Shown piece by piece: positions 1-64,000 of a stretch of 64,000 nt of DNA (within the stretch, counting starts at the first letter, position 1; each line of letters starts with the position of its first letter). Below the pieces are notes generated by a model that was not told the origin of the DNA, did not search any database, and saw only the letters and a list, made by a program, of their open reading frames with translations. The stretch covers positions 73,346,001 to 73,410,000 of the forward strand of contig NC_043008.1 in the NCBI RefSeq assembly GCF_006345805.1, written 5' to 3'. Source of the DNA: Octopus sinensis (lineage: Eukaryota). Both the position numbers and the translations under genes were made by a program.

Positions 1-559
1 AACAGTGTTGTATCCAGTTAATGGCTTTTGCTCAAGTGATAGTTTCTCCAGATGCTCTTGAAACTTCAATAAAAAACAGCCTATAAATAAAGTTTATTTG
101 CGTTACCTTTCACAGAGTGTCAAAGACATCCATGCAAGCATGACATTCTTCACTCTCACCAACTTCATATATTCTTGAGAATGTTACCAACTCACATTCC
201 TCTTCTATTCAATCTAATGGATTATATGCGATTATAAGGCAGACATGATACCACACCTACATTTTGGTTTTATGTAAAAACCAACCCAGTGTTAAATTTT
301 AAATAGACATTTTCTTTGCATAGTGTATTATGCTATTTTCATCTGGCTAATGCTGTATCTATTTGTAATGCATGAACATCTTTTCATAACTAGTGTGGCA
401 TAATAAATTTTGTTTAAATGTTTGTTCCATACAGTTTACTTATTCTAAAGAGCTTACAGTCAACTAACCATAATACATCCCAGCAACATTGTCACACATG
501 TCTACAAGCAACAATTGATGACTTTCAACACTAGAAATGGCAGCCAGAACAAGCAACTA

Positions 560-1030
560 CAGATTCATTGAAAAGTTAATATGGCGACTTGGTTTTATAT
601 AGGATCAACATACAGTCAAAACCAAATATCCAGTTGCTGATCTAAACTAGCCATACCTTGAAATAAAGTTGCAGTCATCTATAAACACAATATTCAGATG
701 GAGTGAGGTGAAGAGAATAAGACAGATGAGGCAAAACTTCCATATCTTTCCTTGAGTGCATTGGGCAATACGTGGCCTTTATGACTGATCAGTGATGGGT
801 GCTTTCTCTACAATGCTTCCAATTGATTACAATATTTCTCCATCTTAACTATTTTATTTTGGTTCAACACTTCATGATAGACAACACCCTTCATATCCCA
901 CCAAAAACAGCATAATGTTTCAGGGTGTAGTCTTTGTTTGAGGATGAATTATCTCCTTCCATTGGGTACTTTCCATTATTGTTCATATTATTATCATTAT
1001 AGAGAACTCCCTTTCAAAACCCTCAAAATT
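560..1030 (-). pseudogene. Mariner transposase fragment
   Basis: LHP...ML.FWWDMKGVVYHEVL; LPH.SYS..L.PS.Y remnants. Confidence 0.7.
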
Positions 1031-4000
1031 CTAAAATGCATTTGACAATCCCACTGGGCACTGCTGAGGCAAAATTTCGTCTAGATCTGTCTGTCTGTCT
1101 CTTTCTCTCTCTCTCTCTCTCTCTGATATCTATTGTGTTTTTTACACAACTAGTCTATAATAAATATTATTTCAGGATAAATACTACACCAACTGGCCCA
1201 TCAATAATGTGTATACATTAAGTATGCTATATAAGTGGAAATAACAATGTATAAAACATTTCGAAATTATATACAACATAGAACAGTACTAGTACTAATA
1301 TTTTGTCTCGGAAACTTCTTGAAGAGTTTTGTATGTTAAAAAGCATAGAGCTTGCACAGATTATCATCAATAGATCATCAAATGCATACAAGAATATAAT
1401 TTTACCCTGGCTAGCTTTCACAAAAATCAATGAATATTTTCTGTTGAGACCAAATCAGTTGGAAACGCCAGCGTCTGAGGATCTGACAATGACATTCTGA
1501 GAGAGAGCTCTGTGCTTTTTTAGTGCACAAGTTTCTTTGAAAAACTTTTCTTAGACAAAATATTTCAGCTGGCGCTGTTCTACATTTGTGTATATATTAT
1601 GTTGTATACATCATTTATATTTATCTATTTTGATATATCTACCTATATGCATACACTATATATGATGTAAATACAATGAACAGCAAAAAATGAGACAACA
1701 GAAAGGAGGGACAACGTTTAACAAATACAGTATTAGCTTAATACTAAGAAAAAGAAAAATGTGTGGTGAGCATGTTTGTGTTAAACTTTTATCTTATGTT
1801 TCTAAATTCAGTTATAAAAGAAAATTGAGAGAGAGAGGGAGGAGGGAGAGAGACAGACAGAGATAGATTTGTAATACGGGACAGGAAACAACAGTAAAAT
1901 GTTAGTTTTAAATTTGTCAATTAGTATCACGTAAAACTTTTTGTTTTTACAGAGCAGCTTAATTGCTTAATAAAAATGATCACTTCAGTTTCCAGATTTC
2001 CTATGTTCCACTCTCTGGCCTTCATTGCTGTTTCAATGTTCTGGTTATAGCATTACATTGGGGTATGTTTCATTGATAATATGTACATATAGAAGCAACA
2101 ATGTTTTTGCGTTTGTGGTGGATTTTATATTGGCAGCACTATCCATCACTTCCTCAAGTATTACATTCCAAAGGCATTATCATTATCAGTATTGTTATCA
2201 TTATTATTATTATCATTATTATTATCATTATTATTATACAACACACAATATAGAAATACATAATATAATATCCGTTAATCTGTTAACATTTTAGCAATAT
2301 AAACCACTTTCACAGCAGATGTTTAATGAGTAGCCAGAGGCGGTAGAAGTAAAGGTAAGAAACCTTTACCAGTGTATTGAGTGAATGCTTTCTTATTTGG
2401 GATTTACTTTATAATATTGTCGGGTGAAGCAGAAAGGTTATTTCAGAATCCCTACTTGCTTCCAGAAAACTTCTGATATTAAAAATTTCTTTGTATCAAA
2501 AAACTAAATTGTTCTAAGCCAGCATTGAGAATGAGCAAGCTGTTACAAAGATTTGCCGCAGGAAAATATTTCTACTCTTGATTTGATTTCTTTTCTTACA
2601 GTACAGCTATATCTTTCTTTGAGATTATTGTTATGTTATTTTCTAATTTGTCCTTGTAATGTCTCCCTCACCCATTACACTTGTGGCAATAATAGATATC
2701 ATTATTATTATTGTGGCTATTGTTCTTCATCTTATTATCATTGCACATGTTGTTATTGTTATTTTTATTACTGTCTTTGTTATTTTCTTCATTGATTTGC
2801 TGCCTTGTATTTTATGATGCAACTGTTTCTTATGCCTTTCTTGTTCTTGTTTTTGTAGTTGCTTTCCATTTCATAACCATTGTTGTTGTTTCTGCTGCTT
2901 TTGCTACGACCATTATTTGTCTTCCTAACTCTAACTTTCCCTCCCTGAATATTATTAATATGCTTGTAATAATATTGTTATTTTGAGATTTTGCTACAAA
3001 AGAGGGCTCCACTCTGCCTTACCTACGTTTAGCTACCTGCAGAATTTTCTTTTGCTATTTTTCTCATCTTTTTCTCATTCCAATAGATCTGACTTTGTGT
3101 TAGATTTGGTATTACTAAAAGAAAACCAATTAAACACTAAAATCGAAGAAATCAACAACTGCTACCTTTTACAAATCTGTTGCCTTAAGACTTAATTAAC
3201 TATTATTAATATTTACATTAATTATATTCTATTTTCCTTTTGTTTTAGTAGCTATTATAATAGTTGTCATTTATTATCAAGCCGGTTTTTATAATGTTTG
3301 TTATTCGTATTAAATTTTGTTAGTTATTTTCTGGTTTGTTGGTCTACATAATTTTACATATTTCTCCACACCCCACACCCTTCCTCTCATACACAAGCAC
3401 ATTATGCATACTGCACACATATACACATGTGTATGTACCTATAAATACATACCATTATATATATTTACACGCACACTCATACACATGTATATACATACAC
3501 ATGAATATATATATATATATTAATAAAAAGAATTCCAACCTTGTCTGATTTTCACGTTTTATTTACAATCTTATAATGATATATTATAAGATAATATATT
3601 ATAATTGAATAAAATAAAATGAAATAGTAGAATGTTAAATATTCATTCTGATTGAACTAGTACTTTCATGCATTGAATTCTGCAATCTTCGGGTTCATGT
3701 AGTAGTGTTGACAGTCATGCTTCACAATTTTTGACTGTAGCAAGATGATTGATTCTGTGCTATAAATACAGCTGGGTAGGCTCCAGAGTGCTAGGTTTTG
3801 CAAACTGTATTCTGACCAATCAGTGTGTAGTATCACTCAATTACTTAAGCTGATTGGTTGGTTGAGCTGATTGGTTTAGGCGTCACGCTTTGTTGGACAT
3901 GTCAAGAGTCCTATGCATGCGTACACATGCACACACATATACCTACATGTATATAACATCTTATATACATTTGTTATTCCAATTCGATGCTGATAAAGAA

Positions 4001-4371
4001 TCAGAAGAGCAAAGTTTTACAGAGTTCCTTGGTTCTAAAATTTCAATAACTACAAGCTTTTCTCGAAATAATTATTTGAAGGAATTGTTTTGACAATGGT
4101 TGATTCTCACATCTTTTTCATATTATTGTATATAAAAGCAACAACAACAACAACAACAGCAATAAGACTATTTTGAAGTGAAACCTGGAATCTTGTGAAG
4201 AAACTTGTGAAGCTATGAATGAATAACAAAGAAATAGTAAATATAAGACAGCCTGTTGGATGGAGTTCAGAGCTTCTGTTACTGTTAGTAGTGGAGAAAA
4301 TCTGACATTTTTCGTAATAATGAGAAACACAAGTGTGGAGTGTGTAAACAACTGGATTTAAGGACACCTAA

Positions 4372-5019
4372 AAGTTCTCCAAGAGAACAAAAAAGAGAAC
4401 AAAAAAGGAAAAAGAAAAGAATAAAATAAAACAGGTCATAAACCTTTGGTATGATAACAAGAAATTTCACCGTGTAATATTTGTTGACGCCACACCTAAG
4501 AACGAATTAAGTAAGGCATTCAAGAAAATCCTGCGCACAACTTGCCTTAAGATCAAAGTTGTAGAAAAGACAGGTAGGACTATCAAATCTGTATTATGTA
4601 GATCATATCCATTTGATGGAATCACGTGTCAAAATTATTGTGCAGTATGTTCTACAAACCCATATGTGAACTGCAAAACCAAGAGCACTGTATACCAGAT
4701 TAAGTGCCAAGAAGGAGTGTGCACAACTAACCCAGAGTCATACATTGGTGAAACTTCTAGGAGTATCAATGATAGGTTCAAAGAACACCTGGACAACTAC
4801 ATTGAAAAGAAACCAAACTCTATCTTCTATCAGCATGCTGTAGACTGCCACAAGAGCTTTTTAGGGAGACTTAAGTTAAACATCCTATCCACACATCCCA
4901 CTGATGCAATGCTGAGACAAGTCACTGAAGCTGTCTGTATACAAGAATACAAACCCACTCTCAACTGTAAATCCGAATGGGGTAACATCCAGATTTCACT
5001 CAAGAGTACCCTTCTATAG
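4372..5019 (+). pseudogene. 3' part of a PLE: Zn-linker plus GIY-YIG endonuclease (Neptune/Nematis-like)
   Basis: Open frame from 4372: VIFVDATP...KIKVVEKTG.TIK..L, CxxxCxxC, VYQIKC, YIGETSRS..RFKEH, RQVTEAV, LN.KSEW. Confidence 0.85.
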
Positions 5020-5343
5020 CCACCCCCTCTCTCATTTACATGTGGAAATCCATACATACATGTTGAAATGCGTGAAGCTAAAGTACATATGCATAGTTAT
5101 TTATAACCGTATGAGCGTACATAGCTTGATACGTATGTACTTATGTGTTGATGTACGTGTGTGTGTACATATGTGTATGTGTTGTGTGTTGTGTATGTTA
5201 GTGTATGAATATGTACATGCACATATGAGTATGTGTAGATATATGTATGTGAGTAAAAAATAAAAAAGAATAAAAATAATAAAATTAAGCAAATTTGAAT
5301 TTTAACTGTTGTCCTTGAAAATAGTGTCATATATATGTGTGTG

Positions 5344-5389
<46 letters not shown>

Positions 5390-5699
5390 CATATATGTGT
5401 GTATACTTATGATTATACGTATATTTGTGAGTGTGTGTAAGTGTCTATATGATTGTGTGTACTTGTATATATGTATAAGTAAGGTTATATGTGCATATAT
5501 GTATCTAAGACGTATCCATTCACCGTTAGACGGTGGTGATAGGGACAAACGCACGCATGCACACACACAGACACAAACATATATATATATATATGTGTCT
5601 CTGTCTATATACATGTATATGTGTATGTATACAACCTTCAACAAAGTAACAGTCATGTATACAACGTGAACACACATGTACACACACACACAGAGGCAC

Positions 5700-6003
5700 A
5701 ACTACACACTCCCCTAAATACTCACGTACGTACGTACGTACGTACATACATACATACATACGTACGTACATACGTACGTACGTACGTACGTACGTACGTA
5801 CGTACATACGTACATACATACGTACATACATACGTACATACATACGTACATACATACGTACATACATACGTACATACATACTACATACATACATACATAC
5901 ATACACATACATACATACATACATACATACATACATACATACATACATACATACATACATACATGCATGCATGCATGCATGCATGCATGCATGCATGCAT
6001 GTA

Positions 6004-6034
<31 letters not shown>

Positions 6035-6062
6035 GTACGTACATACGTACGTACATATATAT
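5700..6062. repeat. Compound microsatellite (TACG)n/(TACA)n/(CATG)n
   Basis: Directly visible. Confidence 0.95.
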
Positions 6063-6285
6063 CATGAACTAACAGTTACTTTCTCTGATGCAGCACGGAA
6101 TTTTGTCAGTGAACAAGTCGCAGTCTCAAAGCAACGAAAATATTTTGGCAAATTAAATTTAAACGTTGAAGTGAATCTAACGGTTTTTGTGTGTTTCTTA
6201 AATGACTTATAAACACCTTCCACACTGCGGTGCTCCAGCATGGCCGCAGTCAAATGACTGAAACATGTAATAGAATAAAAGAATT

Positions 6286-6319
<34 letters not shown>

Positions 6320-6328
<9 letters not shown>

Positions 6329-6770
6329 GATTAAGTAATGAGAAGATGGATTTGGTATTAATCTTTATCTTGTACAACAGTCGTTTTGACCCATCCTGCT
6401 ACAGTCCCTTATGGATGGGACTCCGTTCAACATGTGTTGCATTCATTTTGCTTCCTTGGCCTCATCAGGTACATCTGTACATAAAAGTTTGTGTCTCACT
6501 AAAGATCCTGAGTTTTGGCTGTCATGTTATATGCCCTAACCAGATGGACATATAACAACATGATAGCCAAAACTCAGGATCTTTAGTGAGACACAAACTT
6601 TATGTATGGATGTACCTGATGAAACCCAAACTGCAAGATAGATGCAGCACAGCATGTCGAATGGAGTCCCACCCATAACGATAGTAGCAGGATGGGTTGA
6701 AATGACTGTTGGGCAAAATAAAGATTAATACCAAATCCATGTTCTCGTTATTTAAGCAGTTAGTGTTATT
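6320..6770. repeat. Fold-back pseudo-LTR pair (arms ~6320-6535 / 6550-6770), each arm with a degenerate HHR (6372-6472 -, 6612-6714 +)
   Basis: Core TGTGTCTCACTAAAGATCCTGAGTTTTGGCT versus its reverse complement; consensus GTAC-CTGATGA...GGGTY-GAAAC-GACT-GTT-GTAC. Confidence 0.8.
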
Positions 6771-6937
6771 ATATCAACTAACACTGTGGAATTCCTAAAG
6801 TAGATCCAATGTAAATACTCCAACTGTGAATGACCTGAGGTAGCCCTAATTGTGCCAGTAGTTCTATCAACATATACCCATTAGTCCAAAAATACTAAAT
6901 AATCATATAAATGTGTGTGTGTGTGAGACTATGTGTG

Positions 6938-7013
<76 letters not shown>

Positions 7014-7166
7014 TACTGAGGGAGTTCAAATATGTAGAAATATGGAACTATATGCCAGATGTCACAACAGTATGAAAATGGTGTGCAGAGAATGAAACTG
7101 AGGATATAATAGCATCCATGGAACACTGAGTTATAGTGGTAGAAATTCCAAGTAACCAGATGGGAA

Positions 7167-7760
7167 TTGGTTTCAGTGATGATGACACAGAGTGGGTACA
7201 AATCTGCTGTTAGCGGCTATGTCAAAGCAAGAGAAAAGTATACATGGAAGCACAATCAAGTCCTGAAAATTCTCTACAGAGCTACCAAGAAGCTGATGAA
7301 AGCAATCAAAGGTAGTAAGAAGCCTCAGAAGGATGGCTGTAAATGGTTTATCACATTTGTCTGCCAAGGTCAAGATGGTTACCCAAAACAGAAGAAAACT
7401 GTGAATGACAAGAAACGGGATGGAGTATGGGAAGGAGCAGCAGATCTTTTAGTGTGTGAATGCCTCCTTCCAATATCAACAAGGAAGACACTGGATATGA
7501 CAATATGGTGTGAGGGACGTAAGATAATGCACCTTGTTGAATTAACAGTTTCACATAAAAATTTCAATGAAGCCCAGGTTAAGAAAGCAGTTGTTATGAG
7601 ATGCTACTGGTACAATAAATAGATGCTTTTTGGAGTGTAGTAAACTTTCTGGTAGAAGTTGGATGTATGGGTTGTATTGGGATCAGACTGAGATGGTAGC
7701 TGCTTCCAATTCTTGCCGAACATCAGCAAGCAAACATCATTTTGAAAGTGACCCAGACAG
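7167..7760 (+). pseudogene. Non-LTR retrotransposon restriction-like endonuclease fragment (HERO/NeSL-like)
   Basis: YTWKHNQVL, ITFV..G, W...ADL, ELTV, VEVGC.G. Confidence 0.8.
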
Positions 7761-9091
7761 ATGACTGCAAAGAAATGACGAAGCCTGGCTAGAGAGATGT
7801 CGATTTTGAAATGAACTTAAGGTTGGACAATTGTTAGTCAAAACAGTAGGTGAGGCTTCATTGCTGGGAGCTAGTTCACCATAAAGCAGTTGAGAAGTGC
7901 ACATTCCCTCTTAGTGTCCTCTGACACCTGGCATCTGGTATGCAGCATTTTCAACTGCCTGCACTTGCACTAATAAGCTGCTTTCAAGTCAGTCACTCTG
8001 TGTGTGTGTATGTATACACACACACACACAAACACACACACTCACATATATAAAAGGAAAACCATATATGCATATATGTTTGGATGTATGCTCATATGTT
8101 TACATATGTACATATATGTACTATATCAAAACATAAAACAAAATAGTAATGAATATCAAAAATATAATAAAAAATCAAATTTATAGCAAAATGAAAAATA
8201 AAAATTCTAAATACAGTTTAATAGCTAAAGGGATTTCTGTCATCTGTATGCTAAAACATTTTATAAAATAGAATTTTATACATACACACACACATATATT
8301 TATATATGTGAATATGTATATGTATGTGAATATATTTATGTATGAGTGTGTGTATGAGTACTTGTATACAAATATGTATGTACGTATGTATATACATACA
8401 TACATACATGCATGCACGACATGCACACACTGCATAAACATGGAATTGCATTCTATTAAATTTGTTTTGCATACAGTGTAGAATTGGGCAAAGATGAAAT
8501 CATTGCTCCCATTGTAAATTTACAATGTTTCTACCACAATATGATTATAACCAAACATTTAAAATATGGTAAACATTCAGTTTGTAAACTTTCAATATGT
8601 TTAATAATGGTTTATAAGAATTTATGAATAATATAAAATAACTAACCAAAATTAATGTAAATCAACATATAAAATAAACAAAATAAATAGCAACAACAAT
8701 ATCGACAAATGTAAGAGTAGAAGTAAAGTTGAGAATAATAAATATATAGAGTATTCACCAACTATAGTTTCTGGTGTATATAATTATGGGGATTTGTTAA
8801 ACATTGAAAACTGATGGAGAAATAGTTTGTAAGATAATATTAACACAAACAATAATTATTGTGTGGGGAAATACTGATTAACAAGTTGCTTGTCTTCAAT
8901 GTAAGCAACATAGTAATCATAAAGTAAACTATGAGGAGATATTGAGATGTATTCTTCATTACTTCAGTGAAGTAGATAATACTTAGCTTCCAAATATACT
9001 GCATTGTTTGTTTGTGCAGTGATGATATCACTGTTTATCATATATACGTATCTATATATTTACAAAGACATAAAATGTATACACGCTCACG

Positions 9092-9144
<53 letters not shown>

Positions 9145-9340
9145 CACAAAAAAATCAGACATTGCGTGTGGACACATACACATAAAATATATAAAGGTTT
9201 AGATATACAAATTCTATATTTAAAGCACTATATATTATATATATATACATACATACATACACACACACAGGGTTGCCCTAGCATGGCAACAGTGTTTGGG
9301 CTGAAATGTATAAAAGAATATAAGAATATATGTGTGTATA

Positions 9341-9373
<33 letters not shown>

Positions 9374-9699
9374 CATCATCATCTTTTAACGTTAACCTTC
9401 CATGCTAGCATGGGTGGGGCAGTTTGACAAGAGCTGGCCAGGCTGAAGCCTGCTCCAGACTTCTGTGACTGCTTTGGCAGGATTTTTACAGCTGGATGCC
9501 CTTCCTAACACCAACCACTCAGCAGTGGACCTACTGCATTTTTCTGTGCTTGCACAAGCACAAGCGAGGTGAGTAGTGCTTTCTACATGGCACAAGTTCT
9601 GAGACAGTCTCAACTGAAGAGAATGTAAAATCTCAGACAGCCAAAGTGTGATTGACCCATAACAAACTGAATGTTGTTATGAATTCAACCCTGTCAAAC

Positions 9700-10115
9700 A
9701 ACCTTAGAGTTAGTCCTTAGATATGAGGCAACTGTCTGGATGCTTACCAAAAACACTAGAATCCAAGCTAGATGGAACCTACACTCAAATATTAAGAGCA
9801 GTCTTAAACATATCTTGGAGGACATGTCCCACCAAGAAACAGTTGTATGGAGATCTACCTGTTTCCAATGTTATCTGGAAAAGGCACTTACACTTTATGG
9901 AACATTGCTAGTGAGCCAAACAAGGGCTGGTAAGTGATCTATTGCTTTGGACATCAAAGCATGGTTGTTCTTCAGCTGGTCATCTGAATGCAATGTATGC
10001 AGATCAATTCATGAAAGACACTGGACGTCTCCTTGAAGACTTCTCTCAACTAATGCTGGACCAAGAAGAATGGCATGTATTGGTTAAGAATGTTTGAGTA
10101 AGCTCAACCAGATGA
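9700..10115 (+). pseudogene. RTE-clade LINE 3' fragment
   Basis: LESKLDGTYT..LRAVLNISW..PT...LYG.LP.S..I..R.L.F..HC. Confidence 0.8.
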
Positions 10116-10121
10116 TGTATT

Positions 10122-10482
10122 CTCTTATCTTTCAGTCATTAAACTGCAACCACGCTGTGGTCCAGCTTTGAAGAATATTTAGTCAAATGAATCATCTCAC
10201 AACATATTATTTTTTAAAGCCTAATACTTATTTTGTCAGTCTGGTTTGCTGAACTGCTATATTACAGGGACATAAACACACCAACACCAGTTGTCAAGCA
10301 GTGGTGTGGCACAAACACAAAGACGACAGGCTTCTTTCAGTTTCTATCTCCCAAATCCTCTCATGATGCCTCGGTTGGCTTGAGGCTATAGTAGAAGACT
10401 CTCACTTGCCCAAGGTGCCATGCAGTGGAACTGAACCCAAGACCATATAGTTAGGGAGCAAACTTCTTACTACACAGCCATA
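10122..10482 (-). mobile_element. SINE family A
   Basis: Same body and head motifs. Confidence 0.8.
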
Positions 10483-12375
10483 CATTATAATATATATATA
10501 TACATATATATATACATACAAATATGTATATATATATATATGTGTGTGTGTGTATATATATATATATACATTATTGTGTGGTAAGCTGGTTTATGGGGTT
10601 ACCCTGGGTTTCTTGCTCACTTGGGGTTTAGCCTTACCGTGTATCTTCAGACCCCAAACACTGCTGGCATGTGGCCTGTTTAAAATATGGAGGGGGAAAG
10701 CCTCGTTTTTAATGGTAAAACCCTAGGTGATTATCTCCCTTTGCCATTGTCCATTGATCTTCAGCCATGCTACCATCTTGTGGTTACAAAGCACCATGAA
10801 GGTAAACGATTGTCTTCCTTTGGTATTGGTTATTGGTTTCCAGCTGTGGTGCCATCATGTGGATTCCAAAAGCCAGCAGTAATTTTCTAAAATGCAGGCA
10901 TGGTCTGAAAAATCTCCATCTTGGAGTTCAGGATTCCCGCTGGCATGAGCGAATCTTTCACTGTTTCATCCTGTTCATGTAGGGGCCTGGGTTCTCAAGT
11001 ATTTTCTATGTGATCGATTATGGAATCTCATGTCATAATTGCCAGACATGGCTGACTAGTGATGTCACGTATCTCCTTTCCAGGACTCTGAAGGACAGAT
11101 GTTTGGAAATACACTGTTTGAGAGAGTTCCTAGTGCGCCTTATGTACTTCTGTGAGTGTGTGATGTTGTTGCGCCTGTTGCTGATGTAGGTGCTGTTGTT
11201 GCCACTAGTGATGTCAGTGGTGTTGTCGCTACTGGAGTAAGGGCTGTTGCTGTTGGTGCTGGTGTTGGAGCCGGTCATATTCTTGTCCCTGCACATGCTA
11301 CCTGTGGTGTAGTCATTGTTGCTGCTAGTGCTACTGTGGCTGTTGTTGTTGTGTTTGTTGCTGCTGCTGGTGCTTCCACCGGTGTTGGTGTTGTTGTTGA
11401 AGGAGTCGGGGCTCCTGGTGCTATTGCTGGTGGAGGATGTGGTGGTTGCAACGGTAGTACTATCACCTCTGTTGGTTCTGTTGTTGTTGCCATTATAGCC
11501 AGTGATGGATCTGGATCTGCTGCCTCTGCTACTACTACTATAGTGGCCAAAGGGCTTGGCATCATGGATGTTGGGGAAGCTATAGGTAAGGCTGGTGGTG
11601 GAGGTGGTGGTGATGTCACTGCTGTTGGTGATGCCACTGTTGCTGTTCCATAGTGGCTATGGTGGCTGTGTTACTGGAACAGGACCTGTTCCTTCTGCTA
11701 CTACTACTATAGTGGTTGATAGGTTTGGCAACGTGGACGTCAGGGGAGCTATTTGTAAGGCTGGTGATGGTTGCGATGTCACTTCTGTTGGCGATTCCAC
11801 AGTTGTTGTTAGCAATGCTGCCATCCATGATGGCAGTGGTGGCTATGGTGACTGTGTTACCGACTCCGTTCTCATATCCACGGCCATCATTGTTTCTGCC
11901 GGCATTAAAGGCATGTCATGTTAGAATCTCAGCTTGATATATGACTCCTTTGGTTTTTCAGTGACCTCCTACTGGGAAACTGCTTTGGATCCTGCATGAA
12001 CAACCTGCCTCTGACTGCATCCTAGAGGAGCTAACCAAGATGCTCTTTATATTGGGGTGCAGCTCAACGAGACCCTAATATTGTGTCTGTTGAATATGTG
12101 ACCGTACCTGTGTGAGCTAGTGAAAGGTTTATCTATCAGTTTAAGGAAGAGTCTACCTATGGGGGTTACTGTGTTAGGGCAGTGGTGGGGAGACAAACCA
12201 AATCATATTTCTGTGGTGCTTCCTTCCACAGCTGTTAGGTTCCAGCATGTAGGAGTTGTGGTCCTTAAATCTGCTGGCAGCGAAGGCCTCATTATAGTAT
12301 GTGGCTGCTATGTTGCAGCCTACTCCACTATAATAACTGTTCTACATCTTTGGATTTATGTAATTCTATGGCTGG

Positions 12376-12410
<35 letters not shown>

Positions 12411-12524
12411 TCATATGAATATGGTACATAAGTTGAGGTACCAGAATTTAGTATGGTATTATCCATACAATTTCAAAGTAAAGTGATTAAAATCAAAACA
12501 AGCAACAAGGATATCCAGAGGTAA

Positions 12525-12611
12525 TGCAATACGATCGTTTCATGCAACTCCATTTAATTGAACAATGCAATCATTACATCAATTTAATATGCAGAGCAAT
12601 CCTCAGCTGCA
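12525..12611 (-). ncRNA. Minimal hammerhead motif in a pseudo-LTR
   Basis: Minus strand TGCAG-CTGAGGA-TTGC...GCAT-GAAAC-GATC-GTA-TTGCA; palindromic ACGATCGT. Confidence 0.7.
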
Positions 12612-13139
12612 CAAAGACATAGAATTTAATTAAATTAGAACAGATGGACACATTAGTATAATTATACCTAAAATCTCCAAGAATATAAGGAGATACACAA
12701 AGAACATGCTGCCTTCACTCCAGCTTAGAAGCTACAAAGGTATCAAGAAGATATACATTGTTACAGACTCTGCCTGTCACTGATTTTGGGGAGGAGTGGG
12801 GGAGTGTCAGTTTTAGTTTATATACTAGTTTATCAAATCCTTGTATATCTAAGGCTGAGAGAACAAAGGGGCAGTATTTGTTAGGAGTAGACAGAAATCA
12901 TAGTTGGTATAGTCATAAGAATCAAAATTTATTAGATGCAATATCATGAGGTTTGGTAAAGGATAACTTAAAACAAGATGTTAGCTGACAATTAAGAGGG
13001 TCACCCACTACCAGACCATTGATAATGAAACAGGGGAAGTCTTACCATGTAGTACTATTTTAAAAAAATTTTATTTTATCTAGTTTCAGCTCACGAGCTG
13101 TGGCCAGAAACTATAGTTAAATATTTTAAAGAATGTTGC

Positions 13140-14443
13140 TATATTGTATACAGTTAAAGTTTAGGGTTATTCCGAAGAATATTATAACAAAAGGATATAA
13201 ATTTATGAATACTTTTGAGTATATACAAAACTTTTACCACAATAGAAGGAGGAAAATAAATTATCCAGAAATAGTTTAATATTTATACATATTGTACACT
13301 TAAATACTAACTCATCAGATGGTATCTGTGAATATTGATTAATTTGTATATACTGGTATTAATAAAAGAGTATTGAGGTAAAGGAACATGCTAATTATAT
13401 ATTAATAAAGTTATAATCTAAGCAGTTTTTTTTGTAAGTAGTGAATATACCAGTATAGATTTATATAAGATAAGTATGAATTTATAGAGATACAAAAATT
13501 AGATTAATTTTATAAATAAATAAAGACTAATTATAAAATTATAAAGAAACAAAATAAAATAATCAAATAGGGCAGAACACCATTGGAAAGGAAATAAAAT
13601 GGCTTAATTACTAATACTATGGTAAAATATATGTAGCTTATTAACACCAATAGAGAAGTTTTATAGAAAATGTATAATAATTCAAAATATATTAGACTAA
13701 AAATTATATATTTACTTATTTAACTAATATCAATAAAAGACTGATATCTGGTATCAGCTAAAGGAATATATAAGTCATGGAACAATCATATTTTACACTA
13801 ATTTTTTTAAAACTAAGGGTTATATTATAGGTTTAAGAAGTTATTGTTACTCCCTACATGATATTTATAGTTTCTTAGTGGTACTTGTTTAGAAGGGTTA
13901 TTTATATAAAGTCCCTTATAAATACTAAGATCAGGAGGGTAGAGCCATTTAAGAAAGAGATAAATCAAGTAATTTCTAATGATCATTTCAAACAATATTG
14001 TCTTACTGTATAAAGTTAAAATTTAGGGTAATCAAGAAGATTGTTAAGAATGAAATTATAACAAAAGGATAAAACTTCCTTGAATATTTTGAGTATATAC
14101 CAAATTTTACCACAATCATCATCACCGTTTAGCGTCCGCTTTCCATGCTAGCATGAGTTGGACAAATAGAGCGGCGAAAAAAAATTACAAAGAAATAGTT
14201 TAATATTTTATTTACTTATTATTTATCTAAATATTAACTTATTATATGGTTTCTATGGAGATTGATCAATTGGATTTAACTGGTATATAATAAGGGGGCA
14301 CTGAGATTAAAGAATATGTTAACTATATACTAACTAAATTAAATTGGATTATTTTAAGTTGTGGAGCTACCGGTATTACCTTATATAAGCTGAGTATGAA
14401 TTAATAGGGGCACAAAGATTAGATTTATTTCAGGCTACTATAA

Positions 14444-14478
<35 letters not shown>

Positions 14479-14640
14479 TGATGATGATGATAATAATAAT
14501 AAAAGGATTAGTTAGAAAAGGAATAAAAACAGCCTAATCACTAAAAACCATAATAAAATATCCATAACTTATTAAGTTCAATAGCAAAGATTTATAGAAA
14601 GTGTGTAATAATTTAAGTATTATGAGCTAAATAATTGGTT
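13140..14640 (-). pseudogene. Two decayed Naiad-like thumb/linker fragments
   Basis: 13150-13640 and 14010-14620 resemble each other; remnants IIYFPP and ISFCY. Confidence 0.45.
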
Positions 14641-15042
14641 AAAACAATAATTGTTGTTAAAAGCTAATTAAGTAAATAAACAATCCTCACTCTACCTATC
14701 CTGTGTCTATAGTCCTTTAGGAAAGTTTTCACTTCATGTTACCCACTTTTGTCTTGCAGCCCCAGGGCTTTTTGTTGTATATATATTATCATTCTTAATT
14801 GCTGTCCTCGTGTGACCCAAACCCTTTATTCCGTTTATTGTTTTGACCCTCATCCAATTATGGATAATGGCTGAAAGTGTGTTTGACCCTCTGGCCAATA
14901 ACTAATGAAGAATTGGTGACCTTCTGTGTTTTCTGTTCACTTGTGTACATAGTATATGTTCATTTATTTATTTACTACATGTTTTTTGAATTATATATAT
15001 AGGTATGTCATATTTTCCATTTGTTGTCTTTTCATTGAATCC

Positions 15043-15088
<46 letters not shown>

Positions 15089-15436
15089 CTGGTAAAATAA
15101 CTTCAAAAAGGAGAACTACTCAAAACTTTGGTTGGAACTCACTGTTCAACCGTGTACACTCATTAACCCAAACCTCCTGGCCCAAATTATACAATACACC
15201 AGAATTCCATCCATAGATCTATTCTTGCTGACTGCACATTGAAGAAGAAGTCTGTTCAAATTCCCTGCTTCATTACATGATGTCACTTCTGGCTCGTTAA
15301 CTTCTAATGTTTCCCTTCACCTCTGCTGTATCCCCACTAAGTGACAATCTCTCTCTTTCCCTCTCTCTCTTTCTCTCTCTCTCTCCCTCTCTCTCTGTTT
15401 CTCTTTCTCATCAGTTTTGTCACTCATGCATTAATA

Positions 15437-16655
15437 TATTAGGTTGGAAAGCAAGTCCTGTTGAATTTCTAGATGAGATAAAACAAATACTCCTTTGGTC
15501 TTAAGTGGTATATTCAATCAAGATGATATCTCTCCTCATTATTGATAGCATAATCCCATCTATTTGGTAAATTGCTAATCACTCAGGTGTTAAGTTCTTC
15601 TGGCTTCAAAGCAAAAACACACACGATATCATTTTTATGTCTTCACAATTAATAAACAGTTTTCCCTCTACTGAATTTCACAATGATATGAAAATATGAT
15701 AGTCAGATGGGTCAACGTGAGGAAAATAAGGAGAAAGAGCGAAGCTTCCACATTTAGTGCCATAATCTTCCCCAGAGTGACTTGGAGCAATATGTGGTAT
15801 TGCATTACCATGTAAGAGTAACATCCTTTTACAACTCATCAATGATGGTCACTTTTTCTGCAAATTTTTATGCAATGCCTCCAAATGACAATACTTTTCC
15901 ACATTTAATCTTGGTACAACACTTCATAATAGATGATGCCCTGCACATTTGACCAAACACAGAGCATAACATTATTCTGATGTAGTCCTGGTTTGGAGAT
16001 GGATTCCTTTTTCTATTGGGTGCTTTCTGTTATTGTTTTCACAAGATGTAATTATAGAGAGCCCACTTTTCAGCAGATGCAATGATTCTTCCTGGGAAAG
16101 GTTCAATAAGAAGTCTACTCTTCAATGATGAGCAGAGGGTAACTTTCTGATTCAGCTGTAAAGCAATCACATAATGAGGTTCCCACAGAGAAAATTTAGA
16201 CATTTTTCCAAATTCATGTTGGTATTTCATAATTAAAGTGTGACTTGACTTGAACTGTTTTTTGTTAACTCTTATGCAGTTTACTTTGGATTTTCAGAAA
16301 CTTGATATTGACAGAACTTGGCCAACCAGATCAAGGGAGTCTGTGAGAGAAAGCTTTCTTGAGCAAAATTGATCAAACTATCGTTGGCAAGTCCAGACAC
16401 TTGAAGCTTCATTTTTAGAGATGAAATGTATATTTCTTGCTACTTCCATTGCTGAAGAACTTTTTTGAATTAATACATCATGCATTTTTTTATATGGGTC
16501 TGATCTAAACTCAGTTTTAAAACTTAAAAAGCAATACAAATTTTACCACTGTAGTAGAAAGTAATCTGTCATGAAAAAGAAAAAATTAAGTATTGAAAAT
16601 GTATCCTCAAAGTGATCATGTCAAAAATGGGACAGAACCTTCTTTCCAACCAAAT
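15437..16655 (-). mobile_element. Decayed full-length mariner element
   Basis: TIR-like ATTAGGTTGGAAAG / CTTTCCAACCAAAT; PYFPHVDPSDYHIF (YSPDLAPSDY motif) on -; ~1.2 kb. Confidence 0.7.
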
Positions 16656-19569
16656 AAAAACATTTTCTCTCTCACTCATGTACATTTTAAAAGAAGATTC
16701 TCTACCTTCCACCACACCTTAATGTGACAATATATGTTTTTGTGCTTCCTTCTACCCTTATCTTGACATCATGTGATGATTCTAAATGAGGATCACTGTC
16801 ATACAAGCAAAGTCGTTCATTTTCACTATTATGAAAAACAACATCTTTGATTGTGGGCAAATATTGCTAGGAAACTGGTGCCGGTTAGTGACTGTAGAAA
16901 ACCTACCTTGACAAATTCTGTCAGACTCTTGCAATCATAGAAAAGTGTATGTCAAACAATGATGATGAAGATATTCAATAGATTCATTAATAGATAAAAA
17001 TGACAGAAATTACATGCGTAAGATTCTGAAGCAAACATAAGACAAACAAACAATACATGCATTCTGTCAAGTGGAAAAAGTGAAGAAATATAAAGGAATG
17101 TAGCCAACACTCTTCTCTCTATTAATAATCAAAGAAATGGCACTTACAGTTCCTGTTATTTGTTCATAACCTTCAGGAGACATGTGTCACCCATATGTTA
17201 AGTAAAGGCCTAATGTCAGAGAGAGTAGGGGGAGTAACCTGAAAAGCATTCTTCAATATGGGACATGTAAACCAATACTTCCAACTGTTCTAGAAATGAA
17301 ATACAAAGGAAAGAGTTTTGTTCTCCCAATATACTTATGTGTAAACAACATAAAATAAAAGCCTTTAAGTTCTTTTCATTCAAATCTCTGATGAGTTGTT
17401 AAGGGACCATTTTATCTATAATAAAAATGAAGATTCCTCTTTGAAATTAGTAAATAATTCAACCCTATTCAGTCAGCTATCTGCTATGAATGAAGAACAA
17501 GGACTTTCAATAGTATATTTTTACATATCTAGGATGGCAGTGTTTTATATTTCTCATGGGAAATGGAAGAAATAATGAAGAAACTAACTACAACAAATGG
17601 ATTGTTGCAATATGAAGCAATGTATTTATCTTCACAATGGAGAACTGACCCGAATGTTTGCAACAGACATGATTAGTTTTGAAATATTTCAGATCATATC
17701 CAAATTAGGTGTTTGATTATCAAATAACTAATTACTAAAACTACTATTTCATAAGGGTTGTTTCTTATTCTTCTCAGCTTCTTGTATCGTTATTTATTTT
17801 AAAATAGCTCTCCCTACTTGAGTGCCTTCTCTATTTCCATTGAATGCTCTAATGACTTTGATCAGTATTTCTTTCTGAAAACAATGTCCCACTTGAATTT
17901 TCTCCTTATCCATGTATTTCATAACAAAGATTGATTGATCCACATTGCTCAGGTCAGTGTCACCCAAATCAACATACCTAATCTTGAATAACCTGAAAAA
18001 CATCATGAATATATTTCCATTGCCATGGACCTTTTCTATCTCACTTTCACAATTACATGTGTTAGTACAACATTCTCCCTTCACTCTCAAATTCACAATA
18101 AAACGTTCCTTTCAAACACATATATAAATATGAGCTTCAGACATATGTAAACACACATGCACACATAGACACATACAGACATGCACACAAGGGCACAATG
18201 TGATATCTTGAAGGACCCATTGAATTTTTTAGTACAACAGAGTATTGGACAACCGAATATGCTAAACTCCTTATATTCTGAGACTAATTACAAAGTATTC
18301 TATACACTAATTCCTGGAAGTGGCACGAACAGCTTGTTGAATGTCACCTACAATTTGTATTGTTGCCACAGTTAACAAGATGTCTTTAAGTGGTCTGAGA
18401 CTTACTGATTCGATTAGATCAATGTATAAAAGAGAACTTATTGCAATAATGTGATACAATTAAGAACTACAGATTGTTGGTGACTCTAGCAGAATTCTTA
18501 CTTCTCTTCTAGGGACAATATTCCTTTGGTTATTGAACAGTAAAAAATTTGATCAGACACTTCAAAGTAGAATAGAAAAAAGGAAGTTTTGGTTGAAACT
18601 GAATTCTTGGCATTTATCTGATAATTTTGGCATTTCTTTGTGAAGTAAAATAACAAGAAGATAGAGTAGGCTGTTGAAATATGGTAACTGTTCAATAGTG
18701 TAATATCTGAAGGTGTATGTGTGGTTGTGTGTGAGTGTGTGTAAGCTTTCTGTGTGAGTGTATGTATGTGTCTGATTGTGTCTATCTGTGGTTATGTTCA
18801 TGTATTTATGAGTGTATGTGCATGTATATATGTACGTATGTTTTCTGTGTGTGTCTATCTCTGTAACTATGAGAGTGTGTATGTGTGTTTTCTGTGAATG
18901 AATGTATTTGTGTCTATCCCTGTGACTATGTGAGTGTGTATGTAAATGTTTACTTGTTTGTGCGAGTGGATGTGCATTCTGTGTATGTGTATATGTGTTT
19001 TCTGTGTATGTATCTGCCTATTTGTATCTATCTCTGATTTATGTGTGTATGTTTAAGAGAGTGTGTATGTATTTGAGAATTTGTGTCTGTAAATGTGTTT
19101 TTTTTATGTAAATGTGTACATTTCTTTGTGTCTAATTCAGCAACTATGTGTATATATTTATGAATGCAAGCACGTATGTAATTGTGTATACATGCCTGTT
19201 TGTCTCTGAATTTATTTCTATCTTTTTGTGTGTCTGAATGTGCTTTAAGCATATATCTTATGTGTTTGTGTTCATGTTTGCATATGTATGGATGTTCATG
19301 TATGTGTACGTGCCCCATCACTTTTCCTGTGTACATACTGGTTTTCTGTAAAGAAATTTTACATTGATCCTGGTTTGACCTTGGCAGTATTTGAACTCAG
19401 AAAGTAAAGAGCCAAAAGAAATATTGCTCATCATTTTGTTCAATGCACTAATGATTCTGCCAACTCTCCATAATAATAATAATAATAATGATGATGATGA
19501 TGATGATTATGACGACGACGATGATGATGACGATGACGACGATGATGATGATGATGATGACGATGATGA

Positions 19570-20400
19570 TAATAATAAAACAGTAAATAAATGTACATTA
19601 TTTACATTTGACGGATGTTTGTTGTTAACACAATGTTTCGGCTGATATACCCTCCAGCCTTCTTCAGGTGTCTTGGGGAAATTTCGAACCTGGGCTCTCA
19701 TTCCTAAGGTATTCATCGATGTTATTATTATCATTATTATTATTACTGTTCAGGTCACTACTTGGAATCGAGCTCAGAATCTTGGTATTAGTCGCCCGTG
19801 CTCTTAACCACTACGCCATATGCCCGTGGGCAATTACGGAGTGAAATTTAGGGCTTATAAATCTGATATTTTTCTATCCTTCCTTAATACCGGTTCCCAT
19901 ATGCTGCTCATATCTGCACTAAGTCTGCTTAGGAGGTTGTGTCCTAGCATATATGCTGCTTCTTTTAGTTTTCGTATTTTCCAGTGGTGTTCTCTGTCTA
20001 TTATTTTAACTTCATCCCACAGGAGGAGGTGGTCTCCATTTTCCCATACATGAGCAGCTATACCTAATTTATCAATATCTCCTCGTGTCACAGCTTTGCG
20101 ATGTTTGTCTACCCTTATTTTGAGGGGGCGGCATGTTTCGCCTTTGTATAACCTACCGTAGCTGCATGGGATGGAGTACACGCAGTCTTTGGTCATATTC
20201 TCTTCTATTGGTGGTTTTACCTGAAGGAGATATTTGCGAAGTGTATTACTCTTGAATACTGTCCTGATGTCACATAGGGTAGACAGACTGTGGACAGTTT
20301 ATAGTCCTCAACCTTACTCTTCTTCATAATTGGAGTGGATAGTATACTTTTGGGGTGGTTGTTGCTTAACAGATCGTTATTGAGCTTGATCATTTCTTCG
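19570..20400 (-). pseudogene. 3' part of a Penelope/Poseidon-like PLE with GIY-YIG ORF (19855-20196) and pseudo-LTR
   Basis: CVYSIPCS.GRLYKGETCRPLKIRV..H, IAAHVW, RKLKEA; upstream VCLPYV. Confidence 0.85.
19628..19671 (-). ncRNA. Degenerate hammerhead motif in the pseudo-LTR downstream of a Penelope endonuclease
   Basis: Minus strand ACAC-CTGAAGA-AGGC...GCC-GAAAC-ATT-GTGT (GTT>ATT, consistent with CpG decay). Confidence 0.65.
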
Positions 20401-21076
20401 TGGTGTGTATTACAATCGTTAGGAGGAGAGAAAATAGTAATCCAGTGAAGGAGAAGTAGCGAGAGTAATAACCTTGACTGAGCGGGAGTGAGTAAAAGTA
20501 ATAGCAAGGAGAGAAAGTAAGTGGCAGAGAACACATCGTGTATCTGTTTTTCTCTGTCGCAACATATGAATGAGAAAGGAAGGGGTGATATATGAATAAC
20601 AAAGGAAGAGGTGGAAAAAAATATCAGCATTTCATTTCTGTGTGAGTATATGTGTGTATGTGTTTGCATGTACAAGGTAAGTATGTGCATGTTTGTATGT
20701 GTGATCATTATTTATCTTATTTTGTAACTTATCTATATATAAAATACTACAATTAGCTGTGATTTTTGATGGCACGTGGTCAGCTAGTAATAATAATAAA
20801 GGATTCTTAACATCCAAATGCCAATTCTTGTAATTTGCGGAAAGAGACCCTTTTAACAACAGGCTGCTGTCCATTCTCATATAATCGACCAGAGCAAGTA
20901 AGACTGAGAACTCTGAGAAGTAAAATGAAATAAAAATGACAATAGCAACAATGATAATAATCAGAGAAGATGGTGTGTCTTTGGGAGTTATTATTAAACA
21001 ATCTCATTGTACCACTTATTACACATACACACACAATTAACATGGCATGTGTATGTGTGTGCATGTGTGTGTGCGT

Positions 21077-21113
<37 letters not shown>

Positions 21114-21595
21114 TGTGTAGGTATATATAATGGTAATTACATAAATAGCATCAATTTTCTGGAACCTTTGATTCCATAGTCTTTCTGGATTGCTGATATT
21201 TCTGAAAAAAGTGTGATCACCTTAGTCAACACACTCCAAATTTGCTTAAATAAGTGAATGAAATACAAGTACCTGTACCTCAATATGAATGATACAAATA
21301 TAATACTATACTGAGCAAGGTACCAGTAAACTAATCTGGAGGCTGTGAGAATATGAATTTTCTGCTCATAAATTAGTGCAGATTATAAGAAGTTCTGGAC
21401 CATCAGTGTCTGGAATGTTGGTGTTGTACCTATATAATAGATTGAAGATGAATGTAACATAATGATGATATTACACATGTACATGCTTATTTATATATGT
21501 GTGCACTCACACACACACAGAGGAGTATATGCACAGAAGTGAAAAGACATTTATATAAACATATACACACGCAAACACACAGACACTTTTAAAGT

Positions 21596-21649
<54 letters not shown>

Positions 21650-22212
21650 CATATATATTGATATAATAATGTAGTATCAACCTATCTGCTTGCTTCTCTC
21701 TCTCTCATTCTATAATTCATAGCATATCTAATGTTTACAGATTTTTTTCCTCTATGAAAACCTCTTATTGTCCTCTTGCAAACTAAAATACAGAGATTGT
21801 CTACAGAACAATACTGTTTAATAGAATGTATATTCTACGTATATTCAACATATTTTACCTTCATCTTCTGCAACACACCAATTTGCCATATTGTTTTATC
21901 CTCTCTCTACATATTACTGCTTGTATTTTTTTTATTTATACATATATTCACAAAAACACATACACACAACATATATATATACATAGTGTTCTTCCCTATA
22001 TAAAATTGATCATTTATGTAAGACATACACACTCACAAATGTAAACACAGTAATAGACAGACAGAGAATTTGTGTTATGAACTTGTTTTGTGCTTATGTC
22101 TGTAAGCTTGGTTTTGTATGTAAGATGGAACATTTATGTCCGATTCATACCAAGCTTCATTTATTTCAACGTTTCTTTCAGTATATATTTTCCCTAAAAC
22201 TTAATGAATAAT

Positions 22213-22425
22213 AAACCTTTCTACTATAGGCACAACACCTGAAATTGTGGGATAGGCGCTAGTTGATTACATCAACCCCAATGCTTGACTGATGCTTGTT
22301 TTATCAACTCAGAAAGAATGAAAATGAAAGTTGACCGAAGCAGTATTTGAACTCAGGATGTAAAGAACTAAGAAATGCCACAAAGCAGTTTGCCTGATGT
22401 GCTAAGTTTCTATTAGCTCACTGGC
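22213..22425 (-). mobile_element. SINE family B, diverged
   Basis: TTTCTACTATAGGCACAA...TTTGAACTCAG homology. Confidence 0.65.
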
Positions 22426-22476
22426 TTGCTTTCATTCATTTGCCACAAGGGCAGCATTGTTACACCGTAATTCGCT

Positions 22477-22620
22477 ATGGGAAAGCGTCGTAGTATCAGC
22501 CTAGTTACTAGATCAAAGATTGTGTTGCTTCATCAGCAAAATGTCCCCTTCATGGACATTAGCAAGCAATTAGGATGCAGCAAAACGGCATGTGAGGTAA
22601 AATATTATGAAAAAATATAA
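22477..22620 (+). pseudogene. Tc1-like transposase N-terminal HTH fragment
   Basis: MGKRRSISLVTRSKIVLLHQQNVPFMDISKQLGCSKTACE; 47-aa ORF, below the track cutoff. Confidence 0.65.
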
Positions 22621-22954
22621 GCAAGGCAAAAATTGGTTTTGACTATAATTAACTTTTGTATTTTCAGAATAAACTATATTTTAAATAAACTTAAATGAAA
22701 GAGCTCAATTCTTAAAATTCCATATGTCAATCTCATGCAATAAAGTTTTAAAAGAAAAAAACTTATGTTTGTTTTACAAATTTGAGGTTGATAATATAGT
22801 TCTATACATTTTTAATGAATATAATTCTATAAGAGGACTTTTAATATACGTAACAGGCGTTATTGAGGTAAGGAAAAATTATCAACGACACCAATAATTG
22901 ACATATTTTACCCATTATTAATTGGCATAATAGCATAGCCTGGAAAAAGCATGA

Positions 22955-23773
22955 ATTACATGGAAAAACGCGAACAAGAAGATTATAAACCTTGAAAATT
23001 ACAGGACAACTTATTACAATTGGAAAAAGTTCAGGACAACTTATTACATGTGGTAAAGTACAGAATAAGAAAAGGTTTACTTAAAATATTGCAGCTAAGG
23101 GTAAAATCTGAATATTAAAAAGTATTTGATTTTAATTTACAAAGTAACATTATAATTAAAAAAGGTATCATTTTGCTAACATATCGACACACTAATATAC
23201 TTAAAAAATGGGAACCAGAAGTACCAATACAGCTACAATTTTATGAAAAGTAGAATAGTATATATGGTAGGCAAATTCATTATGAAAAAAATAGGCATTG
23301 GGTCAAGATTAAAAAAGTGAAAACTTGGCAATGACATTACCTTGAATTTGTTGTTATAGGTAGATTTTACTGTAATTTAGAAGTAATTTTTGTATTATTC
23401 GTTTTATTGTACTAATTATGTACTATTATTATTTTTATAACCTATTTTCAAATTCCTAATTATTATTTAATAATCAATATATGAATTTTTTAAAGTGCAA
23501 AAAATATTTTGAGTTATTTTTAATTTTTAATAGAAGTAACAAATAATAAGAAATAGAAGTAATAACTTATAGTAAAACTTTTAGTTTTAATAAAAGCTAA
23601 TATTTTCTAAATCTAAATAATTTATTTGAAATTTTATCCTTGGCTGCAATATTTTAATTAAAAAGTTTCTTGCTCTGTACTTTACCTGATGTAATAAGTT
23701 GTCAAGAACTTTTCAAGTGTAATAATTTGTCCTGTAATATTATTTCTCTTGCTCGCATTTTCCCATGTAATGC
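22955..23773. repeat. Old fold-back/MITE with diverged ~150-bp inverted arms (22955-23110 / 23630-23773)
   Basis: GACAACTTATTACA..GGTAAAGTACAGA and AAAATATTGCAGC versus their reverse complements. Confidence 0.65.
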
Positions 23774-24247
23774 AATTATGTTTTAGTGTATTTGTGCGCA
23801 TGTGTATGTTAATGTGTTGAAAAGGAGCCATTGGGCTGCCTAAACGATATTTTCGATACAGTTAATTGCAATTAAAAACAGTATTCCTAATTTTCATTAT
23901 TACCTGTGAGAATATGAAATGTTAGCAAAGTATTTAATTACTTAGGACTTATATTGTAAGTCACCTAGTTAAAACCTCTAGTATTAAAAATTAAATATTA
24001 ATTTTTATTTTTATAATCTAAGACATAAATTATAGTTACTTTAACTATGCACCACATGGCCAAGACAAAATTCGGTTTGTTTACATGACATGGTAGCCGT
24101 GAACAAGACTTGAGTGCAGTATATTTTTTATTATATGTCCACCAAGAATTATTTTTTATTTTTAAGTCTCTTGGTAATAATTATTAGTATTAACAATTAA
24201 ATAGAAATATATTTAATATAATTTAAATGACAAATATATCTAATATT

Positions 24248-25233
24248 GGATCTTTTCTTTTTGAAGGCCAGATTTGCCTAGTTAACTAAACAATTTGAAA
24301 CTTCGTATACTGGTAGAATGTGTCAAAAGAAAACATTATTGTAAACAAAATTGAAAACAAAATTGTAATTCGTAACTTAAACGTAGTTTAATTAAAAAAA
24401 TTTTAACCAATGAAATCGCAGCATTCGAGCTCAAATTATTTACCTCTTCTTCTGTCTTCTACATGTGATAGAAATAACAGCTATATCTCTTAAATCGATT
24501 AATTTCGTCGCCCAATAAAAATATTAACGATATATTTTGAATATTTTCTTTATTTTTTTTTTTTACCGAAAAGGCTTCTCCCATGGTTTTGAAGGGCCAG
24601 AAACAACAAAAACAAAACAATAATATGCCTAAATCGGTCTCGAGTTTGCGCGTGGAGTGTGCGTCGTGTTGTAAAAATTTGCGAAATATTTTTTCATAAA
24701 AGGATGCCCCCAGCTTGTCGGAAGCTGTGATATAAATTGGGAAAAAAATCCTCGACACCAGTGCGTAATTGGTACTTAATTTATCGACCCCGAAACGATG
24801 AAACATTGACCCCACCCCCCCTTCTGTGCAAATTTGTTGCGGCAAGTGGGAAAACACAACGTGTATTTTTGCTTGTGTGCGTATGTGTGTATATGTATAT
24901 GTCCGTTTGTATGTGTGTGTACGCTTATATATTAATTACTATGTGCTTGTGCAAATGTGTGTGTGTGTGTGTCGTGTGTGTCGTGCGTCTGCTATATTTC
25001 TTTATCAATATCGATAACGCAGCAATGTTGGGATTTCATTGGTTAATATTCGAAGATGTTGGGATTTCATTGGTTAAAATTCTTAAAAATTAAACTACGT
25101 TTAAGTTACAAATTACAATTTTGTTTTCAATTTTGCTTACAATAATGTTTTCTTTTGACACATTCTACCAGTATACGAAGTTTCAAATTTTTTAGTTAAC
25201 TAGGAAAATCTGGCCTTCAAAAAGAAAAGATCC
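24248..25233. mobile_element. MITE with ~180-bp TIRs, GG termini and 8-bp TSD (Merlin-like)
   Basis: GGATCTTTTCTTTTTGAAGGCCAG ... CTGGCCTTCAAAAAGAAAAGATCC; TSD CTAATATT at 24240-24247 and 25234-25241. Confidence 0.85.
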
Positions 25234-25379
25234 CTAATATTTAGTGTGTATACGTGACGATAACGAATTCAAACTGTTTACTATTTACCATATCTGTATA
25301 CTACGTCATCAAGATTAGTGCAGAAAATATATTTTTTACTGTAACAATGAGAAAAGCCTCTGCTTATATCCAGCTCTAC

Positions 25380-26655
25380 TGAGTACTATGTTATAAAAGT
25401 CTGCATTTTTGTTAATCATTTCTTCACTAGATGATGAATTTGATATTTTCTAGATATATTGCAAACTAAATTTTGTATTTGATAGAATCAGGTGATTACT
25501 TCCAATATTTATATATTTAAGGTTAGTGTTAGGCTTATGGAATAGTTCATAGTTACCAGTAATAAAGTTAAGGTTTACATCTAGGAAGTTTACTGGCTCA
25601 TGCTAATTTTCAATAGTTATAGAGTCCAAAACTTTAAACAAACAATAAAATTTCGACTTATACAGTTCTAATTTTCTAGTAGATAGATTTCTAAGTGTTA
25701 AAAGCACATCATTCCTATATAAACCTCCAACAAGTTGAAGAAAATCCCTACCTAATACAAATAAAACATAAATACCTACTAAATCTGTAACTTGCGCAGA
25801 ATCAGTATATCCCATAGTAATATCCAAGCCATAACAAGTATCCTTTTTAATCCAATACTGGTTATTAATAAGGCGGTGAGCCGGCAGAAACGTTAGCACG
25901 CCAGGCGAAATGCTTAACGTTATTTCGTCTGCCGCTAAGTTCTGAGTTCAAATTCCGCCGAGGTCAACTTTGCCTTTCATCCTTTCGGGATCGATTAAAT
26001 AAGTACCAGTTACGCACTGGTGTCGATATAATTGACGTAATCCGTTTGTCTGTTCTTGTTTGTCCCCTCTGTGTGTAGCCCCTTGTGGGCAGTAAAGAAA
26101 TAGGTATTCTGTCTGTCTTTACTTTCTGATTTCAAATTCCGTCGAGGTAGACTTTGCTTTTCATGCTTTCGGGGGGTCAATAAACTGAGTATTAGTTGCG
26201 TTCCGAGATCGATCTAATCGATAATTCACCTCCCTCAGAATTTCGGGCCTTGTGCCTAGAGTAGGGAAAAATATTGGTTATAAAACTCTATAACCGTTTT
26301 CCTGGCAGTTAAAATTATGTCAATTTCTTTCATACTTAATTCTGAGTTTTTCTTAGCAGACAAAAGGGCCCCGTTTAATAATATCTAGTTAATAAAAGAG
26401 TAATTACTATCTATATGAATTTGTACAAATTTATTTCTACTTTGACTTAATACTATTGAACCAGTTTATTACTTAGTGAATATTAGACCAGAGCTGTAAG
26501 CGTATCTTTTTCTTAAGTATAGGTATATACCTATGTAAAATACTTTTACTTAGTCTGCCTAAGTCTGATATCCCTGGGTAAATCAATCTTACTTTTGGGT
26601 TTCCATAAAAATTGGACTTGTAGTCCTTTAAGATAAACTTAGGACTATTTGGAAC
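25380..26655 (-). pseudogene. Naiad-like RT fragment interrupted by a SINE
   Basis: LKDYKSNF.GNPKVRLIYP..SDLGRLSK; DITMGYTDSAQVTDLVGIY; GGLYRND. Confidence 0.75.
25871..26270 (+). mobile_element. tRNA-derived SINE, family B (dimeric)
   Basis: GGCGGTGAGCCGGCAGAAACGTTAGC...GAGTTCAAATTCC...AAGTACCAGT; TSD-like AATA.TGGTTAT flanks. Confidence 0.8.
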
Positions 26656-26879
26656 AACAACAACAATAATAATAGAAACCAGCACAAGGAACCCTGGAAA
26701 ACACACTAGTTACACAATAAGTACGTGAATTAAATAATTACTTATGCATGCAACTGTCCATGCATCCTTGTGCACATGCTTAAATTAACACGCAACATGA
26801 ATAATGCTTAACATCATTAAACAGTTATACTCGGAAACATAGCTACCAAAATATAGAGGCGATTTTCGATCTATCAGCC

Positions 26880-28670
26880 GACGATTTGATAAATATATCC
26901 ATTCGAAGAACAACGAAACAGTGTCATCTCAAAATGTCAACCTTGAACAAACAGTCCCTGCTCCTATTGTCACAGTCAATAACAAGCTTTAATAACAAGC
27001 CAAAACTCATGCTGGATCGGTCATCGCATGGGATAAGGACTGCGTTGCTCAGTGGGGAACCAGGCTGGGGTCGAAAAGTCTGCTGCTGGAACAAACTCTC
27101 AGAAAAAAACAAGCTCTCAGGTAACCAGAGGCAGGATAACCCTAACCCTAGACTTGTAGCGATACCACCTAAAGCAAGCACATAAAGTGGACGAGAGCGG
27201 ATTATGGAGATATTTTGAAAGCTTTCTATACAGCCTAACTAAGCTCAAACATTAACCTCATTGTACAATCATACACTTCACGGAGAAACTTAGTAGGCAA
27301 CGAAGTACGCAAATATAAGTGGTCTGATCAGTAAGTATCCTGACTATTGCTATAGTCCAGAAACTAAAGCATACAGAGTAAAGCCGCTTTTCATAGATTG
27401 ACTTTAAACATTGTTGTGTTTGTGCTCTAAGTTTTAACGTTCTAACCCACTATCGCTGCTTACAGAAGTGCTTGGAAGGAACGTGTGTAGGGGTGATCAT
27501 TGCCCTGGCCATGAGAGAGAAGGTTTGAGCAGAGCTCTGCATCAAGTTTTGTCAAAAGCTTGGTGATACCTGCTCAGAGGCCTAAGAAAAGTTTCAAAAA
27601 GTTTTCATCGTTCTCGACACAGTCAGTAGAGATCTGGCGCAACCCTAGTGTCTTTTTGGTCAGCAAAAAGACACTAGTGTCTCATACCCAAATCTTCAGT
27701 GATATTGGACTGAACTGAACCTTAACTCATCTGCACATCCTCTGATAACTCACGAATGGTGATTCGATGATTCGTCCTCACAGCTGCACGGAAATCTGCG
27801 ATGTTTCTTTGAGTTTTGCTGCTTACAGGTCTCCCAGAACATTCGTCACTATCGACGTTTTTCGGCCATCTTGGAAACGTCTGAACCACTTGTACACTTG
27901 TGTGCAACTCATACACTCCTCTCCATGCATTTGCTGCAACTTCGCGTAGGAATCTGAGCAGGTATCACCATGGCAACTTTCTCTGTCAATGCGACGATCA
28001 CACCCTACACACGTTCCTTCCAAACACTAGCGGATGTGAAGCAGAACGGTAATTTTTAGTGCGCATGCACAGCAGATTTTAAGATCAATCTGTGCCATTG
28101 GCTTTACTCTACGGGATTTAGCTTCGTTGCTATGGCAACAGTCCGGATACTTATTGATCAGACATCATATAGACGCAAATAAATTAAATAATGTACATAA
28201 AGACATTATGAAGAATAAAAGGTTAACTGGCGCTGAAATTAGCCAAATTAGGACACAAATATCACATGATAGTCTAAATGAAAACAGCAGCAATGCAGAT
28301 GTAATAGGTAACAGATGCACTGAAGCCAGTGTATGAGCAGTACATCCCAACGAGGGAGCTGAAGAAAGAATAGCGAAGAACAGATATGCGGAAAAAGAAG
28401 AGAAAGTAGACCTACATCAAGAACACCAGAATAGATATGGCACAGAATACGAGGCGAACAACAAAGTGATCATTGAAGCAAAAGAAGATATTATAAGAGA
28501 ACTCAGCAAGACTGAGGTTACTCACATGATCAATAGAGAGCCGCTACCAAACTCTCAAACGGCATAAAAGACAACATAATCATGATATATATAATGTTGC
28601 TCTTAGATCTTAAGAAATAAGTGAAATTACCTAACAACCTTAAATAACCTCATCTATTCTACTGCTAAAT
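26880..28670 (+). pseudogene. R4/Dong-like LINE 5' fragment, interrupted by a mariner fold-back
   Basis: KWTR.DY..IL.AFY; joined RKYIDANKLNNV.KDIMKNKRLT..EI.QI. Confidence 0.55.
27318..28167. mobile_element. Mariner-derived fold-back element made of two inverted 5' ends, TA TSD
   Basis: TIR GTCTGATCA.TAAGTATCC.GACT at both ends; CIKFCQKLGDTCSEA on +, GDTCSDSYAKLQ...VYKWFRRFQDG and SGRP on -. Confidence 0.8.
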
Positions 28671-29222
28671 TTTTGGTTACAGAACCTAGCTGTTCTTTCT
28701 AGCGTGTTGAATCTCACGAGTGGATTCCTTGTGTGTTTAAATGCATAGTCCTAATACATAGTCCTTGGACTAAATTTTTACACGTTTGGCCACTAGAAGT
28801 GAAAAATTCTCTTAATTTCCATTTCCCTTTGATATGATTAAGTATTGTAAGATTTTGGATAATTTTCGGGTTTTTTAAAAGTTGGTATTTTTTTATTGCC
28901 GGCGAAGGGCTGCGTCTGCGCAGTAGATTTTGAAAAAATTAGGATGTATAAACAAGAGGCACATAGCAGATCGCCTCGTGTTTATATATTTATATATTTA
29001 ATCTAAGGTGTACCTGTTGAGAACGATTTCACCTAGCGGGTAAATGATATTTATCTGCAAAACTAAAATCAGAAACCAATTGGTCCAGGAAAGTAGATGG
29101 TAAAATGTTTTTATGTTTCATTTCGTTCCTATCGACTTTTATCCCTAATTTTGTGGTTATAGAACCTAGCTGTTCTTTCTAGCGTGTTGAATCCCACGAG
29201 TGGATTCATTATGTGTTTAAAC
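28670..29222 (+). repeat. Partial tandem pseudo-LTR (480-bp period) with a decayed HHR-like motif (29013-29089)
   Basis: AGAACCTAGCTGTTCTTTCTAGCGTGTTGAATC at 28681 and 29161; CCTG...GATTT...AAATCA-GAAAC-CAATTG-GTC-CAGG. Confidence 0.6.
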
Positions 29223-29361
29223 GTACACTATATTTTATATATATATGTATATATGTATGCATGTGTGTGCATGTATATATATATATATATATATACATTT
29301 ATTTGAAGCAGCTGAATATGATTTACTTTTTAAATTATTTGATACAATTTCTCATATATAT

Positions 29362-30233
29362 ATACCTTTTCAATTCTGAAGCCAGGACCACAGATCTTTC
29401 TACTTAACTAAATATTCTGAAACTTCGTATGCCGATAGAGTCTAGCAAAACAAGACACAGGTTGGAACTAGTTTATTTGAGAAAAATCTATTTTATGACT
29501 TTAATCGTAGATTAAAACTGCGAATTTTAACCAATCAGATTGTTTGTTTTCATGTGTAAAACTTGACTGCATTCTATTAGTGTGATGTAGAAAGCGCTTT
29601 TGTGACGTACTAACGTTCGGAAAACTGTAAACAAACACAGAACGTAACGGCAGACGAAATACGGCTACGCATTTCGCCCGGCGTGCTAACGTTTCTGCCA
29701 GCTCTTTGCTTTTTTAATATTAAATTTCTTGCCTTTTGCACAAATAAATACAATAAGTGAAATGAAACGCATTAGCTTAGAAACGAAATCTTGTTAGAAG
29801 CCTCGTCACTGAGATGCCACTTCTTAATAGCAAACGAAAGCAAGTACTAACAGAATGGAAACATTTTCAATTTAATACATGTGGCTTATTAACTAGTTTT
29901 AAATATTGTTATTAGAAGGTGGCTGACTATAGGATCCTGGAAACATGAGTACGTTAAATAATTAGAAGGATGCGCTTGTTTACATTTAAGATGTTTAATA
30001 CGTCACGAAATTGGTGGTCGAGACGGAGTAAATAAAATAAAGCCGAATGACGGAATATCATTGGTTAAAATTCTAATTATTAAACAACGTTAAACTTAGA
30101 AGTTACAATTCCGTTTTCATTCTGGTTTACAATTAAGTTTACTTTTGACACATTCTACCAGTATACGAAGTTTCAAATTGTTTGGTTCAGTAGGAAAAAT
30201 TTGAAAAAACTGGCTTCAGAATAGAAAAGATCC
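29362..30233. mobile_element. Diverged second member of the 24248 MITE family
   Basis: Right end shares CATTCTACCAGTATACGAAGTTTCAAAT...GAAAAGATCC; left end is a degenerate reverse complement. Confidence 0.65.
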
Positions 30234-30414
30234 CACTGCGTCAATTGTCCATCTTGTAGGTAGCTGTAGTCATTAGTAGTTACTATTACCTGGATAAAAG
30301 ATAAAGGCGAGAAAGTAAAAGAATTTACATGTCTAAGTTACTGAGTAGGGAGGCTAAGAAAAACATGTTATCTTTTGAGTAAAGAGAAAGCGAGATCGGG
30401 ATGTTATCTTTTGT

Positions 30415-30625
30415 TTTTCTACACTAGGCACAAGGCCCGAAAATTTTGGCAAGAGGGACATTCAATTAATCGACCCCAGTATGCAACTGGTACTTTATTT
30501 ATCGACCCCGAAAGAATGAAAAGCCAAGTCGATCTCGGTGGAACTTGAACTCAGAACATAAAGACAGACGAAATACTGCTAAGCATTTCGCCCGGCATGC
30601 GAGCGTTTCTGCCAGTTTGTCGCAT
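30415..30625 (-). mobile_element. SINE family B
   Basis: Reverse-complement homolog of the 25871 copy. Confidence 0.8.
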
Positions 30626-31299
30626 TAGGGCTGTTATTTTGTGATTGTGCTAAGGAAAGCCGGCAAGCATGTACCTCTGCCAAAGATACTGAGTAAAAGA
30701 GGAAGAATTCTATTTAGTGTTCTGTATTTATGGTAATTTCCTAGATGAAGTAGATCAGAGAAAAAAGTATTTTTCAGGGCTTATCAAGGTTGAACTGCAT
30801 TTCACCTCAGATGTTAAGAAAATGGATAAGGCTTATCTATTTTAAATAGAGTTTGAAACATGATAGTCAGGAAGTTGACAGCTGACTCTCATAAATCTCT
30901 GAGTGCATTTCGAAAGGACAAAAGAAAGAAGCTGGCAGAAACATTCAGACTGTGGTTTCCATTCTGCTATGTCTTGAGAGAGAAGCACAATGGGCCAAAA
31001 GTGACATGAGGGGTGTTGACATGATGCTATATAATCTGCCATGCAGCTGATAGGCAAGTACTTATTTATTTATCAAAATGGGCCACATATAATAGTAACT
31101 GGGATATCATCATCATTTAACGGCCGCTTTCCATGATGGCATGGGTTTTGAATTAGTACAATATGTGAATAAATTAAGGGAAAGTTAAGAAATAGCTTAC
31201 TCATATAAGCTGGATTTTCTTCTTATTTTATTCTGGAAAAGCTTCCCTGCCTCCATCATTTGTAAGTGCATTGTGCAAAGCAAAATTTTAAAAATCCCA

Positions 31300-31730
31300 G
31301 TGCAAATGGAGGACATCCAGTTTATGTGGGGGAGCTATTCTGTAACTCTGCCAAAATTAATAGTTAAAAATGTTTGTTAACTGAATTCAGACTTATGAGG
31401 TTAAAAAGAGTTTTAATTTCCTTCATTTGATCCCAACTAGTTGATGCAGCAACCAAAAATTTTATGCTCGACTTCAAATTGCATAAATCAACCAACCTCA
31501 TCAGTTAGTCATGAGCGCAAGACAGATTTATTTACTTTCATTGCTGAGAAAAGCTGCTTACAAACGTATGTTCTTCCAAAAATTGACAGTCTGCAATGTG
31601 ATAAATAATTTGAGAAATTTCTCACATGAAAGTAACTGATAGAAATCAGGAACACCACCCACTGCCTATTTCTTGCATTGAAACTCCACAAACTCCATCT
31701 GAAATTCTTCAGAAACAGTATCAACGTCAA
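31300..31730 (-). pseudogene. hAT (SPIN/GTF2IRD2-like) transposase C-terminal fragment
   Basis: LSIFGRTYVCKQLFSAMKVNKSVLRS, the hAT dimerisation-domain motif. Confidence 0.75.
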
Positions 31731-32199
31731 TGATCAGTAGAATAGCAAATTACCTTTCTTATAAGACTTGAAAATGCTGGTTAAACTACATATGGTTCTA
31801 AAATCATATCAGCACATTCTTTCAAGGCCTAGGTGTACCGTCTGTTTCGACTATCACTATAGCTTTAGTTAAGCTACATGAATAATATGGTTGACAAATA
31901 CAGATATGAGTTTGGTTATTATTAGATGAAGCATAGACGTGGCTAGTAATAAAGGGAAGATAAAGCTGCAAAGCATCTTGGTAATTTCTTTCCTGCAGAG
32001 TTAAGAAATAGGTCGTCCGCCTATGTCCAATGTTTCTGTCCCACAGTTTTCCATTAAACCAAAACATTTTCGAGTCGGAGCTGGGGAGTTTTGGACACCT
32101 GTCTGTTTGTGTTATTGTCTGTGTCAAAAGGGGCAGGGGAGGGTTAGTGACTGTAGGGGGTGTGACAGCATGGGATTGGGTTGTATCAATTATCCCTAT

Positions 32200-32657
32200 A
32201 TTTTAATGAGGTTTATTAGAATTTAAATAATAAACTATCATTTATAAAATAAATATGTTTTCTTAAACTTATGGGTAAAATTCATATTAAAATTAGAGGT
32301 CAAATTCAACAATTTAAGTCTAGATGTAAGTATCAAAAATAGTTCATCCAGACATAAATTGCACCTATCATTACCAAAGGAGTAAGGTTTTGCATATCCA
32401 ATTATCGAACATTTAATTTCATAATCAAATGTTCTTTTCCTTCAGTCCCAATATATATTTACTAAGTTTAGTAGATTCACTTCTTTTAATACGAAAATCT
32501 GAACAATGATTATTTTTGTGATTTAAATTTATTAGAAGTACATCCAATGTAATAAACCGTTTCACCTTTAGTTCTTATCTCAGGTCTATATACTAAATTC
32601 TTTTCTAGACACAACCCATTTAGCCGACATTTAGCTATATCTCTACAATTACAATTA

Positions 32658-32695
<38 letters not shown>

Positions 32696-34760
32696 CATCA
32701 TCTTCGTCATCATTATCATTATTGCTACTACTACTGCTACAACCATTATCACCATCATTTCTACCCCTATTATCAGGTTCATTGATATTAATTTCATTAT
32801 CATTATTATCATTATCATAATTATTGCTATTATCATTATATTAATATTACTATAGGTTCGGTAAACCCTATGATCAAGTAAATAATATAAAGTATTACGT
32901 TTATTATTGATGTTACTATTACTATTCATATTGTTGTTAATAACATCATTATGTTGAGGTCCAATGCCATGTTCGTTTGTTGTAAAAGGATTACTACTAG
33001 TAGAACTGTTACCATTATAAAATTCATTAAACTTAATTTTATTATGTGCAGCAATAATCTGTGCTAAACTTCTACATGTAGAATACGAGATTCTAATTGT
33101 TCTTTTCTTAAATTTACTATGATATTTATGGCTATTTTCAAAATGTTTGTTAACCAAGCTATACAATCTTATTACTATTACTTTTTAACTTATTGCTTGT
33201 TGCTAGAATAACTATGTTTATTCATATCATTTTTATCCAAGCTATTATTAGTCTGATCATATTTATTTTTTATATTTATCTATTTTTTATTTTCATTTAT
33301 ATTTCTGTTTTTATTTTCTGTATTATAAAAATGTTTACGAAACCAAATTTTCTTATTCCTCTTTTTATCATTATAATTTTTATAATTGAAAGTTGCAAAC
33401 ATGGTGTTCCCAATTGAAGGTGTTTCAGTATTATTTACATTAGGTATATACTTAATTTTCTCTTTGTATCCAGCTCTCATGAGAGCATAGTTATAATGAT
33501 CACAATTATTAAGGAAAATTGTCTCATTAGATGATAATTTGGATAATCTTATGGATATATTCTTTACTAAAGATTTACTTTTATTCCTTGGTTGATCAGG
33601 ATAATAGCTTATATACCTTAAATTTTCATTAGTCTTATGGAAAAGAACAAAAATCCCTGTATGCAAATCCAATGTTACACCCAGAAAATTAGCTACAGTA
33701 AACTCATTTACAATACTAATAGAAAGGCCATATCTAGCGAAAAATGCATGAAGATCCTTTTTATAAATATTTAACTGTCTTAAGTTACATTTTCTCACAA
33801 TAAATAGAACATCATCACGATAAATACAACTTTTAAGGTTAACAAATTCATGGTGTAGTTCACTTAAAAGATATATACCTACAAGGTCAGTAACTTGAGT
33901 GGAGTCACTTGAAACCCATTGTTATATCAAAATGGTTATATCTATGTTTTTAACCTAATAGCTGCCCAAAATCTCAGTGATAGATTTACGAGCACCTACG
34001 ATAATATCAATTTCTTTCCAAGAAAGATTAGAATGATGCATTCCGAAAATTAAAGCCTTATTTAAAATTGTAGGGTTAATGGAAGATAACATCTACCTAT
34101 ATCAAATCGAATAAACTTTTGCCTAACTCTTTCCTCGATTGATCTAAACCAATCGATGACCATAGAAGAACCATCCCAAAGTTCCAACGTAACAGGATCC
34201 TTGATTACTGGTATGTACTTTTTCCAAGATGAATTTACTAATCCTTCCAATGTCTAAACTAGATGGACATATCAAATGGACTAAAGGTGAAGTTATAAAG
34301 TTGGGTTTATGATCTTTCAATGTAATCCTTGGTGATCTTGGGTGGTATGGTTCAGTACTGTCATCCAAATTCATCTCTTCCGTAATTCTTTTCGTTTGTC
34401 AGTTAATTTTCCTGCGAGTTTGAATGTTAGTTTTCTTATAATTTTTCATTATTTCCTTTCTTAGTTGTATAAGTATTACAATCCATATTGTAAATATTTC
34501 CAGTTTTCTCCACCTGTACCAAAATTCCTTTACTCCTTTTAAAGGAGTTTGTTAATATATTAATTTCCTGCAAGTTCTTATTACTTCTCAGTGGGTATTT
34601 TAAAAATTTTATATCTCGAATCTTTTCCCAGATGTCCTTTTCAAAATCAGCAAGAAGTGCATAAAATGGGGCAATTCTTCTTGTACGGAATATCTTTTTG
34701 ACTTCTTTGAGTTGATCTGTAATATTATCATTTGATTCATGATCAAAATGAAATGCTCTC
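32200..34760 (-). pseudogene. Naiad-clade Penelope-like retroelement, frameshifted RT-thumb-GIY-YIG
   Basis: ITLKDHKPNF..P.V.LI.P...DIGRISK.IL, VIDWF, KFIRFDI, YRDD, NFLGVTLDL, SIRLSKLSSNETIF, TIRISYST, CNCR...C.LNGLCL..NLVY, YYIGCT...FK. Confidence 0.85.
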
Positions 34761-34829
34761 CATCTCAATATATGTATGAAGGTATACATATAAATATTTA
34801 CACACACATCTATACATTTATATATACAC

Positions 34830-35765
34830 CAACATTGCTATACCAATGGGATAATAGCAGCACTATGATAGATTGTTTATGTTTTATGAATGTGAAGGAT
34901 AAGAACGTGGCCAGAATTACAGTTTGATATTATAAAACTTTATCCCTCAATATCGAAATCTCTGCTTGGTAGGGCAATTAAGTTCGGAAAAACATATGTG
35001 GATATAGACCACATAGATCTGGATTCTATCATTATTGTAAGAAAAGTACTTCTATTAAGTAAGGGCTCAACATGAGTTAAAAAATGTAATACAGATAAAA
35101 CTTTCGATGTATCAATGATACCGTATGACAATGCGAATATCTGCGAACTGGTAGGTCTGTTTATATTAAATACACTGAGATCCAAGTTCCCAACCGCCAT
35201 CGATGAATTTGGAATATCTCGTGGCTGTGGTGGTCACACTCTCAATAAATTTAGGGAAAGTTTCATTGGTACAGTTAGTCGATTAGGTCTCAAAATCAGT
35301 TACAACTAATCTTTCAAAAGTCAATTTTCTAGATCCTTTCCTAGATCTAAATTCCTGCTCTCATAAAGCATGCCATAAGCTAAACGGGAAGCTCTCCTAC
35401 ATATATAAACAGGTCTGCCACCGCCTCACCACCAATAGTGTTTAAAATCCTGATAGTTAACATTAGAAATATGATATCTAATCTCATTGTTCTAAAGAAA
35501 TATTTGATAAGGCAGCCCCCACTATAACAATGTCCTAGTTAATAAGGGCTTCATAGATGTGGTATATAACAACCCTTAATGTAAAATATATACGTACACA
35601 TGTACATACATGTATGTATTAGTATGTATATATATATATATATATACATACACAAATAATATAGGTGGATAATTCGCAAATAGACATAGTAAAATAATAT
35701 GGTTTGCCCCCTCCTCATTTCTCCCTAAATGTTAAAAGTGACAGACAAGAAAATTCCTGTTTCCT
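34830..35765 (+). pseudogene. Naiad-like RT fragment, opposite orientation to the 32-34 kb copy
   Basis: FDI.NFYPSI, FDVSMIPYDNANICELVGLFIL, KIIWFAPP. Confidence 0.7.
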
Positions 35766-36299
35766 TTTAACAAATGCAAAAATATAGACAATTTTTTTTG
35801 GCAAACTGGAGGTCACCACCTTATCCAGAGAGAGCAACTGTCATGCAGGCTTTATCCTCGTCTCCATTGAATCATTCTACTACATCATGACGTTGCAGTC
35901 GAAGGGGACATAACTCTAATTGTTTTCATTTGTTTGCTATGCCTTTTCCGTTCTAATTAACTAAACCGTCCACATTTTGCATTTACCGTCTCCTCATTTT
36001 TCTTGTGATTTCTCTTTTACCAGCGTCCTCTTATGTAAATTGAATATACCATGTGCTCAGAACCAGAGGGTTGCTTGGAAGCACAATGTGTGTTATAAAA
36101 ACCTGCCTAGACAGATGTCGCCAATGCAAGAAACTATTACTAGTTCGCATCTTTACATTGTATACATTAAATGATGCACACACACACACACACACACACT
36201 TGCATATTTATATATACATCTACATAGTTATGAAAAAGTCATTCTGTGATAAATAGAGTGAGCTTACTCATGTTTGGCAAATTTGATATTTCAGCGAAA

Positions 36300-37230
36300 A
36301 CATCATTTTCACAGTACAGGTGAATAACTGAACACTAAAGTTTCTTTTTATCTTTCAATGAATTACTTCTCCCACCTCCCTGGTAGTGAATAGAGCACCA
36401 AGAAAACTTTACCTCCCCTGATGGTTTATCATCTATAGAAGTAATTCCAATTTTATTTCACTTTCTTCTTTCTGAATGTAATTAATATACTTTTGAAAAT
36501 GTCTGAAAATTACACAGATGTACTATGTATCTGCTAAAATATTTATCTAAATATGTAGTTCTCCAAAATTTAATACCTATTTCTCTGTGTATCTAACATT
36601 TCTAGATGCGATTGGCTAGTATAGTGAAACTCCTCATTTTGATGAGTTTGAAGAATGTACCCTGATTATAAAATTTTCCATCGAAGTTGCTGATAACATA
36701 TCTGTAAAATATTTCTTTTGAACTCACTGGTGAGGTTATTTTCTGCTTCATAAAATATTGATTTCATGGTGCATTACTAGAGGCAAGTGTCTGACCTCTT
36801 TCATGAACAACCTGGATTATCATGTTGGTTGTGAATACATTCGTACTGGAAAAGCAATTGTAGCTGATTTATGTGGAATACCTCTTCAAAATTGTCCTCT
36901 ATAAACATGACTAAGACATACTTAGAGACATCTAGAAAGCCAGCTGCTACACTGTTCATAATATTCAAAGGGAAAATGAAAGCCAGGTGATTTTTTAAAG
37001 TTTATTCTTAGATTCATAGGGTCAGTTATATATAATACAGGAAATTTTCTTCCTGAAGCTACATTCTACTCATGCATTGTTGTAGAAATCAGTAGTCCCA
37101 TCAAAATTTCTTTCGTTTGTGAAATGTTATAGATTTTACTACATTAGAGATAAGTTTTCTTGATATACTGATGTGGTAGGAATGTTTTATAAAAGACTGA
37201 CTCTTTATAGAAGTGTACGTTTTTTGTTGC
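36300..37230 (-). pseudogene. Decayed hAT (Buster/Charlie-like) transposase
   Basis: Remnants resembling DESTD, H...LAS and RWLSRG.V. Confidence 0.4.
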
Positions 37231-37602
37231 TTAATATTCAACTCACCTGAGCTCATGCACCTTCTTATCAGGAGTTCCTCAACGTTGAATTTGTCTAAAT
37301 CTAGCTCTAACCATATTTCTCATACAGCTGAATCAACTGAAGGCTGATACTGTTAGTTCACTGATGATCACATCTTATTCTTTTGTTTATATTTTTCACT
37401 ACTATTTACTTATTAAAACTATTTCTATTTTGGCTGGCTTTATTACATTCTAGCTAGATCTATTTGTGAAATCAGATTTGTGATGTTTGGATGTTATCAA
37501 GGATGTCTCCTCTGTTTTCTAACTTTATAAATTATCGTTATAAGGCTTAGTGTTTGTTGATATATATATATATATATATAAAAACATGATGCGAAGGATT
37601 CA

Positions 37603-37680
37603 GCGGTACATATGTTTCGGGCCTTTATTAGACAGATTTATAACAATGCATAATGTATGTCTGTGGCCTTCTTCAGCCGC
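37603..37680 (-). ncRNA. Minimal type-I hammerhead ribozyme (inverted copy of 40088-40165)
   Basis: Reverse complement of the same motif. Confidence 0.85.
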
Positions 37681-40087
37681 GCACCACAGCTTCCACAAGG
37701 ACATGTGTTACATCAAAAATTCTTGGTTGGGGATGCAAATCCTCTCATTCACGTACGACATAATGCGGCAGCAGCATAGAGTTGAAGCGTCCATCTCTTT
37801 CTTCTCTCATGTAGAATGAGGAAAATTGGATGTTGAGGTAATGTAAATAAATAAATACATATATAGAGGTGAAGATGGAGGGGGCGAGAGTTCGGGACGA
37901 GGGATGAAAAATGTATAAAAAGTGTAAGTATAGAATAATATAAAAATGTAGAGGATAAAGGTGTAAGTAGATGTAAGGGGGTATATAGAAATATAAAGTA
38001 AAAATAGAAATAGAAATACAAGTAAAAAAACCTGATAAAAACATGATAAAAGTGTAAAAGAATGTGAAGATAAGGGATGTATAGAGGTTATGGACCAAGC
38101 ATGGTGGTCAGGAGATTGATAAAATTTAGTTGTAGAATTGTCAGTACATCAACAGTTTCGTCTGGGGACTTAATGCGTTGTAAATCAAGCTATGAGCATT
38201 TAATCTGGTTCTTGAATTAAATGGACTTCTAGTACATACATATCATCATGGATATACAAACCCCCAAAATTTGTATATATAGGGGGAAAATGGCAGGGAA
38301 ACCTATATGCACGTACACCCCAACCCCCCACACACACACACACATGCACATTTACATATATATGTATATGTAACATACGTACACGTATGTGCACATACAT
38401 ACGCACACACACACGTGTGTGCGTATGTATGTGCCAGTTTTCCCCCTGCTGTTTTCCCCCTATATATACAATTTTTGTCTCCCATGTATGACTTCTTTTC
38501 CTAAATATTTCTTCTCCTACACCCATATCCTCCCTATGTAGTCTCTTTAATCCCCTATATCTTATACCCTTTCACATTTCTAACTCGATGTTGAACGCAC
38601 AACCGCCAACTCCACTTCCCACCCTTCCAATTTTCAGTTCCCCCCGCCTGCCCTACGTTAAACACACACCTCTAACTTTCAACCACCTTCATCTCATGTT
38701 AAACTTTACAAAATTATATTTTTATCTTATTTTATTTTTATTTTTATTTTTTCTTTTATTTTTACTTTTATCCTACTTCCATTTATTTTATATTTTTATT
38801 TTAATTTTATTTTTACTTTTATTCTACTTCCATTTATTCTCATTTTCATTTTCATCCCTTACCTTAACTCTTATAATTTTTATAATTCTTATACTTCATT
38901 CTAACATTGTATTTCTTATTTTATACTGTATTTTTTATTTCTAATCTTTACCCTTACCCTCATTCTTACCCCTAACTTATCGCTTTACACCTCTATATAT
39001 GTTTATTTACTTACCTATGGATCCACCTTTTGAATATACGAGCGTCCGCGTACGTGTGTATACGCATACATACATATGCACGCGCATATATATGTACATG
39101 CATACTTCGATATCTTATAGCTATATCCATGTGCGCGTGTCTCTCTGTGTGTGTATATGAGTGTATATGTGCACGCACATACGGACACACAGCCGTGTGT
39201 GCGTGCGCGTATTGACATGAGTACGGGATTCTTTACATACGTTCTTATACACATCCTTTAATATCTTATACCTGGACCTAGAGGCGTGGGCATATACGTG
39301 TGTGTATGGAGTGATGGGCGCGCGTATATACATGTGAGCGTGTACGCGCGTAATGTCCGTGTATATATGCGGATATTCTGTTGTATGTATGTGTGTGTAC
39401 GCGCGTGCGTGTGGGTGCGTGTGTGTTTATGTACGTGTTTACATGCGAGTGCGTGTGTATGCTTATAGGCTTGGAGGCGTATATGTACGCGTGTATGTGG
39501 GTGTATATATCCATGATGATATGTATGTACTAGAAGTCCATTTAATTCAAGGAACCAGATTAAATGCTCATCAGCTCTGATTTACAACGCATTAAGTCCC
39601 CAGACGAAACTGTTGATGTACTGACAATTCTACAACTAAATTTTATCAATCTCCTGACCACCATGCTTGGTCCATAACCTCTATACATCCCTTATCTTTA
39701 CATTCTTTTACACTTTTATCATGTTTTTATCAGGTTTTTTTACTTTTATTTCTATTTCTATTTTTACTTTATATTTCTTTATACCCCCTTTACATCTACT
39801 TACAACCCTTTATCCTCTACATTTTTATATTATTCTATACTTACACTTTTTATACATTTTTTATCCCTCGTCCCGAACTCTCGCCCCTCCATCTTCACCT
39901 CTATATATGTATTTATTTATTTACATTACCTCAACATCCAATTTTCCTCATTCTACATTGAGAGAAGAAAGAGATGGACGCTTCAACTCTATGCTGCTGC
40001 CGCATTATGTCGTACGTGAATGAGAGGATTTGCATCCCCAACCAAGAATTTTTGATGTAACACATGTCCTTGTGGAAGCTGTGGTGC

Positions 40088-40165
40088 GCGGCTGAAGAAG
40101 GCCACAGACATACATTATGCATTGTTATAAATCTGTCTAATAAAGGCCCGAAACATATGTACCGC
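40088..40165 (+). ncRNA. Minimal type-I hammerhead ribozyme, core intact
   Basis: GCGG-CTGAAGA-AGGCC...GGCCC-GAAAC-ATAT-GTA-CCGC; stem I GCGG/CCGC; palindromic stem III ACATATGT; GUA cleavage triplet. Confidence 0.85.
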
Positions 40166-40273
40166 TGAATCCTTCGCATCATGTTTTTATTTTTATTTTG
40201 ATCAATTTACTCCACCACCTACACCACCAAACCGTATACACAGGTGCTTATAATTATCAAGTACTCACCCCGA

Positions 40274-40330
<57 letters not shown>

Positions 40331-41563
40331 AATCATTTATCCAGGTATCATAAGTTTGCTAAATTTATCACCACCTCCCATCATAGATGCTATCCATCTT
40401 AACTCAAAACACAAATTTATTACCAGATAGCTCTGCTCAATCTATGCACGTATACTTACATATACACACATTGTGAACTAAATGAAATGAGTAAATCAAT
40501 GGTATAAATTCATCTAATCCAAGTTCGAGGTGATTTACTAATATATATAAGCATTCATAAAGAAATAGAAATTTATGCTTTAGGTAGAGAAGCAGCGCTA
40601 AAGCATAGCCATAACTATTCACAACTTTGAAAAAGAAGGAGAGATAAGTTTCAGAAATTAAGAATTAATTACACAGTAAATTGAATTTTCAAGATAAATG
40701 TGAAAATGGGATCTTTGTCACGTGCAGTGGGAGTGAGAAGAGTGGAAAGGTTTTTTAGCCAGGATAATTTGTATAATGACAAAAATTTGATAAAAGCAAT
40801 GCACACGCACACACACACACACACACAAATGCAAGACCACATCACACTACACACCACACACACACATATATTTATGTATATATTTATTTGTATATAATAT
40901 CTGTGAATGAGTTATGTCTAGTTAATATAACATATACATCAATCAGAAACACTTAAAGAAATACACAAAGACAAGTACACACAGATCCTTCTCCCCTTCC
41001 CCCCACCCATTTATACATTTATACATACATACATACTATACATACATATATACACATTTTGATCTAGATGCAACTTATTTGAGTAGAGATACACATATTT
41101 ATTCACACTTGTATAAATGCTGCCTTGATATTCCTTATGTGCATATATATGTATACACTTGAATGTATGTATATTTATATCTAAGTTTATGTGTGTGTGT
41201 GTGTGGAGAGGGTAAGTGTAGGCTTGGTAGAATATGCAAGAGAAATTGAACTCAATACATAAGTAAATATACATTTGTATTACTTTTAATCAACAGAAAG
41301 TTGAAACAGAGACTGGAGGACTGAAAGTTATATATTGCATACATACAGCATACATATACATACATGTGTGTGTGTGTATGTTTGTATACACACACATACA
41401 CACACACATGCACATACATATGTATGTATATAATTATAGAATTGTGTACTTAACTTCAAATATTTACAGTTAAAACAATTGTTAATGTACTAAGTGACCT
41501 GTAAGATGATGAAAAGTAAAACATTCTGCAAAAAGACATTATAGTTATGTGAAAAGAAAACCT

Positions 41564-41564
<1 letters not shown>

Positions 41565-41594
<30 letters not shown>

Positions 41595-41708
41595 GGCATA
41601 CATATATATATAAATAGATGTATATAGAAATAGGTGTATATATATATATATATATATATACATATATATGTATATATAAATATATTTTATATATATAAAT
41701 CTATGTAG

Positions 41709-41746
<38 letters not shown>

Positions 41747-41761
41747 TATATATAATATATA

Positions 41762-41827
<66 letters not shown>

Positions 41828-41865
41828 GTATATATGTATGTGTATATATATATATTTTATATATA
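41565..41865. repeat. Long interrupted (TA)n microsatellite
   Basis: Directly visible. Confidence 0.95.
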
Positions 41866-42364
41866 AAGAGAGAGATGGAAACATATATGTGTTTATGTAG
41901 AACTATATGTATGTGTGTTGCAAAAAACTACTGAATAATTTCCTCATGTTTATTAGCAAAATTCTAAATAAAAATGACAAAGTTAATGAAACAAGTCTGC
42001 TATAATGCCACTAATAATGGTAAGTGTTAGAACCAGTCTGCTAGAAGCGAAGTCATCTCTTAGCAACACCGAGAAAAACATTGAGAAAAATAAGTAGGAG
42101 CAAACACATAAAATGAAAATGATAAAATAGTAAAGGAAAATTATAAAAGAAAAAAATATATATTTCATATACTCCCCTACAGAAAGCACAAAACAAAAAT
42201 ATAAAAAAGACATTTTATATCCATTGAACTGGCAACAATAAATATGAGATTTTGGTGGAGTTTCTTGTAAAAATATTCTAGTTTACATTGCTAGGTTTAC
42301 TGGGGATGAGAATGGTTATGAACCAAGGCAATTTTATTGTTGTATTCATTGTTTTGGTTTGAAC

Positions 42365-42422
<58 letters not shown>

Positions 42423-42526
42423 CAACAACAACAATTGACACACTCACACAAATATATATAATTTCACACCCATATATATGAATAAATAAACATACACCCA
42501 CATAATCATAGACTCCTGCACAAATA

Positions 42527-42557
<31 letters not shown>

Positions 42558-42834
42558 AAGGTTTTTATTGGCTTACAAGTAAGAGAAACGAAAATCATAA
42601 ATGACAACAGAAAGTGGGGTCAAATTATTAGTGTTGAGGTGTTTATGTGGAACGAGGTTTGTATATAAAGATTTTGTTGCTTAACCCTAGGTCAGGCCTG
42701 ATGATCATTTCGAGCTATCCATACAAGACTTTCCCTACGTATTGTATCTAGCAGCACCTGGTCAAAGTAGTTGTGTATATGTGTTATTTAAGGGTTGTAT
42801 TGCTATTTTGGGCAAGTAGAGTGACCCTCTTAAG

Positions 42835-43270
42835 CTAAATTTATTGGTTAGTTATAGCAGTGGTAGTTAACAACTAACGTTGGTAGTAACAACAGAGATT
42901 GATAGTAGCTACACTAGTTATTATTTATGGTTATACTATTTGGTATTGGTAGTTATAGCAGTTAGTGTTGGTGGCTGCCATATTTAGTATTGGTGTTTAT
43001 AGTATTCAGTACTTAAGGGTTATAGTAGTTAGTATTAGTGACTATTGTATTTAATATAGTGTTGATGGTGGTTACAGTGGTAAGTACTAGTTCTTATAGT
43101 ACTTGGTATTAGTGCCTGTAGTTAATATTCAAAGCTACTTTAGTTAGTATTAGTGATTAGAGTTGTTAGCATTGAAAATATAACAATTAATATTTGTAGT
43201 TACAATTCTTAGTATTGGTGGCTATAATAGTATTTGTGGCACTAATAGTATTGGTAGCTTCAGTATTGTT
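42835..43270. repeat. Degenerate minisatellite (TAGTAGTTAGTATTGGTGG-like units)
   Basis: Recurrent TAGTATT(G/A)GTG and TATAGTAGT words. Confidence 0.6.
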
Positions 43271-43479
43271 GATTTTTAAACCCAGCTCAGCACTGATCAG
43301 ACAACCATTTTAAGAAAGACATGCTTGCTTAAATCAGCTTTAACATTTAAAACAATATAATGTGATGTATAGAAATATAGGCTGCTATTTCTTTTGGTTA
43401 TTGAATGGTTATTAGCATATTTTATTTGATACACTTTCTTTCAATTTTATGCTGAAGTCTGATGAAGAAGAAAATTGTC

Positions 43480-44160
43480 TTTGAATTTCGTGGAATGTCT
43501 AAGACTGATGTGAAGACAAGACTAAGTTTGTCCCTAAACAAAGTTCTAACTTTTGTTTGTGGTGAAGCAGTGTAGTCTACTCTAGGATGAAGCCAGATCT
43601 GGATGTTTGTGTTAAACCAGATGATGCAATAAGTCTACTCTACCAAAAACACATTTCCACAGTGTCTGTTCAACAAATTTCTCCAGACATTATCACATCT
43701 ACCAAACATTTGTCAACTATAGAATTAACCCTGCTTGCTTGAAACTCAGACAATGAAAGACATTGGTTGATTTCATTATTTTATTTTCATTTTGTCATAT
43801 TTTTCTTGTTATGGAGATGTAGATTTTGTCACATGATAGTTTCAACTTCATAAACATGTCGGCCATATGAATATCTATTTTTCCTGGGAATTCTCTTCAT
43901 AAACCCAACAATAGAAACATTTCTTATGTGTTGAGACATTTTCAAATTCATTCTTGCCAAAAACAGACAGAACAAAATAATTATACAAAGAAAGACAAAA
44001 TCTAAAAAGAAAGAAATTCCTTCAGTTTTCTTTGTTAAATATTTGCTAATATATTTTGAGGCATAAGAATCTAAAATGAAAACAAAGTCATATGTAATAC
44101 CTTCCTGCAAAATTCTATTTTAAAATGATTCCTTCCCAAATATTGGCTTTTAAGTTAGGA
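43480..44160 (-). pseudogene. Possible piggyBac-like transposase relic
   Basis: KP..WG, GITYDF and GRVDL remnants. Confidence 0.35.
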
Positions 44161-44904
44161 ACAAGCACACATATTTTGAAAGAGTAGTTGGTCACATAGA
44201 TCTAAATACTTATTTTATCAAATATGGAAGAATGAAAATCATAATGAAGATCAGCAAGTTTTTCCAAAATGCAATATTCTGGAATGATAGGGGACATATT
44301 TCACAGAGGGATCATCCAAAAGACAAACCAGCAGGCCTTATGTACTTAAATATTTGTTTAGCATGCTGGGGGTTTGGGATTCTATTCCATTGTGGGGTAT
44401 CTCATATAAATGTCTCCTAGTATAATCTTTGATTGACAGTAATCTGATTAAATTTCTTTCATGAACCAAGAGATTATCCCCATTTCCTGGAGATAATGTC
44501 AAGTTTTATAAGTCCATTACATTCATATCACTGACTTACTAGCAGACATACACAAACACAAGCATATACATCACAAGACATATGTGAAAAAAAGTTATGA
44601 CCTTATAAATGTGCCCATTCAGACAGTGTTCCTACTCACACTATCTTCCACTGTGACTACATTAGTGTCTGCTCTTTTCACCTCAATAATTCCTTGTGAA
44701 ACCTATTTAAACTCATTTTTCTTCTCACCCCACTCCACTTTCTATGACAGTATGCCCTTCCTATCACTAGCACTCATTTCCAATCAAGGTAATATTTCCC
44801 ATGGTCAAACATGCTTTCCCTAGAAGATTAGAAGCAAGCAGCATGGTATGTGTGATGGTGATGCTCATCTATAATTAACAGGTAATGTCAATATAAGGGT
44901 ATAC

Positions 44905-45090
44905 ACACAAACACACACATACCTGCATATGATGGGCTTCTTTCAGTTTCTGCCTACCATATCTACTCACAAAGCTTTGATCAACTCTTGATTATAGTAG
45001 ATGACACTTCTTCAATGTGCCACATAGAGGGACTGAATCTCAGGCTACATAGTTGGGAAACAAGCTTCTCAACTATGCAACCACTACCGC
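44905..45090 (-). mobile_element. SINE family A, partial
   Basis: GGGCTTCTTTCAGTTTC...GGGACTGAA homology. Confidence 0.7.
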
Positions 45091-45114
45091 ACCTTTTATT
45101 CCACCTATTCTTTT

Positions 45115-45305
45115 ATTCTTTTACTTGGTTCAGTCATTTGGCTGTGGCCATGCTGGAGCACTGCCTTTAAGTCAAGCAAATCGACCCTAGGACTTATTCT
45201 TTGTAAGCCTAGTACTTATTCTATCAGCCTCTTTTACCAAATCACTAAGTTATGGGGAGGTAAACGCACTGGCATCGGTTGTCAAGCGATGTTGGGGGCA
45301 CAATA

Positions 45306-45344
<39 letters not shown>

Positions 45345-45512
45345 AACGATGGGCTTCTATCAGTTTCTGTCTACCAAATCCACCCACACAGCTTTGGACA
45401 GCCCAAGGCTATAATAGAAGACACTTGCCCAAGATACAAAGCTGTGGGACTGAACCCAAAACCATGTGGTTGGTAAGCAAGCTATTCACCTCACGGCCAC
45501 TCCTGTGTCTGT
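45115..45512 (-). mobile_element. tRNA-derived SINE, family A
   Basis: Full-length homolog of the 52418 copy. Confidence 0.85.
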
Positions 45513-46664
45513 ATATATATTTTTAAAATATTCATCACATAAGTTTCAAAGAGCACTGTGATGTAGTGCATGCTTGTGTTGTTTATAAAGAGAGTAAGCG
45601 AATAGAGAGGGGAGGCTATTAACTCTCCAGTTGTGAATGCTACTGAAAGCTTCTCAAAAATAAAAACAACAAAAAAATGCCGTAAATTTATTACTGAAGA
45701 AATACCTCATTGTCTAAGAATGCAACAAAATACAAGGAACTGATTCAAAGACTTCGTCCATTAACGATTCAAATTCCATACATATTTCAATTATGATACA
45801 GTGGGTACTGGCTAAGTTTTAGTAGTAAAATGGTGCAAAAGAAAAGAAAAGCAGATGGATTTACAATTACTCTTCAGCATCAATATTTTATTAAATCTAA
45901 TCTAATTGTCTAGAAAGACATAATTCAACATTCATCCCGTCTTCATATTACATATAAAACATAATAAAATACAGAAAGTGATATTTTTTCTTCTGGAATC
46001 CATTATTGTTGGTTATAAGACAGAAAATGAAATTTCGAAATGCGAAATAAATAATAGATCATGAAATTAGTTATTCAGTCTTAAAGATTTAAACTTAAAA
46101 TTTGTGTTTGTTTTTTCAGCTATTTCACTTTACGTTTAATTCAATATATTTCAGTTAAGTTAAACTGTTATTGCAGATAATAATTCAAGTGCCTTGTTAA
46201 GGGCTGAGCAAAGCTGTCAATGTTGAATATCAGTATTTTAACGATTGAGCTAAAGAGAGAATTTGCGTTTATTGAACGAATTACGAAATTAAAATTTAAA
46301 AAAGAAATGGCTGCAATATTTGTTTTATTACATTTTCATTTTTGACTATTGTTGCTCTTATAATAGCAAATGAAATTAATAGCAACAAGAAAAGTTTGAT
46401 AAACTGATGTTAGAAGTCAAGTTTAAAATATAGGATTCATAGAGTGAATAGATGAGAAATCATTTATAAAATAAGTAGAAATAAATACAGAACCACAACT
46501 TAAACTTTGGTATTAGAGAAATAAGGAGGTGAGAAATAAATCTTAACATTTGCCGGGAAAAGAAGATTAGGTGTGTATGTATGTATGTATGTAGGTATGT
46601 ATGTATGTATGTATGTATGTAGGTATGTAGGTATGTATGTATGTATGTATGCATGTATGTATGT

Positions 46665-46702
<38 letters not shown>

Positions 46703-46814
46703 TTATATGTTTTATATATATGTGTGTATATATGTATATATGTAGTGTCACAAAAAGATGTATACATATTTTAACTCAATCTTCATTTCTTCTTTGTTTA
46801 ACACATTAGAAATA

Positions 46815-47953
46815 ATGAAGGTGTCCTGCCTAATCTGTGAACAAAAGAAGTTTAACTACTGCAAGTTTGAAAATAAAGTCAAAGTGCAAAGATAGTTTAG
46901 GAAGAAGTTTCAAACAGGTTCACCTAAGTGACATACCAATACCTAAATTAGAGGCAAATATAATGCACAACTGTTCAGAATATCTGCAAGAAAACGTTTG
47001 GAAACCATGAACATTGGTGAATCCAACAAAGTAAGAGACAGTACTAGAAATGTATGTCTGTGCTTCATGCAAGTTGTGTACCAGGAATTTCAAAATTGAG
47101 GAGCCATCACATTTAAAGATCTGTCATTTGAAAGGACATTGCTCTCAATGAAAATGATCCCAAATGAGAATGGATTTTTGTGAGATATATTTGGTAAGAT
47201 GTGTAGAATATGCATGCAGTTAAACAAATTCTGCTTGGAGTGATGAAGTTACATTTAAATTAGATGGTTCAATTATAAAACATATTTGCACCTAGTAAGG
47301 ACCTGAGAATCTGCATTTTATGGAGGGGGGAGCATCAAATCAATTTACCAGGAGTTAGAATATGGTGCAGCTTATTAAAAGGATCAGTTGGGCCATTCTT
47401 TTATATTGCATTTCTTTGCTCCCTTTTCTTGAACTTGCTGTGAATGTTTGTCAGGCCAAGCATTCAGAAGGACATTGAAAATGTGGAATTTTATTTCCAC
47501 TAAGATGGGTTGCCTACACACTACTATAGTAATGTAATGACCAACTTTAATGAGGTTTTGCCAGTGGTGGATTAAAGAAAAGTAGTTCAATAGAGTAACT
47601 TCTGCATTCACGTACTCACACACCATGAGAGATATTTTCATAGAGATGCTTAAATGATACAATTTATGGTACAAAACTGGTAACAGTTGACAAATTGACA
47701 GCAGCCATTGAGTGAGAATATGCACTGATGCTGAACGAAATATTTCTTGATGTTTGCAAATCTATTGCTTCACATTGTCAGCAGTGTTAGGATCAGTATG
47801 GTTATCAGTTTGAAATTAGGAATTCATAAAGTTTTAATGAATATTGTCTGTAAATTCTATTAAATTTTGATAAAATACTGTCTGAAATATATTTTAATAA
47901 ACAATGATTTTATAAGCATTCAATGTGTGCATACATATTTTGGGGATACCTGT
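46815..47953 (+). mobile_element. Decayed Tc1/mariner (Tc3/DUF4817-like) element
   Basis: WSDE.TFKL.GS, DG.P.HY remnants; terminal GGGGATACCTG-TA. Confidence 0.6.
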
Positions 47954-48877
47954 ATAATCATGCATAAACATCCATTCATCCATCCATCCATATCTACATA
48001 CACACACACATAATCACTATAGTTTCTTTCTATCTACCAATCACTCTATTTCTTATCCACCTATCACTCATTTCCTCCAATCTCACTCTACCTCCCATCG
48101 TAAACATTGTGACTAATTCTGTCTTCCCCGATATCTAACTCAGTTTGTCAGGAAGTCAACATAAGGAGTAAGATATCATAGCAGAAAGGTATTGAACTGT
48201 GAAATAATAGACCCTTAGTCCAAATACATTGTAGGCATATTCTAGTGAAAGTACAGCTGCATTCTACAAGCAGTTGCAGAATAGTTAACATGCATACCAA
48301 TGTGAGGCACTTCTTGAACATCTAATCTACTAGAAATGTTGATGAAATATTTATGGAATAATCACATAGTGTCATATAAAACAGATCATTACATTAGATA
48401 GTATAGTATATATGCCATTGAAAAGTTAGGATAGTTTTGATTGAGATGGCTTTATTCCTAGAAGTAAACAGCAACAACATTGTATTTCGAGAGAGATTTG
48501 TTCTTCAAAACTTTATGACCATAATTCTGGATCCAAGTTACTAACCATTACATTACAATGAAGTTAAAGACCTCTCAATATCAGACACCATGCTTCAAGT
48601 ACTGGTTATATTCATATAGCTTCTCAATGCATAAAAGCATTTTTATGTAGGCGCAAGTCATTGACATTAAATAATGTACTCAATACTTCAATAACACTTT
48701 TAAATATATCAATTTACTTTTCAGAAGTGTACAACTTTATAGCATCTTTAAATCCTTCTTAGACATTCTTAATGGTTGAGATACATCTGGTGAAACAACA
48801 CACACACAATGAATGCATAATATAAATTACATATTTGGCTGTATCTCTCTCTCTCTCTTTCCATATATATATATATC

Positions 48878-48964
<87 letters not shown>

Positions 48965-49094
48965 CATTTGTATGTATGTATGTATATATATGTATGTATG
49001 TGTATATATATATATATAGCGGACGTTAAACGATGATGATGATGATATATATATATATATATGTATATGCATATATATATACAGTCACACCAAA

Positions 49095-49340
49095 CAGGGA
49101 AATAGTTTCATAACTTAAAATCAAGTTAATAATTTATATTATTATAGTTAATAATAAATAGATTACTTACATACCTGCATTAATGCAAAAGACAATTATT
49201 CCTTCAAAGACTTTCACCTGCATTATTTTGAAAGATTTTTTGCATTTTGCCTTAATGTAGGCATGTAAGTAATTTATTTATTATTATATGTAATGATATA
49301 AGTTATTTACATGTTTTTAAGTTACAAAGCAATTTCTCAT
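49095..49340. repeat. Degenerate hairpin inside a (TA)n-flanked insert
   Basis: ATAATAAATAGATTACTTACATACCTGCATTAATGCAAAA versus TTTTGCCTTAATGTAGGCATGTAAGTAATTTATTTATTAT. Confidence 0.65.
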
Positions 49341-49521
49341 GAAGTTAGAATTTTCTTATAGTCAAATAAAACTTCATCAAACTATTTCATTGTTATTTGT
49401 GACTTTATACACTCCTTATCATTTTCTTTTGTATTGTAGTACTATATATTCTGAAGAATGATACATTAAGGATCTCTTTTTATGAGTACTACCAGATCAC
49501 ATTAATCCATATATTGTAACT

Positions 49522-49576
<55 letters not shown>

Positions 49577-49577
<1 letters not shown>

Positions 49578-49910
49578 AAGGGTAAAGACCCCCTTCGGTC
49601 ATGAATGACCATGGGATTGCACCTAGAAAGTTACCTTCCTAGACACAAGTCCGGGCAAGGTTGTTTATGGAAGACCAGCAGTCGCCCATGCGTACCAGCC
49701 TCCCCTCTCCACGCCACCAGTGTTATCCTAGGGAAAGACAAAGGTCGATACAGCTTGGCACCAGTGACGTCGCAACTCATTTCTACAGCTGAGTGAACTG
49801 GAGCAACGTGAAAAATAAAGTGCTTTGCTCAAGAACACAACACGCAGCCCGGACTGGGATTCGAGCTCACAACCTCATGATCGTAAGCTCGACGCTCTAA
49901 CCACTGAGCC
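49577..49910 (-). mobile_element. tRNA-derived SINE, family C, inserted in (TA)n
   Basis: GGCTCAGTGGTTAGAGCG (A box) ... GAGCTCGAATCCC (B box) followed by a non-tRNA body. Confidence 0.8.
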
Positions 49911-50105
<195 letters not shown>

Positions 50106-50450
50106 GGTAAAATGTAATTGATAATAGTAACTGAGGATGCTGAATATATATATACGGAAAAAGGAGAAACCACCTCATGAGAGAAGCTAGGATCACTGGA
50201 CTAGACTAGTTTTGTCGATCAGTTGTAGACTCACCAGCAGTGATCATTGCATTGCTCAGATGGTTTGGCTAAATCGGTCTGTCAGTATATATCTTTAACA
50301 TGTTTACCATATGAATTTATGGTTGATTTAGCAAAATGATGATATGTATACTAAAAATTAATATAGACAGCTAAGCTCAATACAAGACCTTAAAGGAAAA
50401 ATTTAATTCTCACTAACTGTGACTGAGGATGCTGAATAACACCTATATTG
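50106..50450 (-). repeat. Pseudo-LTR remnant with a decayed HHR (50191-50245)
   Basis: Minus strand GATCACTG-CTGGTGA-GTC...GAC-AAAA-CTAGTCTAGTC-CAGTGATC; ACTGAGGATGCTGAATA repeated ~292 bp apart. Confidence 0.6.
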
Positions 50451-50961
50451 CAAGTATGTATATATTGCATGCTTCATAGAGTATTGAGGGTTTAGACTCT
50501 TATTTCTTGCAATGTATTTAGTTTGAACTTCATAGATTTTACATTCAAACCCCACTGGAGGTATGTTTTATCTCCCTGGTTCCAAAATCTAAATAAATTC
50601 ATGTTTCATTTTTCTGCTCTGTATTAAATATCTTTAAGATGATTTTGTATACTTTTCTTTTATAAATATATATTTTGAGTAAGTATTGTATGTATTTATA
50701 TTCTTAGTTCAAACACAATCCATCAGGTTTACTTTGTGTGTTACCTTCCTGTGGTAAATTATAAGACTGTAATTTGATCACGTATTGAGACAGAATATCT
50801 TATGTTATTCATTCAACCTATTTACATTCTACTTTAGTTTTTTCTATTTTGGTGATCAGTAAAATATATTAGTACTTATAGAGGCATATTTGTTAGAATT
50901 TTAAACAAGATGCTTTGCAATATTTGAATCATTTCTTTACATTTTGAGCTGCCAAGCAGGT

Positions 50962-51555
50962 GTGACAAATTTTCTGTATTGACTCAAAGAAAATAGTGTC
51001 TGGTAAAAAGTACTGGAAGGAAGGCAATAGGGAAACATCTTCTTTTACTCTTGTATTCAAATTCTATGACAAGCATCTAGCGGTTATCAAAGAAGCTGCC
51101 AGGAGTTATTCAGTGAAGTGATGGCGCAGGAAAGAAAAAATATACAAATTAAAAAAATACCAGTAATATATCAGGGTTGGTTGAATTAACTATGTCTACA
51201 TGCTATTATTACATGAAAATATCAGATTGCTGCTCTAATCTTTATTGAAGAATGTTTATAATTGTAATATATGATAATAAACATAACGAAGCAAATAGAT
51301 CTGTGGATAGTACAATAAGTCAATACAAGAACACTTACCCCTCACATTATACATAACTATTTACACAACATATAAGTCTAAAAGTAATATCCAGAAACAC
51401 AATGAATAGAGTGGAATTGAACATCTAACACTGTACCCTGCAATGTGAATGACAAATATACAACCACATGGACTCTTTATCATGTCTTTCAATACATGGA
51501 AATAAATATATATATAAACATGACTACGAAGTGCCAAGACGGAATAATTCACACC
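50962..51555 (+). repeat. 594-bp segment duplicated at 54672-55265 (offset 3710)
   Basis: Apparently identical from GTGACAAATTTTCTG to GGAATAATTCACACC in both places; both copies give the same minus-strand ORF text in the track. Confidence 0.93.
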
Positions 51556-52324
51556 AGAGTGAATGCTTGGGTGAAAGACGATGCCAAAATTAAGACAGAA
51601 TTAAAGATTTCATAATGCTTTATACTTTCCAAGTGAGTGAAACTCTTGGAGAAGTTCCACAGCATTTATCAAGACTTTAGAAAAGGTTTACAGGAATATG
51701 GGGGGGGGAAGGTAGTGAATGAGATGAGACAGATTCTGCAAAGTTAGCACGCACACACACACAGCACCTGCACACACATATGTAAAGCTGTATGTATGAA
51801 TTTGCATTGGCTCACAGACACGAAGTCATTTATATAAGTGTATGCATGTGTGTGTTTGTGAGTGTGCATGTGTATGTATGCAAACGAATCACTCCACACA
51901 CACACACAGAAGCATGATTACATATATACATGTATGTAAGTAAGTATATATTTAAAGTAGAGAATTGTTTAAGACGATATAGCTTCCATCAGAATAATAC
52001 TCAGTATGGTTCCAACAATTTGCGATCTGAGTTCAATTCGTACTCAAGTCAAATTTAATTTCATCTTTCTACAGGCAATAAAAATTGTAGTAAGCTAGCT
52101 GGTGGATTGGAGTAAGCGTTGGCATGGGTTGGGGTATCTAACTGGCTCTTTGTATTCTGATGACAACTATAATGGCACTGGACAACGTTGTTAGTGTGGA
52201 ATGGAAAAAATAATCAACAAAACTAGCATACTCCAGCAACTGCTGGTCATCCAGGAAACAAAAGGAATCCTTATCTTATAGAAGGAGATTCTGGATGCAG
52301 AATCATATGGTTTACAATGAACGA

Positions 52325-52394
<70 letters not shown>

Positions 52395-52417
52395 TCACAC
52401 ACACACATATATATATA

Positions 52418-52818
52418 TTCTTTTACTTGTTTCAGTCACTTGACTTCGACCATGTTGGAGCATCCCCTTAATGGGTGTTAGCCGAAGAAGTCGACCCCGG
52501 GCTTAGCTTATTCTTTGTAAGCCTAGTACTTATTCTATCGGTCACTTTTGCTGAACAGTTACGGGGAGATAAACACACCAGCATCGGTTGTCAAGCGATG
52601 GCAGGGGGACAAACACAAGCACACACGCAGAAATACATACGTACATACGTATATATACGATGACCTTCTTCCAGTTTCCGTTTACAAAATCCAATCACGA
52701 GGCTTTGGTCGGCCCGAGGGTATAGTAGAAAACACTTGCACTAGGTGTGACGCACTGGGACTGATCCCGGAACCATGTGGTTGGTAAGCAAGCTACTTAC
52801 CATTCAACCACTCCTGCG

Positions 52819-52822
<4 letters not shown>
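52418..52822 (-). mobile_element. tRNA-derived SINE, family A
   Basis: Pol III A/B-box head on - (GGCGCAGGAGTGG...GGTAAGTAGC...CCGGGATCAGTCCC); shared body with 10122, 44905, 45115 and 57930. Confidence 0.85.
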
Positions 52823-52859
<37 letters not shown>

Positions 52860-53528
52860 CTGTCATGCCTTTGGGTGTCAGAAGTGAAAGTAGAGAAATC
52901 TGACGTCAGACGTCAACTTCGTGTATTTACGTCGTCTTTCGTTTATTTACGCCGTTTATTTACGTACCACTGAAATGCAAGTAAAAGCTTGTATGTATGT
53001 ATGTATGTATGTATATATATATACATACATACACACATATATATAATATACATGTATATATACATATATATATATATTTAATACATACATATATATAATA
53101 TATACATGTATTTTTACCGCCTTTAGTCGTACAAATCGACCCCAGAACTTATTCTATCGGTCTTTTTTCTTAACCACTATACATTATATACATACATACA
53201 AATAGATAGATAGATACACACACACACATATAATAGATATAAAATGTGTACGTGTGTACATTTTTCAGAAAAAAATTCATACATTTTAAATATCAATAGC
53301 ATTTCTCTTATTTTTTACATGAAGTTTTCGAAAAATGAATTTAGAATGTAAAAATCAAATATATCAAATTAATAAACGCAAATTATTTAGAATGTAAAAA
53401 TCAAATATATCAAATTAATAAACGCAAATTATTTTCAAATATCATTTTCAACGGTGAGATTATCAAAATATAAACTTGAAGTTAAGTTTAAAAATAATGC
53501 GATACTCATTCTGTCTTGATACTTATGC

Positions 53529-54317
53529 TCAAATACATGGATATAGCTGTCGAATTTGTTCTATCAACTTCCCGAATATATCATCCTTAAATTCATAGCG
53601 CCACATGAATTCGATGAGATGGGTCTGAAGTAAATTTCTGGCTGTTCCACATTCTCTCCTATTTCGAGTCTTTACGTGTTTCCATAAACATTCTATGTGG
53701 TTGGTTGTGGCAAATGTTACCGGATCAACAAAATTTATAGAATGATTCACGGTCAAATGTCTGTATCCTAGCTGACTGAGTGTATTATACGAACGCCAAA
53801 GGTCGGATATTATTGTTGTACCAGGCAATATACGCTCGCGTATAATCTGTAATAGAGTGTCCGCTGTTCGATTTTCAACTGCCACTAAAATACATCTTCT
53901 ACTATCTCTTTCTAATGCACTAAACACCCATTGCGTTTTAACCCGATGGCCAACATGATATTTTCTCTTAACAAACGCAGTTTCATCTATTTCAACGATT
54001 CTATTGGGTCCTCCCAGTTTAATATTCTGTGCAACATAATATTCTGCACATACATCGCGGCAAAAATTCCTCCAATCGGTTACCGCTACATTTGCTAAAT
54101 GACATTCCTGTCCTATTCCTTTTGCTAAATCTTCTTTGGCCCAGTAAAACAAAATATCTATGATCTGTTGACACTTCAATTTGCTATTTTCTAAAAATGT
54201 TCCTTTTCTAATTGACACGGATTTTCTACAAGGTCTTCCACACGACCATATTATTTCATCAGATATACTTTTTTTCGTTACTTCTCTCATGGTAGCTCCA
54301 CACGATGTACATATTTT
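53529..54317 (-). CDS. Merlin/IS1595 (ISXO2-like) DDE transposase, C-terminal 262 aa of an interrupted gene
   Basis: Zn-ribbon CTSCG...WSCGRPC, LGGPNRIVEIDET, QWVFSALER, ILPGTTIISDLWRSY, HLTVNHS.NFVDP, TTNHIECLW: typical DDE_Tnp_IS1595 motifs with no stops. The first 7 residues of the track ORF come from the inserted TIR. Confidence 0.93.
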   Translation of the reverse strand, partial: KICTSCGATMREVTKKSISDEIIWSCGRPCRKSVSIRKGTFLENSKLKCQQIIDILFYWAKEDLAKGIGQECHLANVAVTDWRNFCRDVCAEYYVAQNIKLGGPNRIVEIDETAFVKRKYHVGHRVKTQWVFSALERDSRRCILVAVENRTADTLLQIIRERILPGTTIISDLWRSYNTLSQLGYRHLTVNHSINFVDPVTFATTNHIECLWKHVKTRNRRECGTARNLLQTHLIEFMWRYEFKDDIFGKLIEQIRQLYPCI

Positions 54318-55733
54318 GGTTAATATAGGGCGTAACAAATATCAGAAAATCAAAAAAAAAATGTGTGTAATAGGTGTAAAACAACTTCCTATGAACGATT
54401 ATGAAAAAAAAAATTCGCGCACGCGAAAGGGGGGTGGGGGAGAGGCCTCGGAAAATTCACATCGGGAAGTTCCGAAAGCGTCTGAGGAGCTGACCCGGGC
54501 ACCAAAACAAAAAAAAAATAGTGTAATATGTGTAAAACAACTTCCTATGAACGATTATGAAAAAAAAAATGCGCTCTCGCGAAAGAGGGGTGGGGGAGAG
54601 GCCTCGGAATATTTATATCGGGAATTTCCGAAAGCGTCTGAACCGGGCACAAAAACAAAAACAAAAACAGCGTGACAAATTTTCTGTATTGACTCAAAGA
54701 AAATAGTGTCTGGTAAAAAGTACTGGAAGGAAGGCAATAGGGAAACATCTTCTTTTACTCTTGTATTCAAATTCTATGACAAGCATCTAGCGGTTATCAA
54801 AGAAGCTGCCAGGAGTTATTCAGTGAAGTGATGGCGCAGGAAAGAAAAAATATACAAATTAAAAAAATACCAGTAATATATCAGGGTTGGTTGAATTAAC
54901 TATGTCTACATGCTATTATTACATGAAAATATCAGATTGCTGCTCTAATCTTTATTGAAGAATGTTTATAATTGTAATATATGATAATAAACATAACGAA
55001 GCAAATAGATCTGTGGATAGTACAATAAGTCAATACAAGAACACTTACCCCTCACATTATACATAACTATTTACACAACATATAAGTCTAAAAGTAATAT
55101 CCAGAAACACAATGAATAGAGTGGAATTGAACATCTAACACTGTACCCTGCAATGTGAATGACAAATATACAACCACATGGACTCTTTATCATGTCTTTC
55201 AATACATGGAAATAAATATATATATAAACATGACTACGAAGTGCCAAGACGGAATAATTCACACCTTGCTCTAAACGACTATCATGAAAAAAATGCGCGC
55301 TCGCGAAAGGGGGGTGGGGGAGAGGCTTCGGAAATTTCACATCTTCAGTCCACGGCCTTTAAACTAAGAAAAAATAGTGTAATTGGTGTAAAACTACTTG
55401 TTCTAAACGAGTATCAAGAACACACACTCACACATGAATCATAAACTCCGTATTTCGCAAAAAAAATAATAAAGAGAAGAAATTTTTTTGTCATATTCGT
55501 TTAGAGCAAGTTGTTTTACACATATTACACTATTTTTTTTTTGTTTTGGTGCCCGGGTCAGCTCCTCAGACGCTTTCGGAACTTCCCGATGTGAATTTTC
55601 CGAGGCCTCTCCCCCACCCCCCTTTCGCGTGCGCAAATTTTTTTTTTCATATTCGTTCATAGGAAGTTGTTTTACACCTATTACACACATTTTTTTTTTG
55701 ATTTTCTGATATTTGTTACGCCCTATATTAACC
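54318..55733. mobile_element. Non-autonomous TIR element (Merlin-type) inserted in the transposase gene
   Basis: About 226-bp near-perfect TIRs beginning GGTTAATATAGGGCGTAAC; 8-bp TSD CATATTTT at 54310-54317 and 55734-55741; subterminal repeats CGCGAAAGGGGGGTGGGGGAGAGG. Confidence 0.92.
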
Positions 55734-55741
55734 CATATTTT

Positions 55742-55858
55742 CTGGGTATTCAAAAGGCCATGTCTCTTAAGCCAATTAATGCTATCTGCTGTTGTAGCAG
55801 TGGAGACAGCAATATCGCGGTGACTAATTCCTCTTAAACTTGGATATGCAAAAGCCAT
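55742..55858 (-). CDS. N-terminal 39 aa of the same Merlin transposase (MAFAYPSLRG...NWLKRHGLLNTQ)
   Basis: Joins in frame (…NTQ-KI-CTSCG) to 54317 once the insert and one TSD copy are removed; WL..HGLL precedes the Zn ribbon, as is usual in this family. Confidence 0.85.
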
Positions 55859-55996
55859 ATTAAAAATTGTGGTGGTCAGTGGTCATTCTGATTGGTGTAT
55901 GTAATCGCGGTGATGGTCATGGGGGTTCATTTGTGCAGATTTTGGTGTGATTTCTTTTTTAAAAACAATAATGAATAATGCAAGAATAAATATATT

Positions 55997-56969
55997 CAAA
56001 AAACTACGGAGAAAATACAAATTTATACATAAATTATTAGAGAGTTATCCACTATGTGGATAACTCTAGTGCTAAAAATAGCTCCGAAGCAACCACAGAG
56101 GATCTGTTTCCAACTAGAATCGACATACATTTAACGGAAGGAAAGTGAAATACAACGAATAAAATAGATTGACTCTATACAATTGTTTCATTACTAATGT
56201 AATATGTAGTTTTAAATCTTCGGTAGAGTTTGTCAGAAATGCAATTAATTAGATCGATTCGAGCGTCAAAAACACGAGCGGTCCAACCAATTACATTTTT
56301 AGTTATGTCTCAAATTCCGCGCCAAAAGCATGCCTAGACTCCATTGGAAACGTATGCCGCATCAAATAAAATATTAACTGCCGCATAGTTAAATTTATAA
56401 AATTATAAATGAGGGTGAAAAATCGATATTAATTTAATAATACCATTAATTTAACACCAAGTGGCTTAGCACAAAAAACTACGGAGAAAATACAAATTTA
56501 TACATAAATTATTAGAGAGTTATCCACTATGTGGATAACTCTAGTGCTAAAAATAATGGTATTATTAAATTAATATCGATTTTTCACCCTCATTTATAAT
56601 TTTATAAATTTAACTATGCGGCAGTTAATATTTTATTTGATGCGGCATACGTTTCCAATGGAGTCTAGGCATGCTTTTGGCGCGGAATTTGAGACATAAC
56701 TAAAAATGTAATTGGTTGGACCGCTCGTGTTTTTGACGCTCGAATCGATCTAATTAATTGCATTTCTGACAAACTCTACCGAAGATTTAAAACTACATAT
56801 TACATTAGTAATGAAACAATTGTATAGAGTCAATCTATTTTATTCGTTGTATTTCACTTTCCTTCCGTTAAATGTATGTCGATTCTAGTGGAAACAGATC
56901 CTCTGTGGTTGCTTCGGAGCTATTTTTAGCACTAGAGTTATCCACATAGTGGATAACTCTCTAATAATT

Positions 56970-56978
<9 letters not shown>
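55997..56978. mobile_element. Pseudo-LTR fold-back: arm ~55997-56446, partial direct repeat 56472-56552, inverted arm ~56555-56978; HHR-like motifs at 56173-56228 (-) and 56774-56829 (+)
   Basis: Near-perfect ~420-bp inverted repeat; CTCTA-CCGAAGA...GAAAC-AATT-GTA-TAGAG; internal hairpin AGAGTTATCCAC-TAT-GTGGATAACTCT. Confidence 0.85.
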
Positions 56979-57031
<53 letters not shown>

Positions 57032-57044
57032 ATATATATATAGG

Positions 57045-57740
57045 TTTCTACCAACGAGGTTGAGCGCAAAGAACTTGAGATCGAATGGTTTGATGTCTTG
57101 GCTCTGGAAGATGGTAAGAGTTCGCTCCTCTGCTGGCAATATATATCGGGTGCAGATTGCATCGAATAACCAGCTAGACGCGACGTCCTTCTGTGTGTAA
57201 AATGGAAGTAATGTCAGTTCCTATGGAACAAACATGTTGAAGTGCAATAAGCATCACTTATATCTATAAACCACGAGAAATACGACTAATTATAGTAACA
57301 CCGACACCTCATAAAGGATTCCCATTTGGTCTGTCCCATGATTTCTTCAAATGAATTTCGAGCAGCAGTAAAAAATGACCTTGAAGAAGCTGTACTTATA
57401 ATTAAATCTAAGACGTACACTTAGCAGTGTTCGACGTGTTGCACCCGAAACGTGCGTAGGTCCAACCGAAGAATGATGTAAATAACAGCATAATAAAATA
57501 TGGATGTGCATTCTCTTATAATAAAATATGGATGTCCATTCTCCTGATCTTCATTAATTTCATAATTTTCTCTTCGGAAACGAAGTAGTCTCTGAAAGGA
57601 CATTAGAATTTACCAAGCGAGGATAATAACTGAGTCTAGTAAATTTTCACTAACATTCGCTGTGGCTAGCCGGCATTGAGAATCGATCTAAGTGTTAACA
57701 CAGTAACCGCCAGGATTATATATCCCTTGAAACCAATTTT
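57045..57740 (-). pseudogene. Decayed mariner-like transposase fragment
   Basis: RFRRENYEINEDQENGHP (RF..G...D..RSGRP-like); DIYCQQ. Confidence 0.4.
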
Positions 57741-57929
57741 GGAAATACACACACACACACACAAAGGGTCGGCTCAAGGTACCAGCAACTCGAGCAGTCA
57801 CCCAGGGCACCATGTGCTGGATGGACCCAAGGAGGGCGTGAGAGATACAAGGAAATTTCCACGGTCGTCAGCTTATAGACTCCAAAGTTCAGATTGCTCT
57901 GGGGCCCCACCAACCCTAGAGTTAGTCCT

Positions 57930-58180
57930 GTCATCGTATAGATACGTATGTACGTATGTATTTCTGCGTGTGTGCTTGTGTTTGTCCCCCTGCCATCGCT
58001 TGACAACCGATGCTGGTGTGTTTATGTCCCCGTAACTGTTCGGCAAAAGTGACCGATAGAATAAGTACTAGGCTTACAAAGAATAAGCTAAGCCCTGGGG
58101 TCAACTTCTTCGGCTAACACCCATTAAGGCGATGCTCCAGCATGGTCAAAGTCAAGTGACTGAAACAAGTAAAAGAATAT
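57930..58180 (+). mobile_element. SINE family A 3' half; inverted duplicate of the 52418 copy
   Basis: Shares private variants with 52418-52664. Confidence 0.85.
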
Positions 58181-58215
58181 ATATATATGTGTGTGTGTAT
58201 ATATGTATTCGTTCA

Positions 58216-58744
58216 TTGCAAATACCGATAGGGCACAAAAAGTGTGTCAATAGCCAGCTGGAGAAGATGTTCTCCTGGGGCTACAAGCTACAGTAACATC
58301 CACCCTTAATGGTTAGCCATATTTAGATGGCAAATATACTTCACATTGTCGTGCAGTTACTGTCTATACCTCGTTCAGAGATTTATTATTGCTTGTATAC
58401 ACTTTTTCAAGATCAGTGACGAAAAGTCACTGGAAAAAGGATATATGTATTTGCATTGGGACCCTTCCATCGAAAACCGGTGATTGTCGTGCGCTGATGA
58501 CGGGTCAATACCCAAAAGCTGCAGTCCGTGCGTATCACTTAGGTTGACGAGGGAAGGATGACCTCCCTTTGCAAATACTGACAGGGCACAGAAAGTGTGT
58601 CAATAGCCAGCTGGAGAAGATGTTCTCCTGGGGCTACAAGCTACAGTAACACTGAACCTTAGTGGTTAGCCATATTTAGATGGCAAATATACTTCATATT
58701 GTCGTGCAGTTACTGTCTATACCTCGTTCAGAGATGTATTATTG

Positions 58745-58747
<3 letters not shown>
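58216..58747 (+). repeat. 1.5-unit tandem repeat (353-bp period) containing a degenerate HHR (58489-58531)
   Basis: 58216-58394 repeats at 58569-58747; GTGCG-CTGATGA-CGGGT-CAAT-ACCC-AAAA-GCTGCA-GTC-CGTGC. Confidence 0.7.
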
Positions 58748-58837
<90 letters not shown>

Positions 58838-58911
58838 ACATATATATGTATGCATGCATATGTATATATCGATAACTTCAGTTTAACATTCATCTCTCTC
58901 ACTTTCTCCGA

Positions 58912-58944
<33 letters not shown>

Positions 58945-58945
<1 letters not shown>

Positions 58946-59193
58946 GCGAGAAAGAAGCAACAAGAATGGATAGGTTTTTAGTACAATCGTTTCATACAAG
59001 GACAGGCTTTATTAAAAGTTGTAAAAATTGTATGAAACGATTGTACTAAAAACCTATCCATTCTTGTTGCTTCTTCTTGCTTATAATCACCCCACATTAC
59101 TGTATTGTTAAAACAGTATAGTTTTCTTTTGGTGCATCTAAGTTAGGTACCATATTCAAGTAAATTCATTTAAATTAACTTGAATCTTTATTG

Positions 59194-59195
<2 letters not shown>
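58945..59195. repeat. Short pseudo-LTR hairpin with a half hammerhead, between (TA)n tracts
   Basis: About 48-bp inverted repeat (58951-58998 / 59028-59076) containing GAAACGATTGTA; tail GGTACCATATTCA matches the 12415 pLTR end. Confidence 0.7.
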
Positions 59196-59224
<29 letters not shown>

Positions 59225-59649
59225 CGCACATACTGCACACGATGCACACATACACAACATATACATGCATGCACACACACCTACTTCAAACTAACAGTTA
59301 AACACCTTTCTACTGACCATTCTCCTACGCACATGTGAAAGGACACACTACACAAAAGACAGCCACTCCTATTATAAATTCTTCCTACGACATTAAGCGG
59401 CACACATACACATATAAACATCCAATACCACACACACACAACACATACACGCACACACAGCTGCTATTAGTACACACACACAGACCGGCGCGCACGCACA
59501 TGCCCACACATACCTCCTTCTCTTACATTCTCCTGTCTTAGAAAGAAACTTTCCTTCACCCATCCCCTTCCGGTCATTTCAAAATGTAACCACATGTGAA
59601 TCATTGGCGATTTTCTTCCTCCGTCTTCTATTCTTCTGGGCTTTCCTCT

Positions 59650-59684
59650 ATTTCTGAAGAAGAGCTTTGCCCGAAACGTTAAAT
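59650..59684 (+). ncRNA. Very short hammerhead motif in a PLE pseudo-LTR
   Basis: ATTT-CTGAAGA-AGAGC-TTT-GCCC-GAAAC-GTT-AAAT; palindrome AACGTT at stem III. Confidence 0.7.
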
Positions 59685-59907
59685 CCTTTTTCTTTCCTTT
59701 CCTGATAATACATTAATGTATTCCTGATAATACATTACTTGTACCACGTCTTCGCGTTGTTGTTTTTTCATATTTGTTCTTCTTTGTCTGGATTCACTAC
59801 ACACACATATATATATACAGAGTGAAAATTTCCTAGAAAAATGTTTCACTTAGTGAACTGCAGTAAAAAATATAAAAAGAAGGAAAAATATAGAAATTTA
59901 ATGGTGG

Positions 59908-59948
<41 letters not shown>

Positions 59949-59989
59949 TCGCACATACAAAATAAAATCTTTACATAGTCGATTGGTTT

Positions 59990-61150
59990 TACGTATGTTA
60001 ACCATGACTAAGTAGTTAGTGATAATGTTATAATTTCATGCTATCTTAAGTTTTAAGTCCATGTTGATAAGAAGAAGAATATTTCATAGATGAATAAGAA
60101 GGTAATCAATGTTTGGTGTTATTAGAAGTAGAGAAGGTAATTCTCTGTTCTTTTGGAAAGTGAGTTGATTATTTGTAGATTAAAAAGAACTAAAATATTT
60201 ACATGGTCCAAAACTGCTTATATGTTCATATTCAGGCACAGTTGATATTTTTCCAGTAAATGTCTTTGATTTAACTGATGTTGTACAGAAGTTGTCCCAT
60301 TGCATTGGCATATAGGGAAATTTTGAAGTTTTGGTTGGAGATTCAACGCACATCTCCATGTTCATTTAATGGTATTTATTTATATCTTGGGAAACAGATT
60401 TGTTCTTTATGCAATGTTGGTCTACGTCTGAGAGACATTCTTGTTTGCTCTATATAGCTGTGTCCACGTACTGAACAAGTTATGATGTAAATTAACTTTT
60501 TGAATGCCCAGGTAACCGCAATCTTAATTTTGAATCTTTGACCTTGTTTAAAATAGAATTCTAAACCCTCCAGTATATAGGGATATGTTTGACATTTAAG
60601 TTACCCACATTTTTTTAGCTCTTGGTTCCATTGTAGTTGGATATAATTTCGCATCTGTCAGAAATCTCTTTAGTACTTTTCTTTTTTACTTTTGATGAAT
60701 TTGTGTGTGGAGAATTTGGTTCCTAGTGAGAATAAGTAAATTTTGAATAATAGTTTTATGTGCCTCATTGTTTCTAGGGTTGTGGGTAGAAATATAGGGT
60801 AGTATTTTAAAATTGGGTGTATAATTTCGTTTCAGTTATCTTAGTGTCTGGATATGAATTCTCTTGACACATTTTATCCATTTTCAATTAGTGGAGGTGG
60901 ATAATGTCTCTCAACTAGTACGGTTTTAAGTTCATGAAGTGGTGTGTCCTGGGTATTTGCATCAGACACTTTTGTGCAAATCATTTTCGTTAAATTGAAC
61001 GGGATATTTTGTTTAAGGTGTTTCGGGCGGCATGAGCTAAATAGTAGGCATTGCTTCGATTCTCTCTGTTTATAATAGATATCAGTTTCATATTGGTCAT
61101 TTGAATTTTTAAATATTAAAATATCAAGATATGCTGTAGTCCATTGTAAA
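59990..61150 (-). pseudogene. Neptune-like PLE thumb/endonuclease fragment
   Basis: YLDILI...TDIYYK...Q.LLFSSC.PKH.K.NIPFNL...ICT.VSD......L.ELK..L..R.YP..LIENG. Confidence 0.8.
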
Positions 61151-62349
61151 TTGGATGCTAGGATTATGTATACATACATATATAAATAAATAAATAGAGA
61201 AATAAATGAATAAATAAAAACAGACTTGTAACCAGTTCAAATCTGCTTAAAGCACACTCGAACCAACCAGAAGCCTTTCACTATATTTTGCCATGGAGAA
61301 AATTTCTCACTGCTGAAAAATAGGTGCAAATACACCGAATCAGCTCACAGCGCTATCTGACCAGACTGTGGAATGCATGCATTTCAGAGTAGTTATCTCC
61401 TCTTCATCCACAAAAACCAAGCAAAGTTGTGCTGTGAGCTGACATAATAGACTGTAGCTCTCTTATGATATTCCCATTCACATTCAATGACTAGTAGCGC
61501 TAATCAGTGGCCCGCCATAAATAAAATTTGAGGCAACAGCGTTAAGTAGTGATGTCTATACACGCAAAATTGTTATCAGATCAATTCTGCTTGGGGCATA
61601 TTTAAATCCCTAAAAAATGCCTTCCACTGTTTTGTCATGGAGATAATTTTTCGCTGTTGACAAATGGGTGTAAATACATTGAATCAGCTCGCAGCAGTAC
61701 CTGACAAAACTGTGGGATGCACGCATTTCAGCGTAATTATATATATGTGTGTGTATGCGTATGTGTGTGATGCGTGTATTGGAACTAAATGCGCATATGT
61801 TTACTTTATGTTTTCGATAGGATTGTAATTTCATAATTATGCATTTTCCAGTGAGTCTACTCATGAGCCACAGATGGTTCATTAATTAATCAATTGACTA
61901 ATTAATTGATTTATTTGATCATTAATGTTGAAACTCATCGGTATAGAGTTAACTGAGATTTTTATTCATTCAAGTGTCCTGCTCACTTACAAGCAACGAG
62001 CAATAAGTAGAAAAGTTTTTTTCGTGGTTTGGGTTTTGACTGCCCTCTCTAGCATGTAAGGAATCCACATGGTGGTTTCCTTTCCGTGTATAAATTCTTA
62101 TACACTATTTTATATATTAATATATATATATATTTATACATACAGAGAGAGAGATACAGATATATACATATTACACATACATACGCCTCTCTATAGTATT
62201 CTATATTTACGGTTCTTGAATGTCCACATAACTTGTGAGAGAAAAAAGAAGTTTTCTTTGTTCCTGAACCTAAATAAGTGTAAATGCTTAGAGTATCAGA
62301 CCTTGAAGACTTTTGCAATTAAGTTCCGTACAATTTTTCCCAATAACAT

Positions 62350-63420
62350 CTGAGAATATTCGGGTTGCTCTGTGTATGACTGCTTTTGAGAAGTAAGTGA
62401 GCTAGTGTTTGTTAGGTGCTAATTGTGATATTTAAATTGAAATGCTTGCATATCATACATCAGGTCTTTTCTAAATCTATCCATGAAGTGGCCGTTCATT
62501 TTCTATGAGACTGTTAACTTTCGGAGGGTTTCTAAGATAAATATCTCATGAGATTGTAAACCTCATTTCTTTTGTAACTTCACAAGGAAACGACAAATAG
62601 TGGGTTACTTTAATTTTAACACTGTAAGAATCGATATTGAATAAATCCGATTTCCTAGTATTGATTATTATCCTGGAGTCGAGAAAACCTATGGTGGTAA
62701 AATTTCTTCTGAATTGAGAGGTTGCTGGGACAAAAGATTTAGAGATCGATTGATGAAAGTCTATCATGTCAAATTGAATGAATCTACAGAATATTTGACT
62801 TCCACAGTGTGCAACCGTTTAATGACGGCGGTGCTGCTGTTCCATTGTTGTAGTTTCATAGCCTTTCTGAATAAATTTCGAAAATTAATCCCATGGAGAA
62901 TATACTGACTGACATTTCCAAATTCACTTTTTAAAGACGATAATTTACATTACACTAAAGATTGTAGACGAAATTAGCTTTATGATCCTTAATGGTGATG
63001 CAGGTTTGGCGCATAGGAAGGCAATCCACATTGTCTTTGATTTTTAGCTGGAAGGATGGCTCTTTCGCTTCCATGCTTATAGTGCTACAGTTGGTGGATT
63101 TGTTTGTTTATGCATTAGTAGGAGTTTAATTTGTATACACTGTGTTGCCTGAAAGTATGTGAGATTTGGAGAGTTGGTCCAAAGGTTTCATGAAACTGCT
63201 CAGTGTATTTGGAAGGAAATGGCGTCATATGAGAATCTTAAATTTGTTATCAAATTAATCGTATCGCATTCGGAGTTCTCAACTCCTCAATTTGTATGAG
63301 ATGCAGGGATTTTGTATCTATACTTGTATGTGGATAAGTTCTTATACCCGCTTTTGTAGGGTTTCTAAGTATGCACGCAGTTCTATAGGATTCTAAAATC
63401 ATTGCCGAAAGCATGGTATA
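62350..63420 (-). pseudogene. Decayed PLE reverse transcriptase fragment
   Basis: TIGFLDS.I and remnants resembling SLYTNI and AP.YANL, with many disruptions. Confidence 0.5.
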
Positions 63421-64000
63421 TGCTATTAATTCATACATGCTTATGAGTAACGGCTATGGTTGATATGTATGTACACATACAAATTCAGTATGTAGCCTTA
63501 AAATTTCTCCTACTGAAGTACTAACAATTTCTATCTCTGCGGTAATGTTGAAATGCTGGTTAAATCTATCTCTCTGCTAGTAGCTATAGCTAGCACTATT
63601 AGAACAAATGGCAATATCTAAATACATACGCACGCACACATGCACGCGCGCATACGCACGCACATATGCACGTACGCATACGCACGTGCACACACGCACG
63701 TGCACACACGCACACGCATAATCATACATGCATAATACTTACATACACACATACATACATTTAGCTATACATACTTATATACCGCTCATCAATTACTGGC
63801 TGACTGATACACATCTGCACATACAAGCAGAGTTCAATAGGAAAAAGATTAACAGTGTTGTGGGTTTGAAATCTTCGTGTAAATTTACAAATTCTAAGTG
63901 AGTTTATAATGGAATTAATTGATAAACTGGCGAATTGGTTTCTAATCTTCTCACTAATGGTATTTAGAAATGAGAACAGTAATTTAAAATAGCAACACAA

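What the first reader, a model, noticed from the sequence alone, without database searches (positions are those of the whole stretch)
50962..55265. Pack-Merlin-like capture: 594 bp of neighbouring DNA inside the MITE
Seen: 54672-55265, inside the TIR element, matches 50962-51555, which lies 3.71 kb away outside the element, and it interrupts one of the element's internal repeat units. The outside copy is bounded by GGTGTGA...TCACACC. Inference: local templated capture (gap repair or template switch), as in Pack-MULE/Pack-TIR elements; I know of no well-described Merlin case. The direction of copying cannot be determined from this window.
Basis: partly seen in the sequence, partly recalled or inferred. 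Interest (0 to 1): 0.7.

Follow-up and report, generated by a model that had tools for sequence, protein, structure and literature searches.

The report
Merlin transposon carrying copied neighbouring DNA
One copy of a Merlin "jumping gene" family holds an exact 594-base copy of non-coding DNA from 3.7 kb away, found nowhere else in the assembly, likely pasted in while a break was being repaired, which is an ordinary and well-described kind of event.

Summary
Observation confirmed. 54672-55265 equals 50962-51555 (594/594) and these are the only two copies in the genome. The insert sits in a 1,416-bp non-autonomous Merlin element (54318-55733, 8-bp TSD CATATTTT) that itself splits a Merlin transposase gene. 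The family (430 exact ends; 1.9 kb, 621-bp TIRs, constant core) lacks the segment: 50 of 50 arms are uninterrupted. An autonomous partner with an open IS1595-type transposase exists. Direction is solved: the outside copy is the donor. The acceptor lost 16 bp, with 2-bp and 1-bp microhomology; the same copy also has a 1.08-kb deletion and a private unit-to-unit conversion patch. Best reading: one recent template-switching gap repair, i.e. a single-copy Pack-TIR (Tan 2021) or repair-mediated duplication (Pace 2009). Both junctions are single-copy, so it has not moved since. No Merlin case is in Tan's list, but the cargo is non-coding. Caveat: contigs of two public runs stop exactly at the right junction but run through the left one, so misassembly of a deletion haplotype is not excluded (about 15-20%). 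Low interest.

The parts
50962..51555 (+). Donor segment, 594 bp, 31% GC, non-coding host DNA
   Evidence: continuous with both flanks in runs X16 and X4; two 69-71% relics elsewhere span its left boundary; no ORF over 80 aa, no Rfam match
50959..50965 (+). GGTGTGA, inverted partner of TCACACC at 51549-51555; resembles GGTGTAA of the arm units
   Evidence: chance 123 of 20,000
52856..55997 (-). Host Merlin element (end GGCACTGTC), other TIR missing in this copy
   Evidence: full copy L168 has 810-bp TIRs, 8-bp TSD, 301-aa ORF
53529..54317 (-). Host transposase, downstream part (262 aa, PF12762 E 3e-18)
55736..55858 (-). Host transposase, first 41 codons
   Evidence: 19 of 19 other host loci have the empty site
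54310..54317 (+). Left TSD CATATTTT
54318..54671 (+). Left arm, family positions 1-354, with 156-bp repeat units
54544..54555 (+). Private patch: unit-1 sequence, with this copy's private T, written into unit 2
   Evidence: four bases found in 0 of 58 other arms at those columns
54672..55265 (+). Captured copy; replaces 16 bp of the arm (family 357-372); GT shared at left, C at right
   Evidence: each junction occurs once in the genome
55266..55484 (+). Rest of left arm (family 374-592), then a deletion of about 1.08 kb that removes the core
55483..55733 (-). Remaining 251 bp of the right TIR
55734..55741 (+). Right TSD CATATTTT

Best explanation
A young non-autonomous Merlin element that sits inside another Merlin's transposase gene carries a 594-bp exact copy of host DNA from 3.7 kb away, likely written in by one template-switching gap repair (SDSA type) of a break in this copy. 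Inferred course: after excision by the partner transposase (slightly favoured) or a hairpin-induced internal break, synthesis from the left end slipped once between repeat units (the patch), left the element at position 356, copied the nearby donor via a GT microhomology, returned at position 373 and annealed early to the right end, losing 1.08 kb. Shown: acceptor and donor roles, 16-bp loss, single copy, the three scars. Inferred: break, trigger, single event. The product keeps both ends and would be mobilisable but has not moved in this assembly; the cargo has no sign of function.
For: Only two copies. 50 of 50 family arms uninterrupted at the site; 29 of 29 complete relatives share another core. 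0 of 62 two-ended relatives with a foreign insert over 25 bp. Junctions single-copy. Donor continuous in runs X16 and X4 and under old relics. X4 differs at 7 of the 594 sites while the two window copies differ at 0, so the event is recent. Contigs of X1 and X15 end exactly at 51555. Length, distance, deletion and microhomology fall at or next to the published ranges: RDs up to 619 bp, under 5 kb, deletion 1-15 nt, microhomology 2-9 nt (PMC2671141); 56.9% of Pack-TIRs under 15 kb, median microhomology 2 bp (PMC8277862). Partner with open 316-aa frame and 97.5-97.8% arm identity.
Against: In X1 and X15 the same contig runs unbroken across the left boundary 50962, where a real left junction should also branch; no junction contig is among the rows shown (35 pieces and 8 loose ends were not shown). 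Contig depth does not show a clear 1.4-fold rise. Microhomology this short arises in 2,630 of 20,000 random joins. 100% identity is also what an assembly error gives. The three scars could be separate events; internal deletions are common in the family.
Confidence: 0.74

Rival explanations
1. Assembly chimera: the animal is heterozygous for a 3.7-kb deletion that joins 51555 to arm position 374, and the left junction, hence the duplication, was made by the assembler.
For: X1 and X15 contigs stop at 51555 but not at 50962. One-ended copies are common: 8 of 37 top-scoring relatives. Identity is 100%.
Against: The two junctions lie only 16 bp apart on the arm, a clean insertion with a small target loss, which layout errors would not be expected to give (inference). 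No N in the window. Logan contigs are simplified graphs that can drop short links to high-copy repeats (passage; the detail is my recall). A right-junction-only allele is also the predicted product of recombination between the two real 594-bp repeats.
Confidence: 0.17
2. Motif-guided capture: the transposase or the broken ends picked the donor because both its ends carry GGTGTGA in inverted orientation, like the GGTGTAA motif in each arm unit that was lost at the break.
For: Inverted 7-mer at both ends, chance 0.6%; the lost 16 bp contain AGGTGTAA and the donor starts AGGTGTGA.
Against: Neither junction uses the full motif: GGT was not copied, there is no TSD at donor or insert, and the target lost bases. 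One case, noticed after the fact.
Confidence: 0.06
3. The 594 bp is itself a small element or the normal family core that inserted at both places.
For: GG-starting 7-bp inverted ends.
Against: Two copies only; the family core is a different 683 bp; no TSD; old relics and other individuals run across the outside boundaries.
Confidence: 0.02

Closest known systems
Single-copy Pack-TIRs (Tan et al. 2021, PMC8277862)
   Same: Non-TE sequence of 100-5,000 bp inside one TIR element, donor in cis under 5 kb, short microhomology, small target loss, single copy
   Different: Merlin superfamily (none in their 370); family is young with a partner that has an open transposase frame; the copy also lost 56% of its length; cephalopod-type genome
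Repair-mediated duplications (Pace et al. 2009, PMC2671141)
   Same: TE interrupted by a copy of DNA found at one other place within 5 kb; microhomology plus deletion; identical donor and acceptor in the youngest cases; polymorphic
   Different: 594 bp is near their maximum (619 bp), deletion 16 vs 1-15 nt; they studied vertebrates
Merlin/IS1595 superfamily (as summarised in Lopes et al. 2021, PMC8101967)
   Same: GG termini, 8-bp TSD, internal tandem repeats, DDE_Tnp_IS1595 partner
   Different: Family TIR of 621 bp exceeds the quoted 24-462 bp
Plant Pack-MULEs and Drosophila Ssk-FB4 (as described in PMC8277862)
   Same: Host DNA between long TIRs
   Different: Those are often multicopy, trans-derived and carry gene fragments; this is single-copy, cis, non-coding

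Membership tests
Merlin superfamily | TIRs begin with GG | tested here: met
   GGTTAATA at both ends
Merlin superfamily | 8- or 9-bp TSD | tested here: met
   CATATTTT here; exact 8-bp TSD in 21 of 29 complete relatives
Merlin superfamily | Autonomous partner with DDE_Tnp_IS1595 transposase | tested here: met
   L207 and L209: 2,904 bp, near-identical ends, 8-bp TSDs, 316-aa open frame over the PF12762 cut-off; L194 relative E 6e-17
Merlin superfamily | TIR length 24-462 bp (descriptive range) | tested here: not met
   621 bp in the family; 449 bp shared with the partner. A range, not a hard criterion
MITE | Short (under about 800 bp; recalled) non-coding element | tested here: not met
   Standard member about 1.92 kb; non-coding and high-copy are met
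Pack-TIR (Tan 2021) | Internal non-TE sequence 100-5,000 bp between two parts of one element, both termini present | tested here: met
Pack-TIR (Tan 2021) | Unique parental copy, at least 90% identity, length ratio 80-120%, no gap | tested here: met
Pack-TIR (Tan 2021) | No TE within 100 bp of the parental copy | tested here: inconclusive
   Two 69-71% relics overlap the left flank; no TE library to name them
Pack-TIR / RD | Both junctions exist in DNA | tested here: inconclusive
   Right: contigs end at 51555 in 2 of 4 runs; left: no break in 4 of 4
Repair-mediated duplication (Pace 2009) | Donor within 5 kb, deletion or microhomology, no polyA tail or TSD at the insert | tested here: met
   3.1 kb gap, 16-bp loss, GT and C shared
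Pack-MULE-type (mobile, genic) | Further copies with distinct TSDs | tested here: not met
Pack-MULE-type (mobile, genic) | Cargo from a gene or transcribed | tested here: inconclusive
   No ORF over 80 aa, no Rfam match; RNA runs not examined, so a UTR or small exon is not excluded

The most novel reading that the evidence does not exclude
A nascent Pack-Merlin whose cargo was chosen by sequence: Merlin transposase bound the inverted GGTGTGA motifs that bracket the donor, mimics of its own arm motif, and brought that DNA to the break; the element keeps intact ends and a live partner, so it can spread host DNA, and its 594-bp direct repeats already spawn a 3.7-kb deletion allele.
Probability: 0.06. 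Interest if true: 0.6.

Novelty: new member of a known kind. Interest (0 to 1): 0.22.

Why it matters
If real, it extends gap-repair capture (Pack-TIR, RD) to the Merlin superfamily and to a cephalopod-type genome, and it is caught very early: zero differences, absent from at least two other runs, in a family that likely is still mobile. It is a clean worked example of three repair scars in one foldback element. It does not reveal a new mechanism, and the cargo shows no function.

Tried and rejected
Segment as family core: rejected. Segment as high-copy repeat or own mini-transposon: rejected (no TSD). Later transposition of the packed copy: none. Other captures in the family: none in 62 two-ended copies; 16 one-ended copies showed no local duplicate at the break except a short tandem in L094, and could hide inserts beyond the flank fetched (the second 40 loci were picked for odd length or missing ends). 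Host transposase as the mobiliser: rejected, its ends differ (GGCACTGTC) and its close relatives lack the arms. Microhomology as proof: not significant (13%). Contig depth as copy number: 59.3 (X1) and 51 (X15) against 36-52 for unrelated contigs in the same runs; uninformative. No depth at 51562-51690 in X1 and X15: a hole, no evidence. Coding or RNA role of the cargo: none found. Paper searches: 'Pack-TIR'+'Merlin' 0 papers; searches gave nothing relevant. No reads were laid over the element itself, and no raw-read run was laid.

Full report
Observation. 50962-51555 and 54672-55265 are identical at 594 of 594 bases, in direct orientation. A search of the own genome (2.7 Gb) returns these two places only. 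The inner copy lies in an element 54318-55733 with ends GGTTAATA...TATTAACC and an exact 8-bp TSD, CATATTTT. Earlier scan notes call this genome an octopus (not tested here).

The family. An exact 28-base end occurs 430 times, control 0, so roughly 200 or more young elements. Of the 37 other top-scoring elements, 29 are complete (1,492-1,941 bp) and 21 of those have an exact 8-bp TSD. The standard member is about 1.92 kb: 621-bp TIRs built on 156-bp units around one shared core of about 683 bp (29 of 29). None holds the 594 bp. At the insertion site 50 of 50 arms that carried both anchors (of 58) are uninterrupted. In 77 loci, 40 of them picked for odd length or a missing end, 62 two-ended elements had no foreign insert over 25 bp (57 by script, 5 more by eye) and 16 were one-ended within the flank fetched.

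It is a Merlin. L207 and L209 are 2,904-bp elements with the end GGTTAATATAGGGCG, 8-bp TSDs, 97.5-97.8% identity to the arm over 449 bp and an open 316-aa frame that passes the PF12762 cut-off. This matches the definition quoted in PMC8101967 (passages): GG termini, 8-9-bp TSD; the 621-bp TIR exceeds its quoted range. The element has landed in codon 41-42 of a different Merlin's transposase; 19 of 19 other host loci show the empty site.

Anatomy of this copy. It keeps arm 1-356, loses 16 bp, carries the insert with GT and C shared at the joints, resumes to position 592, then loses about 1.08 kb including the core, and ends with 251 bp of the right TIR. At 54544-54555 four bases found in none of 58 other arms turn unit 2 into unit 1, including this copy's private T. 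Three scars within about 370 family bases, in a copy with only a few private substitutions, suggest one repair with several template switches (inference).

Direction and age. Two diverged relics elsewhere (69% and 71%) run across the left boundary of the outside copy. Run X16 holds 50320-51690 in one contig and X4 crosses both boundaries. So the outside copy is the donor. X4 differs at 7 of the 594 sites, the two window copies at none, so the copying is recent. Each junction occurs once in the genome: no later transposition.

Is it real? Four runs of contigs were laid on the donor. In X1 and X15 one 1,474-bp contig ends exactly at 51555, which points to a branch at the right junction; X16 and X4 run through. 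Against my reading, the X1 and X15 contigs do not break at 50962, and no junction contig is among the rows shown. Logan contigs are simplified graphs (preprint 10.1101/2024.07.30.605881, passages; its supplements are closed and may give the settings), so a lost left link is possible, but so is a haplotype that has only the right junction. That could be a deletion allele behind an assembly chimera, or the collapse product of the real duplication. I leave 15-20% for misassembly. X1 and X15 may be the assembly's own source and are not independent of it or perhaps of each other.

The bracketing motif. GGTGTGA...TCACACC has a chance of 123 in 20,000 and resembles the arm motif lost at the break, but it is only partly copied and there is no TSD. 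The microhomology is at chance level (2,630 of 20,000). The cargo is 31% GC with no ORF over 80 aa and no Rfam match; RNA was not examined.

Comparison. Tan et al. 2021 (PMC8277862; abstract, introduction, first results sections, methods section 14 and passages read) found 370 Pack-TIRs, nearly all single-copy, 56.9% under 15 kb from the donor, median microhomology 2 bp, numbers tracking superfamily size. 'Merlin' occurs in its 12 supplements only as a column head, not in the 372-row list (one storage road gave no answer). Pace et al. 2009 (PMC2671141; first two parts and passages) describe 824 human duplications of up to 619 bp within 5 kb with deletions of 1-15 nt. A search for 'Pack-TIR' with 'Merlin' found no paper; searches added no Merlin case; PMC13282606 (passages) lists 2 recently active Merlin families in an octopus and no capture. 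Feschotte 2004 was not seen. Subscription papers are not searched.

Verdict. A real-looking, very recent, single-copy Pack-TIR or repair-mediated duplication in a Merlin element: a new member of a known kind, with non-coding cargo and one unconfirmed junction. Interest 0.22.

Noticed in passing
L164:2722-6092, L165:2882-6217, L166:2579-5945, L167:2783-6245 (four chromosomes' loci; relatives of window 52856-55997): Whole-element palindromes of the host Merlin, 3.3-3.5 kb, with two divergent transposase genes, the same centre and distinct 8- or 9-bp TSDs in 4 of 4 examined, so they likely moved as a unit; other copies have TIRs of 126-810 bp. Only L165 showed an open 301-aa frame. Possibly more interesting than the finding itself.
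   Followed up: partly
window 55980-55997: The host element in the window stops at the sequence that forms the centre of those palindromic copies; its other TIR is not in the rest of the window or the next 9.9 kb.
   Followed up: partly
window 55997-56986: A 972-bp near-perfect foldback made of a 490-bp-unit repeat family that forms direct and inverted arrays across the genome (1,452 first-look candidates).
   Followed up: partly
window 53529-55858: Merlin nested in Merlin: the element interrupts an otherwise open transposase frame of another Merlin family.
   Followed up: yes
L034, L038, L040, L044, L046, L049, L059, L060: 8 of 37 top-scoring family copies have one end only, with no N at the break, which suggests that the foldback element breaks often.
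   Followed up: partly
L194:3263-5427 (about 200 kb upstream on the same contig): Relative of the partner family with an open 300-aa Merlin transposase and arms 88-94% alike to the element.
   Followed up: partly
L094:3388-3640: A truncated copy followed directly by a second 26-bp end and a 113-bp tandem duplication.
   Followed up: no
window 52397-52664 and 57930-58198: Inverted 97% pair of SINE-like repeats (label recalled) that brackets the whole nest.
   Followed up: no
window 58216-58399 and 58569-58752: 184-bp direct repeat, 94% alike.
   Followed up: no

What the first reader, a model, noticed from the sequence alone, without database searches (positions are those of the whole stretch)
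53529..55858. Otherwise intact 301-aa Merlin transposase knocked out by a Merlin-type MITE
Seen: removing 54318-55741 fuses a 39-aa N-terminus in frame to the 262-aa DDE region with no stops, and the insert has GG-ended TIRs and an 8-bp TSD. Known: Merlin/IS1595 elements start with GG and make 8-9-bp TSDs. Inference: a recently active Merlin family whose non-autonomous partner inserted into a transposase gene; precise excision would restore it.
Basis: partly seen in the sequence, partly recalled or inferred. Interest (0 to 1): 0.72.

Follow-up and report, generated by a model that had tools for sequence, protein, structure and literature searches.

The report
One Merlin family jumped into another
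A non-coding jumping-DNA element of one Merlin family sits inside the transposase gene of a second, different Merlin family, carries a copy of nearby host DNA likely picked up during break repair, and interrupts a gene copy that was likely already stranded as half of a mirror-image element, so it is a mostly ordinary nested insertion within an unusual family.

Summary
A 1416-bp element (54318-55733; GG ends; 8-bp TSD CATATTTT) splits a 301-codon IS1595/Merlin transposase, and uninterrupted copies elsewhere differ by 2-4 residues. The interpretation needs correcting. The insert is not this transposase's partner: its ends are 96% identical to 2904-bp coding elements of a second Merlin family (B), whose protein is 32% identical to the host's (A). 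A's ends are unrelated. The insert is a deletion derivative of a ~1.9-kb family (about 300 copies, 624-bp TIRs), larger than a typical MITE. It holds a 594-bp exact copy of single-copy DNA 3.7 kb away, which fits a Pack-TIR; read contigs neither confirm nor refute this. The host copy is not otherwise intact: one end is missing, 66 bp upstream of the ATG are deleted, and a Gly kept in 116 of 119 homologues is Ser. Excision would not revive an element. The more unusual point is that four young family-A copies are 3.3-3.5-kb whole-element palindromes with head-to-head transposase genes and TSDs, and the window copy is one arm cut at the apex. The scan noted palindromic Merlins before in another cephalopod genome (e1-10314763).

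The parts
52856..55997 (-). Family-A Merlin element, one arm only (interrupted by the insert). Terminus GGCACTGTCATGCC at 52856, next to a (TA)n run; no second terminus
   Evidence: (no family-A DNA in the 20 kb after or 10 kb before the window)
53529..54317 (-). 3' part of the family-A transposase ORF (residues 40-301 and stop); near-invariant acidic residues D150, D211, E248, the inferred DDE triad
   Evidence: D150 117 of 118, D211 115 of 119, E248 118 of 118 homologues
53919..53921 (-). Private Gly172Ser change in the W-V-F-G motif
   Evidence: Gly in 116 of 119 homologues; private to the window copy; one search lists the other base at 53921 in 3 of 4 runs
54310..54317 (.). Left copy of the 8-bp TSD CATATTTT
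54318..55733 (.). Non-autonomous family-B Merlin element (1416 bp), a deletion derivative of a 1931-bp consensus
54318..54673 (+). Outer part of the left TIR (consensus 1-357), two 156-bp subrepeats
54672..55265 (+). 594-bp segment 100% identical to window 50962-51555; replaces 16 bp of the TIR, with 2-bp and 1-bp microhomology at its ends
55266..55484 (+). Remainder of the left TIR (to consensus 594), then an internal deletion of about 1.09 kb (core and inner right TIR lost)
55483..55733 (-). Right TIR, terminal 251 bp (consensus 1681-1931)
55734..55741 (.). Right copy of the 8-bp TSD CATATTTT
55742..55858 (-). First 39 codons of the family-A transposase, from the ATG
55869..55870 (.). Site of a 66-bp deletion in the upstream region, 11 bp from the ATG; other copies hold this sequence
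55980..55997 (.). Apex of the family-A palindrome: the arm, a 4-nt loop and the first 5 nt of the mirror arm, where this copy ends
55997..56986 (.). Unrelated abundant repeat (~490-bp unit arrays, self-inverted), entered mid-unit; joined to the Merlin arm, likely by a deletion
50962..51555 (+). Single-copy host DNA, the likely donor of the captured segment; no long ORF
   Evidence: (two full matches in the genome, the other two 69-71% over <190 bp)

Best explanation
A non-coding element of Merlin family B sits at codon 39/40 of a family-A Merlin transposase between 8-bp target duplications, and was likely moved there by a family-B transposase acting in trans. Shown: the insertion, the TSD, the B identity of the insert, the frame disruption, and the host copy's other defects. 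Inferred: (1) the host copy descends from a family-A palindrome of about 3.3 kb and lost its mirror arm in a deletion running into a neighbouring repeat; (2) after landing, the insert lost about 1.1 kb internally and, at a break in its repetitive left TIR, copied 594 bp from 3.7 kb away by microhomology-guided gap filling, as described for single-copy Pack-TIRs; (3) the target choice was chance, not regulation of family A.
For: Insert ends are 96% identical over 356 bp to three 2904-bp elements with exact 8-bp TSDs and an IS1595-domain ORF. There are 607 exact copies of the terminal 15-mer against 0 for the control. 28 of 36 two-ended copies have an exact 8-bp TSD, 2 more have one mismatch, and none has 9 bp. 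15 near-full-length copies are 0.3-1.5% from their consensus. Family A has other ends and a protein 32% identical to B's. Nine other 301-aa ORFs occur among 19 family-A loci, five within 2-4 residues. The captured segment is absent from the other 29 copies compared, is essentially single-copy, lies under 5 kb from its donor and has 1-2-bp microhomology, as reported for Pack-TIRs (PMC8277862, passages). The window copy ends with the loop form found only in palindrome-derived copies, not in older ones.
Against: No fully intact autonomous B copy was found. The three two-ended 2904-bp copies read GTG where 12 of 15 copies with that region read ATG, and one of the three has a 3' frameshift. The closest ATG copy (315 aa) has a single, internally deleted end. 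Only 40 of 320 candidates were scored. In read contigs of four runs, none breaks at the start of the 594-bp segment, as a duplication should cause; two break exactly at its end; no listed contig bridges the insertion junctions. So the capture may be an assembly or haplotype mosaic. The order of events is not shown. Transposase activity was not tested.
Confidence: 0.85

Rival explanations
1. One reading: the insert is the non-autonomous partner of the interrupted family-A transposase, which is otherwise functional and would be revived by excision.
For: Both have GG ends and mostly 8-bp TSDs. Both are young: the window's A copy is 4-8 substitutions from most of the closest young copies.
Against: The ends share 5 of 15 terminal bases and have no BLAST hit better than E 0.29. 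Coding family-B elements carry the insert's ends. The host copy has one end, a 66-bp upstream deletion and Gly172Ser.
Confidence: 0.05
2. The nested insertion is real, but the 594-bp duplicate is an assembly artefact, for example a mosaic with a haplotype in which the donor is joined directly to the insert's TIR by a 3.7-kb deletion.
For: The two copies are 100% identical, while one other sample differs at 6 of 594 sites. Contigs break exactly at the segment's end in 2 of 4 runs but at its start in 0 of 4.
Against: The TIR resumes only 16 bp after the point where it was left, with microhomology at both joints, which suits a repair event better than a chimeric join. Short-read contig building can drop low-depth links into very high-copy repeats (general knowledge, recalled).
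Confidence: 0.2
3. The insert is a hAT, P or Mutator/Foldback element that merely shares the 8-bp TSD or the long modular TIRs.
For: Long TIRs built of 156-bp subrepeats resemble Foldback-like elements such as Galileo (PMC3573991, passages). 8-bp TSDs also occur in hAT and P (recalled).
Against: The same ends enclose an IS1595-domain ORF in three TSD-flanked copies, and related ends (GGTTAAACTAAAGCG, GGTTAATATCTAG) enclose related Merlin ORFs.
Confidence: 0.02
4. Family-B elements target other Merlin elements, as interference between families.
For: Besides the window, 1 of 29 other insert flanks holds a Merlin-type transposase relic within 400 bp, and 1 holds a family-A end fragment. One B coding copy abuts an A copy (L141).
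Against: 27 of 29 flanks show no Merlin sequence. The TSD sequences are merely AT-rich. The sample is small and no formal null was run.
Confidence: 0.08

Closest known systems
Merlin superfamily (Feschotte 2004, recalled; features as summarised in PMC8101967: abstract, Introduction and passages read)
   Same: DDE_Tnp_IS1595 domain, 5'-GG ends, 8- or 9-bp TSDs, tandem repeats inside elements, several divergent families in one genome.
   Different: TIRs of 624 bp (non-autonomous B) and about 717 bp (coding B) exceed the 24-462 bp quoted there. Family-A copies that are whole-element palindromes with two transposase genes are not mentioned (0 hits for 'palindrom', 'nested', 'two transposase').
Single-copy Pack-TIRs of animals (Tan et al. 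2021, PMC8277862; abstract and passages)
   Same: Single-copy capture, donor under 5 kb away, microhomology of about 2 bp, small loss of element sequence at the joint.
   Different: The word Merlin does not occur in that paper's main text (supplements not read). The captured DNA here shows no long ORF, and the capture lies inside a TIR.
Galileo / Foldback-like elements with extending TIRs (Marzo et al. 2013, PMC3573991; passages)
   Same: Long TIRs with internal tandem repeats; TIR growth by recruiting internal sequence through repair between arms; conversion between arms proposed.
   Different: P superfamily, 7-bp TSD, TIRs up to about 1.25 kb, and the longest TIRs are in non-coding copies. 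In family A the inverted arm takes in the whole transposase gene.
Recently active Merlin in Octopus vulgaris (PMC13282606; passages and one supplement row)
   Same: Reports 18 Merlin consensus families, 2 of them recently active with 11 insertions. The top named homologues of the host protein are Octopus proteins.
   Different: Counts only; no structure, nesting or palindromes described. Whether its families are A or B could not be checked.

Membership tests
Merlin (host, family A) | DDE_Tnp_IS1595 domain with DDE triad | tested here: met
   Pfam 66.7-67.8 bits; D150, D211, E248 present
Merlin (host, family A) | TIRs with 5'-GG | tested here: met
   Family ends GGCACTGTCATGCC; the window copy keeps only one
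Merlin (host, family A) | 8- or 9-bp TSD | tested here: met
   Of 19 two-ended copies: 12 exact 8 bp, 1 exact 9 bp, 2 with one mismatch, 4 without; not testable for the one-ended window copy
Merlin (insert, family B) | 5'-GG TIRs | tested here: met
Merlin (insert, family B) | 8- or 9-bp TSD | tested here: met
   28 of 36 exact 8 bp (two share flanks), 2 with one mismatch, 1 of 7 bp, 5 without; the 36 came from the first 100 of 607 listed ends
Merlin (insert, family B) | Cognate IS1595-domain transposase inside the same ends | tested here: met
   Three 2904-bp copies; Pfam 56.6 bits
Merlin (insert, family B) | TIR length within the reported 24-462 bp | tested here: not met
   624 bp in the 1931-bp form, about 717 bp in the coding form; a descriptive range, not a strict criterion
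Non-autonomous partner of family A | Ends shared with family A | tested here: not met
   5 of 15 terminal bases, best BLAST E 0.29
MITE | Small size, usually under about 800 bp (recalled) | tested here: not met
   1416 bp here, 1931-bp consensus; 2 of 33 non-coding copies were under 1 kb
MITE | Non-coding, high copy, homogeneous | tested here: met
   607 ends; 0.3-1.5% from consensus; open frames of 80 codons or more only in the TIR repeats
Single-copy Pack-TIR | Non-element segment from a nearby donor with microhomology | tested here: met
   594 bp, 100% identical, donor 3.7 kb away, 2- and 1-bp microhomology
Single-copy Pack-TIR | Duplication exists on one DNA molecule | tested here: inconclusive
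   contig break at the end in 2 of 4 runs, at the start in 0 of 4
Active transposon | Transposase expressed and catalytically active | not testable with these tools
   No run on record as RNA; no assay

The most novel reading that the evidence does not exclude
The young family-A Merlin moves as a 3.3-kb perfect palindrome with two head-to-head transposase genes. It arose when the element lost its 5' end and folded back at a built-in 4-bp hairpin, and its arms are re-copied or converted from each other within each element, so a one-ended copy like the window's can rebuild its missing end from itself. The window would then show a half-palindrome later hit by a second Merlin family and by a local capture event.
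Probability: 0.45. Interest if true: 0.55.

Novelty: new variant of a known kind. Interest (0 to 1): 0.33.

Why it matters
Nested transposon insertions are commonplace, and this one has no evident consequence, since other intact family-A frames exist. The value is threefold. It defines two young Merlin families, with candidate transposases and cognate ends, in a superfamily for which I recall no transposition assay. It adds a probable Merlin case to animal Pack-TIRs. It shows TIR extension carried to its limit: whole-element palindromes that keep TSDs and share variants between arms, which offers a tractable test of fold-back end rebuilding and of hairpin-RNA self-silencing.

Tried and rejected
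Partner-of-family-A reading: rejected. hAT or Mutator identity of the insert: rejected. The idea that each copy captures different flanking DNA: rejected; most copies share one ~690-bp core at 97-100%. The core's origin was not found; the 40 scored of 331 candidates were all near-identical matches. Second end of the window's A copy: not found in the window, the 20 kb after or the 10 kb before. Twenty further Merlin-like loci were checked for the insert's ends; one (L074) was closely and one (L071) distantly related. Empty-site alleles: not testable, because only contigs were laid, uninterrupted paralogues mimic an empty site and most rows were not shown. No RNA holder listed. The 104-167-aa frames in the TIR repeats were taken as chance, not searched. 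No host gene was recognised among frames of 110 aa or more in the window (by inspection only). Scan look-ups by place and by sequence returned nothing. Searches for printed palindromic Merlins (listings only, apart from papers cited) gave none; the library lacks most subscription journals and Repbase.

Full report
Observation. An element of 1416 bp spans 54318-55733, begins GGTTAATATAGGGCG at both ends, has 251 terminal bases 97.2% complementary, and is flanked by CATATTTT on both sides. Removing it with one TSD copy gives a 301-codon minus-strand frame without stops. The 262-aa part matches Pfam DDE_Tnp_IS1595. The top named homologues are Octopus proteins, so the genome is probably an octopus; that is inference. 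Among 19 other family loci fetched from the own genome, nine distinct uninterrupted 301-aa frames have the same N-terminus, five within 2-4 residues.

What the insert is. Its terminal 15-mer occurs 607 times in the genome, against 0 for the reversed control, so there are about 300 elements. Of 36 two-ended copies taken from the first 100 listed ends, 28 have an exact 8-bp TSD (two share flanks), 2 have one mismatch, 1 has 7 bp and 5 have none. The common form is about 1.93 kb with 624-bp TIRs built of 156-bp subrepeats, and 15 such copies lie 0.3-1.5% from their consensus. Three 2904-bp copies with exact TSDs, 99.6% alike, carry the same ends (96% over 356 bp) around an IS1595-domain frame. 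That protein (family B) is 32% identical to the interrupted one (family A). Family A ends begin GGCACTGTCATGCC and show no significant similarity to the insert. So the insert is a Merlin, but a non-autonomous member of another family, and large for a MITE. Against a simple picture, no intact autonomous B copy turned up. The three full-length copies read GTG where 12 of 15 copies with that region read ATG, one has a 3' frameshift, and the nearest ATG copy (315 aa) has one damaged end. Only 40 of 320 candidates were scored.

Bases 54672-55265 are a 594-bp, 100% identical copy of 50962-51555, which is otherwise single-copy and absent from the 29 other family copies compared. It replaces 16 bp inside the left TIR, with 2- and 1-bp microhomology. 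The copy has also lost about 1.09 kb internally. This fits single-copy Pack-TIRs, for which Tan et al. report donors mostly within 5 kb among proximal cases, a median microhomology of 2 bp and gap filling at breaks inside the element (PMC8277862, abstract and passages). Read support is mixed. In contigs of four public runs, the segment lies in one longer contig each; the contig ends exactly at the segment's last base in 2 of 4 runs and breaks at its first base in none; one run differs at 6 of 594 sites. An assembly mosaic is not excluded (about 20%).

State of the host copy. It keeps D150, D211 and E248 but has Ser at 172, where 116 of 119 homologues have Gly; the change is private to this copy. 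It lacks 66 bp located 11 bp upstream of the ATG and has only the terminus at 52856. At 55997 it joins the middle of a unit of an unrelated abundant repeat, and no second end lies within the window, 20 kb after or 10 kb before. Precise excision would restore a frame, not a mobile element; with the TSD left behind, the frame stops after 41 residues.

The host family. Older copies are 1.6-1.9 kb with short TIRs. Four young copies are whole-element palindromes of 3336, 3371, 3367 and 3463 bp, each with two head-to-head transposase genes and an exact TSD of 8, 8, 8 and 9 bp; a fifth is partial. The apex hairpin occurs at 12 sites, including copies that keep only part of the mirror arm. It sits at a 4-bp inverted repeat already present in the older copies, which suits fold-back priming at a break (PMC7999016, passages; the repeats tested there were 42-229 bp, far longer). 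Variants that mark an element appear in both of its arms: one in L112 alone, three in L149 alone, one in L112 and L147, one in L112, L113 and L147. This suggests arm-to-arm copying. Against it: arms of L147 and L149 still differ at 12 and 11 sites, one variant is shared by single arms of two elements, only 1 of 8 arms has an unbroken 301-aa frame (some breaks may be sequencing indels), and assembly of palindromes can homogenise arms. The window copy ends in the flipped loop plus five bases of the mirror arm, so it is most simply one arm of such a palindrome.

Mechanism and order. Shown: insertion, TSD, family identity and the defects. Inferred: family-B transposase acting in trans; loss of the mirror arm by deletion; capture and internal deletion after insertion. 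The order of the insertion and the arm loss is unknown. Targeting of Merlin by Merlin is weakly hinted (2 of 29 other flanks hold Merlin sequence) and not established.

Comparison. Both families meet the Merlin criteria given in PMC8101967 (Introduction and passages), with TIRs above the 24-462 bp quoted. TIR extension by recruiting internal sequence is described for Galileo (PMC3573991, passages). Recently active Merlins are already counted in Octopus vulgaris (PMC13282606, passages and one supplement row). My searches listed no paper on two-gene palindromic Merlins, within a library that lacks many journals. An unreviewed note of this scan reports the same kind of palindrome in another cephalopod genome (e1-10314763); I had found the palindromes before that look-up.

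Verdict. The local capture is a probable new example of a known process. The palindromic host family is the part worth following. Interest 0.33.

Noticed in passing
L112 482-3817, L113 422-3792, L147 579-3945, L149 583-4045: Whole-element palindromic family-A Merlins with two head-to-head transposase genes, exact TSDs and variants shared between arms.
   Followed up: yes
L114 580-5033 (G000:C15:13637379-13641832): A 4454-bp family-A element with an internal tandem duplication of about 2.1 kb holding two gene copies, inside one 8-bp TSD.
   Followed up: partly
L075-L077: Three 99.6% identical family-B elements share GTG in place of the start codon yet have fresh TSDs; each also has an internal ~375-bp palindrome upstream of the gene and a TIR that overlaps the gene's 3' end.
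   Followed up: partly
window 55997-56986: Abundant self-inverted repeat with ~490-bp unit arrays and a perfect palindrome of about 27 bp in each unit (1891 candidates); ends in (TA)n; class not determined.
   Followed up: partly
L060, L062, L063: Another Merlin family (291-294-aa frames) with inverted arms of 1.3-1.5 kb or more, made of ~316-bp tandem units in two of the three; TIR extension seems general among Merlins of this genome.
   Followed up: no
L055-L057: Three copies of a 305-aa Merlin frame (43% identical to family A) with identical first 50 residues, each beside a divergent 222-aa frame; no inverted ends found within 6.5 kb.
   Followed up: no
L141 473-2867; L025 1684-2654: A family-B coding copy directly abuts a family-A copy; another insert copy lies within 400 bp of a third Merlin-type transposase relic.
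   Followed up: partly
window 50960-50975: The donor segment begins with a stretch resembling bases 14-24 of the coding family-B end; may be chance.
   Followed up: no
window 37572-38266 and 39496-40196: A 700-bp inverted pair, 97.6% identical, about 1.2 kb apart; probably another long-TIR element.
   Followed up: no
window 52397-52664 and 57930-58198: Two inverted, 97% identical copies of a SINE-like repeat flank the whole Merlin locus 5.3 kb apart.
   Followed up: no
window 4372-5019, 19855-20298, 32510-33921: Frames that look like decayed Penelope-type (reverse transcriptase / GIY-YIG) elements; label by eye, not searched.
   Followed up: no
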